DNA of 64,000 nucleotides from contig OU015569.1 in the NCBI GenBank assembly GCA_907165135.1, positions 7,874,001 to 7,938,000 on the forward strand, in the 5' to 3' direction. Source of the stretch: Oikopleura dioica. Its lineage: Eukaryota > Animalia > Chordata. Of the stretch, positions 1 through 64,000 are shown one piece after another; within the stretch, counting starts at the first letter, position 1; each line of letters opens with the position of its first letter. The notes below the pieces were generated by a model. That model did not search any database. It worked only from the letters and a program-made list of their open reading frames with translations, and had not been told where the DNA came from. The position numbers were made by a program, and so were the translations under genes.

Positions 1-685
1 AACTTCACCCACCTTAATGGAGCCTTGAGGGAGAAGCGAAGACCGCCAACTTTTCCGTGATTGTACAGAAAATTCAGAATAATAAGCCAGTCCATTCTTG
101 TGCGGTGGTTGGCGAGAATAAGAATCTTTTTATCTTTTGGTCGAAAAGTTTCTTAAAAAGAGGTCCTGACTTTGCATTAAACTAGTTTATCACCTCCGTA
201 ATGTTTGTAAGAACAATTGTGTAAACACCGAAGGCCAAGGACTACAATTTGATTCCAGGTGACTTGGACGAAGTTGAAAAAGAAAAATAGAAGCTTGGGC
301 GAAAGCAAAAGCAGGACAGCACACACATAGAAGGCGTAAGTGAAACTAAATAAGGAGAAACTCGAAAGACGTATGACGAGTGAAATAGTCTAAAATATTG
401 ATCGGGCAGAATGAGTCCGCCACTAAGAAGAACTTTCGGTTATCAAGTAGAACCTACTGTCCACATAATTAATAAAAGCAATAACTGGTAGAAAAGGAAA
501 TAATGCGGAAAGTGTACGGGGAAGAAGAAAACAACATACCCACTAATTCCAGTTAGTACTAGGACGGCGCTGAAGGTAGTTCCTTTTGCAAAATTAAGAA
601 TCTTCTGCGACCATGTCTGCTCGCCTGGGGCCATCACCAGTTTCGCATACTCCTTGTGCTCCATCTCTGCATACTTATCCGCCAT
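1..685 (-). CDS. LCLAT1: Lysocardiolipin acyltransferase (AGPAT family), multi-exon, 3' part runs off the window start
   Basis: A minus-strand exon near 1-150 reads KDKKILILANHRTRMDWLIILNFLY, the acyltransferase NHxxxxD motif matching LCLAT1 NHRTRMDW. The N-terminal TM segment (FAKGTTFSAVLVLTG) is in ORF 443-823. Likely ATG at 685 (MADKY). Confidence 0.85.
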
Positions 686-1259
686 TTTTATGTCGATTTT
701 ATATCGCTCGTTATCCTTTTCTCTACCCGGCGACTGAACCAGGGAGTTAATTGCCGTTTCGTTTGAGAAAATCAAATGAGCGATAAACGCCGTGATGCTC
801 AGCCACTGCCCTGTCGCACTCACCCTCTATTTTCGTCGTTCTTTTTTTCTGTGCAACGCGGCGCACACAGACGGTAAAAAGTCTTTTGTTTTCGTTCTAT
901 TTCGCCTTGCCTCGCCACGAATATCCGATTTTCATTGGTGCTTATTCTCTTCTTAAATCACAAATCTGATGATCATTTACGATTTTTTAAGTGAATTTGA
1001 CGCCCGCGGCTATTCAAAAGCAACAAAGTAGAACGATAAATTAACAGTTAAGTTCATCAAATCGACATTATGTTAGAGTCTGAGTTTATTTCAAAAACAT
1101 TTTTCTCTTTTCGCGGCGATTCTTTAATTATGACAAAAAAGAGAGGGTGCAATTTCAACACAGAAAAACTAAACGTGGCCACTCTCGCACATGGTCAGAC
1201 GTGCCCAAGGTCTTCGTTTTTTTTCCAAAAGACAAGACAAACAAAGAGGACGCGAGTCT

Positions 1260-1810
1260 GGGTGCGCGTCAATAGCTACGGTTTGGGGGGTTTGCGTCAC
1301 TGGTTACGGTTGCGTCAATAGCTACGGTGCGTCAATAGTTACGGTTAAAAATGAGTCATAGGGACCATAGCAATTGACACACAGTTTAGGGTGGGCATCA
1401 ACCTTGGTCGGGTTTGCCGGTAAATTAGAAAATTACAAGAATCTAAAGCTATCTAGGTCGGTCGGAAAGAGAATGTGGTGGTTTTTGGCTTACAAAAATG
1501 ATTCCAATACAAAAAATACCTTTTTTAGCCTTGATCCAATAAAAATTGTCCGACTATGTTACTTATTCCTTTTTTTGCAAGCGAAAAGCGACCACACTCT
1601 CGTTCGGACAGACCTAGATAGCTTCAGATTCTTGTTATTTTCTAAATTGCCGGCAAACCCGACCAAGGTTGATGCCAACCCTAAAGTGTGTGTCAATTGC
1701 TATGGTCCCTATGACTCATTTTTAACCGTAACTATTGACGCACCGTAGCTATTGACGCAACCGTAACCAGTGACGCAAACCCCCCAAACCGTAACTAATG
1801 ACGCGCACCC
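1260..1810. mobile_element. 551-bp foldback MITE, Mutator/MULE-like, long TIRs and 9-bp TSD
   Basis: Ends are GGGTGCGCGTCA...TGACGCGCACCC. The arms are inverted for roughly 240 bp and carry four tandem GCGTCAATAGyTACGGT-like units each. An exact direct repeat CGCGAGTCT flanks the element (1251-1259 and 1811-1819). Confidence 0.92.
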
Positions 1811-1988
1811 CGCGAGTCTGCTGAGCAATTTTAAAGTTGCGTCGTATATTGTTCTGGCTGACTTCTACAATTGATCATAAGATAGAGTATCAAAAATTTT
1901 CATTTATTCATTTAACTTCATCCTGATTCAGGATATTTCGCGTGAAAAGGCAGACAATTTGCGTTTTCATTTTGCGTCGCATGTTTTT

Positions 1989-2641
1989 TTAAACGCTGAA
2001 GGGAGCGAAACAGTGGATTCGATGGTAGTCAGGCTCTTTTCCAGGAACGGAAGAAAAGGCAAGATAGTTTCTGTCGTCGCCAACTCCGTTGATGCTTAAT
2101 TTCTTTTAAATCAACGCGTGGTTTGTAATGTTACCCATAACAGTTGAACTTATCGACTCCTTCTGGAATCATGTGATTTGGAATGCGAGCAGTGCTTGTC
2201 CAAGTCTTTCCACCATCTAAGATTTGCGAAGAGAAAGCAAATTCGAACTTCTCGTCGATATCAATTCCCTGTCTTGCCCCTTTGAATTTGAGCGCCAGGA
2301 AGTGCCCGTGCGGTCCAAACTCAAACTCAGAATATTCTTCTGTTTTTGAATTGAGAAAGAAAATTTCTGCTACTTCAAAGTCCCACAAGCCTTTTTCGGG
2401 TTCGCTAGTATCGTTTTTTGTTGATGTCTACTTCAAACCCTACCCATCAAATATCCCGGCTCTTTGGGCGGCGCTGGATCGTTGAAAAAATCTGCCGTTA
2501 CTCGAACATTGGTAAACTCATCGTCCGTGGAAATTTCGAAGTCGTACTTTCCTCGACCCTCTTCCCCGTTCCAAAGCTAAAAAGTCTCGCTCAAAGGAGG
2601 ACAAGCTCCTTTAAACTGACCTTTGTAACAGAGATTTTCAT
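1989..2641 (-). CDS. C4orf33: UPF0462 protein C4orf33 homolog
   Basis: Spliced reading ...ADFFNDPAPPKEPG..GLWDFEVAEIFFLNSKTEEYSEFEFGPHGHFLAL...VDKFNCYGINGVGDDRNYLAFSSVPGKEPDYHRI follows the family (LWDYEVVEAFFLN..YLEVELCPHGQHL..PDFH). Confidence 0.85.
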
Positions 2642-3047
2642 TTTTCGGGTAGCTGCTCTAGAAGTCTATCTCTTGAAATGCTCGTACAATAATTATATTT
2701 TTAAATGTTTGATGACGTGGCCCCTGCAAATAAAACCATCATTGCGACGAGTCATGGTTTCCTCGGTAAAACGCCCTCAAGGAGGCAAAAGAGGCTCTCA
2801 TTGTGATATCGCCGGTTTTTCACTTTATCCATAATATATATTTGAGAACTAGTCCACTTTGAAAGTTGAATTACCGACAGAAAAGGTGAATATGCTTTGA
2901 AGAAAAGAGCGATTGGTTGGTACAGTGAACACAGAAATGGTGGCAAAAGAATTTCTTTACTTAGTTTCGTTAAAAAGAAAATTATGGCTTGTTATACATT
3001 TTCCAACCATAAAATACTTTGAAGGAGCCCATAAAATTATTGCATTG

Positions 3048-4442
3048 TTAGTTTGGCAAGGCTTCTTCATCAGAGTCCATTAGTCTACTGTCGTTCTCAG
3101 CAAGAGGTTCATTGACCTAAAGATTGGATAGAGTGGGTCGAATTAAATAAGTTACCTGGACATTGTGATATTGAGCATATCCTCTATAACGCGAACTAAA
3201 ATTGTGGACGACATCTTGGAAAATATCTTTTGGATTCATTGTGTCTTGGACTGAGACTAAATAATTATGTCGAGATTAGCTATGGGTCAGTTTTTTACCA
3301 AATAATTGTTTAACGTCTTTGCCAGTCATCGAGTCAAGTGGGGATGCATCTACAGCTTCTTTGGTGTAAGGCGCAACCGGAAACGCACGAAGAACAAGAA
3401 TCGCCGCTGGAACACACTCGATCGCAATGAGAATACCTTGCAGTGAGCCAGGAGTGTCAATTGCTCCAGCTTGAGACAGAATAGCAATTAGCAAATTCTG
3501 CCAGTACGATACAAGAATTATGCCTAAGTTCTTGTGAATGGAATGACGAAGAGCTTTATTTACCTTTGACGGAAACGAATTTCATCACAGGATTGTGAGG
3601 CTCAAGAAGCTTTTTCGTGCAGATGTAGAAAAGCGCTAGGCCGTACAAAGCAAAGGAGATAGAAACGCTGAAGTCGGTCAAAAATAGTGATTAGACTTAA
3701 AAGCACCAGATTGTTCGTTTAAGATGTAGTATTTTAGTGACCGAAATTATAGACAAGCGTAACGAAAAGAGGCGCGGCATGGAGTTGGTAAGGGGCCTCT
3801 AAAGGGTAAACATCCAACTTGTACATCAGAACTTCAAGAGTAGAAACAACAGGCCGAATAATGCAGAACTAGGAATCCAATCAGTGGCTTTACTATAGGC
3901 CATAGCGGAAACACTACCTGTAGAGCACATTGCTTACTGAAGCGCAGAATTTGACCAGAAAAAGGAATCCCAGACAAACAGCAAGTCCAGGTCAACCAAG
4001 TTCCGTAAATGGGGGTGCCATTCAAAGCATTACAAATCTGACCTTCGCCGCCAAGATAAGAGTAAAGGAGCGTTAAAAAAGAATAGATAACCATCGCCTA
4101 AAATATCTTTTCTATCAGAAGACGAGAAACGCTTACTTCCGCCATGTCTCGGATGGCAGCTTGAACGAGAGAGTAACTTGGAGCAGAGAAAGCAATTGCA
4201 CTAGTAAGGGCGTAGATCGGTATGACAGCAGCGATTCGTACAATAAGCCTCTGCTCGGAGGGCTTGTTGTATTGTCTTAGATGACTGAGAGCTTATTAGA
4301 GATCAGAAAACAAATTGGAAAGATACCTCAAAATATGAAAAAGAGAAATAAGCATCGTAAGACACGCGCTAATCCATACGGTGAGGTGTTCCCATCCCGA
4401 CGGAAGATGAAGTTCCGATCCGATTTCTGTCAAGTTCGTCAT
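3048..4442 (-). CDS. TMEM184: TMEM184/OST-alpha family transporter
   Basis: Exons encode HLRQYNKPSEQRLIVRIAAVIPIY, VIYSFLTLLYSYLGGE..TCCL..LRFSKQCALQ|FCIIRP and LIAIEC. ATG at 4442 follows a TTTCAG acceptor. Confidence 0.9.
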
Positions 4443-4485
4443 AACGACAACTGGTGCATTCTATGGAATTCCAAATTACTGAAAG

Positions 4486-5635
4486 TTAATCGAGGCTACA
4501 TGGTTTCACAGTCTCAAGGTGCAAAGTATTAATAAATAATTTTAATTGATCGAAGTATCCAGCAGTCGTCCACGTTGTATTATGATTACCACGCAGCTTG
4601 ACATATTTTTTCTTCGGCGCCTTGCAAAGAGAAAAGAGTTGATCCATCATCTGCGGGGGCACGAGGTCGTCTGAGTTTTAATCATTAAAAATTATGTGAC
4701 GAGATGCCTACCGTCACGGCCTGAGATAAGAAGAATCGGAATGGTGATTTTTTCAATTTTCTCTATGCTGAGAAATTTATTCTGAGAGAAATATTGAATT
4801 TACTGTCGCATTAATCCCGTTTTACCTTGACAGCAAACATCGGTAATAGCTTTATGACCGGTGATAGAAAGGGAAAGACTGACATGCCGATAAGTGGGAC
4901 TGATGTGAACGTATTTTCCACAATACAAGCTTTGATGTGTTCATTTTCTGGGCGTGTGGCAAGTTCAATCACCACAGCGCCGCCTAGCGATCTTCCAAAT
5001 AATATGACATCCCCACGTAGATCAGATCGGCTCGTGACATAGTCGATCGCTCCCTGAACTTGTATGTAAAGCTCATCTGGAAAAAAAGCAAGAATAACCT
5101 GGGAATCGGCGTAAAGATTGCTCTCGCTGGGTCTCCCGCGACTTGCGCCGTAGCCTGAGTAGTCGAAGACAAATATATTCACTTTCAACAAGGAACGCAT
5201 AACTTCAGCGATCTGTCCCCTGTTCGAGCAGTTGCCAGCATTGCCATGACAGAAGACGATGGTCGGACAGTTGCCCGACTCGCATTTGAGAAGAATTCCA
5301 TTAAGCCTCTGGCGGGGGCCGAAATTTACAACTTCATGAGGTGAATTTGGCTTTGGATGATAGTTTCTTGCCTACAAACTTAAAATGTTGTTGTTTCGAG
5401 AAATTTCATACTTGACTTGGAAAATTAGCTTGATAGAGAAGTGCGTCTTGAAGAGAATACAGAAAGAGAAAGACCCCAACGAAACTCAGGATAATAAAGA
5501 GGATGTGCGAAGTTTGAATATAAGCAGCAGACGATATCTAGATGGAACAAAATAAAACGATATTCTTTTCAAACTTACCAAAATAATGAAGGGGGCGAAA
5601 TTCGTGGGCAAAGCATATTCCCAAGAAAAATTCAT
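4486..5635 (-). CDS. ABHD13: Alpha/beta hydrolase ABHD13
   Basis: HGNAG, DYSGYGASRG, GRSLGG nucleophile elbow, VENTFTS, NKFLS, SGRDDLVPPQMM and GNHNTTW (catalytic Ser/Asp/His region). N-terminal TM ending LQDALLYQ. Confidence 0.9.
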
Positions 5636-5780
5636 CCGCATCACATCATCTTAATTTAACTAGTTTTAATTTGTAGAACGTGAATGAAAAATATCTCCAT
5701 TGATAAAGTATTATTTACAATGAGTTTGTTACAACAAATGGCAGTATGTTGGCGAAGTTGATCAGCTGTTTTAGAAAATT

Positions 5781-7396
5781 TTACGAGCTTTCTTTCGCTT
5801 CTTTTCTTCGTTTCTGGTGGAGTCTTTTCATACGCACTGAGTTCTTCTTTTTTCTTTCGTTCGTAACCGGGCAAGAATGCACCCTTTTATGGACAGTTTT
5901 AATTTCAACAAAGTTAATCACTTTACCGTAATCCATGAGAGTTTTTGAAGCCTTTGTAGCATTTAGGACAGTGCGCTTTGAATTTATTCGGATGCGTTGT
6001 CTTGTGCTTTTCTAACTCTTTGAGCGATTTGTACAGTTTACCGCAAACGTCACATGCAAGAGTTGCCGATTTGAACTTCGGGTCTTTGTGATCATCTATT
6101 CAACTGTGGTTCACAATTAAAACATGCTTGCTCCTACCTAAATGCTGCTTGAGATCGTCCAGTCTGTAGAAGGTACGCATGCATTTTGTGAACTCCTTGA
6201 AAGGACATGCGAGTCGTTTTTCCTCATGTTTGCGCATGTGCCTCTTGAGTGAATCCGAACGAGTAAAATCTTGTCTACAGATATTACATCTCAGCGGGCC
6301 ACAGTTCTTCTCGACTTCTGAGTTCGGATGTTCTTCCTTGAAGTGAAGAGTGGTCTCTTCCAAGTTGTCGAAAAGAAGGCTGCATCCTCTATGTGGACAA
6401 GGGAACTTCTTGAGCTCTGGATGCGCGGTCGTAAGATGATTTCGAAAGTCTACATATTTCTGGAAGATCTCGTTGCAATTTGGACATTCGAAGAGCTCGA
6501 TCAAACCCTTAATAACGTCGGTAAGAGTATTCTTCTTCTGCGAGCGCTGGAGGATTGTAGTAAGCTGGGGCATACCATGATGTCGAAACGACATTTCCTT
6601 GTCACATGGAAGTTTCTGATGAACGATTTTGTAGTGGCGATTTAGGTGGCCTACTTGTGTGAACGCCTTTTTGCATAACTCGCATTTGAAGTCTTTTATA
6701 TTTTGATGATCACGAGTCTTCATGTGTCGCTCAAGCAGATACGGATGTTTAAAAGTTTTTTGGCACGTTTCACAAGAGTATTCTTGATGAGATGTTTTCT
6801 GCGTTGGCATCTTACGTTGCTCGAAAATTCGCGAGCTCGCCATATCCATTTGTTGATAGTTTTGATAGTTGTTGTTGTCCATGTAGTAAACGTTGTATGG
6901 GTTCTCCATTTGGTTCATAAAGGAGTTTTGATTCGGGTCAGACTGCGGGTAGCATTGCGGGTGACACTGTTGAGAGGTGCTGTACTCGAAAAACTGAGAG
7001 TCATTACTTTGATTGAAGTTGTGGTTAGAATAAGACGGGTAGTTATAATCGTTTGGAGCATAAGTGGAGTTATAGTTGGCGTAGTAGTCATTGGGATATT
7101 GGTTCGTATACTGCTGATAATTGTATTCTGGGATAAAGTTGCCATCCCAACAAGCGTATTGACCTTGCTGATAATCTTCTTGGAGCAGATTGTAAAGCGA
7201 TTCGTCTTGAATAAACTGCGCTTGGTCAGGCTGGCAGTTCCATCCATTGGAAACCTTATAAAATCATCACAAGAAAACAGTCGCATTGACTTACTTGGGC
7301 ATTTTTTTCCTCTTCTACAAGCGATGTGAGAAAGCCATTATTTTGAGGCCCATTTATATGATAATTGCCAAAAGCATTGCCGTAGTCGTAATTCAT
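5781..7396 (-). CDS. C2H2 zinc-finger protein (about 8 fingers) with long Tyr/Asn/Gln-rich N-terminus, 4 exons
   Basis: ORF 6100-6918 has six CxxC...H fingers. Splicing (TTA G|gtagg...tag|AT GAT) adds CDVC..HKTTH and CPKC..H. An upstream in-frame exon MNYDYGNAFGNY... joins via CAA|gtaagt...ataag|GTT. Confidence 0.8.
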
Positions 7397-7504
7397 ATCA
7401 CATTCATCTCTAAATTACCAAGATTTAACAATTATTTTCTAGAAAAATATATATCTTTAGGGTGCGTAGAAAAGTATATGGCCCAATGCAAACTGGTACA
7501 GAAA

Positions 7505-8524
7505 TCAAGAGAAAAACCGCTTGTCCAAAAGGAGACCGATTTTTTCAGGCTTTTCGAATTTTATCTTACGAAGCTCTTCCGTCTCCTTCTTCATAAGTTT
7601 CATGTTGTTTCTTATGTCTCGAAGGTTTTGCTTGTCTTCATCGACGTGAAGCTGCTGCCAGTCGACAAGCTACATTGTCACAACGTTTTTTTTTTCTTTC
7701 AATTAATTAAAGCCTACTTTTCTTAGTTGATCTGTTTTTCGACATTCGTGAACGGAAGTAGGCATGCATTCAATAGCATCTGTAACCGCTTGCTTTTTGC
7801 GACCTTCTTCCAAATTGTGTTTTGTCCTCTTCGAATCATCCTTCGACGTTTCTATTTGCTTCACAATAAAATGATTCATTGCTTTGGTGTTGTAGGATTG
7901 ATCGTCAATTTTACTCAGTAGCGATTCGATGGCAGCTTTCTGATCATTAGATCCTAAGGAGCGGAAGTTCTGCCACTTTTTGATGTCTTTGCGAATCCTC
8001 AAAGTATGCAGTTTTAAATTCTTTTATAAATATAGAATGCCTACTGTGCATTGCGGAGTTCTGCTTCACGTAATCGACCGAGCTTCTCCTCGATTTCACG
8101 TCTTCGTCGTTCATTTGCATCCCGAAGGTTATTTTTTCGACCGATAACACAGCCTTTAAGGCTATCAAGAGCTCCCGATCTACATTATACCTAATAAAAT
8201 CAACAATAATCAATGAACCTTACCTTTCATCGTCTGAAACATGAAGCCTTTTTAGCAACTTTGTCACCTTGCAGTCTCTTTCGGCTTGCGCCTCAGATCG
8301 AGCATCTTCCAATGTATCCAGCTGCTTTTGAAAGTCGTTGCACTGGTTTTCCGCCGACATTAATGCTTTTTCGCGAAGGCCTAAAAAGAAGAATTATCAA
8401 CTTATGTTAAACTTAGCTTACTTATTCGGACAGCAAGAAAATCGGTTCTTTCATTGCCTGTCTTTTTGCCGCCACCTTTTCCTTTTCCGCTCCCTTTACC
8501 CTTCCCTTTGCCCTTTTTCGCCAT
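7505..8524 (-). CDS. Coiled-coil protein, CCDC83/CCDC166 (DUF4515)-like; 3' end approximate
   Basis: Starts MAKKGKGKGKGSGKGKGGGKK. The segment KWQNFRSLGSNDQKAAIESLLSKID...RKKQAVTDAIECMP..ECRKTDQL aligns by eye to CCDC83 [25 protein letters not shown]...QKKEWATQNAVKLID..EIWENDWL. Confidence 0.55.
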
Positions 8525-8580
8525 TCTAAATCGATTTTTTGAGAAGATCTATTCACAAGATGATAGCAATCATGTTGTTT

Positions 8581-10793
8581 TTACATAAGTTTTAGAGCTT
8601 TTTCAACAGAATCACTCAGTTTCGTTTCGAACTTGTCTTTTCTCTTCAAAATCTTCTTGTCCATTTTCTGTCGCTGTCGAAGATCAGTCGGTGCTTTACT
8701 GGTCGAGACGCCGCCAAACTTAACAGTCTTTTTTTCTGGGAAATCCACAGCCATATCTTCTTCCATATCTTCTTCCTCCATATCTTCTTCCTCCATCTCT
8801 TCACCTTCGCTCTCAGAATCGTCTTCTAATTCTTCGTCATTATCATCATCAGGATCCATTTCTAAATAGAAACTCCGTACTAGCCTAATGAAACTGGGGT
8901 GTTACCTTCTAGCTCGGTAAAGCCATCATTGCTCAAGGCAATGCCCTTGCCGGAAGTTGGCGCATTAATATCATTCGATTCCATCCAGTCGTCCAAACCA
9001 TCAAGCTTGAATTCCTCACTAAAATGAGTATTCATAAAAGAAACACATTGAAACGCTACCTCATTGTAGAAACTAGTTTAGCATCTAGGAATTCGGGGAC
9101 AGTTTGTTCCTCGGCAGTGGCAGTTTTTGGTGGCTTCGTGTAAAACGAGAACTTTCCTCTCTGGCAGTCTTGTAGAATTTGACGCGCAGATTTTTCGCAG
9201 TCAGGAATGCCACCTTTCTTCACAAGTCCGCGTTTCATCGCGAGCTGCGCCAAGAAAGAACGCCCGTTATCAGTGTGATTCGTTGAGTAGTGCAGAGCTA
9301 AGGCGACTTTATCGCATCTGTTGAGCAAGGCAAGGGCACCATCGACAGGATCGGCGAGTGCTGATGCTGAGAGAGCTCCTCGTAGAGCTTGCTTTTCAGC
9401 TAAAACATAACATTTCTATTTCATTCGTTTTTGGTAAGAATCATCGAATTTTCATAGGATCCATTCGCTTACCAGATCCTCCAAAAAGGACACCGGGTGA
9501 GTCGAGAAGCTTCACTGCTTTGTCAATGTGGACTTCCTGCGTGTCACGGGTGGATCCCGCTGTGGCTGATACTTGACAGACACGTGATCGTGCAAGAGTA
9601 TTGATAATAGAGCTCTTTCCAACGTTCGGGAAACCAACAACAGCAGCTGTCACTCCAGTTTTCATTCCTTTGGTTCTAATAACTTTTGAAATATCGTTAA
9701 ATATTAAACGCGTACTTAGCGAATGCCCCGAGGAGCTTCGTGAGTTGGTCAGCTCCGTAAGCAGTGGATCCTGATGCACTCTGACCCCTTCCTAGGTTCT
9801 GGCGCTGTTTTTGTGTAGATGCTTTGAAGGCGACAGTTGGCAATTGCTTTCTTAAAACGTCGAGCCAGCCTTTCACCACTGGTTTAGGAACGAGATCGAC
9901 TTTATTGAGGACGAGCACGATTCTTTTTCCATTGGCAAGCGCCTGCGACTCAAGCTGTGGACATCTACATCCGATGGGATCTCGAGCGTCAAGAACCTCC
10001 AAAATAACATCCGCGTTTGTTGTTACATACTTCAGTTCACGCCTAAACCACGCAGCTTTTTTCTTGTCTTGTTCATATGCTTCTGCTTTTACTTGGTCCC
10101 TTACTGCCTATAAGAAGCGTTTAGATCGTATAAATAATTGAGAATCGCGAAAGCCCGTAGGCTTTCCGGTTTGTAATTTTGCTCCGTCTTAGAGCGCATC
10201 AGACATCTAAGGAAGTTTTCCGCACATGAACGCACCCGTGCGAGGGGTGAATTATTCGCGTGGAAACTGCGAATGTGGGATCCGTCATCACTGCTAGTGT
10301 CGATGCCCGAACGATCTGTCCATGATTCCGGAGAATCGGTGGAGAGAAGGCAGGGTTTCGACAATTATATCCAGCGGAAAATCCCCATGTTCCCAATCGA
10401 ATATCATGATTATGGTTACTTACTTGTTTCTTGTTATAAGTAGTTTGGGCGTTTTGAACATCCTTCATCAGTGATGCAATTGTATCGGCCTTTGCCTTTC
10501 CTTTCTTCACCTTTCGTCGCTCTTTCTAAGAAACTTTTGACTGTCTAGAAGGAATATAATGAACTCACTCTCTCCAAAACTTTCTGCCGCTTTTGCTCCT
10601 GGAAAGCGATCGCGTCCTGCAAGATTTGGTCCTTGAAGGGTGCTGAGTTGGGCACATGCTGTTTCTTAGTTTTAGCGTGTTCTCGCTCATACTTTCGCTG
10701 CTTGCGATTGTGGTCGCGAACCTTCTTTTTGACCTTCTCTCGCAGACGAACGCTTGTCCGTTTCGATTTAGACTGAAGACCAGGGCGCTTCAT
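8581..10793 (-). CDS. GNL3: Nucleostemin / GNL3(-like) circularly permuted GTPase
   Basis: Grn1 N-terminus MKRPGLQSKSKRTSVRLREKVKKKVRDHNRK; EVLDARDPIGCRC; VLNKVDLVP; VVGFPNVGKSSIIN; LLDSPG; GGIPD; acidic tail. Confidence 0.95.
10196..10294 (-). ncRNA. SNORD14: U14 (SNORD14) box C/D snoRNA in a GNL3 intron
   Basis: Minus strand reads gcaGTGATGAcggatcccaCATTCGCAGTTTCCAC...CTTCCTTAGATGTCTGAtgc: box C, U14 domain A, domain B, box D and a 3-bp terminal stem. Both antisense elements match the known U14 sequence. Confidence 0.95.
10295..10415 (-). ncRNA. Candidate H/ACA snoRNA immediately upstream of U14 in the same intron
   Basis: Hairpin, then ATATAA (H box, 10365-10370), then hairpin (tcca..gattc-tccg-gaatc..tgga), then ACA (10298-10300) plus 3 nt; 121 nt in total. 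Folded by eye only. Confidence 0.35.
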
Positions 10794-11140
10794 ACTGTTC
10801 TAATAATATAGACGTGGTTGATGGAGGAGACCATATTTATTATTACTAGTTTTTTTTTAGTTCGTTTCCGTTAGAAAAAGTACCGGGTGTAGGGACCGTT
10901 GCATGTTGCAAGGCAAGATGTGAAATTTAGAGTCACGAAATAACACTTTTGAACTTCCTTAAAAATAGTGACAGTGAGAGAGCTTTTTTAGCAGTGAGAG
11001 AAGTAATTTTTACTTTGAAGTTTATAGTTTTTTCCTGACGTGTTTCTTTTCTCCGTTCTTCTGGTGTAGCTCGACAGCTGTAAATATTATAAGTAGTTAG
11101 CGAATCAACAAATAATTGACCCATACGTTTAGGGGCGTTC

Positions 11141-12573
11141 TCATGGCTCGTCCGTATCGCTGATGAGAATGGGTGCATCTTCATCACTAGAGTCGCTTAT
11201 GATGATTACTGGGTCCGAAGTTCCTGGGGTATCGTTCTTCTTGCCGGCTCTGCTTCTTTCTTCGCAAAGTTGTCGAGTCACTAGAAAATTCGTAAATAAT
11301 TTTAATTTCAAAACCTTCATTACTTGACCGAATGAGATCGTGTTCGTGCTGGTTGAAGCCAGAAAACTCTGCTTTTAACTGGGATGGTATTGGAGGCTCT
11401 TCTTTATTCGAATTCATGTCAAAACTTTCAGGAACAGCATCGCTTATTTGATTTTGTTCCTCTTTCTCTGGCGGTTTTTCTTCTTCATCATGTCCTGGCT
11501 CCGGCATCATTTGGTCTTGAACGGGGCCTTCTTTCAAGGGCAGGCCGTCTTCGTATTCATCTTCCTCTAAATCGTCGTCTTCGCGCTTAGCCTTTCCACA
11601 ATCTTGCACCTTCAAGTCAGGGTCGTTTACTTCTACCTCTGTACCACTTTCTGGGTCACTTTCCTCCTCATCTTCTATATCAGAAGCTGCGTCGTTTTTG
11701 TTTTCACTATTATTGATAAACTGTGCCAACCGAGCTTCTCTCTCAGCATCCGTCTCAAGCGGAGACGCTTCTGCAGTTGATTTTGCGACGACTCTTTCGT
11801 AGTTTTCTTGAGAAATTCGTTCTAGTTTCGCTTTTTTATTCAGAAGTAAAAGCTCGAGAAGAGCGATTTCTTTTTCAGCCTCCTTCTTCTCCTTCATTCT
11901 TCGTCTTTCGGACCTTTCTATTTTTTCCTCGAATTTTTCGAAGATTTCTTGCTCTCTTTTCTGACGCCGAGTGTAAATATCGAGTAGTTTTCGGTTCGCG
12001 GCGCCGTAATCTCTAGATTAATTCGATAAAAAAACAAAATTGGAGACAAACTTCAAGATTGAAAGTGTTTTACAATGTAAAATTTACATACCTTATCTGT
12101 TTGTAGGCGCTTCCTATTTCCAGCCGAACATGACATTCCGTTCTTTCATTTCCCGCTAAATGCTCCTCAACGATCAGATGAGCATGTTTATAATTCTGAT
12201 CCTCCGGTCCGAGTCCTTCTTCGTATCTTCTCAGCTCATCCAAACTCAACAATTTGATCTTATCGCCAGTAGTTTCAAATTGAAAGTTCTGGCGAATATT
12301 TTCTTCGGAAAATTCATCACGTCCTGCAAGATCATCATCATCCAAGTCATCATCGGACTCGTCGGAAGTGTCCGAGTCTGATTCCGAGAGAGAGTCTGCG
12401 TTTTCGGGCTCAGAAACCCATTCTCTTTCGACATCACTTGCTTCGGGCCAGGAGCCAGTCTCAGAGGCACTTTCTGTCTCAGTATCGGAGTTTCCAGGCG
12501 GTTGCAGCTCTAGGTCTTCCCCCAAAGAATTATTTTTTAATTGTCTGGGAATTTTCCGTGTTTCTGTATCCAT
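11141..12573 (-). CDS. Highly acidic orphan protein with tandem C-terminal SUMO-interacting-like motifs, 3 exons
   Basis: ORFs 12070-12573 and 11187-11897 join through canonical introns. A final 34-nt intron (GAA G|gttttg...ttctag|TG) gives the C-terminus ...PVIIISDSSDEDAPILISDTDEP*. Confidence 0.7.
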
Positions 12574-12764
12574 ACTTTTATGGATCCGTATCTAAATAGA
12601 TATCATGTAAAGTATGATGAAGAAAAATATTGTCAGTTATCAAGTGTGGGTTCTGATCATCTGTAGAAACTTAGAGCTTTTGCTCATCCTAGATCAGTGA
12701 ATGCAGCTAAAAGGGGCAGTGATTAATAGACAGTTTTCTAACTAACAAAGATGAAGATATTCTA

Positions 12765-13835
12765 TCATTTTCCGGCAAAGAAATAATTGCCACTCGTGTA
12801 CTTCTCGTATCGCTTCTCAACGAGCCTCTTCATCTTCTCCAGATCTTCTTTTGTACTCAATTTTATCATGCAGTTAAAATCCTGGTCTTCGCATCTTTGT
12901 TCAAACTCTTGATAAACATCTCGCGCTTTGTTGAAGTCATCGAAGTGTTTCCAAGTGTACAGGTCCATCAAGTGATATCGAATCTTTAGGGAGATGTTTA
13001 CGATGGAATGATTGTCTAAGGGTAGGTTGAGGGCAAGTGCGTTTTTCGCGTGCTTGATCAGCTGTTGATTTGGAAGCTTTTTCTTGCCGAAGATAATTAC
13101 TCGTTGGATGTTCATCATAAGCTCTCGGTCTCGATCGGGAGAAGACTCAAGCTCGGAGATGACGGTCACTGATTTCTAAGCAATGAGCGGTAGACAGAAG
13201 GAACTAAAGTGAAGACAAACCTGTAGGTTTGGCAGGTTTTTTGTCGCTTTGGCTCGTTCCGCAAATTCAACAACTTCTTGGAAGACGTATTCGCGACTGA
13301 TGCACTTAGTCATGCCTGGCGGATGAGCCAAGAAGCGTGGAATGAAGTTAGATTCGATGTTTATAATTTCAAGCTGAAAGAAAAGCTCTGAGTTTGGCGG
13401 GACTTTCGGAGGAACGCCGATCTTTCCAAACGCTTTTTCAGGAGAAATGATTGCGTAGCAAGAGTCGCCGAGGGATAATTGAAGAAGACAGGAAACGAGG
13501 CCTGGGAGTTCTTGTTTGCCGACTCGATATTTCGAAGGACTATAATTGCAAAGAGGTAGTATGATACTAGCCAATTGGTTGTACCTAGATGTGAAAGTAG
13601 TATCAAAGGGTTTCTTTTCATCAAAATCGCTCTCAAGAAAGAATGAAATGTGGTAGAAAATGGTGATACACGAGTCTGGAATAATATCCTCTGGAACGGC
13701 TCCGAGTGCCTTCGCTTCTGCTTCGAGTATCTCTCTGATGGTGCGCCCTTTGCCATCATTCGCTGGATCTTTTTCCATAAGAACTCCGTGTGAGACTTTT
13801 TCGCATTTTTCACGGAGCTTTTCTGAGCGCTTCAT
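12765..13835 (-). CDS. FKBP-type PPIase with helical C-terminal region, FKBP6/shutdown-like
   Basis: FKBP fold signature KPFDTT...LPGLVSCLLQLSLGDSC..ISPEKAFGKIGVPPKVPPNSELFFQLEI, with a 45-nt intron at 13540-13584. The FKBP6 assignment is tentative. Confidence 0.65.
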
Positions 13836-13950
13836 ACTTTTCTAATAATATAGACATCTTTGATGGGATTGAATGTATGTAGTTAAATAGATATTGCACC
13901 GTACTAATAAGGCATTATTTGAATGGTCACACAGAATTATACAGAATTTC

Positions 13951-16244
13951 TCAGAAGCTAATAAGTTCTTGAAGACTTTGCACGTTTTTGTTCGTCTCTG
14001 GGACGCCAAGATCGCGGAACCTAAATTCTAGATCAGCAATTAACGCTAAACTAGTGACAAACCTTTGAATGAAAGACTCAACATCAAGTTGAATTTGTTT
14101 CCTAATTTTTTCGTCATCACTAAGTCCATCATCGTTTTTACCCTGTTGCTTTTTACGCATTTGTTGCAATTTTGCTAAACTTGCTTCCATCTTGCGGCTA
14201 GCTTCTAAGACGTCAACAATGGTGCTTTGGAATTCGACCACAATGCTATCGTAGAGAGTTTCTGTCCAGTTGTTCACATTAGGACATTTTTCACAAAAAT
14301 CGCTTATTGGTGCGCAAAGTTGCTGAATATAAGGAGACGCCTCTGTTGGCGGCACTCTCTGCGTCCTTCGATATTGACGAGGAATGTCGTTTACCGACTT
14401 CACCAATGGTAGACACCGAGCTAAAGATTCAATTTTGGCGGACTGTGTTTTCAAGTTACAATACCAATTATATGATCTTGAACGTATTTTCTTATGAGAG
14501 TGACAGACTCGCTTATACGTTTCCTGATCTCGTCGTGGGCAGCGGAGAAGATGGTCTCGGACTCATTAACTGTATCTTCTATTTGGAAGAGAGTTGGAAT
14601 AAAAGTGCTCAATTTTAATAGATCTTCGTGTAGACAGACAAGCGAGGCATAATCAATATCTTCGCCATAGTCTGAGCAAACTGCGATTTGCACAGATGCC
14701 CACTTGCTGAAGCGGAAGATGATCTGAATTTGAAGCAGGAAAAAATTGTGACGGGCAGGAGGCAACATAGTATCTTCTGAGAGGCACTTTCTCAGTAACT
14801 CCGTTATCCTACGATTCGAAATTAAAGAGCTCGAACAAGTACAACTTATACCTCGTTGTAATTACAAGATTAAAAACAGCATCTGCTGATTTGTCACGTT
14901 GTAAATCAGATTTAAAGGCATCTTCGCATTCTTGAATGATTTCTTTGGAAACAATTGAAAAATAGCTTTCAAGGGAGAAAGAAGAGTGGAACGTGTGGTA
15001 ACTGAAATTGGGTAACGAAAAATCAACATCTCGATAGTACCTTTGCTCGCTACGAAGGCGTATAACGGAAGACTGTGACGAGCACTGACGTTCCAGCTGA
15101 TCTAGAAAGTCCATCGATAGAATGTAGCGCTCACGGAAATCATGAACATTTTCGGAGGGGATAAATAGACTAGGTAAATATCGCTGTAAGCCGGATACTA
15201 TTTCTGGAAAGACACTAAAATGACAACGTATTGAAAATACTTGAAATTTAAAAAAACCTGTTGGTGATGAAATCAAACCCGTAGATCGGTGATTTTTCAT
15301 TGTGTCTGCCGTCGATTACGTTTTGCAGAGGTGAAATGTAGGTTGGAACAAGATCGAGCAGTGAGTTTAAAATTTGGCTAAGTTCGTTGGTTGTCTTTTC
15401 GGAGAAGCACTGCTTGACGTAGGGCTTGCACAAATGCTGACGGACGAGAGACTCTGCGACAGATGCTCTATCAATAGAGGAGAAGGACCAGAGAATCATG
15501 TGGAGGCTATCAAGATTCTCGTCACCAAGAGCATCAATAAAAGCGTTCTCAAGTCGATCCAGGAAGCGACTTTCAACAAATGAGATGCGGTCTGTTAGCT
15601 CTGCAGCTAAAGCGGTTCCTTTTGTGTTTTTAGAGTGATGCTGGAGCTGATTCCAAATTTCTGCGGACTCGTCTAAATACCTTTTAGCATAAATAGTTTA
15701 CAATATATTCGTACGCAGAGGGAGCGCTTCATTTGTCTCCAGTAGCATGAGCTTTTCTTGTAGGCCGATCATATGCTTCAAAAGTAGCTTCTTAGACAGG
15801 ATCTCTCTCTTTCGTTCCAGAAGGCTTTTTATTCGACAGAGTCCGGAGTCTATTTCAGAGGCGATAATTTCTACGTCGCTTTTGATTCGAGTGAGGGGAG
15901 GTTTCAGCTGATTTATAGCTTTATCAAGATCTACAAGGTTTGTGGACAAGTTCACAAATTCAGCGTAGTCTTTGTTAATAAGGTCAACCATGGCAGTCTA
16001 ATATTGGTTTGAATTCGAGCTCAAGTATAAGAAAACTAACTTTTAGTAGGCGAAAGTATTGTTCAAGGTCTTCTCTCAGTTTTTCAAGTGGAACACGCCT
16101 CCTGCAGTCTGAGACGAATTGTTCGACCCGGTGATTGTCACGCATAAATTCACTCTTGTCGAAGCAAATATGCTCTTGGGGATCGGGCAACAGCGCGAGA
16201 CTACTGACGAGACCGTTTTCACCATTTGCGCGGCCCCCTTCCAT
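13951..16244 (-). CDS. COG2: Conserved oligomeric Golgi complex subunit 2
   Basis: CFDKSEF...FVSDCRRRVPLEKLREDLEQY..L|MVDLINKDYAEFVNLSTNLV; C-terminal GLSDDEKIRKQIQLDV. Confidence 0.93.
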
Positions 16245-16308
16245 ACTTAAAAATGAAACATAAGATATCTTGCAAGGTTTGTGGCAGGATAGCAGTTTAT
16301 TTACAGAT

Positions 16309-16954
16309 TCAAGCGTTTTGTCTAGTGTACATAGGATCATCAACGATCTGAACATAGTTTTGCATTGGTTGGGGAAGGTTACTTCTATGCCCGTTTTGAA
16401 TGAAGTTTTCGGGCTCCGTATCCGGTTGCGAATAGACCGTGGACTTTAGCGGACGCAAGGTAGAGTAGTACTCATCCTCGCCTGGATAAAGTTGATCGCC
16501 AAGTTCCTCGCGGATTGATAAAAGATTCGACTTGATCTTTTTCGTCTGAAAATGGAAAGGATTAGCTTTAATAATTTTTAGCTAACATACCTCTTCATCA
16601 AGGGCGCTATTTCGTTTTTTAAGATTTTCGTTGATAGCTGGGAAATCGTAGATTACGAGGAAAGTTTTAAGTTCTGCAATCAGTTTCATGAGGTTTTCTC
16701 CTGCAAGAACGATTTTCGCCGCTCGGACTACTCTATGTTAGATTCTGATGACAGTTATATTTCTGACCTTGAACTTGTGATGTATCGTATAAACTAGCGG
16801 TTGTTTTACTCAATTGGGAGCGCTCTTCGTACCGGGCCGCCTCAACGATCCGCAGAAAGTTTTCTTTTAGACTTTTTAGATCTTCCTTCATGCGTTTTTT
16901 GTAGTCATTAAGAGTGTCCTGTGTATTTCGAGAAGAATTGGAACGAGGGTTCAT
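16309..16954 (-). CDS. MED22: Mediator subunit 22
   Basis: LNDYKKRMKEDLKSLKENF..IVEAARYE; VRAAKIVLAGENLMKLIAELKTFLVIYDFPAINE; ELGDQLYPGEDEYYS. Confidence 0.93.
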
Positions 16955-17067
16955 TCTACTAGACAAATTTATTCGTCAGTGTCTTTGAATAAAAAATAAA
17001 ATCTTTCGGAAGTACTAGAAAACAAAAAAAAATCATTGAAAAAATAGAAAAATACAGTAAGAAAAGA

Positions 17068-19276
17068 TCAATTTTCAGTTGAGATATCGTCGTCATCGTC
17101 GCTATCGAGCTCCTCGAGAATCATTTGAGTACGTTCGGCGCCAGTGACGTCAACACCTCCTGCTGGAGGGCTAGAGCGGCTGCTCAGTTTATTCTCGATT
17201 TTTTCTGTGAAACTTAGTCAACGAAAAAATAGAAATTTGTCACTTACGTGCTCGTGACTGAATATTTCCACCGAAGGACTCTTCATCATCCCAGTCAGTG
17301 CTCGGTTCCGTCTTTTCTGAAATTGTGGCTACATCGTGATGATCGTTGCCGTCGTTTGAAGTAAAAACATCGCTAGATTTAACGACATCGACGTAAGGTC
17401 GCATCCCTTTCGCAGCTTGCGGTTGTTCTGATTCCGTTTTATCCCAAGCGGATGATTCTACAGATGATTTCACCGGAGAGTTGTTGGAATCAGGAGCGTT
17501 TGTCTGTCGCATAGTGGAAGTCATTCCCGGCTTGCCAGGACTTGATGGGCTCTCATCGCTCCACTGAGGGCGCTGAAATGTTTGTTCTTGACTAGGAGGT
17601 GGAGGTGCAGGCTTCGATTTCGGTGAGCGAGGCAAAGGTTTTATTGGCGAGTTGGGAGCGTTCGATCTCGAGGAGACACTCGATTGTGAATGCGTTTGCG
17701 GTGGAAGGGGAGCACGCGTAGATTTGGATGCTCTTGTTGGAGATTTAGAAGAAGAGGCGATTGAAGCCTGATAGCTCAGCTGACTAGTGTTCGATTGATT
17801 ATTCCGTTGCTCGAAGATGGACACTTCACTTTTGCTCTCGGCTCTATCAGCGCGGGATTTGAGATCGTTTTCGATCTGTGAACGCAAGCTATAGAAGTCG
17901 GGGCGGCTTGTCTGTTTTCGGCTTCGTAAATCATGAATTTCTTCAAGTTTTCTCTTGAACGTCGATTCTGTAAGAAGAGTATCCCCACGCTGTACTCCAA
18001 GTCGTTCCATCTCACCCCGGAACATTGTCTCAACCTGAGGGCGGTAGTGTTCGAGGAGCTTCTTGAACTCCGCTTCCCTATCAATCATTGTGGTATCAAC
18101 AGGGGGCCCGTCAGGAACGGAATTACTTTGGACTTCGCGAACGGGCTGTCTCGGCTCAGATTTTACTGGCTTCGGCGGTGATATCACCTGGACGGCCTGC
18201 TGCACTTGCCTCGACATAGTGTCTTCAAGCGATTGGAACTTCTGGTTATAGCTAGCGGTCATCTGCTCTTTTGCATTTTGAAGGTCCACAACCATGCTTC
18301 CAATTGTGTCGCTTCGTCTTTCATTAAACTTATTCTTGCTCTCAAGCTCAGCAATCTTTGACTGGTAGATACCCTCATTCGCCTTGAACTGCGAAATATG
18401 ACCGGAAAAGGACTCTTCGAGTGTTTGCAGCTTCTGCTCGTATCTTCGTCGCTCTTCCTGTCGAATTTGATCTTGGTTTTCGATAAGCTCTTCTTTTTGT
18501 CGCTCTTGCAGTCGCTTATTCTCTTCTTGAAGCTTCAAGTTAATTTGCTTTTCTTGCTCCATCCTCTCTTCCATCGTGAACAATTTACTCTCAAGTTGTT
18601 GGGTAACAAGCTAAATATACGAGTAATGGCGCGGTTTAGATATCTCATAATACAAACCTTTGTATGTGCAACCGCATCTCCAATGTAGTGAACGTGCTCG
18701 GGATGGCGCCGGACGAGATGTCCTTGTAAGTAAGTTGAATTCATAAACGAGCGGTTCGGACAGACAGGACACTTGTAGAAAGAATGAGAACCGACTTGCA
18801 TCATTCTCTGTTGGTCAGCGACTAAAATATAATCTCACACAAGTTAGATCTTCAGTTACGTACTCATTTGACGACGCTGCTTATTCGTCTTCTTCAAAGC
18901 GCTAATTTGATCTTTCAGAGTAGCGATTTCCTTCAATGTCGCCAGATGTTTCTTTTTCTCCTTCTCGTTCTTCTTCTGTTCTTCACGAATACTGTTTTTC
19001 AAGAAGTCCTAAGTTTGGTTTGTCCCTGACCTATTACTGGCATTATTTTGCTACCTGAGAATGAAGAAGATACTCGAGAGTGTACTGCGCAATTTGAAAA
19101 AGCTTGACGAACAGAGGATCAATATCGTAGAGTGAATCAAGCTTTGCAAAAGTTACGAGTTCAATATGCTGTTGAAGAGCTGGAATGTCCATTTCTCTTG
19201 CGATTCTATCAATGTCGATCAGACTGACTTGGCGCCAGTCGACAGCGATATTTCGTGCGTTGAAACGGAAATTCAT
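17068..19276 (-). CDS. DZIP1: DZIP1/DZIP1L (Iguana) ciliary zinc-finger coiled-coil protein
   Basis: FRFNARNIAVDWRQVSLIDIDRIARE...DPLFVKLFQIAQYTLEYLLHSQ (Dzip-like_N); C2H2 CPVCPNRSFMNSTYLQGHLVRRH; coiled coil; Ser/Pro-rich tail. Confidence 0.9.
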
Positions 19277-19471
19277 TCCGCCACCTTAAAAATAAGTATC
19301 CTCGTTTGGGAAAAAAACTTTACCCCCAGCATCAGGTTCGGAGATTTCAGACGGCAAATTCTCGATTGAATTCAAAGTGTCCATTCTATGAAAAAACTTA
19401 TGAGAAAGTATTCTCCTATTTTTATTGAAGTAACTCATTTCAGGATCATAAAGGAGGAAGAATTCGTGTAT

Positions 19472-20308
19472 TCAGTAATTAAGACACCAACTGGAGTCTT
19501 CTGCAGGCATTACGCCTCCGTTGAGGATGAGAATCAAGTCAATTATCCACCAGATTCCTTAAAAAGTAAGGACCTATGAAATTGTACGCGTTTACCTAGA
19601 CCCCCAAGCGTAAAAAGTTTCCCGACAGCAGTAGGCGTTAAACCCATGTAAAATCTATCAGCTCCGCCGATTCCAAGAAACAAAGATAGTATAACGGCAG
19701 TGGGAAAGTTGTAACGGCAGTTTCCCTAACATTACAAAGTAAGAGTGACTCGAAACGGAGACTTACATCTTCGTCGTGTGTGTATTTTAAGCAGGGCAAT
19801 TTGCGGTAGAAGAGACGTGGGCCACAGCACTTGATTTTATCATCAATTGGCTGGCATTCGCTCCACACGCGCTTTACATCTTGGTAATTTTGCGAACCAA
19901 AAGATGAGTTCATGTAATTGCTTTCGAGGCAATATTCCGGCAGAGCTTCCATAGCAGTCTCGCTTTCATTCAACCTAGAGAGGTATAAGCATGGGAATAT
20001 AATTAGTTTCCTTCTCTTACCCGAGTGTTTCACCTATCGCCTCTCGAGTATCACGCTTAAAATTAAGTGAGTTCATTAAAAGCAAGTCAAAGTACATTCA
20101 CTATTTTGAGCTTGCATTCAACAAGCTCGTCAGGCAAAAACGCGCATGGTATTAGCGGTGAGTTTGGATCGCAGTTCGAGTTTGCATCCGTTATTCCATT
20201 CACAAGATTGAACTCCGTTAAATTTTCTGTGAGCAGATGATCAAAGGCGAACAGTGTGCCCAATACACTGAAATAAGATGGTCTCATAACATCCTCTAAA
20301 AAAGCCAT
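19472..20308 (-). CDS. TM2D2: TM2 domain-containing protein 2
   Basis: [19 protein letters not shown]; CLKYT; [30 protein letters not shown]|[28 protein letters not shown]. Confidence 0.93.
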
Positions 20309-20395
20309 GATTGCCAAAAAGAAGCTATTGAAACGGAAATTCAGTAGGCAGACGAATATTGGAAATTGGAGAGAATAAAAGCAAGGCAATTTAGC

Positions 20396-21638
20396 TCAGT
20401 TTTTTGCCCGAATTTTTTTTGGGTACTGGTCTGGTGTAAGACCTTTTACAGAAAAAAGCCTTTTTGCACGTTCTTGCAAGTTGCCGCCACATTTGAGCTT
20501 GCGCGTCGAGAGGGCGAATTTCAAATGGTCGAGTGAGTAATTCAGTAACGCATCGATGGATTCGACTTTCTCGAGGTCGATGTCTTCAAACGAGCAAATC
20601 GATTTTTTATTGTCCGTCGTTTCAGATTCCACCTTTATTTTTTCCTGTTCTCTTCTGTGAATCTCATTTCTATGTGCGATGGCTAGCTCTTTCAGTATTA
20701 CAGGGTCTATGAGAATGAGATGATATTTGAATAAAAAATGAGGGACGCACCTTGAGATTCGTCGAAGCGGGGGTCCCAAATAGGTGCCTCTTCATCCAAT
20801 TTCACTTGATTGGTAGCAACCCGAACTGACCCATTCTGAAAAAATTGTTAACCACTTCATTAATCATGCGTAGAGTGTTACCTGAAGTACAACTGCTGGA
20901 TCTTTATCAAGTTCGGTACTTGATTTTCCAAAAAGCTTTATTGACTCTTTGTCCATTCGCTCCTTCAGCTGCTTTACTCTTAGCTTAGAAGGCGACAGAA
21001 CGTCTTTAACATCTTTGATAGGCCTTTTCTCTTCTTTTGATTCTTCGTCTTCGTCTAATTCGTACCATTTTTTCTTCTTAGTTGGAACTTCTCGGAGCTT
21101 TTCTTTTTCGTTTTTGCGCTTTAGATCTGCAAAAGCAGAGCTCTGTCTTTCCTCGATAAGTTCTTTTTGTTCGAAGTGATAGGAGTTGTCCATTTGATGC
21201 TTCGGCTCAACAAGCTTCTTGTTAAGTCGTCTTAGCTTGTCTTCTTTTTTAGCTTCTAGGCGTTCTGGATTTGACTTGATCCATTTCTTTAAGTCGGCTA
21301 TGTCATCAATATCACGAATGATGCGCCCTAAAGTACATATTTAACGGTCCTTACTGAGATCTCCTCAAAGTGATTTAAGGCTGGTGTGTTTTATTAAATG
21401 ATTTACCAGATAGATCACGAAGTGATTTCGTGTTTTTAGACAGCTTCGTGTCTTTTCCGAAGTCTTTGAGGAGTTGACCATATCCTCCCTTTCCACCAAG
21501 AACTCTTGCGGAAACATTGACAAAAATACCACTGGCTAGGAAGGCGTCTGGTTTAAGCACTCTTCCGGCGAACGTAACAAATACGTTGCTAGGGAAAAGA
21601 GCCCTAACAAACCCCGATTCCGAAATATATGTCGTCAT
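20396..21638 (-). CDS. SDE2: SDE2 (ubiquitin-fold-activated splicing/replication-stress factor)
   Basis: RVLGGKGGYGQLL (GG|K cleavage motif), LRDLSGRIIRDI, and C-terminal LKCGGNLQERAKRLFSVKG. Confidence 0.93.
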
Positions 21639-21736
21639 TATCTAAAAAGATCAATTATAAGCTCTCTTTGTAGTTTTAAGATATTTGTACAGCGGCAGTT
21701 TCAGTGTAGTCAGGGAACAAAAATTCCTTGTCGCAG

Positions 21737-23781
21737 TTAGTCTTCATCTAAGTTGCCGATAACGGGCTCAAGTAAACTGGAAAAAGCGTGAAGCACCCGC
21801 TGATCAGTCGCTTCTCCGAGCATGTTTACGTGAAGGAAGCGTTCAATTTCGCGGATCCAGTTCGTACTTTTGATGTACGATCCAACTGAAGGGTGTTTCC
21901 TTATTACAGGTACCAAGTACTTCATCGCACGAAGCCACCGAATATCAACTAAATGAATTTTCTCAACAGACAAGCTGATATTCTCTGTTACCCTCAGGCT
22001 GTACTCCGATGGGGAACTTTTCTTCATAGCCTTTTTGCAACATGCCATCAATAAAAGCCCCACTGAGCTGGCTGATTATGCTCTTCATGACTTCCATGTT
22101 GAAGCTCTTTTCTTCCAACACGAAAAGCTTCAAAACCGATGAAGCATATAAACTGGGGCAGACGTTGAACTTGAGCAAGAGCACGGGAAAAGCTATCCAC
22201 ATTCTCTGAATCAAATGATGACCACTTTAACGGTTGGCAAAGACTAACGTGAGGTTTTAGATCTTCGGACGCCAAGTACGAAAAGTACTCCGTAATTATT
22301 TCGTTGCATAAAAACAGTGTCCTCTCTGAGCATGGTTTCTTCAGCAACTCAAAACAGAACTCTGCAAGTCCAATTTGTTCCGTGAAATACACTTTGCAAG
22401 CTTCATCCGAGTTCGTTGCTCTGTACAATCCATTCAGTAAATGTTCCATCAGTACTATTTCTCCTTGCTTATGCCATCTGCGAACTAATAGGACTAAATT
22501 CTCAGCTATCCCATAACTTTTCGCGGCCCTAAAAAGCTTGATTGATGGATGATAAGTAGATGAAATTTACCGAGAGTCGCACTCAAGCCAGGTCGCCAGA
22601 AATTTGCTAGTGGCTTTGACGATAAGATCGTACTGGGTGAAAGATTGAACAGAGGATATGATAGCAACCAGGCTTGTAAAATCGTTCTCAATGCGTTGCA
22701 TCATCTCCGCAGTCAAACGACTAAGAATCACTTGATGTTCGTCTTTGCACTCATCACCGAAAATATCCAAATATTGGACGAGAAAGATGAAATAGTTATG
22801 GAGGCTGAAATTGCTGTCGACCAGTTCGTTCGCGGATTCCTCTTTATATGTCACAAGCGAATGCTGCAGCTCGATCATAATCATTCGGATGAGCAGCTCA
22901 AGCTCCTCTTGCTAATAAAAGTTTAGCTATTTATCAATTTTTAAAATATATATTCTCAAACCTTTATTAGTGTGCTGACTTTCGGCAGCCCGATGTTGCG
23001 AGCTAGTTTCGCCAACATAGACATTGCTTGTTCACGGCGACTAGTACTTTCATAAGCCACTTCCCTCATTTTATGGATGATCGGGATTAAGATTAGAAAG
23101 AGTCGCTCCTTGTAATCTTCAATGTCAACTCCTTCCAATAGATCCAATATGTTCAAAAATGTAGCCTTTTCTTCCTCCTCAAAGACGGCGAATAACTCGT
23201 CACTTAATCCAATCAAACGGATAATTTGATGGAAGAGCTTCAAATTTTGGTCGTCATCAGAAAATGGCAGCTCCTTTTTGAGAGCTTTTAGTGGACTCAA
23301 GATTCTGTTCTACAAGCAGAACACTACTACTACTTGCGCCCAAGCCTTTTGCGAACATCTTCCTATCAATTAATCTACCATCATAAATTGCAATATTCAA
23401 AAGACACTCCAACGCTTCCGTTGACGTTATATTATGATTAAAGTAACGGATAAGCTTGAGATCTTCCATTCGCTTCACAAGCCGTTTATCTTGTAGTAAG
23501 ATGGAGCCGAGAATCTGTGTGAACTCTCCGTACTTTTCTGCAACAAGCGAGGCTTTAACGATGCGTTCGTAAAAAGCGAAACCAACGCTGTCTACCAGAG
23601 ATGTCAGAGTTTCTTCGGTCATTCCTTCATCTTCTGGAGAAGACTTTGCGACTAAGCAAAAGATAATTTATGCGAAGTTGTATTGCAGTTTAAACTTACA
23701 GACTAAGAGGGCGGCTAATTTTTCGTTATCGCCCTTAGATTTCTTAACCAGCTCTACTGTTTTTGTTGCATTTCTTTCCAT
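21737..23781 (-). CDS. NCDN: Neurochondrin
   Basis: KSKGDNEKLAALLV..LVDSVGFAFYERI matches NCDN (AKNDSEQFAALLLV..IFDAVGFTFPNRL). Later KFLATWLECDS resembles RILGAWLAEET. Start MERNATK at 23781. Confidence 0.8.
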
Positions 23782-24307
23782 TCTGGTAAAATACAATATT
23801 AAAAACGTCGTCTCTTTGCAATTGGAAGTTTACGATCTTTTAACAGATTTCTTGAACTTTATTTGATATTGATTGTTAACGAGAGGTTGTGCAAAATCAT
23901 GCAGAGGGGAATCGTGCACCAAGGCTAAGTTATATCGTGAAAGAGAGGAAGACAGAACTGGAAAAAAATGTTAGAGGGGTCTTGAGCAAGAAATTTGTTT
24001 GAGGCCATCTTCGTCTACTGAGCTTGCTGAATTGTAAGTTTTGCATAGATAGTAAAGGAAGAATACAAATTGAATATTGTAAATGATAAGGGAACCGAAA
24101 TGGCACCACGGAGGGAATAGTTTTGAGGTAAGAGCGAATATAGGATCAGATTGAGCTGAAGCGGCATTGTATATTTTGGAATAGGAAAAATCTTGAGTCT
24201 TGTAGTAATTTGACATTAAAGAAGGGATGGGAATCGTAAAAATGAGGTTGCGAGAGGTTGTCGGAGCTACAGCCATAGAAAGGGAGATTGCAAAGAGAAT
24301 GTTGGCT

Positions 24308-24947
24308 TTAGGATGGGAAGCAAACGTCGCACTGAGTGATCATGATTTCTACCAGACGAGACTGATCTTGAACGTCGATGAGACATCCCATCGGTCCCTA
24401 GTAATAATTAGGAAAACATCAATTAGTTGAAATGGCACCTTATCATCTGGAGCGCGCATGAGTGTCGGTCCAAAAACAGTTCCAAGATTCTCTGGACCCA
24501 TCAAGTTGAATTTCTCTTCTTTCGCCACGCGTGTTAGATGCTCAATTACTAGCTTTAGAGTTGTATAATTTTCGCCATCTAATTGAGAGAGTTTCACGGA
24601 AAGGTTTTTGTATTGCTGTTCAATTTTCTCCTGAATCGAATTCTCTTCTTTCTTCGAACTCATCGTGACTGCGCCAGACTGCGATTGAGAGACTAGGCTT
24701 TTTCGAAGACTCGATACTTTCTGGGAGATGTCGAGGAGACTTTGGTAGATCGAGTGACTATATAAGTAAGTATCCGCTCTAACAGTTATATATCTGACCT
24801 TATCAGTGGCGCGGGAAGGTCGTGGAAATATTTTTTAAAACGGAGCTTATATCGTGTTCGGAGGAAAGCGAAATGTCAGCCGTTGTTGAGTCCTTTGAAA
24901 ATGAGTTGCAGAGAACTTCCACTCTATGCTTCACTCCGTTTACTCGG
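24308..24947 (-). CDS. RhoGAP domain, chimaerin-like (3' portion only; 5' part lies in the gap)
   Basis: RVNG...DISSVLKKYFHDLPAPLI; TLKLVIEHLTRVAKEEKFNLMGPENLGTVFGPTLMRAP; QDQSRLVEIMITQCDVCF*. Closest in my memory to CHN1/2. Confidence 0.75.
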
Positions 24948-25447
24948 NNNNNNNNNNNNNNNNNNNNNNNNNNNNNNNNNNNNNNNNNNNNNNNNNNNNN
25001 NNNNNNNNNNNNNNNNNNNNNNNNNNNNNNNNNNNNNNNNNNNNNNNNNNNNNNNNNNNNNNNNNNNNNNNNNNNNNNNNNNNNNNNNNNNNNNNNNNNN
25101 NNNNNNNNNNNNNNNNNNNNNNNNNNNNNNNNNNNNNNNNNNNNNNNNNNNNNNNNNNNNNNNNNNNNNNNNNNNNNNNNNNNNNNNNNNNNNNNNNNNN
25201 NNNNNNNNNNNNNNNNNNNNNNNNNNNNNNNNNNNNNNNNNNNNNNNNNNNNNNNNNNNNNNNNNNNNNNNNNNNNNNNNNNNNNNNNNNNNNNNNNNNN
25301 NNNNNNNNNNNNNNNNNNNNNNNNNNNNNNNNNNNNNNNNNNNNNNNNNNNNNNNNNNNNNNNNNNNNNNNNNNNNNNNNNNNNNNNNNNNNNNNNNNNN
25401 NNNNNNNNNNNNNNNNNNNNNNNNNNNNNNNNNNNNNNNNNNNNNNN
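24948..25447. other. Assembly gap (500 N)
   Basis: Run of N. The ORF-track entries that cross it are artefacts. Confidence 1.
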
Positions 25448-27463
<2,016 letters not shown>

Positions 27464-27668
27464 TTTCTTTTGTCTTACAGCGACAACTTCCCTGAATATA
27501 AACAGTTTGAGCTAAGATAGAAAAATAAAATTTAATATCGGTATGGAAATATAAAGAACTTTTACAGCTGCAGATTGAATAAAGCAGATATCGAAATAGG
27601 AATATAATAAAAAAGGGAGAGAATATGCGAATGTGAGTGAATGAAGGGGCATTTAAAATGCCTCATTT

Positions 27669-29586
27669 TTAATCAGTAAGTCTCTTAGGCTGGTTCATCT
27701 TTCGAACGACTTCATTGATGTACTTTTGATCGATGCCAACTAAAAGTGAAATCAAGGAAGAGTACGATCAATGCTGGTTACCTTTGCGGAGTTCTGCTAA
27801 TTTCTTTTCCACGACTTCATTGAGTTTATCTTGGTATTCTTTTTGCTCCTTTTCTGCTTCGATGGCTTCCCTGAAAAAGGCTCGTCGATCGTCGATTCTA
27901 TTTTGTTCTCGTTCTTTGATTTGTTGACGTAATTGCTGTGAATGGACTTGAAGGACTTGATGTTTCTTCTGCTTTTCATCTTCCTCTTTCGCAATCTGAG
28001 CTTCCTGCGCGTGTAAGACACGCTCGAATTCAGCACGCTCCCTATGAGCTTGAACTGCTTGGAAGTGGAGCTTGTCTTTAATCTGAGAGGTTCGAGCAGC
28101 ACGCATCTCAGCATCAATGCGCGCCTTCTTCTCAGCTTCAGCTTTCTCTTTTCGTCTCCAAGCACGCTCTTGCTCTTCTTGATTCCTCTTCGCTCGTAGA
28201 GCGTCTTGAGCAGCACTGAATAATAAAGAATAAATAATCTTTTTCTTAACTCACCGATGATCTTGCGCTCGTTCTTGCAAGCCACGAAGACGCTGAGTTT
28301 CCTTTTCTTTAGCTGCCTTGGCGGCGAGCTGCTCAGCTTCGAGTTCGGCTTCACGTTCAGCCTTAAGTCTATTGTACTCGACGACTTTCGCGTCTTGAAT
28401 GCGCTCCTGTTCGATTCTTCGCTCTTTTGACAGTTGCGCCTGACGATTGATCTCATTTATTTCATGAAGGAGTTCTTCTTGCTATAAGACAGTATGCTAA
28501 CAGTCATATTCTTGCCTTCTCTTACCTTATGCTTCCGTTTTTCGAGTTCTCTGATATCATCGTCCTGGAGTTGTTTCATGTACTGGACAAGAGCCTGAGC
28601 CTCGGCGTTTTTCCGTTCCGCATCGAGAAGACGCGTCTCAGTGTTTAGCTTGATCTGCTCTAGAATTTGGCGAGCGCCCTCCCGTCGCTGCAGATGTTTC
28701 TGTTTTTCGAGTCGCTCGGCTTCTTTGATACCATTCAATCGATGAACTTCCATCATGATGTCAAGGCGCTTATTTTCCTCATCCATTTCATTTTTGATTT
28801 CCTCGACTTCGTCTATTTGCGCGTCTCTGATGAAAAAATAAGCAAATCAACAAAGAAAACCAGAAAACCTGATCGCATGGCATTTGGCATTTAGAATGAG
28901 CTCGTTCAACTTCTTAACCGTGTCCTCCTGCTCCATTCTCAAGGCGTTTGCTTGTTCTAGAAGGTGCTCATTTTCTTTTTTCGTCTCTAACTCGAGGTCG
29001 TTGAGCTAGAAAAACTCTGATTTCTCTGAAACAAATCAATTGAAACCTGGTGTTGATTAGCTCTATCCATGTCAAGTTCTTTGAAGTGTGCCTTTCTTTC
29101 TGCGGCAGCCTCAGAAACTTCCTCTAGAAAAAAGGCTACAAAAAATGAAGAGGATTAATCATACCGCGCTCTTGCTGGCGCACAGCGGCCTCCTTTTCAA
29201 TGTCAGACTGAGAACGAACACGAGAAGACTGTTTAATTCGCTGAAAGTGCCCTCGTGGGATGACCATTGATTTACCAGAAGGGTCTTCTCGCGGTACTGG
29301 AATTGTCCGAATCAGATCCTTAGTGATGATCGTGACTGTCTCCTTTGGCTTATTTTTTGGCTTCGCTCCATGTTCTCGATTTTTGCGCAGGATTTCCTGG
29401 GTCTGTTTAACGGCTCACACCAAATCACTACGAGTCTCAGTTAATATCACGCAGGTTTTCTATCCCGCATTTAGGTAGTTTGAGCCGTTCATTTGAGCTG
29501 AACAATGTCTCGTCAACCTGTGAGGTTCGCGACTTGACCCGGTACTTGCCAGACATGCGACCACTTTTGACTGACTCGCTGGGCAT
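27669..29586 (-). CDS. CFAP45: Cilia- and flagella-associated protein 45 (CCDC19)
   Basis: KYRVKSRTSQVDETLF; ELILNAKCHAIR..DAQI; EENKRLDIMMEV; TPH-type coiled coil. Confidence 0.92.
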
Positions 29587-29697
29587 TCTATAATGTCCAT
29601 GTTTATTCGCTCCGTAATGAAATCAACAACGACAATTTTCCGTCTGGCACTGTATTTGCAGATCCAGTCAAAGGGGTTTGAACAGGGAAAGAGTTAT

Positions 29698-30218
<521 letters not shown>

Positions 30219-30453
30219 TGCTGGGTTATTTTTGAGTTAGATTTCTGAAAATGAGTCAGATTAGGTGTTTTCTCTATAACGTTTAATGATAGCGTCTGTG
30301 TTGAAGTGAGGCCCCGCTAAGGGCTTCGCGGTGGATGGGCTCGACAACTAGAGAATTGAACTTGCACATGTCAGTAGTGAGTTAATGGTAGATTCGATTT
30401 TCTAAACAAGCAAGGCAGTGCTTAGCACCCTTCGTCGTTATCTAAGAACAGCC

Positions 30454-31769
30454 TTATTGCTGTTTGCATTCGGGGTTTCCTTCTGCAGCTTCGCCCTGGG
30501 GAAGAGTTAATTAAACATTTCAATAAAGAAGCTCACGTCTGGGGCGTAGTCAGCATCCTCATCCTCTCCTTCACCATCAAGATCGTCAAAATCGTCTTCT
30601 CGTTCAGCGGCCTGCGCTTCCCCAGTAAAGTATAAAACTGCACGGGTGACGATTCGGTCCTAAAGATTAAAATTATTCCCAAGTCATTATTTTATTTTCA
30701 CTCAGACTCAACGTCGTAGAGAAGATGACTAACCTTAATGCAAGAACCGACTTGGAAGTCACTGTCAAGGAGATTTTCGGTGTCCGAGTCGAGCTCCTCG
30801 TTATCCTTGACCTCGGGTGGGGAGAAGAAGTTAAAGAACGAATCGTTCAGGACTTTCTTCTCGACGGTTCGGACTAGATTGTATGAGTAAACACTCGAGG
30901 GGAATGCTTCCAGAGCTTACCTGTACCGCGACCCTTGTGTTTTTGGCGCTTTTTGACAATCTTCTCGGTGACATTCTTACCAGGCTTCCAGTCAATCTTG
31001 CATCCCTGGCAAGAAATTATCTCGGGACCCTCGTATCCGAGCGGGTTATCCTCATCAATCATATTTTGAAGCTTGTAGGTCTTCGTCAAGACTTTGTTTT
31101 CAAAAAAGTCGTTCTCCGCGAACTCGAATTCGAGGGTGAAGGCCATTTGATCGCAGGAATCGGTCAATTTGGAGCGGATGTCAATCAGCTGCTCGAGAAT
31201 TGGCTCGTCATGTTCTTCGATGATCTGGTCGATTGGAGGCGTAGACTTGAGGATGGTGAACCAGAACTCGGGAATGCCAGCGACTTTCTTCGCTTCGGCA
31301 GCTTCCTGTTCCTTAGTCTCCATCACCTCTTGGACAACGTCATCTTCATCATCACTGTAATCCCATTTCGATTCCTCGTCAGTTGGCTCTTTCTGTCCGA
31401 TGATAATCTGCTTTCTCTAAGAAATCAGTCAAGAGACTCATCTCATTTCGATGACTTACGGTGTCAATGACGGAAGAGAGCTTCTCTTGGTATTTGAGTT
31501 CAAGCTGGTGGTACTCCTTGTTGAACTCAACCTCGATCTCAAGCTGCTGCTTCTGGAGAACCTTGAGCGCTTTGACTCGTCGTTTGACTTCGGCGGGCAA
31601 AGAGCGAATGTATTCGCTGTTCAAACCAGCAAGACCATCGAGCTTCGACTACAATAGCATTTAGGAATTGAATGATTCTGCGCGGTAATACCTGAAGAGC
31701 AGCAAGGAGTTCTGGGTTTTGCATGAGCTGAGCCGAGATCGACTTTCCGGATTCGTTGTCAGCAGACAT
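30454..31769 (-). CDS. NAP1L1: Nucleosome assembly protein 1-like
   Basis: SLPAEVKRRVKALK; GIPEFWFTILK; FEFAENDFFENKVLTKTY; CKIDWKPGKNVT; NDSFFNFFSPP; C-terminal NPECKQQ*. Confidence 0.97.
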
Positions 31770-31853
31770 TATTCGACAGAATATCTTAAGAAGTGGCGGG
31801 TAATTTCAGCAGCAGTTTACTTCCTCAGTATATTATACAAGGGCAGTAATTGT

Positions 31854-32461
31854 TTAGATGCTTGATGGGTAAAGCATAACTCGGACTCGGTGGCCCATAG
31901 CCTTGGGTGGGAGGTTCTTGGCGAACTTCGCTCGAACGGATCCGGAGTTACCGTGGGATCTGAAATCGGTGGTTAAAAAGGAGACATTCTCTGATGGTGC
32001 TTACCGGCAGATCTTGCCCCAGATGACTCGAGTTCGGTCAGCGGCGGCACCAGGAGCGGTGCATCGGGTCTTGACCTTGGCCTTGTAGACGTAAGCGACT
32101 CTAAACCCAACCTGATAAGCCTTTCCCTTCTACAAAGGGTGACATGGGATGGACGCACTCCCAGTCAGATTGAAGGAACCGTAGCAAGGATTTCAAAAAT
32201 TATCTTTGCTATGGCTAAGGTGAGGACGTAAAAAATGCGTTCCATTATGTCCTTTGGTTTTAGATGTCAGCAAAGATGCTGAAGTAAAATTAAGCACTGA
32301 TGAAGCTCTTACTAAAGCGATAGTTACCGTTTGCCGAGGTAGAAGGCGGTGTCTTCTTTGTTGTTGACACCCTCGAGCTTGATGAGAGCAGTCTTCTCGT
32401 GCTGGTTTCGGAGACCTCGAGTGTAACCGGTGAAGATACCCTTAGCGTAAAGACGGCCCAT
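31854..32461 (-). CDS. RPL35A: 60S ribosomal protein L35a, 3 exons (absent from the ORF track)
   Basis: [32 protein letters not shown]...FYLGKR|VAYVYKAK...[10 protein letters not shown]|[34 protein letters not shown]. Confidence 0.98.
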
Positions 32462-32684
32462 GTTGAGGAGTTAAGATTTTGGTCGGATTTCTGAACAGAG
32501 GCGAGTTGAGAAGGATTGAACGCGTCGCGCACACAACAACCAGTGTTCAGTTTATAACAATAAATGAACTTCGTTCAGTCTGATGCTGATACCAAATTGA
32601 CAAACACTCTTACAATCAACAGCCGCTCGAAATAGACTTGATGCAGCTTCGGGGAATCAAAATATACAAATAAATACGGTGAGG

Positions 32685-33086
32685 CTAAGTATTTGCCAGT
32701 TTGGGCTCAATAAATAAATTAATTTAAGTGAAGTTGAAGACTGACGGCAACTAAACGGTAAGTCTCCTCTTTCTTAGTCGAGCTGTTCTTCTTCGATCTG
32801 GTCCCCTTGAGAGGGTAGGACCCCCTTCGCGATCCTCATCGCCTACAATTCGTAAGTGAAAAATTCAATCGCCAAATATTTCCATGCCTGTTGGACTTGG
32901 TCGTCCGAGGCGCCAGCTTCTTTGGCAATCATTTTCATTTCTCTTTCCATTTCAGCCTTCTCGATTCTTTTGATCTGTTCCCGCTGCTTTGACGAAACTA
33001 AAATCAGTTTAAACAAATAAATAACCGATAATAATTAGATTATTCGTGAGCGTACCAGCGAAAAAGATCCCATTTGCAACGTTCAT
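32685..33086 (-). CDS. Small orphan protein; C-terminus ambiguous
   Basis: MNVANGIFFA|VSSKQREQIKRIEKAEMEREMKMIAKEAGASDDQVQQ across a canonical phase-1 intron. It then either stops at 32843 or continues via a GC-AG intron to 32685. Confidence 0.4.
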
Positions 33087-33209
33087 TGTCTCTAACACCT
33101 TTCGGTGCTGCTTTTATCAGCATTTCCAAAAAAGTACAACCAAGAAAAACTAGCTTCGTAAAGGTGAAATATCTCTCAAGGGAAAATAGCGCTAAAACGG
33201 CGCGCTAAC

Positions 33210-33270
33210 ATTTGTCTCACGTGGGGAAAGGCGCATAAAAAACTTAAGCCGTTTGGCCAATCAGTGCGGC
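33210..33270. promoter_or_regulatory. Probable promoter of the small-orphan/RPL35A/NAP1/RPS23 unit
   Basis: A gene-free gap of about 520 bp after the CLUH stop contains a CACGTG E-box (33218-33223) and CCAATCAG (33257-33264). Motif matches only. Confidence 0.3.
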
Positions 33271-33611
33271 GAGTGTGCGTTCCCATCGTTGCTCCTCTGT
33301 TGTTTCTGATGACCCCTTTTTCTACTCGGAGAACCGATTTTGTAGGGGATAAGAAGGAATTTCCAGCAAAAATCTTTCTCGCAGTAGTGGGCGGCTCATG
33401 TGACGCCTACGTGAAAACGGGCGTAGGCGACTCTGCGCGACGACGGTCAATGAACGTAGTATTTTCCGAAAAAGAGGAAATCCTACTTCGAGTTTACATA
33501 TGTTGTAAATGATAAGGGCAATCTAAAGGGGAATGAATGGTTGAATGATTCTTATAATTTTAAGAAATAGAAAGTAATATAAGCGTTATAAAAGCTGAGC
33601 CTAGAATCTAC

Positions 33612-36600
33612 TTATAAATTTGGCTGAATAAAATTGGAAACACTTTCCGGAGGTACCGCGGGAGAGGGCAAATTGGCTTTGACATTTTCCTTGTTTTTCA
33701 TCGCATTCATGGTCTTCTGAAGTGACACGGCCTGCTGCGTTAAATGCTTCAAAAATTCCGTCGATTCCTTGGTCTTCTCGTGCTCGTCGCCAAGAATAGT
33801 CCTGTATGTCTTGCATGCCTCTTTCTCGTGCGAGATCGCTTCCCGATAGTTGCTCTTGAAACTAAGGACACGCGCAATCAGATGATGACCCAAAGCTTGC
33901 TTCACAACCTAGGGACCAATGGATTAGAGATTCTTTCTGAATTTATGAAACGCACATTTTGTGGCTGGTGTATTTCGTAGATACTGAGGGCGTTTTTAAA
34001 GAAGCCCTCGGCGGCATCGAACTGCGCGGCCCAATAAAGTACCAAGCCGATATTCGTGTCGATGGTTGCCATTTCGGGATGGCCTTCGCCGTGAATGAGT
34101 TTCAAGAGGTAGCGAGCGCGGTAAAGAAGTTTCAGTGAGGCAGGTACTTGGTTGGTAGCGAAGCAGTAGTGGGCAAGTGTAATGTACTCTTGAATGGTGG
34201 AAGGAGAGTCCAGTCCGTGACATCGCTCGGATAGCAAGCACGCCTGAATTGTACTTTTGCGCGGGGTTCTCTTCCTTGATTTCAGAAACATGATAGTGCA
34301 ATGATTGTACTCATCTATTGTTCACAAATTTTGCATTTACCTTGTGCTGCTTTTCAATAGCTTCGGTATGGTTGCCCTGAATGTAGTCCAAGCGAGCCAA
34401 CAGTCTGTAACTCGAGATCACATCAGCGTGGACATTTCCATAGACAGAAGTGAAAAGTCCGAGAGCTTCTTGGATCATGATTTGACCGTCCTTCATGTAT
34501 CCCTTGGAAATGCACTGCTGACCTTTTTGGAAGAGAGCATTTCCATCAGCTGCCTTCGGGTTCAAATGTTTCACGATCGGAAACATAGACATGATATCCT
34601 AATACATTTTAGAATACAATATATTCGCAAGACTTACCTCGTCTGTAAAGGGCTGCTTCGTTTTACTCGCAAGGTCGTAGTTACGAAGATGAATCTGAAT
34701 TCCGTTCTTCAAGCAGACATCCCGCAAGAGCGATGCTTTTTGAATCTTGTAACTGCTGCAGATTTGGTCGATCGACTTGCAATCAATGCTAACGTGGAAG
34801 TAGGAGCGAGCGCGCTTCTCAACGTCTCGCCAAATTCCTTCGGGGGTGACTCTCATCCATTCGTTCGTAAGTCGCTGCCATCCGATGGAGGTAGAGGATT
34901 CATTCTGCTTTGCAGCGGGCTTCTTTCCTTTCTTCTTTTTCTTGTTTGACTTAAATTGTGTATTCACTAGATTGCAAGATGTTTTTACGATACCTTTTCG
35001 GGATTTCCGTTTATGTCATCAAAGATCTGAGGTATTTGGACGGTGCAGGAAGCGAATAAGCAGTTGAGAAGATGCGCAACAGCCTGTCCGGTGACAGACT
35101 GGTCGGTCTTTTGAAGATAGCTTCGGAAGATCCACTTAATGGCACGAGAAATCATCTCCGCGTTAACAGTGTTGATCACGTGCTCGAGGTTCGCATCTTC
35201 TTCCGCGAGAAGGGCTTTTTGAATAACTCCGAGGTATCGAACGCCGATACCCTTGATTTAATAAATCAACTTCTTATGTATTGCATATTTTACCTTCGAA
35301 TGCAAATTTTCGACCATTGACACACAATCAAGGCAAGAGTCCTGTCCTTCTTTGCATTCACGAATGAAGGCTGGAATCTGCTCATTGACCAAGAAGGCAG
35401 CGACATCTACAACTAACTGCTTTTGACGTCGAATTTCAGCGTCATCGGCGATGACGTTTACGGTGGGCGAGAAAATGTCAGGATTAAATCTTATGTCGAG
35501 CTCATCGGTGGAAATTGATCCGACGGCACTGGCAGCTTCTTTGATAGACTGGGTGTTTTTAGCCTGGGAAGAAGTTAATGACATTTAAAAGGAATGGATT
35601 GACATACCATTAGTTTTACTTTTTTCTCCTCCTCGCCTAACTCTTGCATCGCGTCAAGTTCCTTCTTTGCTTCAGCAAAGTTCTTCATCGCAAGCTTCCA
35701 ATACTGAAGGTATCTGTTCTCACAGAACGCCTCGACAAGTTCATGTCTATGAGCAGCGAGTTTATGCGTGTGTGTTCGTGGGAGATGAAGCTCCTTAAGA
35801 TTTTCGGGGAAAAGAGAAATATCTTCCTTAGTTAGCGCGTCTCCCAAAAAGTTGACGTCTGGTGGCATCGTCCGGAGCAAGTCAAGAACGTAATTACGCT
35901 TGTCGTTGCCTTGAATTCCTTTCGTCTCCACACTGGTGTACATGGTTATTTCTTTGCCGTCAGAGTTCTTCGCCTTGTGGATCTGCTGTTTTGTGGTCTT
36001 CGCTACTTGTTCCAAAAGACCATCATAATCTTCATGAGAAACGATTGTCTTTCCGAAGTCAATCGAGCCGTATACAACAGACTGCTCTTGTTCGCGCTCC
36101 AAGATTCCTGGAATGATCGACTGAGGCAGGGTTTCAATTTAATGTGCCAAGGCTATCCCTTAATTTCTACATGGCTGTCCGAATCTAGTACTTTGACACC
36201 TTTTTGGAATCGTCTTGACAAGATCTGTCGATTTATTGAGCGAAAATTTTAAAAAAATTGATGGCTTCGGACTTACATGGACTTGAAAAATGCACTAGAA
36301 AACACAAAAACCGATAAAAACTCGGAAATGACTTTGAAATCTAAAAATCGGCCTCGATAAAACAAAAGATCTTTTTATGAGGATTCTTAAAAGGTATGAT
36401 AGTACTAGGCTGGCACCTATAGTTTTCCCGCAAAACGAGAAGCAAATCTGGCACATTAAATTGAAACCGGACCTGAGCGGTAACGCGGAAGCCCTTGTAG
36501 TCGACAATCACAGTACCCAGGGTGTGGAGACCTTTGACATCTGCTTGGTTGTAAACTTGAACCCCCTTCAGGTCGAGAAGAGGAGCCACGAAAGCTGCCG

Positions 36601-37848
36601 CATCACCTCCGAAATTACCATAGTGCTCCCTGACGTCAAAGCCAAGCGAGAAAAATATGTTGCTCCAAATAAACATCTGACTGCGAGGTTCATCTCCAGG
36701 ATTGATCGCCAAGACACCCCCGTCAACAACAAGCATAGCGCCTCGAGTCGCCGCAGAAACGAAATCTGAGTGGACTTTAAAGAAGGCACGATCTCGAAGA
36801 AGTCGCTCGTGAATTGTGCTTGTTGGAAGCTCTCGAACAGCTTGAAGCTCTTCATTCCATTCTCGTGTCTGTCCTGGAATGTGTTCTTCCGTGCTTCGAG
36901 CAGTGTACGCATCCTCGGCTCGTACGCAATCCACCTGATGCTCTTCCTTAGGAGCGAGCCAAGAGAAGAGTTGGAAATTTGTGGGAAGACGTTCGAATGG
37001 GTGCAGAGAGCATCGTTTTTTATTGGTTAGTGCCCACCCTTTTTGAAAGCAGGAGAGAGCTGTGAAAGCAAGTCCACCAAAGAATGAGATAGATACGGAA
37101 CAGTAGCTGGAGTAGGGTCGAACTCGTCAATAGTAGATTTATTAACGTAGAATCCGCGAGGGGAGGCAGTTACTTCAAACGCTCGGCCTTCGTTTGTTTT
37201 GATTGAAAGATAGAGAAGATCACCGCGAAGTCTCCGTGGGTTGGGAGGAGGATTCCACATGGACATGGCCAGACGAGACAGACAATTAGCCTCCGCCGAG
37301 CGCGCAGGAAAGAGAGGTTCGAATACTGGCTCAGCGGACTGCTGGGCATGCCTGGGAGCGAGGAATTCACTCTCATTCTTTGGATTAATTTCACCTTCTG
37401 TTATTGTATTCAAGTAGCTCATGGAAGCTCCGTTGAGACCGTTCATAGCGTCGACCCAGTCGAGAGACTTGGTCAAGTCGCGAACATGGCGAACATGAAG
37501 GCGAGCTTCTCGAATCGTGTAAGGCTCTTCGACAACTTTGAGGAGTACGTTGTCGGTAAGACCTTCAATGGAGCGAAGTTCAGCAAAGTGATCGAGTGGA
37601 ACTCCGTTAAACTGAAGACTGAAGCACGTTCTCTGGCAACAATCTTCCCGATCGGTGATGTAGCCGCGAAGATCATTCACCAGTTCTCCGAGACTCAACT
37701 GAAGCTCGAAAACCTTAGAGCCAGGAACATCGATTTTGACTGTCACATTCGCATCAGCGATTTTCTCCTCGGCGATAATATCGTCATGTGATGGCTCAGG
37801 AGCAAGCTCAGGAAGTTTAGTTTCCTGTGCTACGGCTACAGCAGCCAT
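33612..37848 (-). CDS. CLUH: Clustered mitochondria protein (CLU/TIF31/clueless)
   Basis: [11 protein letters not shown]; [18 protein letters not shown]; [19 protein letters not shown]; [11 protein letters not shown]; [15 protein letters not shown]; [16 protein letters not shown]|SIIPG; [16 protein letters not shown]; TPR C-terminus [13 protein letters not shown]. Confidence 0.98.
36126..36472. mobile_element. TIR-bounded MITE forming essentially the whole 352-nt CLUH intron (36121-36472)
   Basis: Left end GCAGGGTTTCAATTTAATGTGCCA (36126-36149) and right end TGGCACATTAAATTGAAACCGGAC (36449-36472) form a 24-bp inverted repeat with 20 perfect inner bases. CTGAG is duplicated at both junctions. 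Confidence 0.85.
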
Positions 37849-37945
37849 TCTTTAAAGAAACGATGCTACGTCTTTTATATCAAAAATATATTTCTTCACA
37901 ATACAAAAATAGAAAAGGTAAAATGGGATGAACGATGACAGATTA

Positions 37946-38917
37946 TCAGAGTGCAGTCTCTTTGAAGCTTTCTTCGCAGCTCCGTCGGATGAAGCGAAAC
38001 ACCTGAAAGCAAAATTAAGGAGAGGTGTTTATCAGCTCGATTAGTACCTGATGTCGATAACTCTTTGGAAAGATGTATTTGAGACCTGGCGTTGCTAATT
38101 CTCCCCCTGGATACTGCGGAAACTTGGAAAGAACAAGTTTATATTCAGAACCAGCTGGTCGACTGTAGATCATTGATCTAGCTGCGGACACTTGGTGATC
38201 CTCGACCAAAAACAACTATAGTAATTTTATAACAACGAAAAAATGTTTCCGTATGACTTGCCTCTGGCCAATTAGGAAGCATCGAGGCGAGGCTCTTCAG
38301 TGTCTTCGATAGTTCTATGGGAGCGAAGATGCTTCTTACAAAATTGAACAGCTGACGAAAAAAGGAAAAATCGTTGTCTCCAAGCAGGGAGCAGTTGCTC
38401 TAAAAAACAAACTAGATAAGGATTCAAAATATCAAACCCTACATTGGCTTCTGGACCAAGGTCGAAAGACTCAACCACGACTCCCGCAACATAATCTGCA
38501 AGGCTTTTACTCGCCATTTTTGAGTAAGCAAAGACTCCTTCCTTGCCAACGCAGTGAAAGAAAATGGGCTCATTGAGGATCTGGTTCTCATTCAGAATAG
38601 CCCAAATGTCGCTTCCCATCTGCGTCAATGCTATTTCCGATTTCTTGTCATCAGTCGTATCGAGGATGTTTTCTTCGAGAGAATAGGGTAAGATGATGCA
38701 CGAACAGCCTAGACAATGGAAATTAGAGAAGAGAATAGCTGATTTTGTTACCTATGCTTTTGTAAACGTCCGCTAAATCTCGGATGTATTTTTTTAGCGC
38801 TTTTGAGTCACGCGTATTCGCCAAGAAAAGCACAGTTGGGTGGAAGTAGTTGTTTTCTTTTTGGTAGAAGTACGGATCACACCCCACGTCCTGATACTCG
38901 ATGTTGTAGTCGATCAT
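37946..38917 (-). CDS. TMEM53: TMEM53 / DUF829 family protein
   Basis: MIDYNIEY..HPTVLFLA..LADVYKSIGC..ILNEPIFFHCVGKEGVFAY..VAGVVVES parallels TMEM53 (LDYTIE..QPVVILLG..YSAIYHKRGC..KEPLLFHVFSNGG..VVGTIFDS). Confidence 0.7.
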
Positions 38918-39051
38918 ACAACTTCTAAAAGCAAAGTTTGTAATAACCTTACAAAAATGAACAGACGACTTTTTTCGCTGTTATTTATGACTAAAGGATC
39001 ACGACGCGAGACAGATCAACTTCAGTAAGAAGCAGTAATAAGCAGAAAGAT

Positions 39052-39290
39052 CTAAAGAGCGACAGCGGGCTCCTGGGTCGGGAGGAGGCCGAATCGTTTC
39101 TTGATCGTCACTCGTTCTCGTGAGAATTTGTCGTCTGAAACGAAGTGTTTACTATTTGAAACGGTACTGTCGACTTACCAGGGCTGAATCGAGCAGGATG
39201 AGCGGACTGGGTTGGTTTTCCATCGGGAGAGACGGGTTTGAGAGTGTAGACTCGCTTTCCTTCGTCGTTCAAGTAAAATTTGAGAAACAT
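39052..39290 (-). CDS. NOP10: H/ACA RNP subunit NOP10, 2 exons
   Basis: [37 protein letters not shown]|[27 protein letters not shown]. Confidence 0.98.
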
Positions 39291-39458
39291 TCTGAAATCG
39301 TTTAAAATTAATTCAATCGAATCAGGTTAAGTAAGCCTGAGGGATAGCACCCGAAGGTGCAAGCCCGCGAGCTTACGATAATAACCTTGTTTGTGGCGGT
39401 ACGGTAAAGGCAGTTATAGATATATAAATTAAAATATTGTTTAAATTGAACTTCTCCA

Positions 39459-41488
39459 TTAGAAGAGCTTCTTCGAGGTAGATTTACTGCTTACACCTCG
39501 TCCAGGGGCGATCGTCTTCGATCGCGAAATTCTGTCTCGGCTTCGCGTGTGCCTAAAAGTCATATTGACAACTCTGTAAAAATATGAGGCAATCTCTGTG
39601 TGAGAGAAACTGGATAAAACTCATTGTTTCTGTCACACAGAGAAAAAACATGCAATAAATGTCGATGGCAGTATTTTTGATAAGTGGTTGTTGATAAAGG
39701 GCGTTGATAAATTTTTACCGATAAGGGGTGTCTGGAGATCCCCCAAAAGGAATGGGCTTGATCTTGACTTGGGTCTCACTATTTTATAACGAATGTTAAA
39801 AATTGTCGATTTAAGTTAAAAAGGGTCTCTTACCCAGCTGGTCCAACAGGGCAATTCGTGTGGTACGCCCGTACCGCGCTAAAAAATGATTAGTTCTTTA
39901 ATATTAGTATTAGAAATTACCGTCGTCTTTCTCTCGCTTTTCTCTCTGCACGTTCGCGTATTTTTTCGTGTCTATGCGAATCCCTCTGCTCGATTCTATG
40001 ATTTGCATCTAGCTCAGCGACGTACATTGGCGCCCGTCCTTCGTTCGAGGCGACGTAGATGCCCGCTGGAACTTCTTCAATGGGGTAATCCCTCCAGAAT
40101 CCTTTGAAACCCCCTTTAAGCACTCGAGTAAAGGGGAAGGCGAGCATGGGCCACTTGTGGACCTAAAAGCTCATTTTTAGGAAAAGAAAGAATAACGTGA
40201 AGAAGAAGATTGCGTCACTCAACAATGACGTCATCTAGCTGTTATGCAATAAAGAAACTTACAGCACGATCGTGTCCACGGAACCACTCCCTTTCTTTGG
40301 GTCCTCGCTTCTGTGAGAATTCACAGTGAAAAACGATGACTGTGTTTTGGCCATCGATTTTCGAGTCGTCAAATGTGTGTTTGAGCAGGACTTGTTTCCA
40401 GTCAGCTTCCCCACCGTAGTTGGAGTTGATTGCTCCTAAATTGTTGGAATTCGAGAAAAGCGTTCAAGAAAGTACCTTTGAAATGACCAGCTTTATGTTC
40501 GTAGCCGTATCGGCAATCGAGAACGAGCATATTTTTGAATGGCTGATCTGAGAAATCGCCACGAATGAGCTTGTAAAATTCTGCAGGCTCGATGAATGTT
40601 TTCTCGACTTCTTTTTGAAATCGAAATGAAATTTCTTGAACTTCTTGAAAGGTGGCTCTCCCTCGCTGGGAATAGAAAGCCATTCGCAGTTGAGGCGGCG
40701 TTTTGAAGAAAGTGATCTTCTGAGGTCATAAACCTTGACGACTTCGACGCTGGTAATCGATGGCATCTTGACATCTTCATCGTCAATAATCGTTGAAGAC
40801 TCGGTTGCCCTTTCCTCGACGGTTTCGGGGCATTCGTTCTTTTCCTCTTCTTCCTCTTCGTCGCCTGTGGCAAGTTCTTCTTCGGAAGTAATTCCAGTGT
40901 CGCCTGGAGACTGAAGGAAGGAGGAATCTTGTGAAGACGGCGAGAACCCTTGAAAAGGCACCGATTTGCTCGTTGGAGTTAGAAAAAGCGAATCTGCAGG
41001 TGGTCGAGAAACATGAGCAGCGTCACGAGCGTGCTCGAATTCTTCTGGCGCCGGGAAGACATTTGAGGTAGAGGGTTCATCGATCGTCGTCTCGCTAGAA
41101 TTTTCCTTCTCCGAGGAATCCATGTGACCAGAAGAGCGAGTCGGACCAGGGAAAACCAAAGGGCTCTTCAAGGAGGAGAAAGACTCTCCTTCTCCGACGG
41201 AAGATTGCGAAAAGCGAAAGTCGGACGAGTTGGAATCGTCGCTGAACATATGATGCTCAAAATCGAATCCAGAGCAAGTATCGCCTTGGTCGGGGATAGG
41301 TCTGAAATGTTGATACAAGATTCGGGATAATGGAAAAGTCTTTACTCATATTCCGAACATTCGGACAGCTTTTGCCGTCGTCCAACGATACATTCTTCTT
41401 CTTTCTCGCCTTCGTCAAAACAGTCTTTTTCGAGCTTGTTAGAAATATCTTCCAAGGGTTGCCGACTTCGATCTAAGGTTTCCCGCAT
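39459..41488 (-). CDS. CDC25: CDC25 dual-specificity phosphatase
   Basis: LVLDCRYGYEHKAGHFKGAIN; IVFHCEFSQKRGP (HCX5R active site); VLKGGFKGFW; N-terminal D-box RQPLEDISN and KEN box; C-terminus ...SKKLF* reached via short exons. Confidence 0.95.
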
Positions 41489-41532
41489 CAATCAGAATTC
41501 TAAAAATAAAAGAAAATTGTTGGTATTTATCA

Positions 41533-43183
41533 TTAGCATTCAGTGGAACTTTTAGAATGAGCTGGAGTTGAAGATACGGAATTAATGAAAGAGAGAATTT
41601 CTGAATAAAGGTAGGCCGGAGCGCGCGTCCCCCAGATAAAGTCCAGATGGTCCCACCCGTCTAGGAGGTGCTCTTCCACGACATTTGGTAGCTGCGATGA
41701 AGCCCAGTTCACGTCCTCTACGTCTGACAAGTTATCATCAGATCTGAAACGCCAATCAGTTTTTCTCGGGCAAAAGAACTTACGCGTAGTAGAGAATAAC
41801 GGGCACATGGACTTCCGTCAAGTCAAAAACTGGTGGCGACTCGGAGAGGTAGTTGTTGATATTGGCGGCTTTGTGATCATACTTTTGCATCCTCTGTGAT
41901 TTTATCAACTGGCAGAAATGGATAAGATTTTGAAGTGAAGTGCCAGAAGGTGTGTGTGCTAAAAACATGTTCTAGAAAATTCAAAGTCGTTAAGTTTACC
42001 TGTATAAACTGGAAGGTATTTTCTGAAGTAGTGAGATGGATTGAAGCCAGTGATGAGTCCCATGAAGCTATTGGCTTGATCTTCAATCGTTATAAGGGGC
42101 GTCTTTCGCAGCATTTTGTGCATTTGAGTATTGAGCCAGCGACCGATCTTTGTGTTGGGCAAGACTTCTTGGCCTCCTATCAGGCTCTGTCCCGTTTCTG
42201 CAATGTCTGCTAAACCAGCTAAGTGTTTGATTGGACTCGTCAAGTGTTTCAGTCTTGTAATCGGAGCAAGAGCAAAGAATGATCTAAGCCGGGATTATTT
42301 TGGGGTTAAGAGTAAATTTGAGTACCTGATCTTCCGACGTTCTTCTCTTGGAGCTTCGGACAAGTATGCGAACATGATGAGCGTCCCCTGACTGTGCCCA
42401 ACGTAGAAAAGATTCGGGTGATTAGATGTTTTCAGGACTGCATCGACCGTGGCAGGCACATCATATTTGGCTCTCAAATGGATCGACTAATCTCACTTTT
42501 TAATAGTTTCGTATTAATGCAATCCTCTAGTAGATTTCTTGCTCTCAATTGGCAATAGACTATTGCCAATAGTGACGACCAAGAAATTATCTTCCTCAGC
42601 CGCACAGAAAAGTATTCCGCAGGAATACACCTACTATAAGCACAAAGAACGCGAACTAACCCATGCCTTTTTCTTGCCAACTCCAGCGCCAGAATTCTTG
42701 ATCATTGTGCTTGAGCGAGACATGGTTCCTACTGTACTTGTTCCCGCGCGAATTCGCCAAGTAAACATCGAGGCCATCTTTCGCCAGTATAAATGCTAAA
42801 TATTCCTTCGATGCGGTGAAGGATTAATTATTTTACCGAGAGAATCATGAGGGCCATTGGAGACCCAATGAGAAGCGCAGCCGAGTAGTCCGTGCTGGAG
42901 CAGAACTGGCTCTCTGACTGTTTTATTCGTCATGTGATCGAGGTCGCGGACGCGAAAGACTTGTAGGATGAAGCCATCAATGGTCGTCACGGTTAGTTCT
43001 TCGCAGCTGAGGCCTAGGATTGAAATCTTTGGAAGACAAAAGCGATTCTTGTCTACGAGTTCAGCACCTTTCAGGCCCTGTTGCTTTGAACAAATCAGTA
43101 AATCTCAACCCTAAACTGAATCCGTTGTAGCGAACAATGTCAGGCACGTCCAATGTTGCTTCTAGCGGGATATCGTTTTCCAT
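41533..43183 (-). CDS. Acid lipase (LIPA/gastric lipase family); first exon(s) uncertain, possibly at 43697-43706
   Basis: TTIDGFIL; PVLLQHGLL; LANSRGNKYSRNH; YVGHSQGT (catalytic Ser); ALAP; HTPSGTSLQNLIHFCQ; WDHLDFIWG (catalytic His). Confidence 0.93.
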
Positions 43184-43584
43184 CCCTGTAAAAATTATGT
43201 CTGTGGATAAATTAATATCAAGCTAAGTTCTGAAGAATACAAATTGTACCTTAGAATCACAAATACCTGGATCAGAAGCCGATACGAGAAATAATTATTA
43301 AATAAATATTAGCTCAGGGATTATGAACAATTGACATCAGTTGCATAGCATTTCGTTTCGCCCATAAATGGTAGTAGCGCGAGAATGGGCCTTGCTCTTG
43401 GATCTTTGGCTCGCCGCGACCGCCCACTCACATTCTGCGACGGACCAAACCACTCACCGCGTTCAAAGAGAGCCTGTCTGTCGACCACAGTCTGAAAAGC
43501 GTCTTACTCATCCAACGTTAAAAAACTCGAATAATAACGATAGGATAAATCAGAAAACCGCACTCTAGAACAGTCGATCTTGTA

Positions 43585-45992
43585 ATGGAGGACTCACTGC
43601 GCGAAACTGTCTACTCAGGTTCGGTTCAGTATTTTCCGTATTTTTCGTTTTTTAAATTCCAATCTAATTCTTAAAAATCGGCGTAGCTCCACTTACCTGT
43701 TGCCATTGATGTTTGTCAACTTGCCCCTGCGCGTCGCTTATATAGCTAAAAATTTTTAACAAAAGAAAACAATTCTAGAGCCGAATGTTAACAATGTAAA
43801 ATCTCTTCGATTTTGAAAATTTGGCATCATTAAATTTTAACAATTAAATAAGTTAAAGTTTGTCTTGGAAATCGTTTTTAATAAAAAAAAAAAATTAAAC
43901 CTCAAATGCAGAATATGTGGAGGCCTGGAAAATTCATGAGAAATCGTCGCCGGAGGAAAAGCCGTTCGAAAATCAATATGCTGCTTTGAAAAAATTGGAG
44001 AAGATTCATGCTAGCTTGGAGGAAGAACTCTCCGACGAGGGAATCATCATGAAAGCGTCGCTGGAGCACTTCATCGGAAAGATCCATTACACGAGTGAAG
44101 ACAGACCCAGTGCGGTCCAGTCTCTGCAAAAGAGTCTTCGCACGCTAGAAGCCAACCTCTTTGACAACCGGGTGAGTACGGTCCTCGACGACTATAGAAA
44201 GATTATTTTCTAGGCGTTGGCTATTTTCATGAAGGCGACGAATGATCTGGCGATAATCTATTGCGAGAGAGAAGAGTACTCGAGTTCGTATGCGCTATTG
44301 AAACAAGGAGAGAAAGTTTACGAAGAAATCGGCGAGAAATCGATTCCTCTGAGCAGCATCTGGGACAGCTGGGAAATACTCAAGCCTGGCAATGAGCGAA
44401 ACACAGCAGACGGTAGAAAAGACGCCTTCGAAGAGGTCTACACGCACACTCTCTTCTACCTATCACAAACCTGCCAAAATTTAGGCAAAGTTGGCGAATC
44501 GTCGGACTACTGCGGAAGATGCCTCCATCGTCAGCTGAGGACAATTAGCTCGAAAGGTCGGCGTTCAAATCCAAGACTGCGTGCCGAAATTAAATTGCGG
44601 CGCTATCACGAGCTCACTTCTTTTACATATTTGATGTTCAGTATTGATTGCACTTACTTTCGAGGCAGTGCTGTTAAGGAAAGATTTACTTGCAGTGAAG
44701 GTTGAATTGAACGCAGAGACAAGAGGATTTCCAGCAGTTTTCGCTCCACGCAGCATGTCTTGGTCAATACTATCTGACGACGGACGACTACCTGTCGGCG
44801 AAAACGTGTCTTCTCGCCGCAAACAGAATCTTCGCGCAAGTTGATACTGTATCAAGCGATGATGGCGAGTTCGGCCGGAAAATTGAGGAAACTCGTAATG
44901 ACATTAAAAGATGCTGGATAAAATACTGCGTCGCTTTTTTGGAATGGTCATCTAAGAAACTGGCAATGAGAAGTGTAGCAGCTGAGCTAGAAGCCATAGA
45001 AGATGCGCAACCGCAGCAGTCAGCGATAAAGTTTGATTTGGAGAGGTTTAGCAAATATGAGGTATTGACAAAACAACATTTAATTTTTTCAGAAATATTT
45101 TCACAGTCTATTCGGACAGCTCTATTATCAATTTATCAATAATTTGCGCGATCATTCTCTGTTCTTCTGGGGATAGATCCCCAAGCGATCATTTTATTGA
45201 TTTTCGAATCAGCCAATTTTCAGGACGAATGCCAGAATATACCTTCCAAGGCAGTCCATGTCCTGCCCGAAGCGAACAAGATACACAAGCTTACTCAGAA
45301 GCTGTGCGAGAAGTCACTGGAATTTTTCAAATTCGACGGTTACGTTATGGATCACGTAGAGATATCGCAGGATCTTTCAAAGTCGTGGAAGAATCTAGCG
45401 GAATTCGACACCAATTTCGAAAGAAGATGCAAAATGCACAAACGGCGAATTGACTTGCTTACACCTTTGGTGGCTGGACTCAATCCTCAATACTATTTGC
45501 AAGTCGTCCGTCAGCTTCAGTACGAAATCGGCGAAGTCTACTCCGAAATGACGGAGCTCAAGATGGCCATCGCAAACAACGATGAAGTTCCAACAGTTCA
45601 CCAAATCAAGAAAATCAATGTTCTTGCAAACTCGGGGATCAAGTTCTTCACAGGATTCATCGACTCGTGTCGCGAAGCAGATAAAAAATTACCGAAGCGA
45701 TTCGAGAAGATTCTTGTTCGTCCTGTTTTGATGGCGCACTTTCATGTTGCTAGACTTTACGGGTGCGTTCCATAATCTTCACAGTGAGTAAGACATGAAA
45801 TCATTCAGAAAAATGATTTCGCCAGTGATGAGCGATCGCGTCGATTGGACCAAGAAAAGTTGGCAAGCATATAAAACGATTTTGATGTTCTGCGAGCAAG
45901 ATCCTTCAGCGAAAGACGAAATTCCGGATGAATATGACCTCGTGATTGAAATGGACGCATTGATGCCACAAAAACTTCAGCAGCTTAATTAA
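43585..45992 (+). CDS. KIFBP: Kinesin-binding protein (KBP/KIAA1279)
   Basis: SPEEKPFENQY; FEEVYTHTLFYLSQ..YCGRCLHRQL; IKRCWIKYC; FFKFDGYVMDHVEI; RRCKMHKRRIDLL; VRQLQYEIGEVY; FHVARLY. Exon 1 MEDSLRETVYS is spliced across intron 43619-43911. Confidence 0.95.
43697..43744 (-). promoter_or_regulatory. TATA box plus micro first exon (ATGGCAACAG|gtaagt) on the minus strand inside KIFBP intron 1
   Basis: Minus strand has TATATAA at 43738-43744, ATG at 43706 and a consensus donor GTAAGT at 43691-43696. Phase 1 fits the lipase acceptor (cag|GG ATG GAA AAC). Confidence 0.5.
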
Positions 45993-46050
45993 AAGTTTCA
46001 GTCAGAGACATTCCTTCAGAGTCACAAATGCTTCAATTTGCAATCCCGCT

Positions 46051-46171
46051 CAGGCTTCGAAAAAATGAGTCTCCGCGTTGTCTCTTCTCGATAACTGAGA
46101 CAGCGTGAGTGTCTCCATGAGGATGAATCACCGATAAAGAGGCAGCTCGGAGACTCATTTTTCGAACCCTG
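46051..46171. mobile_element. 121-bp hAT-type MITE with 8-bp TSD
   Basis: TIRs CAGGCTTCGAAAAAATGAGTCTCCG / CGGAGACTCATTTTTCGAACCCTG. Exact ATCCCGCT on both sides (46043-46050 and 46172-46179). Confidence 0.9.
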
Positions 46172-46243
46172 ATCCCGCTTTATTTATTATAACCTTCATT
46201 CACCATTTGTAATTAAATAAGTGCTTAGAATTGGTCTTTTAGA

Positions 46244-47724
46244 ATGTTGTTACACATCGCAATATTGCTCGCAATATTGCCAGAGACAAACTCTCGTCGA
46301 GGAGGAGGTAGCCGGGGAAGTGGCCGCACAAGCAGCCGCACAAGCAGTCGATACAACAAACCCACTTCATATAACAGACAGTCAACAAGTTATTCGAACA
46401 AAAACTATGGTGGTACGTCAAATCCTACATATTATAATAATAAGCAAAATCATGGCACGTCGTATACAAAGCCTAGAGATTCGTACAGTGGATCTAACTC
46501 ATACAAAAATAAGTATGGAAACTCTGGATACGGCGGCGTACCTTTAGCAGGTGACTATGGGGTTAGCGCGCTGTGAAAGCATTTTATTAATTTAATAAAA
46601 TCGTGTGCGGTAACGCCTGGTAGTATCCTTGATAACCATTGTGGATTTAAGGACAATCGGGCAGCTGGAACAGTCGACAAACTTACAAAGGTCCGACGTC
46701 TTATGCAGGTATGATTAATTATGAGAGTCTTTATAAACACTATCAGGTGGTACCTCGTGGAGTAGAACCAGCCCTCCCGTCAGTTCCAGCACGCTTAAGT
46801 CCTACAAAAACCCCAATTACTACGGTCTTCAGCAATCCGCAAAGAAGAAATCTATGTTTAGCAAGGTCAAAACCCCTTTGATGGTTGCAGGAGGTGCGTA
46901 CTTGGGATACAAGCTTGGCAAAGGCATCGGTCAGCTCTCCATGCTGAGGTAGGATTACGACTATCCTACATCCATTAAATTGCGAACCTAGTAATCCTTA
47001 CTCTTTGATGTCTCCTATGTATGGCGGTTATGGATACGGACCTTACTATAACTATGGGGGTTATCAACATAGCTACTGGCACTCGCAGCCAACGATGTAC
47101 CGGGAATATGCTTATAACAAGTACCCAGATCTAAAGACGGACTCATGCTACGAGTGCTCTTCTATCGGCGGGAGCAACCCCATTTGCGACGATATGGACG
47201 ATAAATACGGCGCCTCCTCTACAAACGCGTACGTAACTTCTTTTCATTCTTCTCTTATCTGTTTTCTAGTTTCCGAACGAAGTGCCCACAAGAAGGCTCC
47301 GTCTGTGTCGTTACTGTTGGACGAGTGTTTCCTGTAGTGAGCGAGGCAATGCCAGCAATTGACCCAAACAACACTGATCCGAATACGTTGAAGAAGTGGG
47401 AAGGCAAATCATTCACTCGGCGTGCATGCGTTCCGCCCAACCGCCAGAACGTGTGCGACGCGTACTGCCCAACTCCAATTCCTGGCTCTGATGTGTGAGT
47501 ATTTCGTCCTTTATTTTAGTTCAATGTCCTATACTCCGCAATTTAGGAAATACGCCGACGAGTGTGATATTTACATGTGTAACATGTGCGATACTGAGTC
47601 TTGCAACTCTTGGGGTCTCCTCTCCATGCCCGACAAAAATAACATAGAGACCGGTCGCGATTCGCAAGCAGCTTTCCAAGCGACAATCCCTCTTATGCTC
47701 GTTCTTCTCATGCTTTTCAATTGA
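46244..47724 (+). CDS. Secreted GPI-anchored protein: PrP/Shadoo-like low-complexity N-half plus Ly6/uPAR (three-finger)-like domain, 5 exons
   Basis: All introns are GT-AG and phase-compatible (46551-46746, 46949-46991, then two short introns). Signal peptide; RRGGGSRGSGR; Y/N/S/G-rich region; KKKSMFSKVK-TPLMVAGGAYLGYKLG; 12-Cys domain CYEC...CN; hydrophobic C-terminus IPLMLVLLMLFN*. Confidence 0.8.
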
Positions 47725-47826
47725 AGCTTTAAAATTTTTAAACTTATTAATATTCGCAATTTTATATCCAATATTGATATAGAATAAGCTAAAAATGCCC
47801 TTAAAAGTTATAACACTTATTGAAAA

Positions 47827-48195
47827 ATGCTCTCATCTCGCCTGCGATCCTTACTTTCTCAAATACCTGAACAGTCTCGTTGTATCCTTGTAGCCAAGAT
47901 TAATGCACCACATCTTCAACATTTACCTTTTTTCCGTATTAACTTAAAACTTCTCGAAATATCCCGTAAAGATTTTGTTCCATCTCAAATGCTTGCCTTG
48001 AACTCTTTCATTTCGAAACTGAAATCAATGAATAAAAAGTTTCCAGAATGTCAAGACCTTATTGTCAAAAATATGCCTGCATTATTCAAGAGTAAGCTGC
48101 ACACTCTTCCTCATTCTTGTAACGGTCTTTTATCTACATTTTAGTTGCATGGAGCGCTACAGGCATGATCAGAAAAAATGTCAAAACGCAATAGG
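47827..48195 (+). CDS. Possible small orphan gene (mitochondrial presequence-like start); exon structure unresolved
   Basis: MLSSRLRSLLSQ... ORF with a GTAAG donor near 48092 and a TTTTAG acceptor near 48144. No family recognised. Confidence 0.25.
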
Positions 48196-48436
48196 GAAAT
48201 GGTTAAAGCAAAGCAGGTCTAGGAAATTTATAAATGTGTGCAAAACTAGATAACATGGTCATTTAACCTATATAGATGACCTGGCAAAATGCTGCGATAA
48301 GCTTATTTCTATGAAGAAGACATCAGTTTCCTGCCAAGGATCGTTTCCGACTTCGTACAAGAGACCATCTGATAGTTCTTCTTAACTTTTGACAGTGGTA
48401 TTTGTTACGGACTTAGGCAAATTTGAGTTTTTAAGA

Positions 48437-51400
48437 ATGGATGAGGATAATTACCCGGCTAGTGATGTAGTGCCGATTTATGACACGGGTAGTGGAACTT
48501 TCAGCGCAGAGCAAAATACCAAGGTGGGCTTCGCACTTACCCGGGCACTCAGATTACGTCGTTTCACCTGAAAAATACCAATTTACAATCACGAGAGCTC
48601 GTGAACTGATTCGACTGGCTGTAAATTGTCTGGAGTTGTCTCATCCAGAACAGGATTGTCCGGGTAAATGCGAAAACCACATAAGCAGATTTTGATGAGC
48701 TCATTGGAAGAGAAAAATAGGAGCCGTAATCGAACGAACTCGCCGTCAGATCTAGTGGCAACAGATGACAGTCCACTGGACCAGCTGCTGAAAACTCCTG
48801 CCACAACTGCTTTACCTGCTTTGCCGAGTTCTGCTCCTATGGATATTTTAGGAATAGGCCGAATTACATTATACTCGTAAATATGATTCTTTTCATTTTT
48901 ATTAATTTGGTGTTAACGTAATGTACCCTTTATGCAGGCAATGATGATGAGGATCTCCAAAAAGCACTCCAAATGTCTCTTCAAGATGGACAAAATAACG
49001 AATTGAGCGCAGAGGAAAAAGACTTTCAAAGGGCGATTGCCGAATCTATGCAGACTCACGAAGCCCATCAAAACCCAGAAAAGCGCTCGCTAGAGTCTGA
49101 TCGAGCTCCGCAGTTGGCAAATCCCGAAAGAGATCCAGACATGCCTGCTGGAATGCGTAATGTTGGGAGTAGCTGCTGGTTTAATTGCGTTCTCCAGGTA
49201 GTTAAATTCAAAGTTTCACAGCGTGAAGGGTCATGTTTCAGATAATGTACAACATTCCGAGCCTTCGGGAAGCAATATCTCACTACAACTCCTCATCCCC
49301 GTCGGAAGAGTTCTTTGCCTTACAAAAAACGTTAGCCTTACTTCATTTGTCGAAGTACTCTTGGGTGGACCCGATTGACGAAGTCCTTCTTTATCGTAAG
49401 ATGATGCCGATGTCATCGCAACAGGATGCTGCTGAATTTCTTGGGAAATGCATCGAAATTTGCGAGAAAGAGTTCAAGAACGGCAACGAAAATGAGGACA
49501 TAAGCGCGTTGACTTCAATTTATTCGGGGACACTCACTGTCACAGGCAAAGATAGTAAGGATCAGGTAATTATATACATTATTCTGTTGGCTCAGCGGAC
49601 GGTTCCTCGTCCTACAAAATAATTGATTCACCTCGAGCTTGATAATACCTCTGGAGAATTTTCTTCCTGGCCATCTTCAGGATTTTCTTCTTCTACTTGT
49701 GTCTCATCCTTAGCTGGTTTAACTTTGATCGGTGTAACTGGGGTTACTTCTTGAGTTTCAGTAGCCAGAGAACCTTGTGTCACAGGCGCAACTGGAGCAG
49801 CTATTTGCTGCGGAACTCCCATCATCGCCTGCGTCAGTGGTGCAGCCGCTACTGGAGCACCACTTAGCTGAGCTAATTGCTAGTTACACATTCATAGACG
49901 GGCTATACCTTCGCTAGCTCTTGATCATAGTAGGCTTTGTAGTAATTATATTCTTGCATGAAGTAGGTCTTGTAGTCTTCCTCGAGTTTTTGTCTTAATA
50001 GATATTTATTCCCATGAATATGAGTCAACTTCATGGGAATAAATATGACATGGTTAATTCATATGAATACTTCCATATGAGAAGTTAGTTTAATATCGCA
50101 CCTTGATGCATCATCAGTTGCCTGAGAAACTGCCGTCAAGTAATTCTGATCAGTTTGCATTCTCATGCTTGGCTCCATGGCAGCAAGTTGTGTTTCCGCT
50201 TGTTTCTTGAATTGAAGGTATTCAGAAGACATTCCACTCGGAGCGTCAGGCAGCGTCGGTATCTGGTTCGCCGCAGCTGCACCATTTACTTCCACCCTTC
50301 GAAATTCATAAATAGTTTTCTTGGATCACAAGGATTGCGACGAGTGCGACTTATTGTGGGGCACTGTCGCATTTACAGTATAGGCTATACTTTTTGCTTA
50401 CCCTGCACCAACTTGATCGGAAACCTCTCCTAGACCTTCTCCTTCCGCTTCCTCTTCCTCGCCTTCGAGGAGTGCCGCAGAAATATTAGCAATTTCTTGA
50501 CGGGCCTCTGCCACATCGGCCTTTACAAAATGAAGCTCTTCTCTCACTTGTTGTATGAACTCTTTCATGATTTCACAGAGCTCTTTTTGTCTATCTTCAG
50601 AATTTTTATCTAACATGATGGCGGCAGTATAGATGCATCCGTTTGTCGACATGTTTTGCTGTTTCTACAAAATAATCATTCCAACTTTTTTATGCTTTTC
50701 CTTAAATCCCAAACCTTTATATTCTGCTCAAATGGTTTGAATGCATCTTTGTCCTCATACGGGGTGGGAAGCTCCAGCTCTAATATGTCCTTTTTTCACG
50801 GTTTTTCACATTTTTGAAAAATGATTTTTCTATAATATCGTTGATATTATTGATAGTTTCACATAAATAAAACAAAAAATCTGAGTTTATAGAGGTTAGA
50901 AATTTCTCTCTTTCGAACCGCTTCTGATGTGCTTGAATTGGATCACACTGTATTTTGGTGATAGGATCGCGATCCGGTTTCTTGTATCGAGACCTCCATC
51001 CGAGTAGATTCTCTGGGGGCTGTATGTGCTCTTTCCACTTATGGAGACGTTCCTCTGATAAAACTTCGTGTTCTCTTTGCGGATCCATTTCCATTTCAAA
51101 CTCATCTTCGCACTCAGGCAACTCGAGCTCTTCATTTTCCGCCATCTTTGTGGAGACTGATAAATTGGAAAAAACGCTTTATATGGTACTATGTACTTCT
51201 GAAAGATTGACTAAAGATTGAATCATTTAAATCATGTCCGCACTGCAGAATTAATAGAGTCTTCCGTTTAGTCATTTTCGAGCAACGAGGATTTTGGTCC
51301 ACATTTTAATATTCATGTTCACCAAAAGGGGAACCTAGGTACGTGCTGTATATTTTATAAGGTTACAACTTGCCCTTTAGAAAACGCCTTGAATGGAATT

Positions 51401-53622
51401 GAAATCAACAAGGAGACGTGGATCAAGACTCTTCCCCAGGTGCTTTTCCTAAACTTAAACCGCTTCGAGTACAACCGGCAACTACAAGTCCCTCAAAAAT
51501 CGAATGAACGACTTGAGTTTAAAGAAGAAATTTTCATGGATAGGTACTTGAGCTGCAACCAAGACAGGGTAATGATTTATTTATCGTATGTCTAAGAAGC
51601 AGGAGAGGCTAGACTGCGGCTGAATAAGTGATCATCGTGATTCGCGAGAGGCGACTGACAATTCCAAAAGAAGAAATAGATATTTTCGAACAATTTTAAA
51701 ACTATCTTTAATTACCCTTACAAGACTTGGCTAGAAAACTCCACAACGAACATCAGTCTATCGAGGAAAAACTTCTCACGATAAGTAATTCAAAAGCAGC
51801 TCTCACAAAAAGAGGAGATATGAATGTCAACCGTACGCTGCAAACTGTGATCGACATGTGTGCTGCGACGGAAAGCTCAGAAACGTTGCCCGCTGATATC
51901 AGTCTCTCTGATATGAAGGCTACCAAGGCTGTGCTCACCAAATGGAACGACTTTATTAAATCGGAAAATCAGAAGCTTTCTGAAACAGCCACTGAATTGC
52001 GCTCTCAAAGAAGAAATCTTTACACGAAAAGTTCGTTGCAGCAAGAGAGATTCTTTTTATCGGGTGTGATTGTTCACCAGGGACAAGCAGGCGCTGGTCA
52101 TTACTGGGTTTACATTCTAAAAGGCGAATCATGGTGGCGGATCAACGATAATGATGTTAAGAAAGTTGAGTTTTTCGACATCGAGAAAGAAAGCTTTGGT
52201 GGTGCCTCCGGTAGCTCGTCAGCCTATATATTGGTTTACCAGAAAGATGGGGGTACTGTTATCACTGACGAGCTAGCCCCTGCCCTTGACAGTGCTGTGA
52301 AGCATCATGACGAACAGCAGGCTCAGCGAGCTAGTGAAGCTAATCGGAAGTCGCCGCCAGTGCCAGATTGGTCTGAGCCAGTTGATGATCCATACAGTGT
52401 TAATGTTATGCACCACGTTCCCGCCTTCAGCAATACGGAAGCGTCGCCACTTGATATTCCAGCGTTGGAAGTTGCGACAGAAGAAAGTGACATGGATGTC
52501 GACGAAGTCAATGTTGTCTCAAGCAACCTCACCTCTACAGAGCTAGAGTACAGGTAACTGTAGAAGAACTGTTTGAAATTATCTTCATTATTAAGCCAGC
52601 AGTTTGACGCTTGGCTCCAAGGCAACTGCAGAAATGAGAAAACGAGATTTTATAAGAATCATTTTATCGATTCTTTGACATATGATCTACAAACGAAACG
52701 GCAACTAAAGTTTGCGGCATTTTTGGACGAAAATGGCAAAACAGAATTTCTTCGAAGTTTCTGGAATGAAGTCAAGAATAAGGTTTTGAATGGCCTTTTA
52801 ACCTCTTACAAACTTTTAATTTAGGAGCTTATTGAGCAATATAGAAATATTTCTAAGCTCCATGCTCTCCATGCCTGCACGTTTGAAGATATGGTTCAAG
52901 GTACTTGAGCGGCCATATTCCAAATTCATTAAAACTGATAGCCCTTTTCGCCTGGGACAATGGCAGGTGGAATACTATGGATGACGTTATACGGGCGCTT
53001 CAATATGCTGAGACGGCTATATTTGATCAAATATGGTTTACCGAGTTAAACGACATTGGCTGCGATGAGATTGAGCATTCATATTTCTATGATGCACTGA
53101 GTCGTATACTCTTTGATGCCACTAACGTAAGATTAATTGAAAAATGCGTATTTGAAGGAAATTTAGAAAATAATGGATGCTTTGTCTTCTGCGGCTAACC
53201 CAATTGCTCATTTGAAGGAACTAAATGGCTACCTGAATCTATTTTTGTATTTGAGCAAAAGCATTAACTCGTTCACGGAATATAGGAACTGGTTTTATCA
53301 TCAATCTGCAGCGTGTATTCATGAACTCTAGTTTACACTCCAAAAACCAAAAAATAGAGATGACACGATAAACAACGTAAAGCAGAGAGTAGACTTCGTG
53401 CGTGGCAAGTGGCTAGAATTTCAGGAACAAACTTTCAATACCGAACTGGACAACGCCAAAGGACCAATGGAAGATTTTATCGGCCGTCTGTTCCTCGAGG
53501 ACTGCCAAGAAATTTATTATAATCTACGAAGCCGCGAGGATGAAAGCTCGTGGAAACTGAAAGAGGATCCAAATCTGACAATGCAAAATTACAGTTCACT
53601 GAAGCAACAGAAGTTTGATTAA
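48437..53622 (+). CDS. USP25: Ubiquitin-specific protease USP25/USP28 family; start approximate
   Basis: UIMs DDEDLQKALQMSL and FQRAIAESM; Cys box PAGMRNVGSSCWFNCVLQ; QQDAAEF; TLPQVLFLNLNRFEYN; His box VIVHQGQAGAGHYWVYI..WWRINDNDV; SAYILVY. USP25 versus USP28 is not resolvable (pre-duplication ortholog likely). Confidence 0.88.
49579..51145 (-). CDS. Multi-exon orphan gene nested antisense in the 1706-bp USP intron (49566-51271)
   Basis: ORFs 50780-51145, 50398-50652, 50059-50295 and 49628-49825, plus small exons (ELELPTPYEDKDAFKPFEQNIK; QKLEEDYKTYFMQEYNYYKAYYDQELAK; DEEPSAEPTE*), have GT-AG boundaries. One internal junction (near 50300-50400) is not fully resolved. Confidence 0.75.
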
Positions 53623-54359
53623 ATGTACACAGCCAAAAATATTTATTGCCATTAAAACAAAATACTGCTCAATGACATCCTGTTCAAAATTTCGCTACCA
53701 ATGCAGGCTACATGTAACCTACCTGTATATTCCTGTATGATAATGAAAATATTTATATAAATAAAAAGATAAAGATGTTCAAAAATATGTTGACTGAAAG
53801 ATTATTGAGCGCCGGTGACTAGAGTTCACTCAGTTACTTGCGCTTACTTTGATTCCTTCCTTGCTGGAAATAATGAACTCGCAGGATCTGCCTTTATTTG
53901 TTACAAATAAGATTGTAAAAAGTGAGAGTTATTTTCTTATCACGATCAAGAAGAAAATTCTAGTGACAGAGCACTTGGGCCAGCCTGAGTAGTATTGTCC
54001 TAGTCGTAATCCTTTCAATTAAATTATTCGCAGAGAACAAAAGGCACACTTTGCACAGATTTCCACGCGTCAAAAATTCTAAGCCTTTGAATTTAAGCAT
54101 TCTCGTCTTGTTGTCCTTTTGAGATTTCGCTCTCTCACTGTTCGCTGCCGCAAATTTACCATTTCTGAAATCACAACCGGTAGCGAATTAGTTAAATGAC
54201 TCGCCGCCTGAATCAGAGATCATCGTAAAAAGCAGGCAAAGCCTTTCATGACAATTTTACCATTTGTCCGTTATACTTTACCGACTGGCGCCGCCACAAA
54301 AATATGAAATAGAGAAATTTACAACTGCGGGTGGAATAATAAGTGAAACGAAAGCTACC

Positions 54360-57103
54360 ATGCTGGTGATTCTAGCATCAATATTTGGCTTATTATCAGC
54401 GAGAGAAGTACCTGTCGAGCTTATCGCCCAGCCAGTCGTCAGCAGTCGTGATGGAAGCATTCAGTGTTTTTTTGATTTGGAATTATCAGATAGGCTCAAA
54501 GGTTTAACTTGGAAGTAAGTTCGGGGCTCGATTATTTACGTTTACTATAATACATTGGCATGATGTTCTATTCTTTCATAAAAGAAAACGCGAATATCAG
54601 AATCACCTCTTTTACTACTTGAAATTCTAGGCGTTCTTTCCAAGATGAGGAGGATGAAATTATCATGGTGCTGGACGGAGAAGGTCAAACCCGACACGCA
54701 TTAGACGGCAGATTTTCTAGCTTTTTGAAAAATGCGACGAGCATCGATAGTAAAAATAGGTAATTACAAAAAGGTCAACTGACACTCAAGTTCAGGCATA
54801 CGGTTTCGATAAAGGAATTATCCATTGTTACCGGACGCACTCCCCAAGATTGTCGAAAAGACATTGTAGATCCAAGAATCGTTACAAATCCTACACAAAG
54901 CTGTTTATTCAGTAAATAAACTTGCTGAAAATTGCCTACAAAAAGCCAAGAGTGTCAAAAATTTTACGAGATAATTTAGAGACCCGGCATTACGATGATA
55001 GTTCTGTGATTAAAATAGGCTTATGAGATTTTTTTTCATAATCCCCACATACTTAAATAATTAACCTTAGACAAAGTATTTTTTATCAATTGAAGATATC
55101 ATTCTAAAAGCGTATAAAGCTAATATATTTTAATATTCAGATTTGAATCGTTATTGAGAATAAATGAGGTTTCAACCAGTGATGACCAGTTCGACTACAA
55201 TTGTGAAATTACTTTTATGGACTCAGTAAAGGGTGCTTTCCATCAGTCTGATTCTGAAACAGGTGCAAGGTTGAAAGTCCTTCGCCCTCCCTCTACGCCC
55301 TATTTGACGATTGATAGCAGCTCAGGTTTGGAAATAAATTTTGCTCGTAAAAGCGTCTAATCCGTTTTTGAAGACGAGGCGGTATTTAAATGCGAAGTCG
55401 AGGATCTCGGATACCCAAACGATGCCTCCGTCGAAATACTTCACAACGGGACGTTACTTACAAGCCAGCAGAACGCAATTATCGAGGCCGATCTCAAACT
55501 TAGTCCCAAAGACGCACGTACCATTGTTGAGTGCCGAACAAGTCACGAAAGTTTCGATCTTGGACTAGCGCAACAAACGACTGACGAGTTCGAGCTCGTC
55601 GCTCCGCAATTGAGTGGGCCGAATGCACCATTTTCGCTCTATTTGACGAAAAAGGCTTTGTCTCAGATCCCTGCTAAAAAAGTGAACACCAACTCTGCAC
55701 TTGGTTCCGGAACAGGCCTTTCTGTCAAAATTCAGGACAAGTGAGCATTTTTTCGTGATAACAGAAAGTTAACGGATGAGTTTAGGTCAGCAAAATACTG
55801 CCATGTTTCTGTGGAAATGGATACTGACGCGCTTCCAGTTCCAGCCTTGCTAGTTTTCACAGGAAAAAACCAAACGTCAAACATGACTCCATCGAGTGGC
55901 AATCGTATGACCATCACGCTCGACAAAAATGCCGAATCTACAACTGTTGTGGCTATGAGCCCCCTTGGAAGTGTCGGCTTTACCTTCGACAACTCGGTCC
56001 ACGCAGAATGTAGGTACTGCGAATCTCGACCAATTTAATTTTGCGCGTTAGGTTTTCCTTCGCTTCCTGCTCAAACAGTGAAGAAGTCCGGCAGCTCGTC
56101 ATTCAACGGGGCGATTATCGCCATATTCGTTATAGTGATTCTTGTCAGTGTTCTAATTGGATTAGGTTTGTAGTCGTTTTTTTTAAATTCGTTTCGTTTG
56201 CTTTATAATTACTCACGCTGGTTCTAGTGTTTTTGAAAAGACGGCGGGACATGGAAAAGGGTAACGGTGATAATGAAAACGCAAACGCGACGATGCGGTC
56301 TGTTGAATCGCAGGACTTCGAAGCTTACCAACCGGAGCAAAATGATACAAAAAGAAGCCAGTCTAATCGAGAATCAGGTTTATTTTTCAAGAAATTATAA
56401 TCCTTATTAATCTGATCTCGTAGTTTATTTCAGTAAAGGTTTCGGATCTCATTAAGATCATCTTCATTACTAAATAGTTGTAAGAAAACGTAAAAAATAG
56501 AACGAACCTTTGAGGGCCTTTCGGGCATAATCAATTATGGCAAATATATTTCAATTATAATTATTGCATGATCTTGTTAACTTTTCATTTTAGCATTAAT
56601 TTTCGTCATAACTTTTCTTTAACTTGGTACAATCGATGAAGCACTTAATCAGCAGTCGTACGAGTTGTATTCTGAGTTATTGTTTTCAGGAGCAACATAT
56701 TTACTACGGCAATGTTTATGCGGAAATAATTAGCGAAACGCTCATGGCGTTGTTTTTATTATAAATTAAGCAGATGTTAATTTGAATTTAATCAAATAGC
56801 TTTTGTTCTAATCTAGCGCGCCGTTAGAACTTGATAAATACATTAAAACTATTATGAAAGAATAAATATTCAGAGACTTCTCGTTTCGTTCAACCAAACA
56901 CAAGCCTTGCTCTCTCAGACGATGATGCAGACATCTAGTTTTAATCAATCTTATATTCTCGCCTGTAATAAATTATCGAATTTAAAATCTCAATTTTAGG
57001 TGTTTTCTATGATGCCGAAGCTGAAGAACAGTCATTTATAGCTTCTGAAAACGAAGCTAGATTAGGTGAAGAGTCGCCTTTGCGTAAACAAATCTACAGC
57101 TAG
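54360..57103 (+). CDS. Type I membrane immunoglobulin-superfamily protein (V-type + C2-type Ig + degenerate third domain); last exon ambiguous
   Basis: Signal MLVILASIFGLLSA; IQCFF..LTWK; LRINEVSTSDDQFDYNCEITF; VFKCEVEDLGYP..VEC; TM GAIIAIFVIVILVSVLIGLGVFL followed by KRRR; acidic cytoplasmic tail. Confidence 0.75.
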
Positions 57104-57608
57104 AGTTCTTCAAAGTCCTTTAAATTATGTCAGTGTAGAAAAGTGAAATCCTGTATTTCATCAAGAGAAACTAATTTTTCTACCGATTGTTGAATTCTTT
57201 TGAAAGATCACTCGGCCGTTTTATGAACTTCGAAAAGCCTCGAAGTGGCCCTTTGGAAGATAGACTAGCCCAGGAAGCGATTCAAATTAATTCATAAATC
57301 TGCCAAAAAGATTTATAAAAACCTCTGTTTTCGATGGTAAAAAATATCGCCTTGAAAGCTCTACAACAAAAACACTAATTGAAGAAAATCAATATCAGTG
57401 CTAAAATCGCCAACTACCATTTTCGAAAATATAAAATTAACAAATCATTTATGAAATAGAAAACCTTTATTGTTTGTTCAATACAGCAATATTTTGTATA
57501 TCACGATTTGGAGAAGCTCCCTCGGGCTTTTTAAAAAAGTTTATACAGTGAGTGAAAATATTTATGTACAAGAATAAGAATCGGAGCATCTTCTTGAGAC
57601 GGTAGTAT

Positions 57609-58840
57609 TTATAAGGTCATGTAGTTGTGTGGATCACCAGCTACGCTTTCAACAACATCACCATCGCAAGTTCCAGTGGAAACAATGTTGAAGATCTCGC
57701 CAAGAGCGGAGCTTAAAAAACGGTACTCGAATGAAATGAGCCGGAGAATAGTGCTAGTTTCGTAATAGACTGCTGTTAATTTACCTCGTTCGGCAGCAGT
57801 CTTTGTTATTGGCGTAGCCTCTTCGTTCGGGGTAAATACCGCAGCATTTTTCCTTGAGAGGAGATTGCACTCCATTACCTCGCTCGGGACAAGTGTAAGA
57901 TCCGCCTCCAGAAACGGTTCTGAAGCTCTCATCGATGCAGTAAGTTTTCCCTTCGTCGATTGGGTTTCCGTTGTTCTAAGGAATAAGGGTTTAGATAAGC
58001 CAACTTATCGCGCGCTTCTCCTTATCGCACAGTTTTGGTATCAATGTTACGCTACAGTTCTCTGATCTAATCGAGATTATGGCAAACCTGGCACTGGTCT
58101 TCGTTGTAAGCAATTTTAGCAGCAAAGGCGGCGTCACACTGGCAAATGTGCTCTCCATCAGATTGAGCGCCTCCTGAGCAGTCAATACTTCTCTTTCCAT
58201 CACTATCAGTTGTAAAGGTTGCCGAATACGAAAGCTCAGAGTATTTTTTTCCGTAGTCGATGTTAACGCAGGCATAACATCTATTATTTTAAAGATATTT
58301 CATTCAATTCACTCATTTTTTGTACCTGTAAAGATCAGTGCACGCCTTGTCGTTCCAATCTACATTAGCTGAACCGGCGCCAAGGTCTTCAATGTTGGAA
58401 GTTCCCTTGGCCCAGCAGTAACAACCGTAACTAGTGTACTTCTGTTCAAGCGCTTGGAGAGTTGCGTCCATGTTCTGTGTTGCTGGATCGACACTGTCTG
58501 CACCTTCTCCTTGCATGTAAGCAATCATAGCGGCAATAGGAGCAAAGTTCGATGTGCCAGCCTTCACTCGAGTTAGAAAATAGAAAATCAGACTACTAAG
58601 TAGTCCAGCTCGTTTTTCATCCATGGGATAGATTGAAGTTTTAAATCTACACTCGTTCCTGTCTTCTGTACCTTCCAGCGGCGAGATGCTTCTCAACCCA
58701 GTCTCCAGCAATATTTCGTTCGACCTTGTGCTGGAAATTTTCTCGAAAGGTTGCATTGGCCAAAGAAATAAAGGCAAGAGAGAGCTTCTATAAAAAAAAC
58801 GTTAACAAACAAAAATCTCTTTGAAACTTGGAATTACCAT
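57609..58840 (-). CDS. Secreted sPLA2-fold protein lacking the catalytic His-Asp (otoconin-like pseudo-enzyme)
   Basis: M|KLSLAFISLANA signal; YTSYGCYCW; DKACTDLYR|CYAC in place of DxCCxxHDxCY; HICQCDAAFA; CCGIYPERRGY...CC; ends PHNYMTL*. Confidence 0.8.
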
Positions 58841-61418
58841 TTTGTGTTTGGGGTATTGACTGATTCACTGTTTTGAGGGATGACATGTTCTTCTTGCTTG
58901 CTGTTTTTATATCCCTTAGAATTTGATCCAGAGCGCCAAATTCTTACTGATAAGAAACCGAGAGCGCGACGTCTTGCGGCGCAATCTCTCGCCGCGCTCA
59001 CAATTTTTCTGCTGCTTGTTTTCCCTCAACGTGAAATTTCAATCTCTTTTGTGCTTATCAGTACTTGTTGCTTTGGGTATTTTATATTACCATCTTGTAT
59101 GGTTAATTTCATTGAAATGCAATAATAAACGCGCCAATTTTCGCCAAAGCATGTTTATTATGACGAGCAACATATTTTAACGCTACGGAACAGACCCATA
59201 ATATTTAATAAAGTGAGGTAGTGACAACGGTCGTCCCAAAGAAAGATTACACTTCGTCAAAACAGTTCCTTGACGGGAAAGGTGTTCCACTGTATTTATA
59301 TGTTCTCGAAAATTGTGTTTATTTGAAAAATTTTAGCCTTGCGGTTCACCAAAGCCATACTTTTTCTAGTCGGACAATGAGTAAATAGCTTAGCCAAAAT
59401 AAGAAAGGTCTTCATGGGACTATCCGTTTTGGATATATATTTACTGATTAGGGAAGTTAGAACCAGTAGGATTTGCTAAACAAACTAGCTGGAAACGATC
59501 CCCGTTCACGTGCATTTCGCAAAAAGAATAAATGAACACAAGACGGATTTCATTCTTGATCCACTTTCTCAGTGCTAGAAACATTTGTCAAGGACCTCTA
59601 GTTATTTTTGATGCACATCAAAACATATCGAGCTGAGTTGTTCAAAATTCATAAAACGTGATCGATTGATAACCTGTTCATTTTATTTAAGATTCGAAAA
59701 TTATTGTCGAGGTACTAGAAACTCTCTTTGGCTAAGAAAATGGCGAATTGGCTAATACGGAAGAATGGTCTTTTTGGGAACGTGCAGGACGCGGTCCAAA
59801 GTACCAAGGCGTGTTTTTGATATCCGCTGGTTCCTTCGGAATTTTTTACCCACTTTAGAAAGTCTTTTTTTAGCTGCTGGAATCTTTGGGGTAAAACGAG
59901 AAATAACCAAAGACGACAGATAATGGCTTTTCTTCGATGTTTGGATAGTTTTAGCTTATCGTGTATTTGGTTTGAATGTTGCTGGCTTTTATCGGATTTT
60001 TTAGGGTCGAATTTAGTCGAATAAAAAATTACTGCTTCGGTGACGATAAAACTTTTAACATATCCTTCGTGATAAAAAAAGAAGCAAAATAGACAGAAAC
60101 GTGCGTCTTCTTTCTTTGGCCGGAACGAACTCAGTGGAAGAACAAGATAATGAGCTGGCCCAATTTCGGTATTTTTATTACTTTTTTACCTTGCACTTTA
60201 AATCGTAGTGCGGCTTCGACATTCCAGCCGCTTTGGGTTAGTCTTTTGATTTATGCTGAGAAAGAATTAAGTAAATCTATTTTGGCTTACAAACTTGCAA
60301 ATTTCAGCCCATGAGAGTACTTCTACGAGAGACTGTTGAAGAAAGAACAAGTCTTGACCTTAATTTTTGAGCGCTTGAATTGCACTTTTACAAAAACGTT
60401 TCAAATTTCAAGAGCAGCTTTAAGAAAGAGCCGTCTAAGAAAGTGGCCTCACTCGAACTGTTACAGTAAAAAAATAGAGAAGCTGTTATCAGATTTTGCC
60501 ACCGCGCATATGCGAGAGGTTGATCGCCTGCTCGTTCATAATTCTATTCGGCTGAGGTCTCTAAAGATATAACTCGACGTCAGGCAAATATCCGCCGGTC
60601 GGAAAAACAGAGGCCGCTCCACGTACTGCAGGTTAGTCTCAGCCCGATCATACAATATCACGCCAATAACCTTGCCAAAATACGCGTCAGGTTAAGATTT
60701 CTTTAGAGCGCCTCTGTAGCTCTAAAAATCTGCGTGATGCTATCATTTCTTTCGCTAACTCGATAGAAGGTTATTTTGATAAGTAAAGGTGAAAAAATTC
60801 ATTCTCTCTTGTATTCAAATTTTTTGCCTTATTCATTATTTTGCTTCGTAGCTGCAACATAAATCCGCTATTTTTCAACGAACGGAACTACTTAATCGAG
60901 GCTTTTCACTTAATCGATCAAGGTCATTCTCGGGGCCCATTAACAATTAATCTTGATATCGCCTCCTTCGTCTGAGGCGAAAAAAGAGACCTTACTAGAG
61001 TGTATTTTTGTACTATCAACGTGTCCCGGATCGGTTTAGAATCAGGAAGCACTTTTGATTGTCTTATTTTGGTGGAGCCGATTTAGATATATCGCGGGCG
61101 GAGGCTACCACGTTTCCGCCGTATCATTGTGTACATGCAACAAACGTTCCTTTCTGTCGGACCATGCTCGCTATCTTCCGCCGAAAACTGAGATAGGATG
61201 AGCAGAAACCGCACGTCAAATGCATTGTTTACCGGCCTCTTGTTTATGATAGTTAGGGTTAAAAGTATGGTTAAGGTCAAGGTTAGCCTCAGGGGCGTCG
61301 ACAAATTGTCGTTTGACTGCCAATTTATCACTCGATAACAGTTAGAAATGATGCTCGATTCCCAAGGATTTTTATTTCAAACAGTTTAGAAAAATTATAT
61401 TCGGGTGCAGTAGATACG

Positions 61419-61991
61419 TGAAAATCACTTTTGCGGAGTAAAATTCTAACCCCCATATTTCTTGTGCTCATTAGATAGAGCAACTCCTAAGGAGTCGAAT
61501 GGTATAGTTTTTAGGGTCTGAGTCATCACCTATGACGTCATAAGGGCCCCCTTTGAAAAATGGGCATGTCCCCCTGTATCTCCGAAAATTTTCAGAAATA
61601 TATGGAGATTTTGGCATCGTTTGAAAGCCCAGCTCAAACTGGTTATGAGCACAAGGTGTGCAAGAAAAAATTTTGACGAAAAAAAATTTTTTTGGGACAA
61701 AAACTTTTCTCGAAAAAATTTTTTTCGGAATTTTTTATTGCGCACCTAATGCTCATAATCAGTTTGAGCTGGGCTTTCTAACGATATCAAAATCTCTTTA
61801 TATTTCCGAGAATTTTCGGAGATACAGGGGGACATGACTTGACATTTTCAGGTACTTTAAGCACTAGAATTAGAGATATTCTGTGGCTTGGACACATAAA
61901 AATTGTACCAATCGACTCCTCAGAACCTGCGCTACAAGATCAGCACAAAAAATATTGGGGTCCCGATTTTGCTCCGCAGAAGTCATTTTCA
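61419..61991. mobile_element. Diverged, doubly nested inverted-repeat element (old MITE/foldback); ends and TSD not identifiable
   Basis: Inner arms 61565-~61665 (CATGTCCCCCTGTATCTCCGAAAATT...) and ~61737-61836 (...AATTTTCGGAGATACAGGGGGACATG). Outer arms 61419-61512 and 61898-61991. A/T-tract palindromic core. Confidence 0.75.
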
Positions 61992-64000
61992 TCTATCAGT
62001 ATAATTTCTAATGATCGATTTCCAAAAATATTCAACAATTATCTGGAACTAAAGGAATATTTTTGAAAGATTTCCGACAGTTAACAAAAAATAATCAGAG
62101 ACATAAAACAAGAGAGTGTTATTGAGAGCAGCGGACATTTAACTCGGTAAGAATTACTTTATAAAATTTGATTTTATTCACGAGCGATGAGGGAACTTAT
62201 GCGTCGCTCAGCATCGGCTTTTAAACAAGAAATTTGTTCCATGATTGTCCTTTGTCACTTTTTTTGGTTACTTATTTGGTAAATTAAACTACATCAAAGA
62301 TCTCATAATACCCATCCAAAAGCCATTTCAATTATTCAGAGGATTACTAATTAGATTCGAGTTCCGTTTAGATTCTATGTCGTTGATGGAAACTCTATTG
62401 GGGTAAACACTAAGCTTCGCTCCTTCAGGAGAGTTAGTAATTAGTAGTAACCGGCTCCTTCTCGCTGACGCCTCTTCCGTGAATAAATCGGGAAGACGCC
62501 TGGGACTGGGCTCGTAAGATCGACGCGACAGCGACTCTTCACCTTCTTTCAAAATGGAATAGATCGACTTAGAATTGGGCTGTTGAAATCGTGTTCGGTA
62601 ACTTGATTTTAATCTCTTATTAAAATACCGTTAGAAACTCTAAAGCCCCGCCTGGAGTTCGCCCAGAAATTGTTGGTAATCAAGCTCGCGTATTTCATCT
62701 TCAAACTGCCAAAGAAATTTATTTTTTAATCTGGAGCATCAAGTTTTACGTACCCCTTTATGTCAAAGTCTGAGATGCCATTCATCAAATTTCCAAGGTG
62801 CCCCGCTGAGGTTGCCCAAACTGCGCACTAATAATGTTATAACTTATGAATAAAGAAAATCAATCCGTTCAAGAATCAAGCAGACAGTAGCTTCACTTTA
62901 GGGCTGAAACTTATTGGTAAACATCGGTTGTTTAACGGGTTTAACTAGGATAAAGCCTCACGGACTTCCGATCAGAGCACTTTAATTCTCTTAAATTGAG
63001 GAAAAGTTTTTAAGGATGTCCGAATCATCATTCCAGTTTATGTAAAACTGAAACTAAATTTTAGGTTTCAGTAATATATTTTCTCCCAAAAATTTATTCA
63101 ATTTGTCTTACATTCTAAAATGCCCATTTTGAGGAAAATTTCAGCTGACAGATTTGCGTAGGAACGTCCAGAAATGTTGTGAAAATGAAATTTATTTCAG
63201 AGAAACTTTAGGTCTAGTGACTAGAAGACGACTTCATAAAATTAATTTTGATCGGAGAAATAAGGTCGTAACTATGTTAAGATTTGGAGAAAATGGACAT
63301 CTTCTTTTGCACGAAAAACTATACCTTGAACGAAGTCGCTGAAAATTTTAAGTTGATAGGGAAGACACTCGTGCTTAGTAATAAGATCAATCAAGTCGCG
63401 AAACCTTGAGTTTTAGATCATGGATTTAAGTGATTTGAATGGGTTTACTCTTCGTATCGCTCGGTAAACAAGGAGCGCTATTTACCTGTGCCACGATAAA
63501 GGGAAAAGCAAAGTGCATTCTTATCTCGATACTCGATGTGTTTAAGGGTGTCTTGATGTCGGCTAGAGAGCTTTATAGCTCGTCCGAGGGTGATTTGCGC
63601 CGTCGTGCGGTGATCACAAGCAGGATACGGCATTTATCTTGTAGTCGAATACATCATCGCGCCAAGGAGACTAATTTACTTGAGCTTAGTTATTATTACC
63701 TAATTAGTGAATCCTTAGCCGGATTCAGTTCCGGATGAGCCGATCACTTCCATCTGCCGCCGAGCGCCAGGAGAATGTAAATATGAGCAAACAACCTCAA
63801 TTTTCTCTCATTTCTCGTCAATAATCCATCTATAAAAGTCATTCGATCCTCCTCACTGCAAATTGCATTAAATCTAGACGAACAAATTCCGATTGAGCGT
63901 GCTCCACTCGGACCCACCAAAATAAGCACTTTCTTGTTTAGTTCGAAACTAACTGTGGTCGAGCAGACGACGAAAACGTGACGTAGCCACAAATAACTCG

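Follow-up and report, generated by a model that had tools for sequence, protein, structure and literature searches.

The 64,000-nt window analysed here, from contig OU015569.1 of Oikopleura dioica, carries on its minus strand the gene CLUH (Clu/TIF31; 33600..37848), recognized by its CLU_N, CLU, eIF3_p135, and TPR domains, which follow one another in order. The genome holds one copy of this gene, and the source assembly (OKI2018_I69, Okinawa lineage) is nanopore-based and derives from one individual. A proposed GT-AG intron of 352 nt (36121..36472, minus strand) lies in phase 0 between the Q and S of RVTAQ/SIIPG, placed there by the sequence, the Pfam CLU profile, and the colinearity of homologues. 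The coding sequence upstream of the insertion (36473..36934, minus strand) matches positions 1-130 of PF13236 (E = 4e-47), with relatives 60-73% identical over this exon, and the downstream exon (35608..36120, minus strand) matches positions 131-225, its 3' limit being an ordinary 44-nt intron. The local introns measure 44, 42, and 44 nt (35607-35564, 35293-35252, and 34993-34950) and begin with GTATGT, GTAAAA, and GTATCG, respectively. The preliminary description of this DNA had reported an intron 7-8 times the local size interrupting RVTAQ/SIIPG; the minus-strand sequence agrees, and the ratio is 8. The remainder of CLUH is intact, and every domain was found. There is also an apparent 1-nt frameshift at 37032-37047, within an A5G3 run, which we read as a homopolymer assembly error, although we cannot prove it.

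The intron consists of a 347-bp element plus one copy of a 5-bp target duplication, with zero extra bases. The element (36126..36472) is a non-autonomous transposon with terminal inverted repeats (TIRs), assigned to subfamily A through its copies elsewhere in the genome, and its ends on the plus strand read GCAGGG... and ...CCGGAC. An inverted-repeat search returned a left TIR of 24 nt, the inner 20 of which are perfect (36126..36149), and a right TIR (36449..36472) whose outer end, GTCCGG when read on the minus strand, would serve as the splice donor. One copy of the target duplication (36121..36125; CTGAG on the plus strand, CTCAG on the coding strand) occupies the final 5 nt of the intron, where it would provide the 3' AG, while the other (36473..36477) occupies those of the upstream exon and places an exonic CAG before the donor GT. 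Both the 24-bp repeat with its perfect 20-bp core and the recurrence of the five terminal exon bases at the end of the intron had been noticed beforehand, and both hold at these positions, CTGAG standing on the plus strand at each side. On the minus strand, the junction reads CGC GTT ACC GCT CAG / GTCCGG...CCCTGC CTCAG / TCG ATC ATT CCA GGA. Removal from GT to AG restores the CLUH protein exactly: positions 130 and 131 of the Pfam CLU profile adjoin (130 ends at 36473, 131 starts at 36120), and each of the 34 homologue fragments covering the RVTAQ/SIIPG site is colinear across the exon ends. The donor CAG/GTCCGG resembles the local CLUH donors poorly. The element also contains an internal inverted repeat (36185..36408), detected in the same way, with 67-nt arms at 36185-36251 and 36342-36408 that are 73% complementary. 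The minimum free energy predicted for the intron RNA is -99.1 kcal/mol (z = -6.3), a value that none of 100 shuffles equalled, and the terminal and internal repeats should together let the entire intron RNA form a single long hairpin.

The element belongs to a real, low-copy family. The O. dioica OKI2018_I69 genome contains 21 complete elements, every one with the TIR and a flanking 5-bp repeat of its own, perfect in 19 of them. The consensus of this repeat is CTNAG (C in 20/21, T in 19/21, any base, A in 20/21, and G in 21/21), and GT stands at the start of 35 of the 42 element termini. A genome scan for the terminus pattern CTNAG + GY + 4 N + TTTCAATTTAAT, with at most one mismatch, found 38 sites, and its reversed control found 0. 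Subfamily A has four complete copies and one truncated copy, among which the CLUH copy and a copy in an adenylate cyclase gene are 98.9% identical, only 3 mismatches and 1 indel apart; copies of subfamily B share 97-99% mutual identity. A search for further copies, proposed at the outset, thus yielded elements with TIR and target-duplication junctions of their own, some of which split exons. The ends GCAGGG and GTCCGG were correctly described from the start, as was the use of the GT end as putative donor; every copy of the subfamily has their GC/GT asymmetry, which is no change private to the CLUH copy. CTNAG is also readable as C-TNA-G, that is, as a 3-bp duplication with the G...C then part of the element. 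One copy, L038 (GTCAG versus CTCAG), suits the 3-bp reading better, and the remaining copies fit 3 bp and 5 bp alike. The 20-nt TIR core was also sought in JGI metagenomes; two matches turned up, neither with the family flanks, and we judged both to be chance.

Three copies split exons of conserved genes, with a common AG/GT...AG/ geometry. Exons around the gene copies were searched singly, and frame continuity across the junctions was computed by script. Beyond CLUH, the adenylate cyclase copy (C4:7587027-7587384) splits an exon in phase 0 and in the same orientation as in CLUH, and a copy from a sister subfamily (~76% identical; C5:10276311-10276668) splits an exon of IFT122 in phase 1, where the flanks align to human IFT122 up to residue ~1177 and then from ~1177 on. 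Other copies make no new intron. Specifically, L025 sits within an already present intron of a CHMP2/Snf7 gene, and L003 sits at the extreme 5' end of an already present LCMT1 intron, where the sole in-frame donor is now the GC end of the element, the presumed old donor being short of one G. Further, L006 precedes an adaptin gene and L026 adjoins an ABC-transporter exon.

The empty site is available from relatives. Three related lineages are represented by CLUH orthologue contigs (L027, L028/L029, and L030) from ocean metagenome assemblies, L028 and L030 being from Tara. All three lack an intron at this position, where they read RVTAQSIIPG without interruption, and L028/L029 have a single CTCAG at the site. 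These contigs are 91-95% identical to O. dioica CLUH in protein and ~77% in DNA over the upstream exon and contain other introns, and L028 is syntenic (rhodanese, Nop10, CLUH). Among the protein records covered, none was a near-identical CLUH. The check in relatives suggested in the preliminary description therefore found a position shared with none of them, and the comparison argues that the CLUH intron is a gain rather than a loss. The empty adenylate cyclase site (...REPE/NFFENERF...) is likewise kept and reads straight through in L031-L033, contigs of a close relative with 88-92% DNA identity over 3 kb.

Five larger elements of 3.5-4.4 kb carry the family termini and a like target duplication and encode a conserved, unclassified protein. 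Their coding blocks retain 50-87% protein identity (tblastx) even where the DNA of distant pairs fails to align, and an internal intron lies at a conserved position (TDY G/GT...YAG/C[C/G] ATG GG) in 4/4 elements examined; the blocks form one spliced gene, not two. The termini of subfamily B are those of the element on chromosome C4, and those of L025 are those of the C2 element. A Pfam search of all large-element ORFs, with an E cutoff of 0.01 that was later relaxed to 10, matched no family and no hAT domain, and the PF13359 (DDE_Tnp_4) profile had no match anywhere in the genome. For ORF1, a word-based search of 5.8 billion proteins returned as its sole match another copy in the same genome, and an AlphaFold2 model built on an alignment of 3 sequences was of poor quality (pLDDT 42). 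A first protein-atlas search with the large-element protein found nothing; in a second, language-model features placed a 143-aa exon nearest to DUF7869 clusters (score 0.95), while the PF25273 (DUF7869) HMM had no match at the large elements, and kinship with DUF7869 is a lead only. Because no Pfam family was matched and the sole protein match lies in the same genome, the role of these relatives is one that we infer: they would supply the transposase by which the short copies move.

Taken together, we consider it likely, with a probability of about 0.8, that a 347-bp miniature inverted-repeat transposable element (MITE) recently inserted at a CTCAG of CLUH in the Okinawa lineage and acts there as a new phase-0 intron. 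Insertion of the non-autonomous DNA transposon into the coding sequence would have duplicated the five bases CTCAG. The GT donor would then come from the terminus of the element itself, the exonic CAG from the left duplicate, and the acceptor, a pyrimidine-rich CTCAG, from the right duplicate, and splicing would excise the element and one duplicate (352 nt) to leave the mRNA as it was before insertion. It is this exact return to the pre-insertion sequence that would make the insertion behave as a new phase-0 intron. Use of the element's GT and the duplicate AG by the spliceosome is suggested by the sequence of the junctions. Were the element left in, translation of this single-copy gene would reach a stop 44 codons on (ORF 36341-36934). 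The terminal and internal inverted repeats, by folding the intron RNA into a hairpin, may further bring the two splice sites together. Since most members of the family have GT at both ends and a CTNAG target, an insertion in either orientation would be bracketed as AG/GT...AG/. The proposal that this is a recent, introner-like intron derived from a MITE of an active family, made before any copy was sought, is thereby supported by the multiple copies, their own duplications, sister copies 97-99% identical, and the empty sites.

One competing explanation holds that the element is not spliced and that its insertion created a very recent loss-of-function allele of CLUH, either confined to a laboratory line or carried heterozygously by the sequenced animal. 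The donor GTCCGG is weak, an assembly from one individual means that the insertion could be a heterozygous null, and there is the apparent frameshift elsewhere in the gene. Further, the CLUH copy and its sister are just 3 mismatches and 1 indel apart, so that selection has had little time to act on so young an insertion and may not yet have purged a harmful allele. However, three independent copies split exons of conserved genes (single-copy CLUH, adenylate cyclase, and IFT122), all with the same geometry; the remaining CLUH is intact with all its domains; and the frameshift coincides with a homopolymer run, in an assembly that is nanopore-based. We therefore regard a null allele as unlikely. 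Removal of the element through other, cryptic sites that leave a small in-frame change seems to us quite improbable. For example, the GT in CGC/GTTACC is in phase 0 and lies 12 nt upstream of the junction, and its use would delete VTAQ; O. dioica is reported to use non-canonical splice sites (PMC4122922, in its summary of Denoeud 2010). Against such sites, the VTAQ residues are conserved in every relative, and every family copy shows the element-end GT together with the duplicate AG.

The other two alternatives concern the history and identity of the element, and we give them next to no credence. Family copies do occupy older introns, as in the CHMP2/Snf7 gene and at the 5' end of the LCMT1 intron, so an old CLUH intron that later received the element could be imagined; yet the 352 nt equal the element and its duplication exactly, and the absence of the intron in three related lineages already contradicts this history. 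The preliminary description had also offered a reading as a hAT-type MITE whose 8-bp duplication had been edited, kin to an element at 46051. The GCAGGG end loosely resembles hAT termini, and a true MITE with an 8-bp target-site duplication (TSD) does lie nearby (46051-46172). The 8-bp reading nevertheless fails because the 21 complete elements show the 5-bp duplication and none an 8-bp one, and the large relatives are without a hAT domain. Kinship with the element at 46051 is likewise rejected, as that MITE has the 8-bp TSD ATCCCGCT and an unrelated TIR.

The preferred reading, a recent MITE insertion serving as an intron, bears on an old question, the origin of new introns, for which introners, transposons that bring splice signals with them, are now regarded as a major source. 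The examples are chiefly algal, dinoflagellate, and fungal, and the mobilizing enzymes have seldom been identified. The CLUH case is resolved, very young, and from a chordate, with filled and empty sites both in hand and a known target rule, and it has sister copies in two other conserved genes and candidate autonomous relatives in the same 64-Mb genome. More speculatively, the short and large elements may constitute an active autonomous/non-autonomous pair, in which every insertion is a ready GT-AG intron either way, polymorphic introns are added to essential genes, and the transposase falls outside the described superfamilies. We view this broader proposal as possible but doubtful; if true, an active intron-adding pair would exist in a chordate amenable to laboratory breeding. 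Generations of O. dioica take only days and several cryptic species have been sequenced, so the splicing, polymorphism, and mobilization of the family are directly testable. Intron turnover in this species has long been known to be extreme, and the family provides a concrete mechanism for some of it.

Among DNA transposons, maize PIF has CWCTTAGWG as its preferred target and duplicates TTA. The family resembles PIF/Harbinger and Tourist-like MITEs in its palindromic, TNA-centred target and in termini that begin with GG if the duplication is 3 bp, as in PIF/Harbinger, although here it reads equally well as 5 bp. Unlike in PIF/Harbinger, no DDE_Tnp_4 match was found in the genome or the large elements, and these carry one spliced gene rather than a transposase and a Myb-like protein.

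Introns made by transposons have general precedents, as well as particular ones in further tunicates, in an Oikopleura metagenome-assembled genome (MAG), and reportedly in O. dioica, and the CLUH case would add another. It is closest in kind to the introners of Micromonas pusilla and Aureococcus anophagefferens (Huff, Zilberman and Roy 2016 Nature, as cited in PMC13326754 and PMC12130899), which are likewise non-autonomous TIR DNA transposons of aquatic hosts, in which the element gives one splice site, the target duplication completes the other, and excision restores the coding sequence. It differs from them in its chordate host, in the protein-coding relatives within the same genome, and in the GT at both ends of most family members, which, with the palindromic CTNAG, works in either orientation. 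Introners recorded in pan-eukaryote surveys (Gozashti 2022, PMC9860276; 2025, PMC12130899) compare in the same way. As introners are recognized, near-identical introns occur in unrelated genes (CLUH versus adenylate cyclase, 98.9%), while the expected abundance of genic copies is lacking: 3 of the 21 complete elements split exons, versus hundreds to thousands of introners in classical introner genomes. The 2022 survey lists 33 introner elements in "Oikopleura sp." [quoted passage not shown] These are like events in the same genus, of this family or another. Finally, the larvacean tunicate Fritillaria borealis has MITE-derived non-canonical introns (Henriet 2019 Curr Biol, as summarized in PMC11282704) that share with the CLUH intron the TIRs, the target duplications at exon borders, and species-specific positions; those introns mostly have AG-AC or AG-AT borders and depend on an altered spliceosome, whereas the intron proposed for CLUH is a canonical GT-AG.

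In this stretch of contig C2 (7874001-7938000; Oikopleura dioica, Okinawa lineage), the CLUH (Clu/TIF31) gene runs on the minus strand from ~37848 to ~33600 and encodes CLU_N, CLU, eIF3_p135 and TPR domains. The coding strand at 36472-36121 reads ...GCT CAG / GTCCGG ... CCCTGC CTCAG / TCG ATC..., so that CTCAG occurs twice, as the last five exon bases and as the last five intron bases, and the 352-nt intron is bounded at both ends by a 24-nt inverted repeat that is perfect over its inner 20 nt. The next three introns measure 44, 42 and 44 nt. The preliminary description had reported this junction, repeat, duplicate and size difference, and all were borne out on rechecking. The boundaries are exact at the protein level: positions 1-130 of the Pfam CLU profile run to base 36473 and positions 131-225 resume at base 36120, and the exon translations on either side adjoin residue to residue in distant CLUH proteins, and likewise in 34 of 34 database fragments spanning the site. 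CLUH is present as a single copy in the genome, and the element, if left unspliced, would lead to a stop after 44 codons (ORF 36341-36934). Farther upstream in the gene is an apparent 1-nt frameshift (37032-37047, minus strand, inside TTCAAAAAGGGTGGGC), at which the frame opened by the ATG at 37848 ends ...FKKGGH* and the +1 frame goes on, matching the FKKGW(S/A)... of relatives. The A5G3 homopolymer context suggests that this is probably an assembly error, in which case the "first" and "second" CLUH exons would have no intron between them.

The intron belongs to a family of TIR elements. In a DNA search of the genome (64.28 Mb, 19 contigs), the CLUH type (subfamily A) proved to have three more full-length copies, 93-99% identical, and one that is truncated, and a sister subfamily (B) was found at ~76%, in line with the proposed family. 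When aligned with their flanks, the subfamily A copies share common ends, each within its own 5-bp repeat (CTGAG, CTCAG, CTTAG and CTTAG), and subfamily B shows the same pattern. Further, the terminus pattern matched 38 genome sites with at most one mismatch, compared with 0 in a reversed control, and 72 with at most two (14 in the control), revealing further subfamilies. We tabulated 21 complete elements, from 337 bp to 4.4 kb. In 19 of them the 5-bp duplication is perfect. The target has the consensus C (20/21), T (19/21), N, A (20/21), G (21/21); a purine is preferred directly before the duplication and a pyrimidine directly after it. The family is very small. Its 42 termini begin with GT in 35 cases, GC in 6 and GA in 1. 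The asymmetry described earlier between the GCAGGG and GTCCGG ends is real, but every subfamily A copy shows it, and it is not an edit made to the CLUH copy after insertion; as both ends begin with GT in most relatives, it is the GC end that looks derived.

Two other readings of the junctions bear on the family's identity. The earlier suggestion of a hAT-type element with an 8-bp duplication is wrong, as none of the 21 complete elements has one. An equally good fit is given by a 3-bp duplication (TNA) with the G...C belonging to the element, which is favored by one copy, the others being non-discriminating; under the 5-bp and 3-bp readings alike, CTNAG is the empty site and the spliced unit does not change. 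The proposed kinship with the 122-bp MITE at 46051-46172 also falls away. That MITE looks hAT-like and has no relationship to the CLUH element. Its TIR (CAGGCTTCGAAAAA...) is a different one, and it is flanked by an 8-bp target duplication without mismatches (ATCCCGCT). A further element ~12.4 kb past the window end (L041:290-893; C2:7950420-7951023), with a perfect 17-nt TIR (CTGGGCTCGGCAAACTG) and a flanking repeat, ATCCCAG(C/G), matching at 7 of 8 positions, belongs to a separate family with an 8-bp duplication.

Comparison with relatives indicates that the CLUH intron is a recent gain, as had been proposed. The upstream CLUH open frame, used in a word-based protein search, matched fragments at 91-95% identity on contigs from ocean-metagenome assemblies (L027, L028/L029 and L030; L028 and L030 from Tara), in which the gene lies in pieces with introns at other places. 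L028 retains the synteny of the window (rhodanese, Nop10, then CLUH), and the upstream CLUH exon of these relatives is ~77% identical to that of the window in DNA. All four contigs are continuous across ...TAQ SII..., without the intron, and CTCAG is present just once at this site in L028/L029. Within the genome, the CLUH copy differs from one in an adenylate cyclase gene by 3 mismatches and 1 indel over 347 nt, and subfamily B copies are 97-99% identical to one another. The insertion may be heterozygous. The orthologues from these related Oikopleura lineages (L028:5001-5907, L029:510-1416 and L030:485-1060) also have an intron within the window's single exon 36120-35608, their genomic ORFs stopping after ...ATRQQVHQV or ...STRQQV; thus, CLUH intron turnover has run in both directions.

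The adenylate cyclase copy (L002, C4:7587027) interrupts an exon of that gene (Guanylate_cyc domain) in GT...AG orientation and phase 0, as in CLUH. Three metagenome contigs (L031, L032 and L033; ENA assemblies ERZ27264819, ERZ23499026 and ERZ27264919) match this locus at 88-92% identity over 3 kb and do not contain the element, giving ...WLVREPE NFFENERF... across a single CTGAG. They show that a close relative of the Okinawa lineage is present in public metagenomes, a usable source of empty-site alleles. A subfamily B copy (L007) is a phase-1 interruption of IFT122; the flank upstream of it corresponds to human IFT122 residues 1080 to ~1177 and the flank downstream to ~1177 to 1237. Another subfamily A copy (L003:1496-1935, C1:7544924 region) lies in opposite orientation precisely on an exon/intron border of LCMT1, a leucine carboxyl methyltransferase gene, at the extreme 5' end of the existing intron. 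The sole in-frame donor at this spot is now G/GCAGGG, the element's GC end; TAAGGG, a canonical GTAAGG donor minus one G, follows its right duplicate. One copy (L025) lies within an existing CHMP2/Snf7 intron, and the remainder adjoin genes or lie in sequence without recognizable coding.

We infer that family copies in exons are removed by splicing in the cell, mainly because the three independent copies that split exons of conserved genes (CLUH, adenylate cyclase and IFT122) share the AG/GT...AG/ geometry. Specifically, insertion at CTNAG would duplicate the target site, the left duplicate would serve as the exonic NAG, the first bases of the element as the GT donor, and the right duplicate, preceded by the pyrimidine-rich TIR end, as the acceptor. 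The orientation of insertion should be immaterial for splicing, as most members begin with GT whichever strand is read. By its sequence, the CLUH donor GTCCGG is weak. The intron RNA is predicted to form a single long hairpin (MFE -99.1 kcal/mol, z = -6.3), with the 5' splice site 4 nt and the 3' splice site 9 nt from the terminal stem.

Five large elements of 3.5-4.4 kb carry the family termini and target duplication and encode a conserved protein, making them candidate autonomous partners of the short copies: L019 (C3:2399708-2403677), L020 (C4:3500540-3504587), L023 (C2:5248036-5252137), L039 (C2:3931834-3935382) and L040 (C4:7864238-7868676). Subfamily B and the C4 element have identical termini, as do L025 and the C2 element. 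L039 and L040 are 96-99% identical, and the large elements have therefore also moved recently; more distant pairs retain 50-87% identity at the protein level, their DNA being past alignment. The first coding block (~330-380 aa) ends ...TDY. In L019, L020, L023 and L040, it is followed by G/GT..., and YAG/C[C/G] ATG GG stands ahead of the next block; given these conserved borders, the blocks are exons of a single gene with a phase-1 intron between them, which keeps its position in all four and is filled with repeats, both tandem and inverted. One tentative reading of the conserved motifs VTDY-AMGVS, QSDGAxxQFW and SGHGKG-GEIDSSHG is that they represent a DD(E/D) triad. No Pfam family matched the ORFs, the DDE_Tnp_4 profile had no match anywhere in the genome, and a protein search of 5.8 billion sequences matched solely another copy in the same genome. 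A language-model similarity search pointed to DUF7869 clusters, a lead that an HMM check did not confirm, and the structure model was of too poor quality for use.

That transposons make introns is established (PMC9860276; PMC12130899; Huff 2016, as cited in PMC12130899). Among tunicates, 33 introners have been listed for a Tara MAG of "Oikopleura sp." in a survey from 2022 (PMC9860276), non-canonical introns of Fritillaria are described as derived from MITEs (PMC11282704), and Styela clava appears among the taxa with introners (PMC12130899). We found no account of the particular family of the CLUH element. The phenomenon is already known, and the family is a new example of it, of interest for being clean and young, for its orientation-neutral design, for its coding relatives, and for its tractable host.

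Follow-up and report, generated by a model that had tools for sequence, protein, structure and literature searches.

A gene of the larvacean Oikopleura dioica raised the question of whether a protein whose N-terminal half is ordered like vertebrate prion protein (PrP) and Shadoo, and whose globular part looks like a Ly6/uPAR (LU) domain, is a relative of the prion family or an independent design. The gene lies in the 64,000-nucleotide stretch of DNA that we analyzed (contig OU015569.1, positions 7,874,001 to 7,938,000 of the forward strand), which is referred to here as the window. The original prediction had described the product as a GPI-anchored fusion of these two parts. Our analysis suggested that it is probably a GPI-type Ly6 protein, so far undescribed and apparently confined to larvaceans, that is built like GPIHBP1 and carries a PrP/Shadoo-like arm of convergent origin.

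The spliced gene was rebuilt from positions 46244 to 47724 on the plus strand. It had six exons, five introns of 101, 38, 43, 41, and 52 nt, and the following features.

46241-46242, plus strand: candidate spliced-leader trans-splice acceptor AG (tcttttag/aATG), one base upstream of the ATG
46244-46550, plus strand: exon 1, with the putative signal peptide (aa 1-17, 46244-46294), the RG-rich start (aa 18-36), and the beginning of the arm rich in S/G/Y/N
46652-46708, plus strand: exon 2, with the arm piece GSWNS..YKGPTSY, which is conserved among relatives
46747-46948, plus strand: exon 3, with the end of the arm, the Lys cluster, and the Gly/Ala core
46992-47228, plus strand: exon 4, with the Tyr/Gly-rich linker (YGGYGYGPYY, MYREYAYNKYPD) and then the start of the predicted LU domain (CYEC...C)
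47270-47494, plus strand: exon 5, with the central strands and long loop of the predicted LU domain
47547-47724, plus strand: exon 6, with the end of the predicted LU domain (CNMCDTESCN), the conserved SWG..MPD, the GPI-type tail, and the stop codon

The spliced model of the original prediction held up well: all five introns were canonical (GT-AG), the ORF of 401 codons plus a stop codon was intact, and joins 2 to 5 were matched by the transcript ORFs of relatives. Specifically, these joins aligned without gaps and colinearly with continuous ORFs in independently assembled contigs of 1.1 to 1.6 kb from P0001, P0012, and P0013 (77 to 80% identical) and P0015 (46% identical); the ORFs of P0012 and P0015 were checked and were uninterrupted. 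Join 1 fell in a low-complexity stretch of variable length, where it was the sole in-frame canonical option. The proposed exon check by RNA gave thin evidence for this allele. One metatranscriptome contig matched positions 47291 to 47468, within exon 5, and another matched positions 47563 to 47798, covering part of exon 6 and about 74 nt of 3'UTR; neither crossed a junction, and no junction-spanning read was found on this allele. Three species-labelled oligo-dT RNA runs gave no aligned reads at all and were therefore uninformative. The gene is real, and the evidence for its expression is direct in the relatives and thin for this allele. In the cDNA of P0015 (L002), the spliced leader of O. dioica was present 4 nt upstream of the ATG; from this cDNA and the tcttttag/aATG sequence, we infer that the AG at 46241-46242 may serve as the acceptor here. 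No paralogue was found within the window.

Every motif that had been listed for the protein, from the signal peptide through the GPI-type tail, was found in the rebuilt 401-residue product.

aa 1-17, 46244-46294, plus strand: hydrophobic N-terminus, putative signal peptide (hydropathy scan)
aa 18-36, plus strand: basic start RRGGGSRGSGRTSSR... (motif position)
between the basic start and the Lys cluster, plus strand: S/G/Y/N/T-rich tract (composition)
aa 154-163, plus strand: Lys cluster KKKSMFSKVK (motif position)
aa 167-183, 46881-46931, plus strand: glycine-zipper core MVAGGAYLGYKLGKGIG (GxxxGxxxGxxxG), the most conserved stretch of the N-terminal half
from aa 199, plus strand: YGGYGYG (motif position)
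aa 224-235, plus strand: MYREYAYNKYPD (motif position)
aa 241 (first Cys) to 363 (Asn after the last Cys), 47146-47607, plus strand: predicted three-finger domain (Cys pattern, AF2 model, and fold matches), spanning introns 4 and 5
aa 301-303, 47367-47375, plus strand: N-N-T sequon (N69 and T71 invariant in family alignment A1)
aa 390-401, 47686-47721, plus strand: hydrophobic C-terminus IPLMLVLLMLFN, 12 residues (hydropathy scan)

Both ends of the protein were kept throughout the family, as expected for the secretory and GPI-type signals in the original prediction. In every relative of full length, the cleavage site predicted before RRGGG agreed with the -3/-1 rule. At the other end, G379, S382, A384, and A385 were candidate omega sites upstream of the hydrophobic C-terminus, and a hydrophobic tail at the extreme end, judged by hydropathy and small residues, was present in all relatives with differing sequence. 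The protein is predicted to enter the secretory pathway and most likely receives a GPI anchor.

Residues 18 to 232 (about 215 residues) formed a strongly basic arm (28 K+R versus 2 D+E) that was rich in Ser, Gly, Tyr, and Asn and was predicted to be disordered; in a full-length model of P0012, the pLDDT was below 50 over residues 11 to 230. The conserved elements of the arm were, from N to C, the RRGGG start, the Lys cluster, the glycine-zipper segment AGGAY[LVI]GYKLGK, and a Tyr-rich linker of the YGPYY type, and the core residues AGGAY, YK, and GK were unchanged across 7 relatives. The predicted Gly/Ala hydrophobic core was present, but its hydrophobicity was only mild and it had Lys inside. 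A transmembrane reading of this core was dropped because its mean hydropathy (about 0.8 by hand calculation) was under the scan cut-off of 1.2 and it contained two internal Lys residues. Similarly, the predicted YRE...YPD motif was present, but it was kept only among the closest relatives and not across the family.

The Cys-rich domain was examined next to the LU fold to which it had been assigned, and close relatives (77 to 80% identical) served as proxies for the 401-residue protein in the structure, Atlas, and cluster analyses. The domain had 12 Cys residues between aa 241 and 362, began with CYEC, and ended with C-N. The 12-Cys description was correct as a count, but only 10 of these residues (aa 241, 244, 254, 273, 280, 321, 330, 354, 357, and 362) were core Cys found in all relatives; C334 and C349 were jointly lost in the P0015 and P0019 subclades. 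The LU disulfide network is 1-5, 2-3, 4-6, 7-8, and 9-10. LU domains have a size consensus of 60 to 90 residues, and Cys 8 and 9 are adjacent in many of them. Counted from its first Cys through the Asn, the larvacean domain had 123 residues, which is outside this size range; it included inter-Cys stretches of 18 and 40 residues, and its Cys 8 and 9 were spaced as CxxC and not adjacent. It was net acidic with long loops. The C-N-S-W-G end was invariant in alignment A1, and N-S-W is not a sequon; a non-glycosylated Asn right after the tenth Cys is a hallmark of LU domains (PMC6600238). The N-x-T sequon within the domain was invariant family-wide in the same alignment.

The AF2 model of the domain (pLDDT of 77, pTM of 0.70) matched predominantly three-finger proteins across five structure libraries. 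In a Foldseek search of the PDB, the top matches were dominated by the TGFBR2 ectodomain, CD177, snake three-finger toxins, GPIHBP1, Lynx1, C4.4A, and PSCA; the best E value was 0.39, no match reached 0.001, and from rank 9 down the list included unrelated chains of polyomavirus VP1, norovirus capsid, arrestin, and SSB. In the AFDB Swiss-Prot fold search, 28 of the 30 best rows were named Ly6/uPAR, three-finger-toxin, or TGFBR2 proteins, led by Drosophila twit (E of 0.026, probability of 0.97), and the remaining two were coral skeletal-matrix proteins. In VIA-align, a three-finger toxin superposed at 2.4 Å over 64 of its 65 residues (Z of 5.5), and the GPIHBP1 LU domain, with a Z of 5.4, was among the best structural matches. 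Quiver/sleepless/QVR entries prevailed in the AFDB cluster and Atlas shape searches, with unrelated rows lower. The fold matches were modest in absolute terms (TM of 0.3 to 0.5, Z below 6).

Other comparisons agreed with the fold searches. The Pfam QVR model gave sub-threshold matches in 6 relatives (E of 0.011 to 0.16; 13 to 17 bits versus a cut-off of 27.3), with alignments that ended in register at C-N, and the language-model features of exon 5 in the Atlas pointed toward the same Ly6/uPAR clan. No Pfam model (UPAR_LY6, QVR, or Toxin_TOLIP) reached its gathering score in the window exons or the relatives, and Pfam searches with each exon separately gave no match. A profile of the domain had no match among PDB sequences, and full-length P0012 matched only low-complexity noise there (a glycoside hydrolase). 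The three-finger claim was thus backed by fold search, language-model features, and recurrent sub-threshold QVR matches, and the modeled domain is best described as a divergent Quiver-type Ly6/uPAR three-finger domain.

Its closest neighbors in Pfam, the AFDB, and the Atlas were Quiver/Sleepless-type proteins (PF17064 QVR; Drosophila qvr, twit, bero, and cold). The larvacean protein shared with them a single predicted three-finger domain, 10 core Cys residues, a CxxC start, a terminal C-N, loops that exceed snake-toxin length, and a C-terminal hydrophobic GPI-type signal. In contrast to the Quiver/Sleepless-type proteins, the larvacean family fell below the Pfam threshold, had a domain of about 123 residues with the CxxC spacing of Cys 8 and 9, had an extra Cys pair in O. 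dioica-type members, and carried the arm of about 215 residues, which was absent from Quiver proteins.

Searches for further members returned the same family. Exon 5, compared with 1.84 billion representatives, and profiles of A1 and A4 recovered only unnamed marine fragments from this family, and they yielded no stand-alone LU relative, other architecture, ascidian member, or vertebrate member, with word and length filters limiting how far such blanks can be read. The family had no name and no Pfam assignment and was unmentioned in the literature searched. Within the reach of these searches, it is apparently restricted to larvaceans.

We then asked what the prion-like arm represents. One explanation is true remote homology, in which the Lys-cluster/glycine-zipper/Tyr-rich module would share an ancestor with the N-terminal half of PrP/Shadoo, and different globular domains would have been joined to it in each lineage. 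Six features that occurred in an identical order favored this explanation. The larvacean protein shared a signal peptide, a low-complexity tract, a Lys cluster, a Tyr-rich stretch, a GPI-type tail, and a disordered N-half with PrP and Shadoo, a basic Arg/Gly-rich start with Shadoo, and the G-x3-G-x3-G-x3-G spacing of the Gly/Ala core with PrP; frog PrP and P0014 were identical at 9 of 13 residues, as counted on the alignments. PrP also ranked first for the arm in two independent searches. When the family profile was compared to 177,635 PDB sequences, frog PrP (1xu0_A) was the top match (E of 0.11), and residues 20 to 112 of P0014 alone matched it with an E value of 9.4e-4 (next match E of 1.2, 10 bits lower), with the caveat, which weighs against homology, that HMMER statistics are unreliable on biased, low-complexity sequence. 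The MVAGGAYLGYKLGKGIG stretch aligned with the hydrophobic region of frog PrP. In the Atlas feature search of 7.7 million clusters, a Prion cluster was top-1 for two relatives (0.74 and 0.77) that shared only 45% identity in that stretch, and Shadoo was at ranks 27 and 10. Thus, the predicted resemblance of the N-half to PrP/Shadoo was recovered. In addition, this segment was the best-conserved part of the N-half, which parallels the conservation of the hydrophobic region in PrP/Shadoo (PMC6815274). A Smith-Waterman comparison of the window segment with frog PrP gave a z of 5.5 over global shuffles and 2.6 (p of 0.018) over local shuffles, and the local-shuffle z ranged from 0.2 to 3.6 among family members (p of 0.001 to 0.057 in most), so in most members the order of residues added slightly to what regional composition explained.

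Other results argued against common descent. Most of the PrP score was kept after local shuffling, and therefore the likeness was mainly one of regional order of composition; in P0015, local shuffling abolished the signal (z of 0.2). Frog PrP was the only PrP sequence matched by the family profile or P0014 at an E value of 10 or less, and no mammalian PrP was matched in this PDB library, which presumably also holds mammalian PrP constructs with the hydrophobic region. Neither P0015 alone nor window exon 3 alone matched PrP in the PDB. A profile of the core alone did not point to PrP; with its 39 columns it recovered only lactococcin G alpha, a GxxxG bacteriocin peptide, from the PDB. Pfam Prion (PF00377), Prion_bPrPp (PF11587), and Shadoo (PF14999) had no match at an E value of 10 or less in the window exons and 7 relatives. 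The RYYRENMHRYPN-like motif and YRE..YPD were not conserved across the family, and the searches, within the limits set by their word and length filters, returned no intermediates outside it. The PrP/Doppel helical globular domain was not seen; the structured part was modeled as a beta-rich three-finger domain. Shadoo is also without this helical domain. The larvacean gene differed from the PrP family in its six coding exons; to our knowledge, PrP-family ORFs are contained in one exon. Finally, the literature traces PrP to a ZIP transporter ectodomain, and its genes are known from vertebrates alone (PMC2745754, PMC3203146). The arm does resemble PrP/Shadoo in the order of its features and in its regional composition; convergence of a disordered arm is the likelier explanation, and we considered true remote homology very unlikely.

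The layout of the protein resembled that of GPIHBP1. GPIHBP1 and SP-10/ACRV1 are LU proteins that bear an N-terminal disordered extension, and the GPIHBP1 arm accelerates ligand capture through charge (PMC6600238). The larvacean protein had the same order of signal peptide, disordered arm, LU domain, and predicted GPI anchor. There was no sequence relationship between the two proteins, however, and the GPIHBP1 arm is short, whereas the larvacean arm is long, Tyr/Ser/Gly-rich, and equipped with a conserved glycine-zipper core. The analogy is also limited by charge, which is acidic in the GPIHBP1 arm and basic in the larvacean arm. By this analogy, the larvacean protein may be a surface-tethered binder of GPIHBP1 design, in which the three-finger domain (about 123 residues) would be nearest the membrane and the basic disordered arm (about 215 residues) would extend outward. 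Binding specificity would come from the three-finger domain, and the long, sticky arm would catch or gather the partner through many charged and aromatic contacts. The segment with the glycine zipper may associate with itself, and the anchor would permit release by phospholipase. This mechanism rests on analogy.

More specifically, the tethered binder could act as a house-building scaffold on the oikoplastic epithelium, where the basic, Tyr/Trp-rich arm and the LU domain would keep the nascent cellulose or oikosin matrix at the cell surface until phospholipase frees the pre-house. Drug experiments in O. dioica have implicated GPI-anchored proteins of undefined identity in the elongation of cellulose microfibrils and the release of the pre-house (PMC3071929), and the apparent restriction to larvaceans is shared with many house proteins (PMC3390340). 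The repeated full-length assemblies from bulk plankton metatranscriptomes also fit such a role, since they suggested high expression, and aromatic-rich surfaces commonly bind polysaccharide. Against this role, identity of the gene with oik45, which along with one other oikosin is predicted to carry a GPI anchor, was rejected: neither of the in situ primers for oik45 was present in the window, and their translations, by reading, were not in the family, in a test that strain divergence weakens. In addition, the main text of a house-epithelium single-cell preprint mentions no GPI, Ly6, or prion. We judged the scaffold role rather unlikely. A Quiver/Lynx-type role, in which the LU domain would tune an ion channel or receptor in excitable or epithelial cells, or organize septate-type junctions, with the arm as an accessory, seemed unlikely. 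The nearest fold and Pfam neighbors, insect Quiver/sleepless, twit, bero, and cold and vertebrate Lynx1/PSCA, favored it, and Drosophila Ly6 proteins help organize septate-type junctions. However, none of the neighbor proteins has a 215-residue basic arm, and fold class is no guide to partner in the functionally diverse Ly6/uPAR family (PMC6600238).

The Ly6/uPAR fold and a disordered arm preceding an LU domain were already known. The larvacean arm was the nearest thing to the PrP/Shadoo N-half that our searches found outside vertebrates, and it offers a long-shot lead on the origin of prion-protein features. If it were a true homologue, it would bear on the debated origin of prion genes: the module would be older than vertebrates, the prion family would gain its first relative outside vertebrates, and the view that it descends from a ZIP transporter ectodomain would be challenged or supplemented. 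If the arm is convergent, two lineages reached the same GPI-protein grammar of basic start, low-complexity tract, Lys cluster, and glycine zipper, and the larvacean protein would provide a useful natural comparison for the role of the corresponding part of PrP. For Oikopleura itself, the protein is a concrete candidate among the GPI-anchored proteins implicated in house building and release.

The gene lies on the + strand at window 46244-47724 and was rebuilt as a compact spliced model of six exons.

Exons of the spliced model
46244-46550, + strand, exon 1
46652-46708, + strand, exon 2
46747-46948, + strand, exon 3
46992-47228, + strand, exon 4
47270-47494, + strand, exon 5
47547-47724, + strand, exon 6

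All five introns (101, 38, 43, 41, and 52 nt) had GT-AG borders, and joining the exons gave an open reading frame (ORF) of 401 codons plus a stop. We looked for a long ORF on the opposite strand at the gene and for a paralogue within the window, and found neither. When exon 5 was searched against 1.84 billion representative proteins, seven family members matched; word-indexed searches with the relative P0001 and with family alignments brought the family to about 40 sequences, all of which came from JGI, ENA, or Logan assemblies and none of which was named or came with a Pfam domain already assigned by precomputation. The relatives P0001, P0012, and P0013 were 77-80% identical to the window model, and P0015, which was also full length, was 46% identical. 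The ORFs of P0012 (1.3-kb contig) and P0015 (1.2-kb contig) were uninterrupted and therefore represented spliced transcripts. Joins 2-5 of our model were crossed without gaps by the family alignment; join 1 sat in a length-variable, low-complexity stretch and was the sole in-frame canonical choice. Two metatranscriptome contigs on this allele (47291-47468 and 47563-47798), neither of which spanned a junction, were consistent with exons 5 and 6 and about 74 nt of 3'UTR.

The P0015 transcript contig (L002) had a perfect copy of the 40-nt O. dioica spliced leader at positions 9-48, preceded by a template-switch remnant and ending 4 nt before the ATG; the identical 40-mer is printed in PMC6883708. 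Both this leader and the tiny introns of the gene are in keeping with O. dioica. Because of this leader on a relative's transcript, and because an AG occurred one base upstream of the ATG of the window gene (tcttttag, then aATG; AG and spacer base at 46241-46243), the window gene is probably also trans-spliced. It is perhaps in an operon with the upstream gene. Neighbor spacing was very tight, as is typical for the O. dioica genome: an upstream + strand ORF (45795-45992, stop at 45992) ended 251 nt before the gene, and a downstream + strand ORF (47827-48144) began about 100 nt after the gene, about 30 nt beyond position 47798, where the 3'UTR contig stops. The 250-nt spacer between the upstream stop and the ATG held a nested inverted repeat (46050-46172).

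Arms of the inverted repeat
46061-46086 and 46137-46162, first arm pair, 26 nt, 88% complementary
46050-64 and 46158-72, second arm pair

One arm matched the window only once, at itself. The repeat may represent a short palindromic element or a hairpin with a regulatory role.

The predicted protein had the following layout.

Segments of the 401-residue protein
Residues 1-17, hydrophobic signal, predicted cleavage before RRGGG
Residues 18-152, arm rich in Ser/Gly/Tyr/Asn/Thr, seven SY motifs, variable in length across relatives
Residues 153-188, Lys cluster and MVAGGAYLGYKLGKGIG
Residues 189-232, Tyr/Gly-rich linker
Residues 241-363, Cys domain
Residues 371-401, C-terminal tail whose last 12 residues are hydrophobic, G/S/A residues upstream

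The -3/-1 rule was obeyed at the predicted cleavage site in all full-length relatives. Ten Cys residues of the Cys domain were kept throughout the family. C334 and C349 were missing jointly in the P0015 and P0019 subclades, and this joint loss suggested that they probably form an extra disulfide. The domain started with CY.C, ended with an invariant C-N-S-W-G, and included an invariant N-x-T sequon. Ly6/uPAR (LU) domains are defined by ten Cys bonded 1-5, 2-3, 4-6, 7-8, and 9-10, by an Asn that follows the tenth Cys and is not glycosylated, and by a length of 60-90 residues (PMC6600238). The family domain differed from this consensus in its length (123 residues) and in the C-x-x-C spacing of Cys 8 and 9, and it fell below the Pfam cut-off.

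An AlphaFold2 model of the domain (seven-sequence alignment) had a pLDDT of 77 and a pTM of 0.70. Foldseek against the PDB gave a best E of 0.39, with no match at E 0.001 or better; the top ranks were mostly three-finger proteins (TGFBR2 ectodomain, CD177, erabutoxins, GPIHBP1, Lynx1, C4.4A, PSCA, and SLURP-2), and unrelated chains (viral capsid, arrestin, SSB) appeared from rank 9 on. VIA-align of these matches gave a Z of 5.5 for a three-finger neurotoxin (64 of 65 residues at 2.4 A) and 5.4 for GPIHBP1. In AFDB Swiss-Prot, 28 of the top 30 matches were named Ly6/uPAR, three-finger-toxin, or TGFBR2 proteins, the best being Drosophila twit (E 0.026, probability 0.97). Quiver/sleepless proteins formed the majority among AFDB clusters, where the top match was E4XG26 (E 3e-3, TM 0.51, 25% identity), an uncharacterized 265-residue protein. 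Its matching domain was at residues 135-242 and therefore also followed a long N-terminal extension, so it may be a distant paralogue of similar layout. A Quiver (QVR) cluster topped an Atlas shape search with the model, Pfam QVR (PF17064) was the match that recurred, below threshold, across six relatives (E 0.011-0.16) and lined up each time with the terminal C-N, and language-model features of exon 5 pointed to the same clan. Although no single score was strong, these independent methods agreed that the domain is very probably a divergent Quiver-type LU domain, which bears out the three-finger assignment of the original prediction.

The N-terminal half was strongly basic, with 28 K+R versus 2 D+E in residues 18-232 (46295-47121), whereas the Cys-domain segment (residues 233-370; 47122-47628) was net acidic (12 versus 19). 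This asymmetry makes intra- or intermolecular contacts between the arm and the LU domain plausible. When P0012 was modeled at full length, residues 11-230 had pLDDT values below 50 (mean of about 26), so the arm is predicted to be disordered; the LU domain reached 62-77. The sole predicted helix in the N-terminal half was short and of low confidence (P0012 residues 164-170, in the Gly/Ala core). A core-only profile had a single PDB match (E 0.37), lactococcin G alpha, a peptide that pairs helices in membranes via GxxxG motifs. This match hinted that the conserved segment at residues 167-183 (46881-46931) could be a self-associating or membrane-active helix. Invariant N-terminal positions were AGGAY, YK, GK, Y.YGPYY, and YN; the MYREYAYNKYPD motif listed in the original prediction was kept only in the closest relatives, and distant members read ...YNRYAYR...

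This half had been likened to prion protein (PrP) and Shadoo. When a profile of the stretch from the Lys cluster to the Tyr-rich region was run against 177,635 distinct PDB sequences, frog PrP (1xu0_A) was the top match (E 0.11), followed by a dynein light chain and an ECF transporter (E 0.23-0.7). Residues 20-112 of the relative P0014 alone matched the same chain over about 70 residues (E 9.4e-4, 22.8 bits; next match E 1.2); P0015, window exon 3 alone, and the core-only profile gave no PrP match among PDB sequences. By ESM Atlas features, which at this level the tool itself rates as leads only, a Prion cluster ranked first of 7.7 million for P0012 residues 130-232 (0.74) and P0015 residues 87-185 (0.77), with more PrP clusters and Shadoo at lower ranks. 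Pfam Prion, Prion_bPrPp, and Shadoo matched neither the window exons nor the seven relatives searched (E up to 10). As a control, segments were aligned by Smith-Waterman to the frog PrP residues that P0014 had matched, and their scores were compared with those of shuffled sequences. The window segment scored 70, versus 34.5 +/- 6.4 for global shuffles (z 5.5) and 45.3 +/- 9.6 for shuffles within 10-residue windows (z 2.6, p 0.018); the corresponding z values were 8.1 and 3.6 for P0014 and 2.3 and 0.2 for P0015.

Given these searches and controls, the likeness is due neither to chance nor to overall composition. Most of it is the order of regional compositions (Lys-rich, Gly/Ala, then Tyr-rich); the residue-level part was modest and centered on a common G-x3-G-x3-G-x3-G spacing, where P0014 and frog PrP shared 9 of 13 residues by hand count on the alignments. 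The resemblance first proposed was recovered at the level of regional order, and membership in a PrP or Shadoo Pfam family was not. True homology of the arm with PrP, which the top-ranking frog PrP and Prion clusters would favor, seems quite improbable. Only one PrP sequence was matched, the family searches found no intermediates between PrP and this family, and the published literature derives PrP from the ectodomain of a ZIP transporter, with the PrP family known solely from vertebrates (PMC2745754, PMC3203146); we therefore treat the likeness as convergence.

The nearest known layout is that of GPIHBP1, with a signal peptide, disordered arm, LU domain, and GPI anchor, whose arm speeds ligand capture through charge (PMC6600238). 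By analogy, the family protein may be a binder tethered at the cell surface whose arm, basic and rich in aromatic residues, would catch a partner or gather it into clusters; the glycine-zipper segment might self-associate. Drug experiments in O. dioica implicated unidentified GPI-anchored proteins both in the elongation of cellulose microfibrils and in the release of the pre-house (PMC3071929), and a role there as one of the animal's GPI-anchored proteins is a possible hypothesis; modulation of the Quiver/Lynx type is the other obvious one. Among the house proteins (oikosins), a GPI anchor is predicted for two, oik44 and oik45 (PMC3390340). Identity with oik45 was rejected by a primer test, and oik44 has a phospholipase A2 domain.

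Our literature searches found no relevant paper linking Oikopleura and Ly6, and among the papers listed on prion protein and Shadoo none mentioned tunicates. The family is unnamed, and an LU domain behind an N-terminal disordered arm is a known type. A link to the prion family is the one long shot.
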